A stretch of DNA of 32,000 nt from Methanothermobacter thermautotrophicus str. Delta H (GTDB taxonomy: Archaea; Methanobacteriota; Methanobacteria; Methanobacteriales; Methanothermobacteraceae). Shown one piece after another: positions 1-32,000 of this stretch (the stretch's first letter is position 1; each line of letters begins with the position of its first letter). Both the position numbers and the translations under genes were made by a program. The notes under the pieces are model-generated. The model did no database searches, was not told where the DNA came from, and was given only the letters and a program-made list of their open reading frames with translations. The stretch spans positions 1,110,001 through 1,142,000 of the forward strand of contig NC_000916.1 of NCBI RefSeq assembly GCF_000008645.1, given 5' to 3'.

Positions 1-263
1 ACAACAGGTGCTACGCGACAACCGGCTCACAGTGCACCTACGCCGATGTGATAGACCTTGGGGCCGTTGCAGAGTCCATGGGCTTCAATGTGATCAGGTT
101 CGCCGATGATCTGAACTTTGAACAGGCACTGGCGATGGATGGTCCTGTTTTTGCCCATGTCCCTGTGAAGCCCGGGAACGCCGATGTCCCTGTCATCGAT
201 CTTGATGCAGAGGAGATAATAGAACGCTTCATTAAGGAGGTCCGGGGAGCCACTGAGGATTGA
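1..263 (+). CDS. comE: 3' end of a TPP-dependent decarboxylase beta subunit, sulfopyruvate decarboxylase ComE-like (5' end lies outside the window)
   Basis: Frame 3 is open from base 3 (NRCYATTGSQCTYADVIDLGAVAESMGF...) to TGA 261-263, so the listed ATG at 48 is internal. The tail resembles C-termini of small TPP-binding decarboxylase subunits. The name also relies on my recollection that comDE precede polB1 in Methanothermobacter. Confidence 0.5.
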   Translation, partial: NRCYATTGSQCTYADVIDLGAVAESMGFNVIRFADDLNFEQALAMDGPVFAHVPVKPGNADVPVIDLDAEEIIERFIKEVRGATED

Positions 264-287
264 AACATGTACCCTGATTTTAATTAG

Positions 288-2048
288 CTATCCCCTGTAG
301 GTTGCATAGAAACCATCGGTGTCGGCATAGACCGTGTGGAACCCAAATTCCTCTGCAGTTTTTATTGTTTTCTTGATATAGTCCCTGCCCCATGCGGTTA
401 TGGCCTCGGCGCACTCCATTGAGTACCAGCGGAACCTTGAATACCCATATACACCGTACATGGTGTTTGCAAGTCTCTTGAGGGCCTCCTGCTGCACATT
501 GAGTATCTTCCTCTCCATGGGATCATCTGATCCCTTCATCTCCTCCTTGATCCTCACCCTCTCTGAGAGTATTTCACCTATAACCGAGGGTACGAATCCC
601 CTCGGACTTTTGCGGAACCTGTAACCGTATTCAGGTGCCACGTAGCATTCAGATTCCTCGTCATCTGTCAGGGTGTCCGGTGAGATGTTCTTTGAGATTA
701 TTATGCTTGGGTAGAGGCTCCTGAAGTCAAACTGGACTATGTTCTCGTGGAGACCCTTCTCTGGTTCCTTGACGTATCCGCCGACCGCCCTGCGACCCCT
801 CCTGCTGGAGAAGTCTGACTGGGATGGCTTGTTTGGTACCAGTTCCCCGTACTGGTATGCCTTGCGGACAAGGAACCATTCCGCCTGCTGACCTGTTGCC
901 ATGCGGGAGATGTCGAATAGTGGCTGGCCCACCAGCCGGGTGAGCTCCAGGTTGAGGGGGAGTATCTTCTCTGCTATCCTGTGGGTTGCAACAACATCAT
1001 CCAGGGAGTACCTGAAGAGTTCATCCCTCAGCTCATCCCGGTCCCAGTACTCCCAGAGCCTGTCACCGGGGAGGTCGATCTTCTCCTCGCCGAAGAGTTC
1101 CTGGTAGACCCTCTCCAGGGTGTACCTGTCAAGGTTCATGTACCTCCTCATGACCGGGTAGAGGTCCACGTGCACCGTTCCCTTTATGGCCGTGGCGTTT
1201 GCAAAGCCCCTCCTCATGGTCCTGATCTTTGAACCATCCCAGCCGAGGTCGAGTTCCGCGCCCAGGATAGCCGCCCTCCTTGTTATGTAGGGGAAGTCAA
1301 AGTTGTCTGAATTGTATCCCACCAGTATGTCCGGTTTCTTATCAATTACGATCTCTGCGAATCTCTCAAGGAGTTCCCTTTCATCCTCAACCACCTCAAC
1401 AAAGTCAAGGTGGTCGCCGGCCGTTGATATGACAGATTCGTAGCCCATGTTACCGGCGACACCAATCATCACTATCTCGTCCTTTTCAGGGTCAGGCATG
1501 CCATGGGGGTTCCTCACCTCGATGTCAAAGCTCAGGATGTCGAGTCCATGTGCCCCTGAACCTGTGCTCTGGACCCTGCCGGTTACCTCCACCGTCCTGA
1601 CATCGGTTGTCACCGATGGTGCTGAGTCCACCTCAACACCCTGGAACTCCAGCTCCTCCATGGGTACTATGGATTTATCTATTAGGTAGCGCCTGTAGAA
1701 TGGGATGTCATGTTCCCTTATATCCCTGACAGATTCCAGGTCCCTTATCCTGTCCCTGATCTTTGGCACGTCCTGGGGGTGTCTGAATTCGATTCTGATG
1801 ACCTCTGTGGGCCTTCCAAGGTCCCTCATCTCTTTGACTTCAAGTTTCTCCAGTTCCAGTTCCTCAAGCTCCCTGAGGCATTCATCGAGGTCTGTGGGGA
1901 TTGCGTATATGTAGGGTCTGAATGAGCGGTCATGGGCTATAATGGGCTCATTTCCGCCGCTTTTATCCTTACCGAAAAGTCTGATAACCGGGACCTCATC
2001 GACGGTCACGTAGTCTATGTCGAGGAGGACCATTCTGTAATCTTCCAT
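288..2048 (-). CDS. polB1: Family-B DNA polymerase, large N-terminal polypeptide of a split PolB (exonuclease plus palm/fingers; thumb absent)
   Basis: The 586-aa ORF carries, in order, Exo I (SFDIEV), Exo II ([10 protein letters not shown]), Exo III (YSLDDV), Pol A ([10 protein letters not shown]), Pol B ([12 protein letters not shown]) and Pol C (YADTDG). It stops 8 codons after motif C. The length and the split match my memory of M. thermautotrophicus PolB1. Confidence 0.93.
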
Positions 2049-2268
2049 GTACCTATTCTGTTATGTGAGATTAATAAAGTGTTCCCGCTGCGTTTATCTC
2101 TGGTTACCGTTCTACAAGTAGCAGAATAAACACTTAAGTAGCACTATTAAGATATAGTGTTTAGGATTTCCTGGGGGTGTTGGACTTATAATAAGCCTTC
2201 TTAGTTGCTGGCATGAAATGAACAGTTTAATCCTGTGATCAGTATTAATACACGGGGAGGTAGAGGGT

Positions 2269-2583
2269 ATGGTTAAGGGAGTTAAACATCCAGTGCTTGC
2301 TGAGTATGCAAAAAGGATCCATGATGGGGAAAAGAACGGTTTTTTGCGGGTCTTACCGGGAAGGTTTTCACCAGGTGACAAATTTGTGATCTATGAGTCC
2401 TATGGGCAATACAGAGGATGGGCGGACATAGTGTCCATTCAGAAGATGCCAAAAGGGAAGATGATCTCAGAATACGGCTTGAGGCTCATGATCACGGAGG
2501 ATGAGTTCATGGATTACTTTGGGGGCAGAAAGGAGATGACCATCATAGAATTTAAAAACTTTGAAAAATTCAGCCCCTGTTAA
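2269..2583 (+). CDS. Hypothetical 104-aa protein, possible ASCH/PUA-like small beta-barrel
   Basis: ATG 2269 is preceded by GGGGAGGTAGAGGGT. The segment AKRIHDGEKNGFLRVLPGRFSPGDKFVIYE resembles the (I..G.K...R....GD.i) signature of ASCH-type domains, judged by eye only. The gene lies in an AT-rich islet. Confidence 0.55.
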   Translation: MVKGVKHPVLAEYAKRIHDGEKNGFLRVLPGRFSPGDKFVIYESYGQYRGWADIVSIQKMPKGKMISEYGLRLMITEDEFMDYFGGRKEMTIIEFKNFEKFSPC

Positions 2584-2587
2584 ACCG

Positions 2588-2657
2588 ATGAGTATGAGAT
2601 GTTAGAAAAAATAGGTGGAAAATACATCTGAAAATGAGTATGAAATGATAGAAGAAA
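2588..2657 (+). repeat. Two copies of an imperfect 24-nt direct repeat (2588-2611 and 2634-2657, 21/24 identical, period 46 nt)
   Basis: ATGAGTATGAGATGTTAGAAAAAA versus ATGAGTATGAAATGATAGAAGAAA, read directly from the sequence in the spacer between the two islet genes. Confidence 0.8.
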
Positions 2658-2674
2658 ACAGAGGATGATTGTTC

Positions 2675-3691
2675 ATGAAGAGCACAGAAAAGTGTCTTAA
2701 AGAATGGAATGCTATCGTAGAGGCCCTAGGACATGGAAAACAGACCATTCTGATCAGAAAATATAAGACAAACCTCAAAGAATTCCTGCTTTACCCCACA
2801 GTCAGCTATACCAATGAAAATGATTACCTGAAAAGTTTCCAGGAAAAACACCACTCATTCGTTGAAAAATATAGCTTCCCCCATAAAGAGGGAGAAAAGA
2901 CAGAGATCAAATACTTTGCCACTGTAGAAAAGATCCTGGAAAGACCGCCTCGAATAATACCCTCAGAGAATTTCTACATCTGGAGAAGGGGCCATGTAAA
3001 ATCATATCTTAACGGGAAAAATGCCTACATATGGGTACTGAGGGTTTACAGACTGAAGAAACCCTACATGGCCGACCTCGCCTATGGACCGGGGGTCTAC
3101 GCTAACCTGAAGGAACGGGTCTCACTGAAGGGCGCTGAACCGGTCCTCACAGATAAGGAATTCTCAGAAACATTAGAAAAACTAACTCCTGAAGAATCTC
3201 TACAATACGGTTATCAGACCCTGAGAGACGAGCTAGCCATGGAGTTGCTTGAAAATATTAGGTCCTGTTCCACAGGATTTTTCAAAAAAATGATAGTGGA
3301 CCTCCTATTGAAGATGGGTTATGGCGGTTCACGAAAGGATGCAGATGAAGCCATAGAGAAGGGTGGAGACGGAGGCATAGAGGGTATTATAAAAGAGGAT
3401 AAATTAGGTCTGGACACCATCTATATCCAGGCAAAGAGAGGGAGCATATCCAGACCTGAAATACAGAAATTTGCAAGTGCACTGGAGGGGCAAGCTAAAA
3501 AGGGAGTCTTTATCACAACATCCAGCTTTTCACGTGCTGCACAGGAATACGCATCCAGCATCGATAACAGAATAGTCCTGATTGATGGAGATGAACTGGC
3601 CCAGCTGATGATCGACCACGACGTCGGTGTATCAAAGGTGACATCCTACGATATCAAAAAAATAGACACAGACTACTTCTCAGAGGAATAA
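2675..3691 (+). CDS. Mrr-type PD-(D/E)xK restriction endonuclease domain fused to an N-terminal DUF1802-like domain
   Basis: The C-terminal ~150 aa read GDGGIEGIIKEDKLGLDTIYIQAKRG ... KGVFITTSSFSRAAQEYA ... IVLIDGDELAQLMIDHDVGV, an Mrr_cat pattern. The N-terminal ~185 aa read LKEWNAIVEALGHGKQTILIRK ... FLLYPT ... YIWVLRVYRLKKP, the pattern I recognise as DUF1802. I place the start at ATG 2675 (GAGGA sits 9 nt upstream) rather than at the track's TTG 2669. Confidence 0.8.
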   Translation: MKSTEKCLKEWNAIVEALGHGKQTILIRKYKTNLKEFLLYPTVSYTNENDYLKSFQEKHHSFVEKYSFPHKEGEKTEIKYFATVEKILERPPRIIPSENFYIWRRGHVKSYLNGKNAYIWVLRVYRLKKPYMADLAYGPGVYANLKERVSLKGAEPVLTDKEFSETLEKLTPEESLQYGYQTLRDELAMELLENIRSCSTGFFKKMIVDLLLKMGYGGSRKDADEAIEKGGDGGIEGIIKEDKLGLDTIYIQAKRGSISRPEIQKFASALEGQAKKGVFITTSSFSRAAQEYASSIDNRIVLIDGDELAQLMIDHDVGVSKVTSYDIKKIDTDYFSEE

Positions 3692-3760
3692 AAATCTGGA
3701 GAATATCAGAAACCAAATGAATATCCCTGTAACTGCAGAACATCCCCCTCTCCAATGTAA

Positions 3761-3767
3761 TTTTTTT
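3761..3767 (+). terminator. Oligo-T tract (T7) downstream of the Mrr-fusion gene
   Basis: GTAATTTTTTTAATC lies ~70 nt after the stop codon. Archaeal terminators are typically oligo-T runs. Confidence 0.4.
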
Positions 3768-3945
3768 AATCAAATAAAAACCACTCTTTCAACCAACTCA
3801 GAGAAACCAAAAAAACCTCGCATCTGTAAGAAAGAAGTGAATAAAAGCCATAAAGGACCCGTTAAGAAGCTGCAACTTACAACAGTATCTCATACAGTTT
3901 TCACTGATCAGAATACGATTTCCGTGTATGTGATCATAGAATTTC

Positions 3946-3954
3946 AAAAAAAAA
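3946..3954 (-). terminator. Oligo-T tract (T9 on the minus strand) just after the permease stop codon
   Basis: The A9 run on the plus strand at 3946-3954 lies ~30 nt downstream of the minus-strand stop at 3983. Confidence 0.45.
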
Positions 3955-3982
3955 GGTCTGTGGCTGGATGAATATACAGCCC

Positions 3983-4987
3983 TTACTGCACTTCCTCTCC
4001 ACCCGACTCCATACGGTAGGCCTCAAGGGCTGCATATGCAAGACCAAGGACCAGTGGCCCCACAATGAAGCCTGCAACACCCCAGACCACAGGTCCTCCT
4101 AGAAATCCCACCAGGAATATCATGGGGTGGATATCCGCGTACTTACCGGATAGCTTGGGTCTCAGGTATATGTCAATGGTGCTAAGGAAGAGACCGAATA
4201 TCAGGACAAGTACTCCCCTCAGGATGTTTCCTGTGACAAAGTCATAGATGGAGAGGGGTGTGTAGGCAGCCCATGGCCCTATCACAGGTATCAGCTGAAA
4301 GAGGCCCGTCATTATACCCAGGAGTATGGCGTAGGGGTATCCGAGAAGATGAAAGCCAACTGCAGCCATTAAACCTATTGCAAGGGCTGTCAGGAAGTGC
4401 CCATAGAATATGCTGAGGAGAACCCTCTCGGTCTCAGAGGCCATTCGCTCCATGAAGGGCCTTGTCTCCTCCGGTATCAGGGTCCTTATGTACCCCACAA
4501 GTCTCTTACCATCCCTTGCAAAGTAGAATGTTGATGAAAGGAATACGAAGAGCTGAAGGGATATCATTGGTACAGACTGGAGGATGGCCACGACATAGTT
4601 GAGTGAACCGCTTAGGATGTCCCTCAGAACCGTTCTGAGGTTTGCAAGTGTGTTCTCCGCCGAGGGCTGTAGATTTCCGGCTCCGGGTACGTGGATGCTC
4701 CCTGCGAGTGAAAGGAGAGATGGGGCTGAATTTATTATGGAATCAACTGTGAACACCAGGATACCCACCAGTGGCATTATAACCACAATCATTGCAAGGA
4801 TGATGGATACCGAGAGGTAGGGTATCCTCCGGTTTATCCTCAGTGCCACGGGCCTTACAATGTAGGCGAATACGGCTCCAAGGAATAGCATGGTCCAGAG
4901 GGGGTATACCACAATTGCCGATAGAAGTAAAAGGGCCATCACAGGGAATGACGCCGATGCCAGTGCACCCCTCAGTCTCTCTATCAT
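3983..4987 (-). CDS. AI-2E family transporter (PerM/UPF0118-type permease)
   Basis: This is a polytopic membrane protein with the family-typical central FYFARDGKRL and a C-terminal Gly/Pro-rich TM bundle. I place the start at ATG 4987 (MIERLRG, preceded by GGTGGTAAC), which avoids overlap with pyrK. Confidence 0.8.
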   Translation of the reverse strand: MIERLRGALASASFPVMALLLLSAIVVYPLWTMLFLGAVFAYIVRPVALRINRRIPYLSVSIILAMIVVIMPLVGILVFTVDSIINSAPSLLSLAGSIHVPGAGNLQPSAENTLANLRTVLRDILSGSLNYVVAILQSVPMISLQLFVFLSSTFYFARDGKRLVGYIRTLIPEETRPFMERMASETERVLLSIFYGHFLTALAIGLMAAVGFHLLGYPYAILLGIMTGLFQLIPVIGPWAAYTPLSIYDFVTGNILRGVLVLIFGLFLSTIDIYLRPKLSGKYADIHPMIFLVGFLGGPVVWGVAGFIVGPLVLGLAYAALEAYRMESGGEEVQ

Positions 4988-5000
4988 GTTACCACCAGAT

Positions 5001-5813
5001 TCACCAGGGCACTCTCCTGCCAGCCGGGTCCCGCCTGTAACGGCCAAACTCCCTTACCCGAGATAGTTCCTGACTCCAGAATACAGGTCCCTCTGCACAT
5101 ACCCTGAAGCCGGTATCATCAAGGCAGCACTGGCCACAGATACCCACAGCGCACTTCATGTATCTCTCAAGGGATAGCTGGGCCGGGACATCCCTCTCAT
5201 CAAGTATCCTCATAACCTGAAACATCATGGGTTCCGGGCCGCAGACAGCAGCCATGTCATGGTTCTCCTCAAGTGTGAGGAGACGTTCATGGGCAAATCC
5301 CTTAAACCCGCAGGAACCATCATCCGTGCACGTACTGATATTCACGCCGGCAGCCTCAAGCCTGTCCAGGAAGAGGAGCTCATCTGCTGTCCTTGCAGCC
5401 ACAAGTGCATCCACACGCATACCCCTTGCGGTGGCCTCATCTGCCAGGGCTGCCAGGGGCGCCATCCCTATCCCGCCCCCCACCAGGAGAATGTCCCTTC
5501 CCATGAGTTCAAATCCCCTGCCATAGGGTCCCCTGATACCGAGAAGGTCGCCCTCACTGAGTCCATGGACCCTGTCTGTGAATTCACCCACCCTTCTTAT
5601 GGATATCCCTATCTCAGATCTCACAGGGTCGATGAGGGAGACAGACATGGGTTTCTCGTCCCTGAAATCCCAGACCATGACGAACTGTCCCGGTCTAACC
5701 TCCCGTCTGAAGTCCCAGCTGAATATGAAGGTCTTCACGCTTTCAGATTCCTCAACTATCCTCTTAATCTCAAGAACCTCTGGAACATTCATGGAATCCA
5801 TCTCCCTAATCAT
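5001..5813 (-). CDS. pyrK: Dihydroorotate dehydrogenase B electron-transfer subunit (FAD/2Fe-2S)
   Basis: The protein has a ferredoxin-reductase-like fold pattern and the C-terminal Cys cluster MKCAVGICGQCC...FRVCAEGPVF. It lies directly downstream of pyrD. The start is ambiguous (ATG 5813, 5801 or 5792); 5813 has GGTGG upstream. Confidence 0.88.
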   Translation of the reverse strand: MIREMDSMNVPEVLEIKRIVEESESVKTFIFSWDFRREVRPGQFVMVWDFRDEKPMSVSLIDPVRSEIGISIRRVGEFTDRVHGLSEGDLLGIRGPYGRGFELMGRDILLVGGGIGMAPLAALADEATARGMRVDALVAARTADELLFLDRLEAAGVNISTCTDDGSCGFKGFAHERLLTLEENHDMAAVCGPEPMMFQVMRILDERDVPAQLSLERYMKCAVGICGQCCLDDTGFRVCAEGPVFWSQELSRVREFGRYRRDPAGRRVPW

Positions 5814-6717
5814 GTGCCAGCCCCACCATCTCATCCACCGATGAGAATCCTTCGGCCATCATGAAGGCCTCAAGGCCCCTGCATATCTTCATGAAAACCT
5901 CGGGGCCATCATACATTATGGCTGTTCCAACCTGAACAGCCCTTGCACCTGCAAAGAGGAACTCGACTGCATCCTGGAAGTCCCTGACACCTCCCACACC
6001 CATTATGGGGATATCCACGCTGCGGTAAACGTCATAGACGCATCTGACCGCGACGGGTTTTATTGCCGGGCCTGACATGCCTCCGAAGGCATTGGAGAGT
6101 ATGGGCCTTGCGGTCTTTATATCGATCTTCATCCCGGGGCCAAGGGAGTTTATGAGGGTAAGGGCGTCTGAACCAGCCTCCTCAGCGCTCCCTGCTATCT
6201 CAACGATGTCTGTGACGTTTGGTGTGAGCTTCGTGGATATCGGGACGTCCACTGCATCCTTAACAGCAGAAACAACCCTGAAGGTCAGTTCAGGGTCCTG
6301 TCCGATTGAGGCTCCGCATCCTGCCATGGCGTGGGGGCAGGAGACGTTCAGTTCAATCATGTCAGCGTATTCCTCCACTGAAGCCGCTGCTGAGGCAAAT
6401 TCCTCGGGTGAGGCTCCATAGACTGATGCTATCAGAGGTACCTCCTCATCCACCAGCTTCAGCTCCTCCCTGAATGCCTCAACACCTGGGTTTGAGAGTC
6501 CAATTGCGTTTATGACCCCGCCTGTGACCTCCACGGTTGTGGGATTTCTGTATCCCGGGTTGGGCCTGAGTGAGAAGGACTTGGTCACAACAGCCCCTGC
6601 ACCCCCACGGTAAATCCTGTTAAGGGACGATGCCATGCTACCCATGACCCCTGCAGCCAGTATGGTCGGGTTCCGGAGTTCAATATTACATATGCTGGTC
6701 TCAAGCATGAAAAACAC
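5806..6717 (-). CDS. pyrD: Dihydroorotate dehydrogenase, class 1B catalytic subunit
   Basis: The 303-aa TIM-barrel protein contains NPTILAAGV, ELNVSCPH and GGVRDFQDAVEFLFAGA motifs and is paired with pyrK. Confidence 0.92.
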   Translation of the reverse strand: MFFMLETSICNIELRNPTILAAGVMGSMASSLNRIYRGGAGAVVTKSFSLRPNPGYRNPTTVEVTGGVINAIGLSNPGVEAFREELKLVDEEVPLIASVYGASPEEFASAAASVEEYADMIELNVSCPHAMAGCGASIGQDPELTFRVVSAVKDAVDVPISTKLTPNVTDIVEIAGSAEEAGSDALTLINSLGPGMKIDIKTARPILSNAFGGMSGPAIKPVAVRCVYDVYRSVDIPIMGVGGVRDFQDAVEFLFAGARAVQVGTAIMYDGPEVFMKICRGLEAFMMAEGFSSVDEMVGLAHD

Positions 6718-6725
6718 CTTCTGCT

Positions 6726-6739
6726 AAATATATTTATAT
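6726..6739. promoter_or_regulatory. TATA-like block in the 45-bp divergent spacer between pyrD and nop5
   Basis: AAATATATTTATAT is the only AT block between the two divergent start codons (6717 and 6763). Confidence 0.4.
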
Positions 6740-6762
6740 CCGTCACCTATAGATGTACCCCT

Positions 6763-7875
6763 ATGAAGTGTTATCTTACAGGTTGCATTGCAGGTCCTCT
6801 TGCCTTCAGTGAAGATCTGGAGCTCATAGATTATGAACCTTTCCCGGTTGATGAAATCCCCGGAAGGCTTGCTGAGTCACAGATGGGTGGTGTTTCACCG
6901 GAGGAGAGGATTATGCTCGAGAGGCTCACCCCTGAATACGATGAGGTTGTGGTTGAGGCCTCCCCCTCTCCGGAGTATGCCGGGTTCAGGAACCTCAGAT
7001 TTGAGGTTCCAAGCAGGGCAGGCATCCACCTTAGGGAGAACCTTGAGGACATCCTGGCAGAAATCCTTGATATGCCCGCCGGAGACTTCATACATGACGC
7101 CCTCATGTCGGTTGCACGTGAAAGGCTGAGGGAGTCCCTCCGGGAGACAGACAGGTTCATAATACAGTCCATAAATGCCCTTGATGAACTTGATGAGGAG
7201 ACCGGGAAGCTCATAGAAAGGCTGAGAGAATGGTACTCCCTCCACTTCCCTGAACTCGACGGTATTAAGAGTCATGAACAGTACGTTGAGCTCATTGCAG
7301 AGTACGGTGACCGGGACCAGATACTGAAAAATTTCAGGATGGACGTTGATGAGAGTCTTGGCTCAGATATCACCTCCGAGGACCTCCACATCCTCAGGGG
7401 CCTTGCAGAGAGTATAAGGGGTCTTCAGAGGCTGAGGGAGGAGACAGAGAGGTACATTGACATCAAGATGGAGAAGCTTGCCCCCAACCTCAGGGCCCTT
7501 GCAGGGTCAAATGTTGGTGCGAGGCTCATTGCCCATGCCGGAGGATTGAGGGAACTTGCCATGCTACCATCCTCCACAATACAGGTCCTTGGAGCTGAGA
7601 AGGCCCTCTTCAGACACCTGAAATCCGGTGCAAAGCCACCGAAGCATGGGGTTATATTCCAGCACCCCTCGATAAGGTCATCCCCCTGGTGGATCAGGGG
7701 AAAGGTTGCAAGGCTGCTGGCGGGTAAGATAGCCATCGCAGTTAGAAAGGACGTTTTCAGCAGAGAATTTGATCCGGGAATAGTTGAATCATTCAATGAG
7801 AGGTTTGAAGCCATTAAAAGTAATAACCCGAAGCCCCCGGCAAGGAAGAAGGGTTTTAGAAAGAAGAGGAAATGA
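6763..7875 (+). CDS. nop5: Nop5 (Nop56/58 homologue), C/D box sRNP core protein
   Basis: The protein has a coiled-coil middle, a NOP domain ([40 protein letters not shown]) and a basic KKE-like tail. It lies immediately upstream of fibrillarin. Confidence 0.92.
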
Positions 7876-7894
7876 TAGCGGGCAGGTGTATGCT

Positions 7895-8560
7895 GTGAAG
7901 GAAGTTAAGGGTATGGATGGTGTCTTTATCATGAACAACTCCCTCCTCACCATTAACCCCAACCCCGGTGTGAAGGTCTATGGTGAGAGGATCATTGATT
8001 GGGGCGGCCGGGAGTACCGGGTCTGGGATCCCCGGCGGTCCAAGCTTGCTGCGGCCATACTTAACGGTCTGCGGGGTTTCAGTCTGAATTCAGACTCCAG
8101 GGTTCTCTATCTGGGTGCATCGGCCGGGACAACTGCCTCACACATATCTGATATCGTCACGGATGGGAGGGTCTACTGCATCGAATTCTCTCCCAGGATG
8201 ATGCGGGAACTCCTGGGTGTGTGTGAATCCAGAAAAAACATGGCCCCCCTCCTTGAGGACGCCTCAAGACCCCTCAGTTACCTGAGGATGGTTGAGGCCG
8301 CTGATCTCGTGTACTGTGATGTTGCACAGCCTGACCAGACCAGGTTATTCATTGAGAATATGGATTGCTTCCTGAAGAGGGATGGTTATGGACTCATAAT
8401 GATAAAGGCCCGGAGCATAGATGTTACAAGAAGTCCCAGAAAGATCTTCCGGGAGGAAGTGGGGAAGCTTGAGTCTTCTGGTTTCAGAATAATTGATCAG
8501 GTGGGTCTCAATCCCTACGAAAAGGACCATATGGCGGTTCTGGTTAAAAGGGATGTTTAG
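7895..8560 (+). CDS. flpA: Fibrillarin-like rRNA/tRNA 2'-O-methyltransferase
   Basis: Motifs include [18 protein letters not shown] and the SAM-binding [17 protein letters not shown]. The start is uncertain (GTG 7886, GTG 7895 or ATG 7913). The track's TTG 7784 overlaps nop5 and is unlikely. Confidence 0.9.
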
Positions 8561-8572
8561 AAGGGCATATGA

Positions 8573-8578
8573 TTTTTT
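8573..8578 (+). terminator. Oligo-T tract after flpA
   Basis: GATTTTTTG lies 13 nt after the flpA stop, followed by a second run, ATATTTTTA. Confidence 0.45.
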
Positions 8579-8629
8579 GATATATTTTTAGTAAAAAAAG
8601 GTATATATTGGATTAATTACATAATTTCA

Positions 8630-8702
8630 ATCCCAACTGCAGGCCATAATTTCACCTCCGGGTTATTGTTCACAATAACCTGGAGTTGAATTTTAATTTT
8701 TT
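8630..8702 (+). ncRNA. Candidate small RNA: promoter-like BRE/TATA, a 14-bp hairpin and an oligo-T run (the ends are predictions)
   Basis: AAAAAAAG-GTATATATT at 8593-8609 is BRE/TATA-like. The hairpin pairs 8656-8669 with 8672-8685, and its one G.U pair is compatible only with the plus-strand RNA. T4 and T6 runs follow at 8691-8702. There is no coding potential. Confidence 0.3.
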
Positions 8703-8816
8703 GCGTTAATATCATGATGTAAAGGTGAGTTTTAATAATCTTTAAAGCTGAAAGGGAATAGAACAGCCAGAACTGCAGTTAAACTGTTTCTAACCCGTAA
8801 AAATATTTTTCTAATT

Positions 8817-9977
8817 CTATAATAACTGGTCCAGGCTGTCTCCAACCTTCCTTATCACTTCATCAATTATGATGGACGCAAGTTCCTCCTTTTCCATAAG
8901 GGGAAGCTCGGTTACCATGTCTGAGACAATGATGGCCCGGTTCCTGTCTGAGCCAAAACCCTCAACGGACACGTCGTTGGCAACCACCATATCAACACCT
9001 GATTCCCTTATCTGTTTCCTTGCAGATTCCACCAGTGCCTCATTGTCCACATCATACTCTGCCTTGAATCCAACGATGAACGCTTCAGGATTAATCTCCC
9101 TTGCGATCCCTATTACCTTGGGGTTGGGTCTGAGTTCAACTGAAAACTCCTCTGAGGATGATATCTTTCTCTCAGTGTAGACCGGCTTGAAGTCAGCCAC
9201 TGCAGCCGCAGATATGAATACATCATGATCAGCAACGAGTTCCCTGACCCTTTCGGCCATTTCCTCTGCTGTCTCTGCCCGGAAGGATCTTAACTGTGGG
9301 GGTATCTCCACAGATACGGTGCCGGCCACAACCGTGACATCAGCGCCCTCTATGTAGGCCCTCCTGGCTATGGCGAGACCCATCTTCCCTGAACTCCTGT
9401 TTGTAATCCCTCTGACGGGGTCTATGGGTTCATAGGTCCCCCCAAGACTCACAAGGACCCTTTTACCCTGCAGTCTCTGGCTGGAGGTCTGTCTCATTGC
9501 CTCGAGTACTATGGTGTCAATGTCTGGGAACTTGGCCTTTCCCTCATCCATGCGGGGCTCAATAAAGATAACTCCCTCTTCCTTCAGCCTCATGATATTC
9601 TCGGCTGCGGCGGCATACATGGCCTCATGCATTGATGGCACCATGACAATTGGGGTGCCCATGCCTGATGCTGTGAGGAGGAGGGATGATATGGGGTTAT
9701 CAGCCAGCCTGTATGCCAGTTTACCTATGATGTTGGCTGTTGCCGGCGCCACAAGGATCAGGTCAGCGCCTGCGTATTTAACGTGCTCAATTTCCCCTGT
9801 AAGTTCCAGTACAGGTTTGCTTCCGGTTGCAAATTCCATTGCATAGGGGTGTATTATCCTGCAGGCGTCCTCGCTCATGAAGCACTTAACCTCGGCTCCC
9901 TGCCTCCCAAGCTCCCTTGCAAGCTTCACCGCCTCGATGGCTGCAACACTCCCTGTGACGCACAGTATGATCTCCAT
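8817..9977 (-). CDS. coaBC: Bifunctional phosphopantothenoylcysteine decarboxylase / phosphopantothenate-cysteine ligase
   Basis: The N-terminal flavoprotein domain reads ILCVTGSVAAIEAVKLAREL and PATANIIGKLA. The C-terminal CoaB domain reads ITNRSSGKMG and AAAVADF. I prefer the start at ATG 9977 (MEIIL). Confidence 0.92.
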   Translation of the reverse strand: MEIILCVTGSVAAIEAVKLARELGRQGAEVKCFMSEDACRIIHPYAMEFATGSKPVLELTGEIEHVKYAGADLILVAPATANIIGKLAYRLADNPISSLLLTASGMGTPIVMVPSMHEAMYAAAAENIMRLKEEGVIFIEPRMDEGKAKFPDIDTIVLEAMRQTSSQRLQGKRVLVSLGGTYEPIDPVRGITNRSSGKMGLAIARRAYIEGADVTVVAGTVSVEIPPQLRSFRAETAEEMAERVRELVADHDVFISAAAVADFKPVYTERKISSSEEFSVELRPNPKVIGIAREINPEAFIVGFKAEYDVDNEALVESARKQIRESGVDMVVANDVSVEGFGSDRNRAIIVSDMVTELPLMEKEELASIIIDEVIRKVGDSLDQLL

Positions 9978-9987
9978 GGAATCCCCA

Positions 9988-10485
9988 TCATGTATCATCT
10001 ATAACTACAACCGTCTTCTCACCGGTCAGCATTTCTATTATATTATTGAGGGTTTCCAGTTTGCCAGGCACTCTCCTGGCATCCTCCCTCATGACCCTTA
10101 TCTTGAAGCGTTCTTCCCCATCCTTCCCGAATACAATGTTGATCCCTGATATCCTTGCAGGTGCTAGAACATCCTCTGCAACTGATTTGAGGTCTGATTT
10201 CTCTCCAACGACCCGGACCTTCTTTCCTATGGCCCTTGATATTGCCTTCACAATTTTACCACCCTTGCCTATGAGTTTACCGACCTCACCAGCTTCTGTG
10301 ATTATTATAACTATCCCGTCAAGGTCTATGGCCCTTTTAAATCCCAGTTTACCTTCTCCAATCCTGTATAGAACCTTCGCAATCTCCAGTTCAGTTTGAG
10401 TTACCTCCCCTGTTTTAAGTTTATTTTCACAGCCCTGACATAAAATTCCGCTTTTAAGACAGACATCGCATATTGGCAATACCAT
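9988..10485 (-). CDS. NusA-like KH-domain RNA-binding protein with an N-terminal Cys4 zinc ribbon
   Basis: CDVC...CQGC is followed by a KH GXXG motif (GKLIGKGGKIVKAISRAIG) and a second NusA-like KH segment (LAPARISGINIV). I place the start at ATG 10485, preceded by AAGGAGGAAGAAGCA. Confidence 0.7.
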   Translation of the reverse strand: MVLPICDVCLKSGILCQGCENKLKTGEVTQTELEIAKVLYRIGEGKLGFKRAIDLDGIVIIITEAGEVGKLIGKGGKIVKAISRAIGKKVRVVGEKSDLKSVAEDVLAPARISGINIVFGKDGEERFKIRVMREDARRVPGKLETLNNIIEMLTGEKTVVVIDDT

Positions 10486-10719
10486 TGCTTCTTCCTCCTT
10501 TTCTTTAGTGGTTACCGTGATTATCGTGAACAAGGTCACACTGTATAATCCAGGTTTAAAAAGCCATTAGCAGCCTTTAAACCTCTGGAGATAAAATAAA
10601 AAGAGCCCGTCTATTTATCACTGCAGCGACCCTATGGTTAATTAATTACTTTGATAAATATAAATTTATAGTTTTGGATGGCAAAAAAATAAGAAGGGAT
10701 TTGGGGGCTGGTGTGAAAA

Positions 10720-11220
10720 TCAGAGGAACCTCAGGGTCCTGACAATGAGGTCGAAGTTCCGGCTCTCGGCATCGAATTTATCTGCCGGAGCTGTGCAAAG
10801 TATCACATAGACCCTTCCATTGTTCTCTATCCATATTGCCCTCTGCTTTTTCTGGATTCCGCTGTCTGTGATGATGTAAAGGTTTTCGATTGCCTGGTAA
10901 CTGCCTATGGTCGTGTTGGTCTCCGAGACTCTCCTGTAACTTGAATTTGTGAAAAGGGCTTCATAATTCGCCCTGTACATGTCGTAAAGGTTCCCCTTGA
11001 GGTCCTTTGACTGGATAACCACAGAGACCTGGGCAAGACCTGAGGAATCAACGGATGATGGGTCTCCAACCGCTGCAACTGTGTCATTGGCCAGTGAATT
11101 CGCTGTTACCCAGTCTGATGGATACTCAAATGAAACGTTATTCCCTGTAAACGTTTTTGTCTGGTTTTCAGAGCCTGCATCCTCTGATGTGCAGCCGGAT
11201 ACAGACACAACCAGGACCAT
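10720..11220 (-). CDS. Secreted PsbP/DcrB-like protein, probable lipoprotein; the true start is probably ATG 11246 in another frame (frameshift)
   Basis: MVLVVSVSGC ends in a lipobox-like SGC, and the mature part has a PsbP-like pattern (FEYPSDW ... VYVILCTAP). A GAGGT-N7-ATG (11246) encoding MKRYMLILL lies just upstream in a different frame. Confidence 0.65.
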   Translation of the reverse strand: MVLVVSVSGCTSEDAGSENQTKTFTGNNVSFEYPSDWVTANSLANDTVAAVGDPSSVDSSGLAQVSVVIQSKDLKGNLYDMYRANYEALFTNSSYRRVSETNTTIGSYQAIENLYIITDSGIQKKQRAIWIENNGRVYVILCTAPADKFDAESRNFDLIVRTLRFL

Positions 11221-11259
11221 AAAAGGATTAACATGTACCTCTTCATATCATTAACCTCG

Positions 11260-11874
11260 CTAGGGTGATGATGGCGGATTCTGAGTGCCGCCAGTGCCTC
11301 CTGTCCCCTGGTTATCCTGTGGCGTTGATGGTGTGGATGGCGTTGATGGCGTCTGTGGTGTGGATGGTGTCTGTGGTGTTGTGTTTCCCTGACTGAATGT
11401 TTTATTGGATGTTAAAGTTACATTCTTCGCTGTGTCGTTGGAGGATGGGAAGGCGCTCTCATTCACCGTGACTGTCCCCGTGGCCGGAGTTTCTGGCTGA
11501 ATATTCATGAAGTAAAGACCAAAGCCCGTGCCGAAGAGGAATGCCACCACAAGGACTATGGCCCCTATCAGGGACAGGTTCGGCCTCTTCCTCCTTCTGG
11601 TCTCATCTGTCCTGACATATTTTTCAATGAGCTCCTCTTTCTCTTTCCTGTCCTTCTTTATTCTTGACTCCTCCACCCAGTGGTCAAGGGGCTTTTCAGG
11701 AGTCTCCTGTCCCTGAAGCCTTCTTATGTTCTCCACTGCCTCCAGGGTTTCAAGTTCACGTGTGTACTGTTCCCTGAGTGATCTGTACTCCTTCTCTGAA
11801 ATGTTTCCCTCTTCACGTTCCCTTTCAAGTTTCTTGAGCTGTCTCAGGAGCATTTTCTTATCCTGGCTAATCAT
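11260..11874 (-). CDS. Single-pass membrane protein with a cytoplasmic coiled-coil/SHOCT-like segment and an extracellular Thr/Pro/Ser-rich tail
   Basis: LKKLEREREEGNISEKEYRSLREQY is SHOCT-like. The TM helix is LSLIGAIVLVVAFLFGTGFGLYF. The tail reads TTPQTPSTPQTPSTPSTPSTPQ...GTGGTGGT. I prefer the start at ATG 11874 (GGAGATGGTG upstream); the track start GTG 11958 is unlikely. Confidence 0.6.
   Translation of the reverse strand: MISQDKKMLLRQLKKLEREREEGNISEKEYRSLREQYTRELETLEAVENIRRLQGQETPEKPLDHWVEESRIKKDRKEKEELIEKYVRTDETRRRKRPNLSLIGAIVLVVAFLFGTGFGLYFMNIQPETPATGTVTVNESAFPSSNDTAKNVTLTSNKTFSQGNTTPQTPSTPQTPSTPSTPSTPQDNQGTGGTGGTQNPPSSP
11317..11382 (-). repeat. In-frame tandem 9/12-nt repeats encoding (T-P-S/Q)n
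   Basis: On the plus strand, GGCGTTGATGG / TGTGGATGG / CGTCTGTGG units reiterate, translating to TTPQTPSTPQTPSTPSTPSTPQ. Confidence 0.8.
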
Positions 11875-12023
11875 CACCATCTCCTGAATTAAATCCGTGA
11901 TAATAAACGGATCTATATTGTACTCACCAGTATATAAATTTACAGAGTGCCGCGCCACACCCTTAAAATGACCCGCCCATTGCTCTTACTCACGTTTTAA
12001 TCTCCTTTGAGGATCAGAATTAA

Positions 12024-12842
12024 TCAATAATCAGTCATTTCAGGGTATGAACCCAGAATCTTGAAGAATGGGGTCCTATCAGATATACTCCTGAGTATGT
12101 CCATTACATGCGGGTCCTTCCGGTGCCCCTGGAAATCCACAAAGAATATGTACTTGCCAAGACCCCTCTTTGATGGGCGGGACTCTATCTTGGTGAGGTT
12201 GACTCCCGCATCTGCGAAGAAGCCCAGGATCTCATGGAGTCCCCCTGGTTTATCCTCTGATAGTGAGAAGACTATGGAGGTCTTATCCCTTCCTGTTGGT
12301 TCATGGTCACCCTCTGAAAGGACTATGAACCTTGTGAAGTTGGGGTCAAAGTCCTGGATGTTCTCTGCAATCACCTCGAGGCCATATATATCCGCAGCCC
12401 TTCTCGTTCCTATGGCCGCGCACTCCCTCCTCCCCATTATGGTCCTTGCAGCTGCAGCCGTGCTTGGTGTTGAGTGTGTTGAGACCCCAAGTTTCTCCAG
12501 AAATCCTCTGCACTGTGCAAGGGACTGGGGATGGGAGTAGACCTCCCGGATCTCATTCAGGGAGACACCCCTGTTAACGAGGAGGTTGTGCCTTACACGG
12601 AGTATTATCTCCCCCTCTATGCAGAGATCATATTCCCAGGCAAGGAGGTCAAGGGTGACCCCCACCGGGCCCTCTATTGAGTTTTCGATAGGTACAACAC
12701 CCCTTGAGGCCACTCCGGTTGCCACTGCGCCCAGCACCTCGAGTATTGAGTCGAAGGGGATGAGTTCCTCACCGACCCTCCGGGCTGCCTCCTCTGTGAA
12801 TGTCCCCTCAGGGCCCAGATAGGCTATGGGAAGAGATCTCAG
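12024..12842 (-). CDS. pheA: Prephenate dehydratase with a C-terminal ACT domain; non-canonical start (CTG 12842 or ATA 12827)
   Basis: TRF (NFTRFIVL) and ESRP (LTKIESRPSK) motifs are present. The conserved N-terminus IAYLGPEGTFTEEAA is encoded at 12825-12781, upstream of the first ATG/GTG/TTG (GTG 12737). The frame opens only at 12854. Confidence 0.85.
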   Translation of the reverse strand: MRSLPIAYLGPEGTFTEEAARRVGEELIPFDSILEVLGAVATGVASRGVVPIENSIEGPVGVTLDLLAWEYDLCIEGEIILRVRHNLLVNRGVSLNEIREVYSHPQSLAQCRGFLEKLGVSTHSTPSTAAAARTIMGRRECAAIGTRRAADIYGLEVIAENIQDFDPNFTRFIVLSEGDHEPTGRDKTSIVFSLSEDKPGGLHEILGFFADAGVNLTKIESRPSKRGLGKYIFFVDFQGHRKDPHVMDILRSISDRTPFFKILGSYPEMTDY

Positions 12843-13984
12843 TAGAGACCCCCCTTAAGGTAGTTGTTTATCCTGTCTGTTGTTGACTGATAGAATCGCC
12901 TTATGGTTGCCCTGCCGTCACGGTAATCTGCAAGGGTGGCTGAGACCCCCAGACGGACAAGGTGACGTATGAATTCCTCTGCCGCCTCCCGGTCCTCAAC
13001 GTCGATGACCGTGTCCTCATAGGCTGCCTCACCAGCTGATATGCTCTTTATCCTCTCAAGCATGGGGTATATTATTGCCTCCCCGAGGCGGCGTGCCCTT
13101 TCACGGGTTTCATCATCCGATTCATCGAGTTCATAGGCCTGGAAGCCCTCCCTTATGACTCTGCTGAAGAAGAAGGGTCTTCCGAAGTCGAAGGGGTAGC
13201 TGAAGGCGTATGCGAGTTCACGTGCATGGGCCTGTGATGAGGTGTACTTGAGGGGAGGCACCTCCATGCTGGGGTCCTTCATAACCACACCCTCCCTTCC
13301 AGCCATTCCCAGGGCCCTTATTATATCCGCGACCTCACTGGCGGCCTCCTCAATGGGGTAGACCCCAAAGAGGCGCACATTAGGAAGTCCATAGGAATCC
13401 AGGAGCGCCCTCCTCTCTTCAACAGGGAGGGGTCTGTTCGTGTTCTTCTCCCTCAGATCGAATACCCTGAATCCGAGGGGTCCGACCTCAGGGTAGTCCT
13501 GTGAAACATAGGGGTTGTCCCTTCCAATCATCTCTCCACATATAACAAGGTCCGGGTGTTCCCTGAAGAATTCAGAAAGGTCAAGGAGCTCCTGGGCCTT
13601 TCGGGTGGTGAATGGGCAGACATGGCCCCCCCTTGTGAGTGCAACGGTTTCTCCCGATGATAGGCATGCTATACGGACATTGTAGCCGTTCATCTTTTCC
13701 TCTACAGCAACCCTGTCCCTGAAGTGTTCCTGGATGGTGGGTGAGAGTAGCAGTGTCCTCCTTATCTTTGGAAATCCCCTTATGACCTCAGTTTCATCTC
13801 CAAGGTAGATCACCGTCCCTGCCTCCAGGTCCCCCAGGGGCTTCTTGAAGAGGAGGGCCTGCATACCCGCAGATTCAAGTAGCCTCAGGCTCCCCCGGGC
13901 AAATGCAACCTTTAACCTGGAGGATGGTACTCCTGTCCTTTCCTGGATCAGATCGAAGGGGATGTCACTGTTCATTGAATTCAC
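12839..13984 (-). CDS. ATP-dependent RNA ligase (Rnl3/Pab1020 family)
   Basis: The ORF is 381 aa from GTG 13984. The nucleotidyl-transferase motif I lysine sits in VEEKMNGYNVR. Length and motif match my memory of the characterised M. thermautotrophicus RNA ligase MthRnl. Confidence 0.88.
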   Translation of the reverse strand: MNSMNSDIPFDLIQERTGVPSSRLKVAFARGSLRLLESAGMQALLFKKPLGDLEAGTVIYLGDETEVIRGFPKIRRTLLLSPTIQEHFRDRVAVEEKMNGYNVRIACLSSGETVALTRGGHVCPFTTRKAQELLDLSEFFREHPDLVICGEMIGRDNPYVSQDYPEVGPLGFRVFDLREKNTNRPLPVEERRALLDSYGLPNVRLFGVYPIEEAASEVADIIRALGMAGREGVVMKDPSMEVPPLKYTSSQAHARELAYAFSYPFDFGRPFFFSRVIREGFQAYELDESDDETRERARRLGEAIIYPMLERIKSISAGEAAYEDTVIDVEDREAAEEFIRHLVRLGVSATLADYRDGRATIRRFYQSTTDRINNYLKGGLY

Positions 13985-13996
13985 TTGAGACGTCTT

Positions 13997-14004
13997 AAAA
14001 AAAA
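13997..14004 (-). terminator. T8 tract in the 26-nt spacer between the last CBS gene and the RNA ligase gene (possible attenuating terminator)
   Basis: The minus strand reads CCTCCTTTTTTTTAAGACGTCTCAA-GTG. No SD-like sequence precedes the ligase GTG. Confidence 0.25.
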
Positions 14005-14010
14005 GGAGGT

Positions 14011-14829
14011 TTAGAAGACACCCTCTATCTCAACTATGAGGTCAAGGATGTCTGTCTTCGTTACTATACCCTCAACTTCCTGTTTGATTACAGGGAATCC
14101 CCCGTAGCCTGTCTCCAGCATGAGTGATGCCACTTCAGTTACCGGAGTCTCCTCCTCAATGGTCCTCACGTTCTGTTTCATTATATCCTCCACGAGGAGG
14201 TTTCTTATCCTTGAGGGTTTGTGCCTGTCCGGGACGAGCTTTCTGAAGTTTATGACGGCCCTTGTCATGTCCCTGGCTGTGAGTATTCCTGCAAGTTCGT
14301 CCTCCTCCATGACCAGCAGGCGGCCTATGCCTGCGTCGATCATTATCCTCCTTGCATGGACGACCCTCTCTGCCGGGGACACCGTTATCATCTCTGTGCT
14401 CATGACATCGGCTGCAGTGTACTTCTCATAGGCCCTTCCCCTGCAGATGTCAAGGAGGTCTGATTTTGTGACTATACCCATGATTTCACCGTCATGGAGA
14501 ACCGGAAGGCTTCCGATGTTGTTTTCGAGCATTACGCTTGCTGCGTTTCCGGCGTCCATGTCTGGCTCTGCGGTTATGAGTTCCGGTGTCATGACCGTTG
14601 AGACATGGAAGTGGGAGGGTGCCATGTTGCCGTACCTTGAGGATCCGAGTTTGAGTGCTATGTCCTTCTCGGTAACTATACCAACAAGTTCCCTCTCATG
14701 GTCGCTGTTGGTGTTTATAACGAGGAGCCTTGAGACGTTCCTTTTATCCATGAGTCTCAGGGCGTCACATATGTTCTGATCCTTATCGATGCAGACAGGA
14801 TCCTCTGACATGATGTTTTTGATTATCAT
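14011..14829 (-). CDS. CBS-domain-only protein (4 CBS motifs, two Bateman modules), paralogue 5 of 5 in transcription order
   Basis: Four h-x-x-h-M-(T/S)...G(I/L)(V/L)T..D(I/L/M) units are present. I place the start at ATG 14829, preceded by GGTGG-N5. The upstream stop codon ends at 14839. Confidence 0.85.
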   Translation of the reverse strand: MIIKNIMSEDPVCIDKDQNICDALRLMDKRNVSRLLVINTNSDHERELVGIVTEKDIALKLGSSRYGNMAPSHFHVSTVMTPELITAEPDMDAGNAASVMLENNIGSLPVLHDGEIMGIVTKSDLLDICRGRAYEKYTAADVMSTEMITVSPAERVVHARRIMIDAGIGRLLVMEEDELAGILTARDMTRAVINFRKLVPDRHKPSRIRNLLVEDIMKQNVRTIEEETPVTEVASLMLETGYGGFPVIKQEVEGIVTKTDILDLIVEIEGVF

Positions 14830-14838
14830 ACTCTCCAC

Positions 14839-15684
14839 CTACTGGATTCCGCTTATTATATCTGTTTTTGTTATTATCCCCACCAGTTCATCGTCCTCAA
14901 CCACTGGAAGGCCGCTTATACCGTTTTCAAGCATCATGGCTGCTGCGCTGGATGCATCCACAGATGGTTCCACCTTTATCACGTCCTCAGTCATTATGTC
15001 CCCTGCTGTTAGCATCGCGATGGTACGGACCCTTTTCTTCTCCTCTGAGGTTCTGCTTATGAAGTAGACCCTCTCGACGGGTATGCCCCTCTCAGGGTCC
15101 TCGAAGGTTGCGAATGAGAGGTTCTCTGAGGTTATTATCCCCTCAACTGCGCCGTTATCTGTTACGACCACCCTTGAGATGTTGTTCTCCTCCATGACGC
15201 CTATCACATGGGACAGTGTGTGGTTGGGTGTCACCGTTTTAACGTCCTCTGTCATGAGGTCCCTCACCTTCCATCTGCCGGCGCATCTGTCCTTGAAGAA
15301 CCTGAGAAGGTCCTTCTTGGTTACTATGCCTGCAAGTTCCTCTCCATCCATTACAAGGAGGGACCCCACATTCTTCCTGAGCATGAGCTCCGCTGCATCC
15401 CTGGGGGTGTCATTAACATTCACGGTTACGGGGTTCTCTGTCATCACCCTCCTTATGGAGATCTTATCTATTGGTCTCCTCCTCCAGTCGGGGCCGTTAA
15501 CCCGGAGTTTTCTGGTTATATCGGTCTCAGTCACTATGCCGACCGGTTTACCATCTGCATCAACAACCACGACCCTGCTTATCCCGTGTCTCAGCATGAG
15601 GTTCCTTGCATAGGCAACCTGCTGTGTCTCATCCATGACGATGACTTCATCTGTCATTATGCTCCCTATATCCACTGTAACCAC
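14839..15684 (-). CDS. CBS-domain-only protein (4 CBS motifs), paralogue 4 of 5
   Basis: The protein has four CBS units. The stop of the upstream gene (15685-15687) directly abuts GTG 15684. An alternative start is GTG 15675 behind AGGTGG. Confidence 0.85.
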   Translation of the reverse strand: MVTVDIGSIMTDEVIVMDETQQVAYARNLMLRHGISRVVVVDADGKPVGIVTETDITRKLRVNGPDWRRRPIDKISIRRVMTENPVTVNVNDTPRDAAELMLRKNVGSLLVMDGEELAGIVTKKDLLRFFKDRCAGRWKVRDLMTEDVKTVTPNHTLSHVIGVMEENNISRVVVTDNGAVEGIITSENLSFATFEDPERGIPVERVYFISRTSEEKKRVRTIAMLTAGDIMTEDVIKVEPSVDASSAAAMMLENGISGLPVVEDDELVGIITKTDIISGIQ

Positions 15685-16626
15685 CTACCCTGCTATTGCC
15701 CTCAGTAAGTCGCTTTCAGTTATTATTCCTGTCAGTTCCCCGTAGTCCACCACGGGAAGTCCTCCTATTCCATGTTCCTCCATGAGCTCACATACCCTTC
15801 CTAGGGGTGTTGTGGATGTTACCATGCAGACCTGTGTCTCCATGATCTCGTTTACAGGTGTTGAGAGGACCTCCTCGGCACTGTTGGTTTTCATTGCACT
15901 GAAGGCCTGGTTCCTTCCAAGGAACTCGAGTATGTCAGTGGATGTCACTATCCCGACAAGTTTTTCCTCCTCAGGGTGTGGAGTTTTTCTCTCCTCGCCA
16001 AGAACAGGTATCCTCCTTAGCCTGTTCCTCACCATTATCTTTGAGGCGCCCTCTATGGGTGTTCCTGGTGTTGTGCTTATCACATCTGCTGTCATGTGCT
16101 CCTCTGTCACCTCATCATTGAATACTCCTGCCATGAGAAGCACGAAGTCCCTCTCAGATACTATGCCGGCTATCTTCTCGTCATCATCAACTACCGGTAG
16201 TGCGCCGACGCTGTTCTCAAGCATCATGCTCACTGCATCTGCAATTGAGTCCCTGGTGGTTATGCTGATGACGTCCCGGGTCATGATACTTTTAACGGGT
16301 TCGTTGACAGCTGCAAGGAAGTTATCATCATATTTTTTATCGATGATCTTGGATTTATCTCCCCCTCCTAAAAAGTCCAGGATATCCATGGCCGTGACTA
16401 TCCCCTGGAGCTTACCTGTCCCGGGGTTTGTTATTGGAAGCCTCCTGAATTTGTTCTTAACCATTATCTCCGCTGCTTCTTTGATGGTGGCTGTCTGTGG
16501 TATGGAAATAACTTCCTTCCTGGCGATGGCCATCACATCGCCTTCATGGTCGAAGTTTCTGCTCTCGAATTCGACGGGACCACGGTCCCTAGACTTTACC
16601 AGGTTTATGGTGTCTTTTTTTCTCAT
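15685..16626 (-). CDS. CBS-domain-only protein (4 CBS motifs) with a ~35-aa N-terminal extension, paralogue 3 of 5
   Basis: The protein has four CBS units. ATG 16626 is preceded by GAGAGGTGTGTAA. A 120-bp AT-rich spacer lies upstream. Confidence 0.88.
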   Translation of the reverse strand: MRKKDTINLVKSRDRGPVEFESRNFDHEGDVMAIARKEVISIPQTATIKEAAEIMVKNKFRRLPITNPGTGKLQGIVTAMDILDFLGGGDKSKIIDKKYDDNFLAAVNEPVKSIMTRDVISITTRDSIADAVSMMLENSVGALPVVDDDEKIAGIVSERDFVLLMAGVFNDEVTEEHMTADVISTTPGTPIEGASKIMVRNRLRRIPVLGEERKTPHPEEEKLVGIVTSTDILEFLGRNQAFSAMKTNSAEEVLSTPVNEIMETQVCMVTSTTPLGRVCELMEEHGIGGLPVVDYGELTGIITESDLLRAIAG

Positions 16627-16746
16627 TTACACACCTCTCTGGGAGATATACTTACATGAAGTAAGTATCGTTATTACTTAAAATAATTTTATTAATAAAA
16701 ACTGGGTTCTGGATGATGGGTCCTTCTCTTATCATGGGCCACCATT

Positions 16747-17565
16747 TCACTTGATGTAGGCTTTGAGGACGTCCTCCCTGGAGACTATGCCCAGAAGATC
16801 GGCTTCCTTCACCATGCTGGGGTCACTCTTTATGAACACCGGCTTCTCAACCACGGGGATCCTGCCGATGTCCCTCTCCAGCATCAGAAAAGCAGCTTTT
16901 TCAGAAGGCGTATCTGGTGTTATGGCTATGGGTGGTGTCTTCATTATCTTCTCAACCGCCACTGATCTCACATCCCCGGACTCCCTGTGAATCCTGGCAT
17001 GGCCGTACCTTATGAGGTCCTTCCTTGTTATGATACCTATCAGTTTGCCGTTCTTCATCACCGGAAGCCCTGAAAATCCTGATTCATCCATCTTATCCCA
17101 TACAGCTGATACAGGGTCGCTGTGCTGGCAGGTGACAGGTTCAGGTGTCATTATCTCCATCACAGGACTCTTAACTGGTTCATATCCCTTTTCAAGGAAC
17201 CCTGAAATGAAGTCTATGGTACTGACTATCCCGACAAGTTTCATGCTCTCTGTTGACTCAACCACCGGGGCCTGTATTTCACCCGCCCTCACCAGGTCGG
17301 CTGCAGCCTTCATTGCCTCCATTTCAGGGGTCAGGATAAGCTTGGGCCTTTCCATTATTCCCCTTGCCTCAAGGTTGGACTTTGTCGCTGTGATGTTAAG
17401 CACATCACCCCGGGTTATAATACCTCTCAGTTTTTCCCCGGCGACTACAGGGACGCACCTGAAATCCTCATCCCTTAAAATAGATCTTACTCTTGTGGCG
17501 GCGGTTTCAAGTGAGACTGAGACAGGATTTAATGTCATTACGTCTCTTACAAACAAATCATTCAC
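16747..17565 (-). CDS. CBS-domain-only protein (4 CBS motifs), paralogue 2 of 5
   Basis: The protein has four CBS units. GTG 17565 overlaps the upstream stop codon (GTGAATGA). Confidence 0.85.
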
Positions 17566-18121
17566 CCTCTAAGTCCTCTTTACACTCCTCACATATGTAT
17601 TTACCGTCGTACTCCTCAAGGTACTCCTCAAAGTTGCCGCAAATCTCACAGACACCTGGAACTGACCTCTCATTTTCAGGTAGCTGTACCCTGTTCTCCT
17701 CAATCCTTGCATTCTCAACAAGGATCTCTGTGAGTTCCGGGGCCACCATCATGACGTCGGAGGATGTCAGGATCCCGACGAGCGCGCCGTCCCTGACCAC
17801 CGGAAGCCTCCTTATGCTGTTCTTGGCCATCAGCCTCGCTGCTTCGCTGAGCTCCCTGTCAGGTTCTATGCTTATAAGGTTGCGGGTCATTACCTCCCCC
17901 ACTGTAACCTCACTGGCCCGCAGGTCTCTGGAAACAACCTTCCTTATGATGTCGCTCTCGGTGATGAGTCCCTCTGGTTCGGAGTTGCTCTTGACGATGA
18001 TGCTTCCAACCTTCTTTTCGGTCATTATTGATGCTGCTTCTGCAACGCTGATGCCAGGGTCTGCTGTTATAACATTCGATGTCATGGCATCATGGACTGT
18101 AACCTTTGTTTCCATTTCCAT
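17558..18121 (-). CDS. CBS pair fused to a C-terminal Cys4 zinc ribbon, paralogue 1 of 5
   Basis: Two CBS units are followed by [26 protein letters not shown] 18121 is preceded by the strong SD AGGAGGT-N6. Confidence 0.88.
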
Positions 18122-18132
18122 CTGAAAACCTC

Positions 18133-18876
18133 CTACCTAAGGCCAAGGGCCCTATGCATCTGTGGTATCACGTAAACATCCATATACTTTCCGGCTTCCT
18201 GAGACATTTCCAGCAGGCGAGGAGTGTTTTGAGCCCACTGCTCAGGGGGACTGCATGGCTGTATAACCAATGGAAGTCTTTCCGGCTCATCAACGCATTC
18301 AAGGAGCCTCTCTGCGAGAGCCCCGATGTAGCCAGCCCCCGTTGTGGGCATCACAACCACCTTACAATATGTATTTACACCTCTTGATATTAATATGTTT
18401 ATGACTTGAATCTCCCGATCAATGAGGTCACCGGGGCTGGATATATCGGATTCTGTAGTACCTGATCTTAAATTATCTGAAAAATGTTCAGCTATTTTTA
18501 TATCAACTGAGGCGTAGTCAAAGAGGTGAGCTATCCTCTCTGCATTGCTGGGCAGGGACCCGTTGGTCTCGAGAAGGGTCCTGTGAGGGCTCTCCTCAAG
18601 GAGTTCTGTGATAAAATCAGGGTAGAGGAGAGGTTCACCTCCTGTGATACTGATTGAATGAAAATCAGGCGTTATCAACCCTTCAATAATCTCTGTAAGT
18701 TCAGGGGCTGTGAAGAGCCTCCCGGCTGAGGGGTCCCTGCTCTCTGGTGTGTCACAGTAGCTGCAGTTGAGGTTGCAGCCGGCGAACCTCACAAAGATCT
18801 GCCTCCTTCCCACAAGGAGGCCCTCGCCCTGGATGCTGCTGAAGACCTCCACGATGGGTGCCCTCATCAAGATCAC
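18133..18876 (-). CDS. queE: 7-carboxy-7-deazaguanine synthase (radical SAM)
   Basis: Motifs include SIQGEG and the CX3CX2C cluster [13 protein letters not shown] 18876 overlaps the queD stop codon (GTGA). Confidence 0.88.
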
Positions 18877-19352
18877 CGGGATATCGTGTATATGGCCCCC
18901 TGCCCTATACCCTCATTCACACAGACCTCGACGGAGGATATATCATACTTACTGCTCAGTTCCTTGAAGAGGGTTGCGGCAAAGTACCTTGAAAGCTCCT
19001 CTGCAGAGCTGGATTCAAGGTCCATGAGGCAGCAGTCCTCCTCGGGTATGCTGTACTTCTTACCCGCTATTTCAAATTTAACTGTTCTGGTGGTAGATGT
19101 GAAGTTTATGAGGGGGTTCCTGAGGGGTATCAGGAGTTTATGGTCAAATTCGCTGCATATTCGTCTGACTATATCCTTAACATCCTTGAAGTCAGCTACA
19201 AAACCATGCTTACCGCTCCTCTTACCCTCAACCTTAACATCAACTATGTAGGAGTGACCGTGTATGCAGCCGCATGACTCATGTTCGGGTATCATGTGGG
19301 CGGCTGAAAACCTCAGGTTTGCGTGTATTCCATTTATAACTATCTTCATCAT
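18873..19352 (-). CDS. queD: 6-carboxy-5,6,7,8-tetrahydropterin synthase (PTPS family)
   Basis: The motif CGCIHGHSY (Cys plus His triad), a size of ~160 aa and adjacency to queE support the call. The start could be ATG 19352, ATG 19349 or GTG 19358. Confidence 0.85.
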
Positions 19353-19397
19353 TACCACTTCAACTGTTGAATGGGGACCCGGGTAGCCTATCCTGAA

Positions 19398-19505
19398 ACA
19401 CCTTAAAAGATCCGGGTCCTGGCCATATCCTCAGACACACCAGTATCCAGACACCAGCAGCATCCCCCCGACACCTTAAAAGATCCGGGTCTTGGCTATA
19501 TCCTC
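19398..19505. repeat. 35-bp direct repeat (19398-19432 and 19471-19505, 33/35 identical, period 73 bp); copy 2 is the real 3' end of the DUF366 gene
   Basis: ACACCTTAAAAGATCCGGGTCCTGGCCATATCCTC versus ACACCTTAAAAGATCCGGGTCTTGGCTATATCCTC. On the minus strand these encode EDMARTRIF* and EDIAKTRIF*. Confidence 0.9.
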
Positions 19506-20042
19506 CTCGATGGAATCTATCTCATGTATATACGCCATTGCAACGTTCTCAGCTATTACCTTAATGTCATCAGCTGACAGCTCAGGCTTTTCATCCAGAA
19601 GCCCTATGGTGTCGACATCCTCTGGTGTTCCCCTCTCATGGATGTTGACGCCCAGATGTATCTTCATGCTTGAGACAGAGGCCGTTGCTATTGAAACTGT
19701 GAGCTTAGATGAACCTATGTAGAGGTCATCACCCTCGCGCCTTGTCCGCACACCAGTTCTCATGAGTTCCTCCATGAGCAGCATTACCAGAATCCTCTGC
19801 CTGTGGTATGCGAGCCTCAGGCTGGATGGCTGTTCATCAAAGTGCTCAACGATGAAATGGAGGACCTCTTCAGATCTTATCTCCAGTTCAACGTCCTCAT
19901 AGTCCACTATATTCTTAACGTCCATGGGGCCTATCCATGTTATTATGCTTGAGCCCTTTATTCCCAGTTCACTGAGGGCCCATGCAGGTTCTATCTGACT
20001 CCCATCATAGAGGAGGGGATCTTCAAGGTGCTCATATAACAT
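19476..20042 (-). CDS. Conserved archaeal protein of unknown function (I recognise it as DUF366/COG2029-like)
   Basis: I place the start at ATG 20042 behind GGTGAT-N3, with ATTAAATA-type TATA blocks 35-50 nt upstream. The track start 20114 has GGAGGAGG directly abutting the ATG. The family assignment is from memory only. Confidence 0.6.
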
Positions 20043-20206
20043 TACATCACCAGCATTATATCTGGAGCTGCCCCTATTTAATCTATTTAATAAGTAGGAT
20101 GCCGGGACTGCCATCCTCCTCCATAGATGACAGTATCAATGAATCCAGTGGATGAATTCATGCACGGAGGCCCCGGCTGGAGATCCGGAGTGAAACTCCT
20201 GGGTGC

Positions 20207-20572
20207 TCACTCAAGGACCAGGAGTTCCCGGTAGCCTGTCCTCCTGTCCATAACCCTCCGCAGCACCCCCTGGTATGGGATCACGGCTATCTCTGCAGTT
20301 GTCCTCACCGGGGAGTCCCCCCTGAGGTGGCCCCCGGTAACCCTGCCCTCTGAATCTGCAACCGCAATGTGGATGTGCACTCCATCGGGGGAGATGGTCC
20401 CCTGGAGTGAGAGGATCTCAAGGGGCCCCTCAACCGTGAGTTCTGATTCATCGGCCGTCCTTATCCTGACGCGGTGGAGGCTTCCTATGCCCGTCACCAC
20501 CACGCCTTCCGAAAAGGCTGCCCTCATCTCCTCCATGAGGTCCATGCCCGGTTCAAGTCTTATGAGAATCAT
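20207..20572 (-). CDS. PPC-domain (DUF296) protein
   Basis: The 121-aa protein shows the pattern G.GSL..V.I......... L.G.LEILSL.GTIS..G.H.H..V.D..G.V.GGHL. Confidence 0.7.
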   Translation of the reverse strand: MILIRLEPGMDLMEEMRAAFSEGVVVTGIGSLHRVRIRTADESELTVEGPLEILSLQGTISPDGVHIHIAVADSEGRVTGGHLRGDSPVRTTAEIAVIPYQGVLRRVMDRRTGYRELLVLE

Positions 20573-20612
20573 ATGAAAAGATTTATAGTCACATCAGGCA
20601 TTTAATTTATCT

Positions 20613-21635
20613 ATGAGAGCCAGAATCCGTGACTTCATACACACCACTGATGACCTTTTCTTTGCTGTGACCTCATACCTTCATCCTGATGGGAGAATCA
20701 TATCATTTTTACGTTACATACCGGATAGACATGGTGAAAGATCACTGGACTCTGCAAGATACTCAAAGGTCAGCTCGGACGTGGCATACCGTTTCCTTGA
20801 GGATGCGCACCCTGAGTACCTTCACCACTATGATGAGCTCGGGGTTCTCATGATGGGCGTGCCCCACGATAGGGTCGAGGAGATACTGAGGCCTGAAAAT
20901 CGTCTGGAGGAGATAATGGAGTCCCCATCAGATCCCCTCCTCAAAAAGGCTGTTAAAATAGCAGATACGCTCCACGATGCAGCCGGGATCCCCTACAGGT
21001 CCATGGGAGTCTCTGGATCCATACTGCCCGGGCTGTATGACCCCGAGAACTCCGACATTGACTTTGTTGTCTATGGACTGAAAAACCACCGGAGGGCCAT
21101 GGAGGCCTTCGGTGAACTTAAGGATGACCCCTCCTGGCCACTCATGGGCCTCGATGAAGAGCTCCTCAGGAGGGTCTACAGCAAGCGGATCGTTGACGAC
21201 ACCCTATCCTTCAGGGAGTTCTGCTGGTATGAGATGCGCAAGAACAACCGTGGAAGGGTAGATGGAACCCTCTTCGATATCCTTGCAGCCAGGGACTGGA
21301 GTGAAATAGATGGTCACTGGGGTGATACAACCTATGAGCCCCATGGGACCATAACCATTGAGTGCACAGTCACTGATGCCCTTGAGGCCTTTGACAACCC
21401 CTCAAGGTACCTTGTGGATGATGTCAATGTGATTGAGGGCCCTGCTGTTGAGATAGGGGAGGTCGTATCCTTCACCCACACCTATGCTGGTCAGGCCAGG
21501 GAGGGGGAGCGCATAGTTGCAAGGGGTAAACTTGAGAGGTTCACCGGAAAATCAGAGGGTTACAGGGTGGTTGTTGGAACAACCAGGGAAGCCATGAATG
21601 AATTCATAAAGCTGAAGGATCTCAGACTGGAGTAA
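20613..21635 (+). CDS. Predicted pol-beta-superfamily nucleotidyltransferase with a C-terminal OB-like domain
   Basis: The NTase signature is [24 protein letters not shown] (G-S ... D-x-D). The beta-rich C-terminus reads [12 protein letters not shown]. The protein looks like archaeal COG1665-type proteins. Confidence 0.6.
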
Positions 21636-21660
21636 ACAGAAAATATGTGGAGGTTTTTGT

Positions 21661-22932
21661 GTGAACATTGGACTCATAGGATTTGGAACAATAGGGGCAG
21701 GTGTGGTGGAAATATTCAACACCAACCCTGATATCATAATGAAAAAGACAGGGATGGAGCTCAGGCTCAGGAGGGTGGTTGACCTTGACATTGAAACCGA
21801 CCGTGGCGTTGAAATAGATCCGGGGATCCTGTCAACCGACGCAGATGACATTCTCGAGGATCCTGAAATAGACATCGTCATAGAACTCATAGGTGGCTAT
21901 GAACCGGCGCGTAGCTTCATCCTGAAGGCCATAGAAAATGGTAAACATGTTGTAACAGCCAACAAGGCACTCCTTGCAAGGCACTGGGATGAGATAATGG
22001 ATGCTGCCAGGGAGCATGGCGTGAGGGTTGCATTTGAGGCCAGTGTTGGTGGTGGTATACCCGTCCTCAGGGCCCTCAACGAGTCCCTCGCAGCCAACAG
22101 AATAGAATCCATATATGGAATAATAAACGGTACCGCCAATTACATACTGACCAGGATGGCCTCAGAGGGCATGGAATTTGATGATGTTCTGCGGGAGGCC
22201 CAGAGGCTCGGATATGCTGAAAGGGATCCCACCTTCGACATAGAGGGCCATGACACCGCACAGAAGCTAATAATACTCACACTGCTTGGTTTTGGTGTCC
22301 ATGTACCGGAGGATGAACTCCATGTTGAGGGTATAAGCAGTATAAGGAGGGATGACATTGAATATGCCACTGCAGAGCTTGGATGCAGTGTGAAGCTCCT
22401 TGCAACAGCCAGGCTCAATGATGGTGAACTGGAGCTGGGTGTTACACCAACCCTTGTACCACACCATCACCTCCTCTCCTCTGTGAACGGTGTCTTCAAC
22501 GGGATATACATCACAGGGGACTTCACAGGGCCAGTCATGTTCTATGGGAAGGGTGCAGGCAGGAGGGCCACTGCAAGTGCAGTTGTCGCAGACTGCATGG
22601 ATATTGCAGTTAACCCTGAGGGATCAATGCCCACAGGTCCGGGCATCAGGGTTGTTGAGTCAGTGCGGGACTTCTCCAGGACATCCTCAAGGTACTACAT
22701 AAGGCTTGATGCCGTAGACAGGGCAGGGGTGCTCCATGAAATAGCCGGAGCCTTCAGCAGGCACGGTATAAGTATAGAATCAGTGACCCAGAAGGGCGCC
22801 CATGAGGGTGAAACTGTGCCGATCTACATCGTAACCCATGAGGCAAGTGAGGGGGCCATCCAGGGGGCCCTCTCTGAGATATCAGAGATCAGGTGGGTGA
22901 GGGGTGAACCCCTGCGCCTCCGGATACTCTGA
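21661..22932 (+). CDS. hom: Homoserine dehydrogenase with a C-terminal ACT domain
   Basis: GTG 21661 lies behind TGGAGGT-N7. Motifs include the NAD-binding [11 protein letters not shown], the catalytic-region NGTANYILT...[13 protein letters not shown], and an ACT tail. Confidence 0.92.
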
Positions 22933-22964
22933 ACCAATAAATTTTTTAAATGTTAGTAATAATT

Positions 22965-22982
22965 TAATATTAATTAATATTA
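22965..22982. promoter_or_regulatory. Perfect 18-bp AT palindrome overlapping the TATA-like region upstream of the Cas4-like gene
   Basis: TAATATTAATTAATATTA is self-complementary, which I checked base by base. It ends 18 nt before ATG 23000 and is followed by ATAAAG and the SD GGTGAT. Confidence 0.5.
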
Positions 22983-22999
22983 TAAAGTGTGGTGATCAG

Positions 23000-23767
23000 A
23001 TGTCGGTTGCTGTGTCCATGATATCCGAATTCATGTTCTGCCCCCTCAAACTGTACCTCCGGGAGGTTCTCGGGGTGAGGGAACCCATGAGACCCGAGGC
23101 AGTACACCTCAGGAAGGCCTACCTTGACTTCAGGGCAGCGGCAGAGAGCATCACCCGGAAACTGGAAGATGATGTTGGGGTGGATGAACTGGAATCAATG
23201 CTGATGGAGGACCTTGAGAGAATTCTGGGGGACCTTAATGAGGGTGAAAGGGATCTGATAGCTGAACCCATGGTATTTGAGGTGAGGACCATGGCACTGC
23301 GTATAGGGAGGGCCATGAACATCCTGGGGGGCCAGTGCGACAGGGTGGCCTCCCTCCTCTTCCCACCCCTCATCAGGGACTACCCCATATATGATCCGTC
23401 CATCGAACTGCATGGCCGTGTCAGCATGGAGATAAGTGGTGGTTCATATCACCCCCTCAAGTTCAGGACATCCCTGCCACCTGCAAGTGGGGTATGGCCC
23501 TCTGACAGCCTTGAAATAACGGCCCAGGCAATTCTGGTTGAGAGGGAATTTGAAACAGAGGTCATGGTATCCTTCATAGACTATATCCTGCCTGCAGAGC
23601 GGCGGCCGGTGGTGATAGATTACCGCAGGAGGGAGTACCTCTTCGATGTGCTTGATGAGATAAGGAGGATAACCGAGGATGGTGAGGTTCCCTCCGTGGA
23701 TCTGAACCCCTCAAGGTGTGCCGGTTGCAGCCTTGCAGAGGTCTGCTCCAGGGAGGGTCCGTGCTGA
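23000..23767 (+). CDS. Cas4/DUF83-like Fe-S protein, stand-alone, with an apparently non-canonical nuclease triad
   Basis: ATG 23000 lies behind GGTGAT-N3. The N-terminal Cys sits in FMFCPLKLYL and the C-terminal cluster is CAGCSLAEVC (C-x2-C-x5-C). The motif order matches Cas4, but the sequence reads GRVSMEI and PLKFRTS where Cas4 has GR.D and .E.KTS. Confidence 0.65.
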   Translation: MSVAVSMISEFMFCPLKLYLREVLGVREPMRPEAVHLRKAYLDFRAAAESITRKLEDDVGVDELESMLMEDLERILGDLNEGERDLIAEPMVFEVRTMALRIGRAMNILGGQCDRVASLLFPPLIRDYPIYDPSIELHGRVSMEISGGSYHPLKFRTSLPPASGVWPSDSLEITAQAILVEREFETEVMVSFIDYILPAERRPVVIDYRRREYLFDVLDEIRRITEDGEVPSVDLNPSRCAGCSLAEVCSREGPC

Positions 23768-23936
23768 CCCAGGTTACCTGGAGGATGAAGGTCACCCGGG
23801 ATCAGAATACATGATTTTCATCAGAGGATGTGGGGCCTGCAAAGATTATCATACTCTGAACCAGATCCGGTGATTTTTTTGAGATAATTTCCCAGAGTTT
23901 AAATAATTGTTTCAACATAATACTTATGGTGATGCT

Positions 23937-24206
23937 ATGAAGGAGGAACTTCTTAAAAAGTGTGAAAATCTGGACAGTCCGGATATAATGAGCAGCTGCC
24001 GTGTTCTCCTGGAACTTGCTGAGAAGAAAAAGGATGAGATACCTGAGGAGGACCAGACCTACCTTGAGATGGCAGAGAACCTGAAACCATCAGACGTCTC
24101 AAAGGTCCTGGAGCTTGCCCTCAAAATAAGGGAAAGCGGCGACATAAAGGATGCCGAACTCAAAAACGCTGCAAGCAAGCTCATAAGGGCAATTGAGATG
24201 AGCTGA
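23937..24206 (+). CDS. Hypothetical small acidic helical protein (89 aa)
   Basis: ATG 23937 lies behind GGTGAT-N3, with a TTTAAATA block ~35 nt upstream. I recognise no motif. Confidence 0.5.
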   Translation: MKEELLKKCENLDSPDIMSSCRVLLELAEKKKDEIPEEDQTYLEMAENLKPSDVSKVLELALKIRESGDIKDAELKNAASKLIRAIEMS

Positions 24207-24215
24207 ACATTTTTT

Positions 24216-24872
24216 CTAAAATTTTTTACCCCTTACCTTTTCTATACTGAAAACAGCGGTATCAGCCACCGCCATGACACTCATAACCCCTGCCTGTATG
24301 GGGTCTGTTACAACGAGGTCAGCCACATCGGTGACGCTTCCGGGCATGTTGAGGCTTATAACCGTGATATCATGTTCCCTTTTAACCATCTCAACTGCCC
24401 TTGTGATTTCACCACCCATGAGGGACCCTGCAAGTACCAGGGCCGCCACCCTCGGGAGTCTCCCCACGGCCCTCACTGCCTCCGCAAGTTCCTCCTCCCC
24501 GACCAGGGGGATGGTGTCGATGCTTATACGTTCTCCCCTGATGTTGTGCCTGTCGGCCTCACTGATGGCCCCCATTGCAACCTGGGAGACCTGGGCTCCC
24601 CCACCGATTATGATTATCCTCTTACCATAGATCTCCTCCAGTGACCTGTGTATCTTCACATCCAGTACCGTGCTGGAGGACTTCAGCTCATTGATGAGGG
24701 ACTCCCTGTCATCTATATCCTCGAGTTCCATATATATTGCGCCATGACCATCCCTTTCAACGTAGAGGTGGGCGTAGGTGATGTTTATATTCCTTGAGGC
24801 TATCATGCCTGTTATCTCACTTAGAACACCTGGCCTCTCCACGGTCTTTATACTCAGAGCCACTGAAGTCAT
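24216..24872 (-). CDS. ehbQ: ACT-domain protein (COG2150-like predicted amino-acid-binding regulator); terminal gene of the ehb cluster
   Basis: The N-terminal ACT domain reads [25 protein letters not shown]. The C-terminal Rossmann-like part reads [18 protein letters not shown]. Position 17 of the 17-gene ehb operon is as I recall it. Confidence 0.6.
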
Positions 24873-24891
24873 GAAAAATCACTGAAAAAAA

Positions 24892-25143
24892 TTAATCTGA
24901 AGCCTCAAGGAGGGCCTTCTCCCTCCTCCACAGGCTCAGGTAGTTATCATCATCCCCCACAGGCACTATTTTAAGTCCGAGTTTCCGGTGCTCCTCTATC
25001 CATTCCTCATCAAATACAGGGACCTCTATCTTTATGTGCTCATCGGTGGGGTTTACGACTATGAGGTTGCGGTAGGGGAACTCGAGTTCAACTATGTACC
25101 CTCCGAGGCTTATCATGTGCCTTGGTCTTATCACCATCTTCAT
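24892..25143 (-). CDS. ehbP: Small hydrophilic Ehb subunit
   Basis: ATG 25143 lies behind GGTGAT-N3, 10 nt after the ehbO stop codon. There is no recognisable motif, so the name is given by operon position. Confidence 0.6.
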
Positions 25144-25153
25144 ACTATCACCT

Positions 25154-26143
25154 TCAGACAAATGCTGTGACCAGTGCCAGGACCCCGAGCACCGAAGCCG
25201 CTGCTGTTACAGGGTAGAACTGCTTGAATGTGAATACCGGTGCAAAGGCGCTGAATATGGCCATCAGGATAGGGAAAACCGCCGCAACTGCAATGTTAAC
25301 AAGTATTCCCCAGCTGAGTATGTTCGGTGGCACTCCCAGGAAGAGGACTGAGAAGAGACACCCCAGGGTGAACATTAGGAAACCCCTGGTTATGTAGACA
25401 AAGGCCCGGTAGCGTGCGGCGTACTCCATGTATGGTCCCTCTATCACGTCAGCCTTTGTCTTGAGTATTGCGAAGGGGTACTCGTTGAGGAGTATCATGT
25501 ATCCTATGAAGAAGACAACGGCCCCCACAACACCGGCAAGGGTAAAGAGGACAGGTCCATGGACCGCCTGATATGCCACTATGTCCTTCAGGAAGATGCT
25601 CCCTGACATCACAGCCGGCACAAAGAGTGCAATGTAAATTGGGAAGGAACCAAAGGCTATCAAACGGAATGCCCTCATGGAGCTCAGATCTTCAAGGAAA
25701 TACCTCTGAAGATCCGGGTGCTTCGCCCCCCTTGCAAGGTCAGGGAAGGGCATCCCCATGGACATGACAGACCTTGAGAGGGAACCCATGAATACATATA
25801 TGACCTCCTCTATCTTCAGGAACCCGACGATGGCAACAAGGCTTGCCAGGGCCCCCAGAGTGTACATTGGTGGTATTAGGAAGAGCAGTATGAGGAGGGC
25901 TGATATGAAGCCTACTATCGGGAGTGAATTGTAGAGCCTTGGCAGGGGTGAGGATGGCCTGACTGTCTTTTTATAGAAGAACTTGAGGGCTGCCATGAGC
26001 CCCGGGCTTGAGACAGGTGGTCCTATCCTCTGCTGTATCCTTGCATGCACGAATTTTCTTTCAATACCCGGGAGCCAGAGGCTCACAAGCAATCCCAGTA
26101 TTACCGTTCCCAAAACCGTTACAGCTGAGTATGATGGATCCAT
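25154..26143 (-). CDS. ehbO: Energy-converting hydrogenase B integral membrane subunit (NuoH/HycD-like)
   Basis: This is a 329-aa polytopic protein with the N-terminal [15 protein letters not shown] motif typical of NuoH/HycD/EchB. Confidence 0.85.
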
Positions 26144-26147
26144 TAAA

Positions 26148-27284
26148 TCACCTGCGAGGATTATCAGACAGATCTACAATTTCTATGGCCCTGTCTGTGC
26201 ATGTGAAGCAGGGGTCGCACTGCACTATGCCCAGCTGGGCGTCAGTGATGTGGTGGCCTATGCATGCATACTGCATTGCCCCTATGTTTGACATGGAGGG
26301 TGTCCTTATCACCGAACCCCTGACCCTCCCATCCTCTATTGCATAGGAGTGGTAGAGTCTTCCGCGTGGTGCCTCCACATAGCTCTTGATGATGCCTGTG
26401 TCCTGCATCTCCCAGCTCCTGTCAACAACCTTACCCCCTGGTAAATCCCTTAGGGCCTGTCTTATGATCTTCACTGATTCAAATATCTCAAGGACACGCA
26501 TGAGGAGGTTTGCCCTGACATCACCTTCATCCTGTGTTATAACCTCAAATTCGAAGGGGTCGTAGCATGGCATCTCACGTCTGATGTCAAGGTCCACGCC
26601 GGTTGCCCTCAGGGTCGGTCCTGTGACGTGTAACCTCAGAGCATCCTTTCTGCTTATGGGGCAGACCCCTGTTATACGGGACATTATCATGGGATCGGAG
26701 GTGAACCTCTCGGCGAAGGCCTCCACCTTTTCCTCGATGAGGTCAATGCCCTCCCTTATCCTCTGTACCTTCATCTCATCAAGGTCAGCCCGGGGCCTTA
26801 TTCCCCCTATTATGGGGACGCCGTACTGTACCCTGTTACCCCCTATGAGCCTTAGAAGTTCCATGACAGTCTCCCTTATGTAGAAGAGCCTCATGGAGAA
26901 GGTCTCATGGCCCAGAACCTCATTTCCATGTGCAAGGTAAAGTAGGTGGCTGTGGAGCCTTTCGAGTTCACCGATGATTATCCTTATGTAGGATGCCCTC
27001 TCAGGTATCTCAACCCCGAGGCCCTTCTCAGCAACCAGGACAGAGTTCCAGAGGTGGACGCCTGAACAGATACCGCAGACCTTCTCGGTGAGGCTGTTGG
27101 CCTTCTCAACCGGGAGGCCCTCCATTATCCTCTCGATTCCCCTGTGGTTCACGCCAACCGTTATCTCGGCGTCCCGTACTATCTCATCCTCCACGAAGAG
27201 CCTTACACGGTAGGGTTCTATGGCTGCTGAATGCACGGGCCCCATTGCTATTTCCGTCTCTATTATCTCCTCTTTTCCATCCAT
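26148..27284 (-). CDS. ehbN: Energy-converting [NiFe] hydrogenase B large subunit
   Basis: The Ni-binding motifs are [10 protein letters not shown]-type ([11 protein letters not shown]) and the C-terminal [10 protein letters not shown] place the start at ATG 27284 behind AGGTG; the track start 27350 overlaps ehbM. Confidence 0.92.
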
Positions 27285-27303
27285 TGTAAGCACCTGAATC
27301 TGT

Positions 27304-27750
27304 TCAATCCGCCTCCAGCAGTTTTGGAAGTGCCGCCACTGCACCTGCAAGTACGTCCTCTGGCCTTACTGCGCAGCCCGGGACCTTGGCATCAACTGGT
27401 ATGACCTTGTCCACTGGGCCGCAGATCTCCTCAGAGGGTATGTCCCCGTGTATGTTCTTGTAGACACCGCCCATGAGTGCGCATGCACCTGCAGCTATAA
27501 CTGCCTTTGGTTCGGGTATTGCATTGTATATGGCCTTCAGTGGTTCCTCGTTCTGCTTTGTAACCGGACCCGTTACTATGAGGACATCGGCCTCCCTTGG
27601 GTTCCATGTGAGGAATATTTTGTACTGTTCAGCATCATATTTCGGTGAGAAAACTGCGTTTACGATCTCTATATCGCAGCCATTGCATCCCCCTGTGTAT
27701 ACGAGCATTGCATGTACTGCCCTTGCCCTTGAAAATGATTTAAGTCCCAT
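27304..27750 (-). CDS. ehbM: Energy-converting [NiFe] hydrogenase B small subunit (NuoB-like, one [4Fe-4S])
   Basis: The cysteine pattern is GGCNGCDIE ... GACALMGG ... VPGCAVRPE. Confidence 0.92.
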
Positions 27751-27756
27751 TTTGCA

Positions 27757-28278
27757 TCACCTGATCCTCCTTGCAGCCTCTGCAAGGGTATCGGTCTTCA
27801 TAACACTCTTATCAGCCAGGAACTGTGATATGAATCTGAGTTTATCTTCTGATATCTTAACTGGTTTCTTTAGCACCCTCCCTGCGTCGAAATCAACCTC
27901 TCCCACATCGTTGGGGTGTATGGTTCCGGGTTCACCGAAGAGTGCGTAGAGGGGGCAGAAGTCGTGACAGTAGTAACAGTGAACGCATTTTTCACTGTTC
28001 AGTACCGGTAACTGTTTCTTCACGAGACCCTCAATTATCTCAACGGGTTCATCCAGGTCCCTCATCTCAATGGCCCCTGTGGGGCAGGCGTTGGAGCACC
28101 CTGCGCATCCTATGCATGAGACCTCGGCGACCTTGGGTTCGGGTTCCACCCTCCCCTCAAGGATCCTCCTTCGCAGTTCCATATCTGTCACACGGTCCGC
28201 TGCAAGGAATATCCTCTTCAGGTTGGTGTAGGATCCCTCCAGCATTATCCTTAGAAGATTCTTCACGTGATCCACCAT
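27757..28278 (-). CDS. ehbL: 2x[4Fe-4S] ferredoxin subunit of Ehb
   Basis: The protein contains two motifs, [12 protein letters not shown] and [12 protein letters not shown]. Confidence 0.85.
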
Positions 28279-28281
28279 CCA

Positions 28282-29628
28282 TTAATCTGATGCAAATTCC
28301 CTCTCAAATATGACAGCCCTGGCAGGGCATATGTTGGAGCATGCACCACAGTGTATGCATTTATCATCATCAACTATCATCAATCCGCTTTCATCCCTTG
28401 ATATGGCATCCTCTGGGCAAACATCCAGACAGAGGCCGCATCCTATGCAGAGTCTCGGGTCTATGAGGGTGAATCCGCCCTTTATACTTCTCTTCTTCAT
28501 GGTTGTTCTGGGTATCGCATCGACAGGGCAGTGTATGCCACACTTCTCACACAGTATGCATCTGTCGGTGTCCACCTCTATGGACCCTCTGCGGAGGGTT
28601 ATGGCATCCACAGGACATAACTCGGAGCATATACCACATGATATGCAGTCTTCTGAGACTGATCCATCCCATCTGACCGTCTGGAAGCTCCTTGCCTCAC
28701 TAACATCACAGACATTAACGCACCGGCCACATGAAACACAGTAACCCCTGAGCTCCCCATCAACCATCCGCAGTGTGCCCACAGGGCATGCCTCGATGCA
28801 TGGTGTCTCATCACAGTCCCTGCAGAGTGTCGGGTCATATCTTAGTTTGCCATCAACCATCCTTAGGGCGCCCCTTTCACAGGACTCCGCGCAGAGGCCG
28901 CAGTTGAGGCAGGACACTATGCTGCCCTCACCCCTGTCCTCTGCTCTCCTTATTTTCACCTTGAAGTCGTCAATGTATATTGCATTGCTGGGGCATTCCC
29001 TCATGCATTTGAGGCAGAGGGTGCATTTTTCAGGGTCGATTTCGAGGTCCTCTATTGCACCGACCGGACAGACATCCTCACAGACACGGCACTCCGTACA
29101 TACGCCCTCCCCGGTATCAACGATAATGGCGCCGGTGGGGCAGTAGTACTGGCACCTCCTGCAGAGGGTGCATCTATCTGTGTCGGTGACCACGTTGACC
29201 CTGGTGGCCTCATGACTCCTGGGAGTCCTCTTCACCGGTGGCTTCACTGCAAGGTTCAGTGATTCGAGGAATCGAAGCTGTCTGTCCTCTATGAGGTCAA
29301 AGGCGTCCACCCTTGCACCGAGGGGACATGCATCCACGCAGAGACCGCACCTTGCGCATATGCCCTTAACAACACCATCCTCTATCTTTATACTGTTAAC
29401 AGGGCAGGTCATCTCACATACACCGCAGGCATTGCACTTGGCCCTGTCAACAACGTATCCACCGTACCTGTTCCTGCGTATTGCCTTGTTGGGGCAGGCC
29501 TCCATGCAGGCGCCGCAGGTTATGCAGCTGAAGGCCCTGCCATCGATCATCCTTATGGCTTCTGTAGGGCATGCCTTAACACATTCCCCGAGTCCCTCAC
29601 ATTTTCCTGTTGATATGAACATGATCAT
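28282..29628 (-). CDS. ehbK: Polyferredoxin subunit of Ehb (14 [4Fe-4S]-type motifs)
   Basis: I counted 14 Cys-cluster motifs in 448 aa, mostly CxxCxxCxxxCP. Confidence 0.9.
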
Positions 29629-29640
29629 AACCCCATGAGA

Positions 29641-29871
29641 TTATCCGCGTCCAAATAATATCCTGCCTGCCATTATACCCGCTGCTGCAGCCACAAATCC
29701 CGTGGCGATGGGTAGGTCCGTGTAGTAAGGGAATGGACCAAGGTTCCAGGCCACGAGGATGAGGGCCAGGATCAACACTATGTAGGATGACGGCGGGAAA
29801 GTGTCATCCCTTACCCTGCTTCCGAGTATGAATCCCAGTATGAATCCAAAGATTATTGGTCCTGCAAACAT
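29641..29871 (-). CDS. ehbJ: Small integral membrane Ehb subunit
   Basis: This is a 76-aa protein with two predicted TM helices. The name is given by operon position. Confidence 0.65.
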   Translation of the reverse strand: MFAGPIIFGFILGFILGSRVRDDTFPPSSYIVLILALILVAWNLGPFPYYTDLPIATGFVAAAAGIMAGRILFGRG

Positions 29872-29885
29872 TTCTCAACTCCCCT

Positions 29886-30347
29886 CTATTCGGTGACCTC
29901 TTCACCCCTGAACTCCATGAAGGTTATAACAATTGCACTGAGACCCACCATGACCTTCAGGCCCACCACGATGTTCAGGTAGGGTATTATACCTGCATCT
30001 GTGGGGTCGGGATAGTTGAAGAACCCGCTGACGGCATGAGATACTCCGTACAGGTCAACTCCCAGGTTGTAGAGGAAGAAGCCTGAGAATAAGAGACCGC
30101 AGAGCCCAAGACCAACATATCCGAGGGCTACTATGCTCTCCATTGCAGACATGAATTCATGGGAAAACTGGAAGGGGCTCCTTTCAATTCCATAGACAAC
30201 TGCACAGAATATGAACCCTGCTGCAACCATGGCACCGCCCTGGAATCCTCCGCCGGGTGTTATGTGCCCTCCCAGTACTGTGAGGATTCCCAGACACATT
30301 ATGAATATGGCTGCAGGGAATGCGAATATCTTAAGTATGGTACTCAT
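29886..30347 (-). CDS. ehbI: Integral membrane Ehb subunit, MnhB/MrpB-like
   Basis: The motif [13 protein letters not shown] is typical of MnhB-domain proteins. An ATGA overlap links it to ehbH. Confidence 0.8.
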
Positions 30348-30652
30348 CTCTCCTTCCCTCCCTTATCTGAACTCCCAATCTGAACCTTACCCCTTCCAAA
30401 GACCAGAAGGGTTACCAGTACCGCCGTGACGAGTATAAGGGCCTCCCCCAGGGTATCGTAGGCCCTCCAGTCAAACACCACAACGGTGACCATGTTGGGG
30501 GCTATCTTTGTCCCAATGTAGTTGTATATGATGCTTATGCCAGGGTTTATCATCCCGCTAAGGTCTATTATGGCGTCGAAGAGTGTGACTCCAAAGAGTC
30601 CGAGTGCCACTGTAGCCATTAGACCCCTCAGTGATTCAGACACCGGCACCAC
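30344..30652 (-). CDS. ehbH: Integral membrane Ehb subunit, MnhB N-terminal (DUF4040)-like
   Basis: [18 protein letters not shown] matches the (D/W)xRxxDT(L/F)GE motif of MrpA/MnhB-related proteins. The start could be GTG 30652 or ATG 30619. Confidence 0.75.
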
Positions 30653-30983
30653 CCCAGTAGAATATGGATACCAGTATTCCCAGTGTCAGGAGTACGTAGA
30701 ACATCATTGTGCTGAAACCATCCCCCTGTTCGGTCCTGAGCCTCGCCGACACTGGAAACGATGTCAGCAGAACCGCTGCAAGTAAGAGAACCGCGATGAC
30801 CATGAGGATGAAGTTCAGCTTCCTGAGCATCACCGCGGCTATGAGGACCGCTGAGATGAATGTTATCTCGGCTGTGAGGGCGGCTGAGACTGAGATGTTG
30901 CTCTCACCGTCCCCCCTCTCTCCTGTAACCTTCCTTATCCTGTTGATTATCTCATCATAGAAGTTCATTCCATCCCCTCTCAT
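30636..30983 (-). CDS. ehbG: Small integral membrane Ehb subunit
   Basis: Three TM segments are predicted. ATG 30983 forms an ATGA overlap with the ehbF stop codon, and ATG 30968 behind GAGGGGATGGA is an alternative. The track start 31031 lies inside ehbF. Confidence 0.7.
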
Positions 30984-32000
30984 ATTATAAGACCCTGTAT
31001 GAGTGCCGTGAACTGTGAGGTTGCAAGCCATGGTGCGATTCCAAGGACGGTGCAGATTATGATGAGCACCACCATTGAGAAGACCGTTGACCTGGGCACG
31101 GACCTGGATTCCAGCTCCATCCCCCTGGGCTCCGGTTTGAGGTAAACCGAATAGAAGGCTCTCATGAATGTCATGAAGGTTACTATGCTGAGGAGTATCA
31201 TGAGGATACCGAGCTCAGGGACCCCTGCCTGAATCGCTGCCTGGATCAGGCGCAGTTTGCTCTGGAATACATTGAATGGTGGCACCCCTGCCATTATGAA
31301 CCCTGAAAGCATCACAAGACCTGCAAGTCCTGGCTTATATGCCAGGAGACCTCCCATGGCCTCCGGGTCTGTTTTACCCGTCATGTAGAATATGGTTCCA
31401 AAGCCCAAGAATATGCATGCCGTTATCAGGGCCTCGTTCACTGCCTGGAATAGTCCGGCTGATATGCTGGCGGCTGTTCCAAGGCCAAGGCCTATCCCTA
31501 TGTATCCCAGCTCCCCCACTGCAAGGAAACCTATCATCCTCCTCAGATCGGTCTGCATGAGTGCCATGCTTATACCCAGGACCATCCCCGCCAGGGAGAA
31601 GAACACCATCACCCACCTCACGAGGGGGACATGGTAGAACATTCTGAGTATCACAATGGCCAGGGCCGTGAATGTGAACACAGAGAAGGCCTGGAGGAGT
31701 GCTGATCCATGTGGGAGGGCCTTGCTGTAGATGGCAGATTTTATTGTGTGGAAGGGTGGCAATCCTGTCCCGTAGAGCCACCCGAAGATTAGCAGTGCTG
31801 ATGCCAGGAGGAACAGTGGACTTCCCGGGTTAACGAGACCGCTCCTCATTGAGTACACAATATCAGATATGTTCACGTTACCTGTCAGAGCCAGAAGGAT
31901 GCCCACACCCAGCAGCAGCATGGGGACCGCAACCCCACCTATCATCATGTACTTGAGGGCGGTTTCATAGTTACGCTCCACCCCCGAGCAGAGGACCACA
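30980..32000 (-). CDS. ehbF: Ehb membrane subunit, NuoL/NuoN/MrpD-type antiporter-like (5' end lies outside the window)
   Basis: The ORF is open to the window edge. It encodes a polytopic protein with antiporter-like segments ([32 protein letters not shown]). Confidence 0.85.

Follow-up and report, generated by a model that had tools for sequence, protein, structure and literature searches.

Fusions of a PUA-superfamily sensor with a nuclease define many type IV restriction enzymes (PMC6765204, PMC12191111). MspJI/SRA-type enzymes, the EVE-HNH enzyme VcaM4I and YTH-McrB all carry an N-terminal barrel and a C-terminal nuclease (PMC6765204, PMC12191111, PMC10853773). Computational studies have already pointed out fusions of ASCH with REase (PMC10853773, PMC6765204), and ASCH-HsdS fusions have also been noted (PMC7641849). 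In the Mrr (EcoKMrr) family, the N-terminal domain was described as a putative methylated-DNA binding domain, and the D203A mutant of E. coli Mrr is inactive (PMC5435990). That ASCH domains serve as readers of DNA modification is a prediction of some years' standing, which no experiment on any of them has yet borne out (PMC11037411). All ASCH proteins for which a function has been established are enzymes (PMC13160076, PMC11037411): E. coli YqfB is an N4-acylcytosine amidohydrolase, ZmASCH is an ssRNA RNase, and BapA, accessory to Brig3, is a deglucosylase of glucosyl-5hmC phage DNA that widens the immunity of its partner (PMC13160076).

We analyzed a 32,000-nt window of the Methanothermobacter thermautotrophicus str. 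Delta H genome, in which a gene between polB1 and a permease encodes a DUF1802 domain fused to the catalytic domain of Mrr. Like the sensor-nuclease enzymes above, the protein has an N-terminal barrel and a C-terminal nuclease. Different from them, its sensor is DUF1802, its nuclease is Mrr_cat without the McrB NTPase, and the fusion is young and belongs to one lineage rather than to an established family. The original prediction, made from the DNA letters, regarded this architecture as uncharacterised. Our literature search for MTH1209, MTH1210 and O27278 returned nothing. The architecture is not wholly unknown, the gene being catalogued in UniProt as O27278, 'mrr restriction system related protein', and ASCH-REase fusions having been noted before. 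With its 338 residues, its thermophilic origin and its combination of an ASCH fold with a well-understood nuclease domain, it is a compact and convenient test case for the predicted reader role of ASCH domains.

Composition and gene content of the islet

The features of the locus are as follows.

288-2048, minus strand: polB1, left flank of the islet
2049-2268, plus strand: upstream spacer (GC 0.386), with the promoter region and ribosome-binding site of the DUF365-DUF1802 module
2269-2583, plus strand: gene 1, a 104-aa ORF of the ASCH-fold family DUF365, truncated
2584-2674, plus strand: decayed, spacer-like DUF365 3' end, recognized by alignment to the 3' end of M. wolfeii DUF365
2675-3691 (or 2669-3691), plus strand: gene 2, the fusion of DUF1802 and Mrr_cat, 338 aa (340 from the TTG)
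2675-3184, plus strand: DUF1802 domain, residues 1-170 of the fusion (Pfam PF08819, AlphaFold model, Foldseek)
3180-3190, plus strand: fusion joint GAAAAACTAACTCC, located by three-way DNA and protein comparison
3185-3691, plus strand: Mrr linker and PD-QxK nuclease domain (Mrr_cat), residues 171-338 (Pfam PF04471, PADLOC mREase_IV)
3692-3982, no strand: convergent AT-rich 3' spacer (GC 0.361) between the fusion gene and the permease gene
3983-5047, minus strand: AI-2E permease, right flank of the islet

The islet (2049-3982) is the AT-richest stretch of its own length in the window, with a GC content of 0.412 compared to 0.503 for the whole. In a sliding scan of the 32 kb, the minimum of any 1934-bp stretch was 0.411 (at 2026), the islet being essentially the lowest; the lowest stretch free of islet overlap has a value of 0.45. 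Coding GC is 0.43-0.44 in the islet genes and 0.52-0.55 in polB1, permease, pyrK and pyrD; the corresponding GC3 values are 0.46-0.54 and 0.57-0.66. These values bear out the AT-rich islet of the original prediction, whose hand counts of G+C (26/60, 22/60 and 39/60) were exact and whose quoted peptide motifs all lie where it had placed them. Both edges are AT-rich as it claimed, but the oligo-T/A tracts hold for one edge only: runs of at least 5 nt (T7, A5, A7 and A9) occur in the right spacer and not in the left one.

The ribosome-binding site GGAGGT is located in the upstream spacer, 8 nt ahead of the ATG. This spacer is shared with the mrr-only allele of sister strains and in part with the M. 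wolfeii DUF365-DUF1802 pair. It aligns with positions 5634-5858 of locus L007, and from about 2201 also with the region 5' of the M. wolfeii pair; the first mismatches to the sister allele appear at 2088. The 3' spacer is found in both allele types and presumably holds the terminators. An 84-aa ORF inside it (3717-3971) has no credible Pfam match and is probably spurious. Scans of 1800-4200 revealed no ncRNA in Rfam, nor any att-like direct repeat or integration signature of the tRNA type.

Gene 1 is 72% identical to the 135-aa DUF365 protein of M. wolfeii (P0122). Compared with the family it is short of ~31 residues at the C-terminus, which form the last β-strand and the terminal helix. As the comparison with M. 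wolfeii indicates, its stop codon is due to a 2-nt deletion near 2573. Read out of frame, 2584-2674 still gives ...ENEYEMIEENRG followed by a stop, where the family C-terminus is EDEYKMVEENRG followed by a stop; this decayed end also contains one 24-nt internal duplication (D1, 2588-2611 and 2634-2657). With the DUF365 profile (PF04033), gene 1 reaches 16.1 bits, below the cut-off of 25.9, and only positions 2-55 of the 96 in the profile are aligned, although the 72% identity leaves its descent from the family in no doubt. The Pfam ASCH match is sub-threshold as well, and a full-length DUF365 domain, of about 135 aa and above the family threshold, is not present. The omega of gene 1 is 0.67, its amino-acid change is 5-10 times that of the sister sequence, and its ORF is further broken in L084 and P0414. 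Gene 1 is a frameshift-truncated DUF365 relic, dead or dying.

The original prediction had taken gene 1 for a free-standing, functional small-barrel partner. Its choice of barrel family stands: in predicted structures, full-length DUF365 members are ASCH proteins (TM 0.87 and rmsd 1.9 Å to ZmASCH), and the DUF365 profile matches the solved relative 2kku with an E of 5e-22. Gene 1 itself, however, has lost the end of that barrel, and the partner role falls with it. The patterns of the two islet proteins were also called comparable, whereas hhalign finds no relationship between DUF1802 and DUF365 (prob 1%); the idea that they are paralogues was dropped on this ground, as the two families have the fold alone in common, not the sequence. 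PADLOC gives weak PDC-M11B matches, with full-length P0122 at 1.6e-8 and gene 1 at 7.6e-5. Of the candidate system PDC-M11 (PDC-M11A and PDC-M11B), only DUF365 matches, DUF1802 giving no match.

Domains of the fusion protein

Translation of gene 2 likely starts at the ATG at 2675 rather than at the TTG at 2669, because free-standing DUF1802 genes and most database entries have the same start. The predicted composition of the protein was confirmed for both halves. PF08819 (DUF1802) matches residues 9-168 with an E of 5e-26 (92 bits, cut-off 25) and spans profile positions 1-171 of 174, which is the whole domain. The domain is 81% identical to free-standing DUF1802 proteins of 173 aa and is complete save for their last 3 residues. 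It deviates at 8 of 77 family-conserved positions, compared to a family mean of 2.7.

The AlphaFold model of DUF1802 has a pLDDT of 91.9 and a pTM of 0.88. Its best Foldseek match in the PDB is ZmASCH (E 3.4e-5, prob 1.0), followed by TTHA0113, EOLA1, TRIP4 ASCH-dsDNA complexes and YqfB; the ASCH matches range from 3e-5 to 1e-2 in E and from 0.4 to 0.6 in TM, and VcaM4I was matched weakly. Judged by this predicted structure, DUF1802 is an ASCH/PUA-like barrel in which a helix follows strand 1 and which superposes on solved ASCH structures, as had been expected for the fold of this part of the protein. Fold and genomic context suggest that it may bind a flipped modified base or nucleic acid. 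The domain carries an ASCH-like G-K-Q-T-I-L-I-R motif and the invariant polar residues Glu16, Gln23 and His107, and no catalytic residues could be mapped in it; Thr24 of E. coli YqfB would probably align with Leu. The Pfam ASCH profile has no sequence match to the domain. A PDB sequence search returned nothing for the fusion, a DUF1802 profile search gave chance matches alone, NCBIfam holds no informative family for the islet proteins, and the literature searched gives no fold or function for DUF1802, a name that occurs in one unrelated paper.

The C-terminal 168 residues, which comprise the linker and Mrr_cat, are 81% identical to the Mrr protein of the sister allele. PF04471 (Mrr_cat) matches residues 197-314 over profile positions 1-115 of 115 (E 1.2e-30), NA-iREase1 (PF22722) is a secondary match (E 1.8e-12), and the PADLOC model mREase_IV matches gene 2 at 1.6e-57, in line with the restriction role proposed for it. 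The QxK motif is present as IYIQAKR at the family spacing of 21 from the GIDG start, and the GVFITTS motif is shared with Mrr; in allele L084, QAK is replaced by EAK. The fusion differs from the Mrr family in three respects. The Pfam search found no winged-helix Mrr_N domain (PF14338) in gene 2, where DUF1802 occupies its position, and therefore the fusion is not a canonical Mrr; the loss of this domain had been recognized in the original prediction. The catalytic Asp of the GIDG loop is replaced as well: the fusion reads GIEG, a caveat that was well spotted, as this Glu aligns with Asp203 of E. coli Mrr. Every fusion allele that we examined has Glu at this position, whereas all 226 relatives have Asp and none has Glu. 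Finally, the stretch from QAK to GVFIT is 3 residues shorter, with a spacing of 30 compared to 33-35 in relatives.

The fusion joint and its alleles

The joint is located at a CTCA microhomology, where DUF1802 (...LEKL) is joined to the inter-domain linker of Mrr (TPEES...); in the comparison, M. wolfeii DUF1802 reads ...GAAAAACTCAATGAACCTTAG and the mrr of the sister allele ...GAAGATCTCACTCCCGAAGAA. At the same polB1-permease spot, sister strains carry one canonical Mrr_N+Mrr_cat gene together with a relic of gene 1, which retains the promoter, the ATG and about 29 codons, with a frameshift. Apart from this 5' relic, the sister allele has neither DUF365 nor DUF1802, and in L085 its mrr is also fragmented. 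The locus thus varies among Methanothermobacter strains, as a presence/absence comparison had been expected to reveal. The simple imported two-gene cassette of the original prediction did not survive this comparison: sister strains carry the mrr part at this very locus, and the fusion has the appearance of having arisen by deletion in place.

Only M. thermautotrophicus-type strains have the fusion, which is intact, with the islet present, in more than 10 genomes, MAGs and contigs. In one fusion allele, P0410 (419 aa), a frameshift at the C-terminus carries the reading frame on into the spacer, and for this reason the allele was rejected as a possible intermediate. In a search of 1.84 billion representatives, no protein spanning both halves was found among the best 150 matches, and all 120 DUF1802 relatives among the matches listed are single-domain proteins.

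The polB1-permease gap is probably a small variable defence locus in Methanothermobacter, whose ancestor would have carried DUF365, DUF1802 and mrr in a row. A microhomology-mediated deletion would then have joined the near-complete DUF1802 gene to the mrr linker and the PD-QxK domain, taking out Mrr's own N-terminal winged-helix DNA sensor. No unfused DUF365-DUF1802-mrr allele exists among the 51 genome loci that carry DUF1802, where Mrr lies 2-5 kb from DUF1802 in three cases and is never adjacent to it; a metagenome probe with the conserved 5' end of gene 1 recovered only fusion-type, mrr-only and M. wolfeii-type alleles. Since the unfused allele was not found, the three-gene ancestor is a state that we infer. 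The mrr alleles differ at a dS of 0.84 compared to 0.05 in the flanks; the history of the locus therefore includes imported sequence and recombination, not deletion alone. A search of viral contigs found no DUF1802, so a viral or anti-restriction origin is without support.

Both halves of the fusion have been under purifying selection since its formation, with an omega of about 0.2. In the comparison with L084, a 6%-diverged allele that shares the joint, the fusion has a dS of 0.171 and an omega of 0.19 (0.23 for DUF1802 and 0.14 for Mrr_cat); gene 1 gains extra frameshifts in the same comparison. Five near-identical alleles contain 8 synonymous and 6 non-synonymous polymorphic codons, which deviates from neutrality (P = 0.004). 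In the window lineage, amino-acid change is faster in all three parts.

Neighbours of DUF1802 and the role of the fusion

We analyzed the neighbours of DUF1802 at the 51 genome loci. Upstream of it are 8 HsdR, 6 HsdS, several methyltransferases and 2 BrxC; downstream are methyltransferases, PglZ, GmrSD and EVE, and the order BrxC-DUF1802-PglZ was observed in BREX. In M. wolfeii the DUF365-DUF1802 pair immediately precedes hsdMSR, and in L024 it immediately precedes an MmeI-like enzyme. DUF1802 does not need DUF365, because a DUF365 gene is nearby in only about 7 of the 51 loci. These data show that in Methanobacteriales free-standing DUF1802, sometimes after DUF365, belongs to type I, type IIG and BREX operons as an accessory gene. 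Bell, Wolf and Koonin (2020) described stand-alone EVE and ASCH proteins with archaeal type I R-M systems (PMC7641849). Like those, DUF1802 and DUF365, where free-standing, are small PUA-like proteins encoded at one end, head or tail, of archaeal type I R-M operons and in the same orientation. Different from that study, in which neither family was named, the association here extends to type IIG and BREX systems and to a covalent nuclease fusion.

The fusion is most likely a modification-sensing type IV-like nuclease with predicted activity. Type IV systems combine a nuclease with a sensing domain and have no cognate methyltransferase; the architecture fits, and 2049-3982 contains no methyltransferase, as originally noted. 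The ASCH-type domain would now provide target recognition for the nuclease, possibly by flipping the modified base into a pocket like other PUA-superfamily sensors. The product would then be a type IV-like endonuclease that depends on modification and whose sensor has been exchanged; such an enzyme has no need of a methyltransferase. In our judgement the whole account, from the variable defence locus and the DUF365 relic to the microhomology-deletion chimera acting as such an enzyme, is probable, if by a modest measure. Against it count the catalytic substitution and the shortening beside QAK, the faster amino-acid change, the departures of DUF1802 from its family, the enzymatic nature of the characterised ASCH proteins, the failure to find an unfused three-gene allele, and the divergence of the mrr alleles. 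The protein might instead be maintained but nuclease-dead, with Mrr_cat as an oligomerisation or DNA-binding scaffold and the fusion as a sensor, regulator or dominant partner of another system, similar to the 'inactive restriction endonuclease' domains of NACHT-associated proteins. We regard this as unlikely, though it deserves some weight: the Glu at the catalytic position is unique, the adjacent shortening and the NA-iREase1 match point the same way, purifying selection indicates a useful protein without specifying the use, and Asp203 of E. coli Mrr also affects tetramer stability (PMC5435990). However, Glu retains the carboxylate, the Lys of QAK and the remaining motif set are intact, and Mrr_cat is the better conserved half. 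The NA-iREase1 match is found on canonical Mrr proteins too and is therefore not fusion-specific, and the EAK of L084, the classical ExK form, would be hard to explain were the site irrelevant. The change from Asp to Glu has probably reduced or altered cleavage but not cost the protein its function.

Rather doubtful is an alternative in which the ASCH-type domain is an enzyme and not a passive reader. DUF1802, with intact DUF365 where present, would remove or change a base modification that protects invading DNA and so open this DNA to a restriction or BREX neighbour or to the fused nuclease. The characterised ASCH proteins are hydrolases, BapA has the same kind of genomic role as DUF1802, being accessory to a DNA-targeting defence partner, and an unmasking activity would suit its place in type I, type IIG and BREX operons, classical systems that modification blocks; the conserved motif and invariant polar residues of DUF1802 are compatible with a catalyst. 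Although DUF1802 has the same fold as ZmASCH, YqfB and BapA, it shows no significant sequence similarity to them and no mappable catalytic residues, the fold similarity is moderate (TM 0.5-0.6), and replacing the DNA-binding domain of Mrr requires DNA targeting, which a reader would supply most simply. We hold it improbable that the whole islet is decaying junk, an accidental in-frame chimera without function that is heading for loss like gene 1. The relic state of gene 1, the faster amino-acid change everywhere, the catalytic substitution and indels, and the losses and frameshifts of the sister allele, L085 and P0410 would suit such decay; nevertheless, omega stays at about 0.2 on both halves over a dS of 0.17 while gene 1 gains frameshifts, the synonymous excess is significant, and nearly all alleles seen keep an intact ORF with its ribosome-binding site and start codon. 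A laterally acquired cassette, in which a free-standing reader-like gene 1 works with the reader-nuclease fusion, is highly improbable. It agrees with the AT-rich composition, with the ASCH-fold families of both proteins and with DUF365-DUF1802 being a real conserved pair elsewhere; but the state of gene 1 largely refutes its role, and the sister allele has the mrr portion and the gene 1 5' end at the same locus.

Beyond the fusion itself, the assignment of DUF1802 to the ASCH fold and, throughout Methanobacteriales, to type I, type IIG and BREX operons points to an unexplored layer of archaeal defence. Possibly DUF1802, often with DUF365, is a so far unrecognized accessory module with an ASCH fold that is widespread in archaeal type I, type IIG and BREX systems; it would sense or strip DNA base modifications and extend these systems to modified invader DNA. 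We propose this tentatively. The fusion, a natural clue to DUF1802 function, would then be the 'Rosetta stone' for its guidance of nucleases and the first ASCH-directed restriction enzyme open to experiment. The locus also illustrates sensor swapping: a microhomology deletion appears to have fused adjacent genes into a product under purifying selection, while the neighbouring gene, now redundant, fell into decay and recombination with other alleles went on at the nuclease end. The practical importance is modest: M. thermautotrophicus serves as a model organism for genetics and biotechnology, and restriction barriers affect the ease of its transformation.

Layout of the islet and the relic of a DUF365 gene

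The islet (window 2049-3982) is located between polB1 and a permease gene and carries two genes, as listed below.

288-2048, minus strand: polB1, left neighbour of the islet
2269-2583, plus strand: gene 1, ORF of 104 aa
2669-3691, plus strand: gene 2, 340 aa from a TTG start
2675-3691, plus strand: gene 2, shorter form, 338 aa from an ATG
3983-5047, minus strand: AI-2E-type permease gene, right neighbour of the islet

For gene 2, the ATG at 2675 is the more plausible start. The GC content of the islet is 0.412, approximately the minimum of all 1934-bp windows in the 32-kb sequence; the runner-up non-overlapping window has a value of 0.45. The islet genes are 0.43-0.44 in GC and 0.46-0.54 in GC3, compared to 0.52-0.55 and 0.57-0.66 for the four adjoining housekeeping genes. 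The islet is thus more AT-rich than its flanks, as originally predicted; the three hand counts of G+C behind that prediction were exact on recount, and all the peptide motifs quoted with it were found in the ORFs. Both edges had been described as AT-rich with oligo-A/T tracts: both spacers are AT-rich, whereas runs of at least 5 nt are present in the right spacer only. Further short AT-rich dips (8400-9000, 10200-10800 and 11600-12200; GC 0.37-0.44) may be intergenic or mark more foreign genes.

Gene 1 scored under threshold against both Pfam ASCH and DUF365. Its homologues are DUF365 proteins, which are 135 aa in length; the DUF365 family profile matched the solved structure 2kku (E 5e-22), and the model of a full-length member superimposed on ZmASCH with a TM of 0.87 and an rmsd of 1.9 Å. 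We aligned the DNA to the DUF365-DUF1802 pair of M. wolfeii, which is intact; window 2201-3185 is ∼82% identical to it. A 2-nt deletion near 2573 brings a stop codon into frame at 2581-2583, and what looks like a 91-bp 'spacer' (2584-2674) is the rest of the DUF365 gene; its out-of-frame coding for ...ENEYEMIEENRG, followed by a stop, is still legible, and it carries additional indels and a 24-nt internal duplication. The two copies (2588-2611 and 2634-2657) lie in direct orientation within what is left of the DUF365 3' end, are 88% identical and double the segment encoding the former C-terminal DEYEM motif.

Gene 1 had been taken for a free-standing, reader-like partner of the nuclease. Its frameshift-truncated product is without the final β-strand and terminal helix of the ASCH fold, its omega is 0.67, and its lineage-specific replacements are 5-10 times those of its sister. 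Allele L084, which is more divergent, has two additional frameshifts in the gene; on another contig the reading frame closes after 64 aa. These observations contradict the proposed role; gene 1 is a relic of a DUF365 gene.

Domains and origin of the gene 2 fusion

In Pfam, residues 9-168 of gene 2 match DUF1802 (PF08819, E 5e-26) and, C-terminal to it, residues 197-314 match Mrr_cat (PF04471, E 1e-30); residues 165-339 match mREase_IV, a PADLOC type IV model (1.6e-57). A sequence search of solved structures identified no relatives of DUF1802. The AlphaFold model of the domain, built from 120 homologues, is confident (pLDDT 91.9, pTM 0.88). Its top PDB matches are all ASCH proteins: ZmASCH (E 3.4e-5, prob 1.0), TTHA0113, EOLA1, the dsDNA-bound TRIP4 ASCH domain and the ac4C amidohydrolase YqfB. 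Judged by this model, the PUA-like fold guessed for DUF1802 in the original prediction was correct, and can be narrowed to the ASCH branch. W11, Y30, Y45, W103, H107 and W120 are invariant in the domain and may line a pocket for a flipped base, if it has one. DUF365 and DUF1802 have this fold in common, and hhalign detected no sequence relationship between them (prob 1%).

Free-standing DUF1802 proteins are ∼170 aa; among 906 matches, all 120 listed are single-domain, and an exhaustive HMMER search of 1.84 billion representatives gave only single-domain matches among the best 150. The fusion is present only in M. thermautotrophicus-type strains. The free-standing proteins end in ...LEKLNEP and a stop, whereas in the fusion LEKL runs directly into TPEESLQYGYQ, and TPEES is the beginning of the Mrr_N/Mrr_cat linker of canonical Mrr. 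At the DNA level, the joint is CTCA, common to the DUF1802 3' end (GAAAAACTCAATGAACCTTAG) and to mrr (GAAGATCTCACTCCCGAAGAA), a sequence pattern read here as the probable signature of a microhomology-mediated deletion. Lost in such a deletion would have been the DUF1802 stop codon with the three codons before it, any spacer there was, and ∼133 Mrr_N codons.

In sister Methanothermobacter genomes, the polB1-permease gap holds a single canonical mrr of 307 aa (P0002, named for strain CaT2, and L007, from CP064337.1). This mrr-only allele keeps the gene 1 promoter region, the ATG and ∼29 codons, with a 1-nt deletion. The fusion and mrr-only alleles are 97-100% identical in the flanks, unalignable over window 2357-3175, and 76-89% identical over 3176-3543, with a dS of 0.84 compared to 0.05 in flanking genes; the last ∼110 nt of mrr are identical. 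On the simplest reading, the ancestor at the locus would have been DUF365-DUF1802-mrr, from which two lineages shed different pieces, with allelic exchange of the nuclease part superimposed. We looked for the unfused three-gene allele and did not find it, so this ancestor is one that we infer. Recombination of the nuclease part among alleles is shown directly by L086 (659-1696), a fusion allele of 345 aa that matches the window at 99% identity as far as 3444; past this point its mrr 3' end is another one, which is ∼70% identical to L007 and has regained the W after KR. Taken together, the fusion appears to have arisen recently, by deletion.

The locus also contains a perfect 12-nt inverted repeat (2053-2064, CTATTCTGTTAT; 3564-3575, ATAACAGAATAG), whose arms are located 21-24 nt beyond each edge of the allele-differing block 2088-3543. 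Alleles of the fusion type and of the mrr-only type keep both arms, the recombinant L086 lacks the right one, and M. wolfeii has neither; the number of such 12-mer pairs in the region (2 versus 0.31 expected, shuffle p ∼0.09) may be due to chance. In a bioreactor metagenome, one mrr-only allele (L085 262-1185, minus strand) has mrr in three ORFs, as a pseudogene or an assembly error.

DUF1802 in restriction and BREX operons

Scanning one genome per species gave 56 DUF1802 loci; all belong to Methanobacteriales, and a single genome often has several. The gene directly upstream frequently lies just 0-35 bp away in the same orientation; the 40 upstream genes scanned included eight HsdR, six HsdS, several methyltransferases, two BrxC and two integrases. 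Downstream neighbours include N6/Eco57I-type methyltransferases, PglZ, GmrSD, EVE proteins and a C5 methyltransferase. In two Methanobrevibacter loci (L054 and L056, DUF1802 at 5983-6498), an ORF of ∼1190 aa ends 9-10 bp before DUF1802 and one of ∼834 aa begins 0 bp after it; with labels drawn from pooled counts rather than per locus, the order is probably BrxC-DUF1802-PglZ, inside BREX operons. A DUF365 gene lies at most ∼300 bp upstream of DUF1802 in ∼7 loci, in six of them within 15 bp. DUF1802 was absent from the viral collection searched. From its neighbours and this absence, DUF1802 can therefore be described as an accessory gene that associates promiscuously with restriction and BREX operons.

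In L024 (1267-6169), a DUF365-DUF1802 pair is followed by a 1150-aa MmeI-like methyltransferase/endonuclease and then a PLD-nuclease/SNF2-helicase protein longer than 1000 aa, a combination similar to the archaeal SWI2/SNF2-nuclease systems that have been reported alongside stand-alone EVE proteins. In L002-L005 (3442-3738), a conserved 98-aa ORF is located between hsdM and hsdS of a Methanobacterium type I operon whose last gene is DUF1802, with an integrase and a transposase close by.

Selection, active site and possible function of the fusion

The combination of a PUA-like sensor with a PD-(D/E)xK nuclease is a well-known general kind; the fusion shares that plan, and its gene is already catalogued: WP_048060990.1 is identical to the protein encoded here, and Delta H is represented by AAB85699.1 / UniProt O27278 ('mrr restriction system related protein'). 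Computational work has already noted fusions of ASCH to REase and to HsdS, as well as ASCH and EVE proteins that stand alone beside archaeal type I R-M systems (PMC10853773, PMC7641849). Apparently new are the placement of DUF1802 in the ASCH fold by modelling, the link between this family and R-M and BREX operons throughout the Methanobacteriales, the recent deletion origin of the fusion and the unusual catalytic Glu. A literature search for experiments on the fusion protein or DUF1802 found none.

The Mrr N-terminal domain has been described as a putative methylated-DNA binding part (PMC5435990); in the fusion, an ASCH-fold domain from a restriction-operon family takes its place, with the switch falling at the domain boundary. 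Domains of the PUA superfamily (SRA, EVE, YTH and, by prediction, ASCH) act in many type IV enzymes by taking up a flipped-out modified base in a pocket and directing the nuclease to which they are fused (PMC6765204, PMC12191111). By analogy with this precedent, the best-supported reading, which we hold to be slightly better than even, is a type IV-like nuclease whose sensor has been swapped. The ASCH domain might instead be an enzyme with an 'unmasking' role, a reading we consider improbable; its precedents are YqfB and BapA, the latter a deglucosylase that acts on phage DNA for the benefit of Brig3, its partner (PMC13160076).

There are warning signs as to whether the fusion is alive. The equivalent of E. 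coli Mrr D203 is Glu in all fusion alleles examined and Asp in 226 of 226 relatives, and the D203A mutant of E. coli Mrr is inactive (PMC5435990). The QAK-to-GVFIT spacing is 30 residues, compared to the usual 33-35. L084 (992-2014), ∼6% diverged from the window, has EAK for QAK and GDGSIEG for GDGGIEG, so active-site residues are changing within the fusion lineage. Amino-acid change is faster in every part of the window lineage, and the DUF1802 half is off consensus at 8 of 77 family-conserved positions (family mean 2.7). A protein that is kept and does not cut DNA, with the D-to-E change as the cause, is unlikely, though less so than the enzymatic role. Plain decay is very improbable, and the selection data speak against it. 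The fusion gene is intact at the locus in many genomes and MAGs; near-identical alleles have 8 synonymous versus 6 non-synonymous polymorphic codons (P = 0.004 against neutrality). Compared with L084, whose joint is identical, dS is 0.171 and omega 0.19 (0.23 for the DUF1802 half, 0.14 for the Mrr_cat half), and gene 1 accumulated frameshifts over the same period. Selection has therefore kept both halves ever since the fusion formed.

Annotation of the fusion gene is inconsistent from record to record: in WBF07257.1 and MBC7111842.1 (NCBI), only a 207-aa product from the internal Met of ...MADLAYGPG... is annotated, so that the DUF1802 domain is missed.

Follow-up and report, generated by a model that had tools for sequence, protein, structure and literature searches.

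SriA-D of Methanosarcina acetivorans are ribosome-hibernation factors, named Sri for single ribosomal subunit inhibitors and encoded in the operon MA4648-MA4651 (Nissley et al., Nat Commun 2026, PMC13454478). According to the data statement of that paper, PDB entries 9ZNF, 9ZNG and 9ZNI are the 70S-SriA-SriB, 70S-SriD and 70S-SriC-SriD complexes, respectively (PMC13454478). SriA and SriB block the A and P sites, the peptidyl-transferase centre and the exit tunnel of the large subunit, and SriC and SriD block the P/E and A sites of the small subunit (PMC13454478). The sites of SriA and SriD overlap (PMC13454478), and therefore the SriA-SriB and SriC-SriD pairs sit on different ribosomes. The commonest sri arrangement is A-B-C-D, in 529 species, sri and hibA are reported to be anticorrelated, and further proteins may regulate Sri binding (PMC13454478). 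The same work describes Dri, the dual ribosomal subunit inhibitor, whose N-lobe is resembled by SriA and whose C-lobe is resembled by SriC, and HibA/AHA, a SriA-like module fused to HPF/RaiA (PMC13454478). In Methanolobus, ARC-P/ARC-A stay ribosome-bound with AMP and come off with ATP (preprint, Zhu et al., bioRxiv 10.64898/2026.01.19.700304); ARC-P and ARC-A are equated with SriC and SriD by Nissley et al. (PMC13454478). In Ta0289 of Thermoplasma acidophilum, a Zn-ribbon/rubredoxin-like domain is joined to a CBS pair (PDB 1PVM and 2QH1; Proudfoot et al., J Mol Biol 2008).

We analysed a 32,000-nucleotide window of the Methanothermobacter thermautotrophicus str. Delta H genome (NC_000916.1, positions 1,110,001 to 1,142,000). 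The initial annotation described five tandem CBS-only genes with 18 motifs, the first with a Cys4 ribbon, and this description agrees with both the reading frames and Pfam. Five co-directional ORFs occupy the minus strand from 14011 to 18121 (Table 1), and CBS (PF00571) is the sole Pfam domain in all five products, in 2, 4, 4, 4 and 4 stretches (E-values from 2e-29 to 5e-60). The total of 18 CBS motifs (2+4+4+4+4) is well above chance. It was also stated that no function is assigned to such an array, which is now outdated, the function having been published in 2026 (PMC13454478).

Table 1. Features of the CBS array and its flanks, in order of transcription; positions are those of the window.
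Feature	Position	Strand	Length	Description
queD	18873..19358	-		domain search; adjoins queE-like gene
queE-like radical-SAM gene	18133..18876	-		best matches all QueE models
gene 1 (P1)	17558..18121	-	187 aa	2 CBS (Pfam) + C-terminal C4 ribbon
gene 2, sriA orthologue	16747..17565	-	272 aa	4 CBS (Pfam)
sriA/sriB spacer	16627..16746	-	120 nt	sole real spacer of the array
gene 3, sriB orthologue	15685..16626	-	313 aa	4 CBS + basic N-terminal extension
gene 4, sriC orthologue (= ARC-P)	14839..15684	-	281 aa	4 CBS (Pfam)
gene 5, sriD orthologue (= ARC-A)	14011..14838	-	275 aa	4 CBS (Pfam)
Rnl3-type ATP-dependent RNA ligase (MthRnl)	12839..13984	-	381 aa	TIGR01209 519 bits, PF09414, PF18330

Genes 2-5 each match a different solved Sri chain. 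The best PDB match of gene 2 is 9znf_4 (SriA, 2e-35; next Sri chain 2e-11), the best Sri chain for gene 3 is 9znf_5 (SriB, 2e-74; next 3e-18) and for gene 4 it is 9zni_6 (SriC, 1.5e-44; next 7e-20), and gene 5 matches 9zng_7/9zni_7 best (SriD, 1.4e-41; next Sri chain 1e-24). For all four genes the own chain is thus ahead of any other Sri chain by at least 17 orders of magnitude, subfamilies being assigned here from a matrix of best hits to the solved chains, where the published classification used subtrees (PMC13454478). The alignments are full-length and colinear, covering residues 5-279 of gene 4 against 9zni_6 and residues 3-270 (268 residues) of gene 5 against the SriD chain, in which the basic segment FRKLVPDRHKPSRIRNLLV is conserved.

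Several of the features that distinguish Sri proteins are found in the same four genes. Each product has four tandem CBS stretches and no other Pfam domain, each falls to one specific subfamily in the best-hit matrix, and the order sriA-sriB-sriC-sriD is clustered in the window and in loci from four of the phylum's families. Across the phylum, a first set of 13 loci preserves the cluster in 11, and a set of 80 in about 70. Gene 3 carries the SriB-type extension ahead of CBS1, about 30 basic residues (MRKKDTINLVKSRDRG...) that are conserved in nine orthologues and kept across the order. Gene 4 carries the positively charged small-subunit-binding loop of SriC: the WRRRPID loop is conserved, and the insertion between CBS3 and CBS4, which matches that of 9zni_6 in length within 3 residues, appears to be the beta-hairpin extension. 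No other Sri-like protein was found in the genome, the sole other 4-CBS protein reaching at most 74 bits. HPF/RaiA (PF02482) is absent from the whole genome, which fits the published sri/hibA anticorrelation.

Three identities other than Sri were rejected. The matches to HhpR (NF053603) score 40-71 bits against a curated cut-off of 520; HibA/AHA does not apply, as Pfam finds no HPF/RaiA domain in any of the five proteins; and the two 4xCBS lobes of Dri are not in one polypeptide here, the ORFs being separate, 272-313 aa long and with stops between them.

We conclude, with a probability of about 0.88, that genes 2-5 constitute a ribosome-hibernation cluster, sriA-sriB-sriC-sriD, in this Methanothermobacter, with the mechanism of the orthologues and the local readings given below. 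Domain content, one-to-one orthology, gene order, the SriB tail, the SriC basic loop and the conservation of the cluster are direct observations; by analogy, the proteins would bind the Methanothermobacter ribosome in the same manner as their orthologues. The array is largely explained in this way, and gene 1 and the RNA ligase gene stay outside the explanation.

By orthology, hibernation would set in when energy is limiting and translation stalls. SriA would fill the A and P tRNA sites of the large subunit, and the basic N-terminal tail of SriB would thread past SriA into the peptidyl-transferase centre and the exit tunnel. On separate ribosomes, SriD would lie in the small-subunit A site, the mRNA channel and the decoding centre, with SriC beside it in the P/E sites, sequestering the 3' end of 16S rRNA. 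Ribosomes would be silenced and shielded from nucleases, which would shorten the lag at regrowth. The CBS pockets would sense the adenylate state, AMP holding the proteins in place and ATP releasing them, as the preprint describes for the SriC/SriD orthologues. The orthologues from which ribosome binding is extrapolated are 35-55% identical and come from another phylum; the source of the AMP/ATP switch is a preprint, and it concerns SriC/D of Methanolobus only. Compared with M. acetivorans SriB, the tail lacks about 30 residues here and may reach less far down the tunnel.

The initial annotation had proposed that these proteins, lacking an effector domain, act in trans, and this is borne out by the orthologues, which work as the hetero-pairs SriA-SriB and SriC-SriD on the ribosome. 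Its suggestion of ligand sensing stands, as a reading of the adenylate state, for the SriC/SriD orthologues at least, again on the preprint. A single assembly of all five proteins does not agree with the overlapping SriA and SriD sites, which place the pairs on different ribosomes.

It had further been suggested that the CBS proteins are trans-acting regulators of QueE (7-deazaguanine synthesis), of the RNA ligase, or of both. The neighbourhood does have something to offer here: synteny across the phylum extends over the entire string DUF366-queD-queE-gene1-sriABCD-rnl-pheA, rnl follows sriD in 75 of 80 loci, and rnl and sriA share a pattern of presence and absence by genus: of 28 genera, the 15 with sriA are those in which rnl was found, and rnl was not found in the 13 lacking sriA. 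The ligase, MTH1221, is a 381-residue enzyme that circularises RNA (PMC2577357). However, pheA and an unrelated membrane protein are equally syntenic, so that adjacency alone proves little. Reduced clusters lose rnl and keep queD-queE beside sriB-sriD, and the sri operon of M. acetivorans works with no ligase mentioned (PMC13454478). Since the demonstrated target of the orthologues is the ribosome, regulation of either flanking enzyme is very improbable. Hardly any weight, and the least of all, falls on an older reading derived from MJ1225, by which the 4-CBS proteins would be generic AMPK-gamma-like energy sensors, or on their being DNA-binding regulators of the HhpR type, named after the transcriptional activator of Pyrococcus yayanosii that consists of four CBS domains only (PMC11705074). 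Weak NCBIfam HhpR matches are present and gene 3 matches MJ1225 at 1e-60, but each protein is far closer to a specific Sri chain, and MJ1225 itself falls within the SriB lineage, as a tail-less “SriB-short” type.

The packing of the Sri genes is tight. The 8-nt overlap of gene 1 with sriA (GTGAATGA, 17558-17565) and the single 120-nt spacer at 16627-16746, both reported earlier, were confirmed in the sequence. The zero-nucleotide junctions reported at 15684/15685 and 14838/14839 hold only with the longest possible ORFs. At both, a Shine-Dalgarno-like AGGTGG spans the upstream TAG, and a second start codon follows 9 nt downstream (GTG 15675 in gene 4 and ATG 14829 in gene 5). The alignment to M. 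acetivorans SriC begins at residue 5, in keeping with the downstream GTG; this GTG is the probable true start of gene 4, and ATG 14829 is a possible true start of gene 5. Tight packing is therefore retained, with spacers at these in-frame later starts that are probably 9 nt instead of 0.

The spacer between sriA and sriB contains a T5 run, an A/T-rich TATA-like block, a palindrome (ATACTTAC-N5-GTAAGTAT at 16648-16668, unique in the genome) and the Shine-Dalgarno sequence GAGAGGTG. A block of 57 nt within it is identical in five Methanothermobacter species. Of 72 related loci, 67 have a T-run of at least 5 in this spacer, compared with 17/76, 16/76 and 19/75 at the other junctions (21-25%); promoter and terminator calls were made by eye and from T-run counts, with no dedicated archaeal model. 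We infer from the conserved T-run and the conserved block that the spacer acts as a terminator and as an internal promoter/operator for sriB, and that the array would form two units, queD-queE-gene1-sriA and sriB-sriC-sriD-rnl. A break at this position would part sriA from its binding partner sriB, with which it shares one mRNA in M. acetivorans, so that regulation would differ between the two organisms. The queE stop and the ATG of gene 1 are just 11 nt apart, with AGGAGGT in between (median gap 11 nt in 65 loci), and queD and the queE-like gene, which scores below the NCBIfam QueE equivalog cut-offs, are therefore probably co-transcribed with gene 1 and sriA.

Gene 1 begins with a CBS pair and ends with a C4 ribbon, the build of Ta0289-type proteins, and it has full-length structural likeness to 1PVM/2QH1. 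Its AF2 model (pLDDT 92.9; linker helix at 128-145, three strands at 154-176) aligns with Ta0289 in Foldseek over 174 columns (TM 0.61-0.65, probability 1.0, 26% identity), with an rmsd of 11 Å that reflects a different domain orientation; by sequence the CBS part alone matches (E 7e-12). Across 70 family representatives, all below 50% pairwise identity, the ribbon cysteines (C158-x2-C161 ... C177-x2-C180) never vary. Of the T/D ribose-binding pairs, D57 is invariant and T54 and D122 are conserved in at least 90% of these representatives. The protein has a pI of 4.5. With a net charge of -10 over the 35 residues of the ribbon (family median -5), nucleic-acid binding through the ribbon is unlikely, and the earlier proposal of a zinc-ribbon member acting on nucleic acid is not favoured. 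Gene 1 appears to combine a CBS pair that binds nucleotides with an acidic ribbon that binds metal, and is predicted to be translationally coupled to sriA. As a candidate it is probably a Sri accessory, e.g. a regulator or holder of SriA, rather than a nucleic-acid binder.

Tentatively, and at somewhat less than even odds, gene 1 may be a fifth Sri component, a nucleotide-sensing CBS-pair dimer that controls when the Sri proteins engage the ribosome; with similar reserve, its acidic ribbon might bind SriA or the basic ribosome-binding elements of the Sri proteins, which would extend the best explanation. The overlap with sriA is typical (median gap -8 nt in 70 loci), the ribose-binding pairs are conserved, and no other protein of the string is as well conserved as that of gene 1 (median identity 68%, against 53% for SriA). 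The published work allows for added proteins that regulate Sri binding, and in M. acetivorans the dual-CBS gene MA4647 lies immediately upstream of sriA, although no reads connect it with the sri operon (PMC13454478). Outside the phylum, three of nine full-length family members, in unrelated metagenome loci, are directly upstream of a Sri gene: in L102 and L104 the relative precedes a SriA-like gene, with gaps of 8 nt and 1 nt, and in L103 it is followed by SriC-like and then SriD-like genes. The neighbours in the other six loci are unrelated (Toprim, UbiD/UbiA, Mut7-C/AMMECR1 and proteasome genes). Genus g10 retains gene 1 without sriA, but gene 1 diverges there to 36-38% identity, a bigger drop than that of SriB or SriD. 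Gene 1 is also absent from the published cryo-EM maps, whose reconstitutions did not include it. It is only slightly less likely that gene 1 is instead an independent sensor of metal/redox or adenylate state with an unrelated target, its adjacency to sriA being operon history. Its architecture is that of Ta0289, whose crystal structure is described as a CBS-rubredoxin-like protein with Fe2+ bound (2QH1) and whose iron binding is cited in PMC7521041, and members of the family occur in many archaeal lineages, next to varied genes. Arguments against an unrelated target are the translational coupling to sriA, kept in four families of the phylum, and the Sri pairing that recurs in unrelated metagenome loci.

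Compared with the known systems, Dri and HibA/AHA share with this locus the CBS-based occlusion of ribosomal sites; the lobes of Dri are separate genes here, and the HPF/RaiA domain of HibA/AHA has no counterpart in this genome. MJ1225 of Methanocaldococcus jannaschii (3KH5/3LFZ) matches gene 3 over residues 31-310, but begins at the first CBS motif, whereas gene 3 has its basic, conserved tail. Ta0289 and gene 1 share a three-part build of CBS pair, helical linker and C4 ribbon, and differ in sequence and in the relative orientation of the domains in the model. The Methanolobus ARC consists of two 4xCBS proteins that form a complex on the small subunit; it has basic “occlusion elements”, CBS pockets occupied by AMP, and release driven by ATP. 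In CBS1, the SriD orthologue here keeps a T-x-x-D pair whose Asp is replaced by Gly in M. acetivorans SriD and by Asn in ARC-A (preprint, bioRxiv 10.64898/2026.01.19.700304), so that the set of occupied nucleotide sites may differ. M. acetivorans sriABCD differs in its longer SriB tail (homology begins at residue 46 there and at residue 16 here), in its single mRNA as opposed to the apparent terminator/promoter-like split between sriA and sriB, in an upstream CBS-pair gene that is transcribed separately instead of overlapping sriA, and in that the paper mentions no ligase (PMC13454478), where an Rnl3 gene follows sriD here. Both organisms nevertheless encode, in identical gene order, four separate 4xCBS proteins with one-to-one colinear matches, both have the N-terminal tail of SriB and the basic loop and insertion of SriC, and in both a dual-CBS gene lies directly upstream.

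The five minus-strand open reading frames that the initial annotation had described as encoding only CBS motifs (2, 4, 4, 4 and 4 in transcription order) were recovered at the same coordinates by an ORF and Pfam check, with CBS stretches alone found in each of them by Pfam (E-values 2e-29 to 5e-60). NCBIfam returned sub-threshold matches of the five to CBS-bearing families, and no equivalog was found there. In a PDB sequence search, genes 2, 3 and 4 each have a single outstanding full-length match (9znf_4, 2e-35; 9znf_5, 2e-74; and 9zni_6, 1.5e-44, respectively), and gene 5 has its outstanding full-length match in 9zng_7/9zni_7 (about 1e-41), while cross-matches to the other Sri chains all fall at 1e-11 to 1e-25. 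The entries carrying the matching chains 4-7, 9ZNF, 9ZNG and 9ZNI, are the 70S-SriA-SriB, 70S-SriD and 70S-SriC-SriD structures of Methanosarcina acetivorans (data statement, Nissley et al., Nat Commun 2026, PMC13454478). Given these one-to-one chain matches and the entry names in that paper, genes 2-5 are sriA, sriB, sriC and sriD, arranged in the commonest sri gene order, reported from 529 species (PMC13454478). The array belongs to a ribosome-hibernation family published in 2026, and is not a system without an assigned function, as had been thought (PMC13454478). Of the initial interpretation, the trans-acting, paired and adenylate-sensing nature of the proteins stands, but their target was named wrongly.

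No further Sri-like protein was found in the source genome (1,751,377 bp, one contig), and neither was an HPF/RaiA domain, which fits the anticorrelation of sri and hibA reported in PMC13454478. The only other protein of this genome with four CBS motifs and nothing else (284 aa; G000:C1:903428-904252, outside the window) scores at most 74 bits against any Sri. The SriB orthologue carries a conserved basic tail (~30 residues) ahead of CBS1, the SriC orthologue retains WRRRPID and has a CBS3-CBS4 insertion equal in length, within 3 residues, to that of M. acetivorans SriC, and the SriD orthologue has 268 residues colinear with M. acetivorans SriD, plus a conserved basic segment.

The mechanism is taken from the published work, from which we infer that of M. 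thermautotrophicus. [quoted passage not shown] As the SriA and SriD sites overlap, the SriA-SriB and SriC-SriD pairs belong to different ribosomes, and deletion of the sri operon results in a longer lag after long stationary phase and in depletion of the small subunit (PMC13454478). A preprint on the Methanolobus SriC/SriD orthologues, ARC-P/ARC-A, describes three AMP in the CBS pockets and release triggered by ATP. In M. thermautotrophicus, SriA would similarly lie in the A/P sites of the large subunit with the SriB tail entering the peptidyl-transferase centre and tunnel, as in M. acetivorans, and SriD and SriC would occupy the A and P/E sites of the small subunit on separate ribosomes.

Features of the sri locus (window coordinates) and median gap to the next gene of the string in the loci of the best 80 of 281 matches
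Feature	Coordinates	Strand	Median gap to next gene (nt)
Repeated DUF366 gene end	19398-19505		
queD-queE	18133-19358	-	11 (queE to gene 1)
gene 1	17558-18121	-	-8 (to sriA)
sriA (gene 2)	16747-17565	-	141 (to sriB)
sriA-sriB spacer	16627-16746		
Palindrome	16648-16668		
sriB (gene 3)	15685-16626	-	46 (to sriC)
sriC (gene 4)	14839-15684	-	42 (to sriD)
Second sriC start, GTG	15675	-	
sriD (gene 5)	14011-14838	-	39 (to rnl)
Second sriD start, ATG	14829	-	
sriD-rnl spacer with T9 run	13985-14010		
rnl	12839-13984	-	
pheA	12024-12854		

The sole long gap in the array is the 120-nt spacer between sriA and sriB. Gene 1 and sriA overlap by 8 nt (GAG GGT GAA TGA / GTG AAT GAT). The sriB/sriC and sriC/sriD junctions, previously read as having no spacer at all, do abut when the longest ORFs are taken, but at both there is a second start 9 nt downstream. 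Both read TAG-GTG-G and contain AGGTGG, which resembles a Shine-Dalgarno motif and overlaps the stop codon. For gene 4 the downstream start is favoured, since the alignment with M. acetivorans SriC begins at residue 5.

The string DUF366-queD-queE-gene1-sriA-sriB-sriC-sriD-rnl-pheA-(membrane protein) is conserved in four families of the phylum. Of 13 loci picked by hand, 11 have it unbroken, as does the 1.2-Mb genome G021, which alone represents a fourth family. The stretch from DUF366 to pheA is intact in 57 of another 80 named loci, all from Methanobacteriaceae and corresponding to the best 80 of 281 matches from a scan of genome contigs with the SriB alignment; contig ends cut most of the others. 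Linkage was tested inside Methanobacteriota and in nine metagenome loci, with one class covered by the phylum-level genome search. At the two ends of the string in the window, the longest prephenate dehydratase ORF with a canonical start (pheA) has 237 aa, versus 268-297 aa in relatives, its conserved N-terminus apparently being without an ATG, GTG or TTG start, and the DUF366 gene has its final ~30 nt and stop repeated ~73 nt downstream in the spacer before queD (GAGGATAT(A/G)GCCA(A/G)GACCCGGATCTTTTAAGGTGT).

Runs of five or more T are an archaeal termination signal. Such runs are present in 67 of 72 sriA-sriB spacers of related loci, and in 17/76, 16/76 and 19/75 spacers at the next three junctions (sriB-sriC, sriC-sriD and sriD-rnl). 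The spacer in the window has first a T5 run, then a TATA-like block rich in A/T, next the palindrome ATACTTAC-N5-GTAAGTAT, and last GAGAGGTG-N7-ATG. Over the 3' 57 nt of the spacer there is complete identity among five Methanothermobacter species, the proteins of which differ by 10-18%, and the rest of the spacer diverges. On these sequence features we infer two transcription units, which would be queD-queE-gene1-sriA and sriB-sriC-sriD-rnl, the first predicted to end at the T5 run and the second to start ~45 nt ahead of the sriB ATG; a literature search found no Methanothermobacter expression data for the array genes. The palindrome, which is perfect, unique in the genome and located inside the 57-nt block between the TATA-like block and the sriB ribosome-binding site, is better regarded as a candidate DNA operator. 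The corresponding RNA hairpin is weak (-11 kcal/mol, z -1.6) and A/U-rich, in a thermophilic host. A sigma-70-type promoter scan of the window was disregarded, the host being an archaeon. The T9 run begins 7 nt past the sriD stop and 12-20 nt ahead of the rnl start, and is a possible terminator that, with T-runs in the minority of sriD-rnl spacers noted here, would be specific to M. thermautotrophicus.

Many full-length relatives of gene 1 (170-215 aa) were retrieved in a search of 1.84 billion representatives, the named members coming from Thermococci, Thermoplasmatales and Woesearchaeota MAGs. An ESM Atlas search returned clusters from Methanobacteriota alone, and matches to a profile of the family alignment are dominated by proteins with four CBS motifs. 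Across 70 aligned sequences, the four Cys (CEIC...CEEC at the C-terminus of gene 1), G51, D57 and G116 are invariant, and T54 and D122, which with D57 belong to the usual ribose-binding T/D pairs, are found in at least 90%. AF2 models the protein with high confidence (pLDDT 92.9). The protein has a pI of 4.5 and its ribbon segment a net charge of -10 (family median -5), an acidity that argues against the suggestion that the zinc ribbon acts on nucleic acid.

Of 151 sampled genomes from the phylum, 78 have sriA and 79 have rnl; both genes were found in the identical 15 of 28 genera, and full-length gene 1 in the same 15 plus genus g10. Such co-occurrence by genus is weak statistical evidence, as the genera without these genes may be one clade, and perhaps only one or two losses are involved. 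Three architectures are seen, namely the full cluster, queE-gene1-sriB-sriD-pheA and queE-sriB-sriD-pheA. The second is found in g10 (L182-L184), where sriA, sriC and rnl are absent and gene 1 has diverged strongly, down to 36-38% identity, with SriB at 45-47% and SriD at 40-42%; the third, with gene 1, sriA, sriC and rnl lost, is found in genera g6 and g7, in loci L020 (G015) and L021 (G017), and, among named Methanobrevibacter, in loci L100 and L101. The basic tail of SriB is retained in the reduced clusters. This natural reduction series, from the full cluster to gene1-sriB-sriD and then sriB-sriD, suggests that SriB and SriD may be the minimal hibernation set.

It is possible, although we give it only about a three in ten chance, that two members of the Sri system in Methanobacteriota have gone unreported, an adenylate-sensing gate for SriA (gene 1) and an RNA-end-sealing ligase (Rnl3). 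The gene 1 protein, translationally coupled to SriA, would be a sensor of adenylates, and perhaps also of metal or redox state, and would gate the loading of SriA or SriA-SriB onto large subunits. In favour of a link between gene 1 and Sri, the gene 1 protein has the highest conservation in the string (median identity 68%, compared to 53-57% for SriA, SriC, SriD and Rnl, in the loci of the best 80 of 281 matches), and an overlap of 8 nt with sriA is the median across the family. Of nine full-length relatives from a metagenome scan that started from P0237, a distant Thermococci-type member of the family, three lie directly upstream of a Sri gene: two precede SriA-like genes (152 vs 81 bits and 199 vs 82 bits), and one precedes a SriC-like and then a SriD-like gene. 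Against the link, the other six have unrelated neighbours, and in M. acetivorans a dual-CBS gene upstream of the sri operon is transcribed separately (PMC13454478). Nissley et al. consider that unknown proteins may regulate Sri binding (PMC13454478). Directly upstream of one metagenomic pair of gene 1 and SriA-like genes is a same-strand open frame exceeding 2,600 codons (L102:2-7945).

The ligase, for its part, would be co-transcribed with sriB-sriC-sriD and would seal or circularise RNA ends during dormancy. The window protein (381 aa) equals MthRnl/MTH1221 in length and family, and MthRnl circularises single-stranded RNA (PMC2577357). Circular 23S rRNA may resist exonucleases, and the paper suggesting this makes no mention of a ligase (PMC13454478). 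Protection of RNA ends by Rnl3 in dormancy is put forward purely as a hypothesis. In two or three genera (G071:C10:23579-24769, G110:C3:77209-78399 and G111:C16:10667-11476) the Rnl3 match is split into residues 12-112 and 108-381 within a 471-aa open frame, suggesting an insertion of about 70-90 residues in those ligases.

The main value of the analysis is a correction, in that an apparent 18-motif CBS "sensor" turns out to be the apparatus for ribosome hibernation in a classic model methanogen, and proper names can now replace the decades-old gene annotations "IMP dehydrogenase-related" and "CBS domain-containing". M. thermautotrophicus is thermophilic, used industrially for power-to-methane conversion and genetically tractable, so the way in which it parks ribosomes during H2 starvation is of practical interest. 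The locus retains its interest through gene 1, the ligase and the proposed split of the operon, and three leads reach further than the 2026 papers: a conserved fifth gene coupled to sriA, an RNA ligase retained or lost along with sriA and sriC, and the reduction series to sriB-sriD, including the named Methanobrevibacter loci. If the extended system with gene 1 and Rnl3 is real, the locus would be a combined module that plugs the ribosome and protects the RNA.

Among known systems, the sole solved structure that aligns to the gene 1 model over the full 174 columns is Ta0289 of Thermoplasma acidophilum (1PVM; also 2QH1, "CBS-rubredoxin-like protein, Fe2+-bound"). MJ1225 matches the window SriB at 1e-60 but is without its tail, and the tail of M. 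acetivorans SriB is ~30 residues longer than that in the window. M. acetivorans has a single sriABCD mRNA, unlike the two transcription units proposed here for M. thermautotrophicus (PMC13454478).
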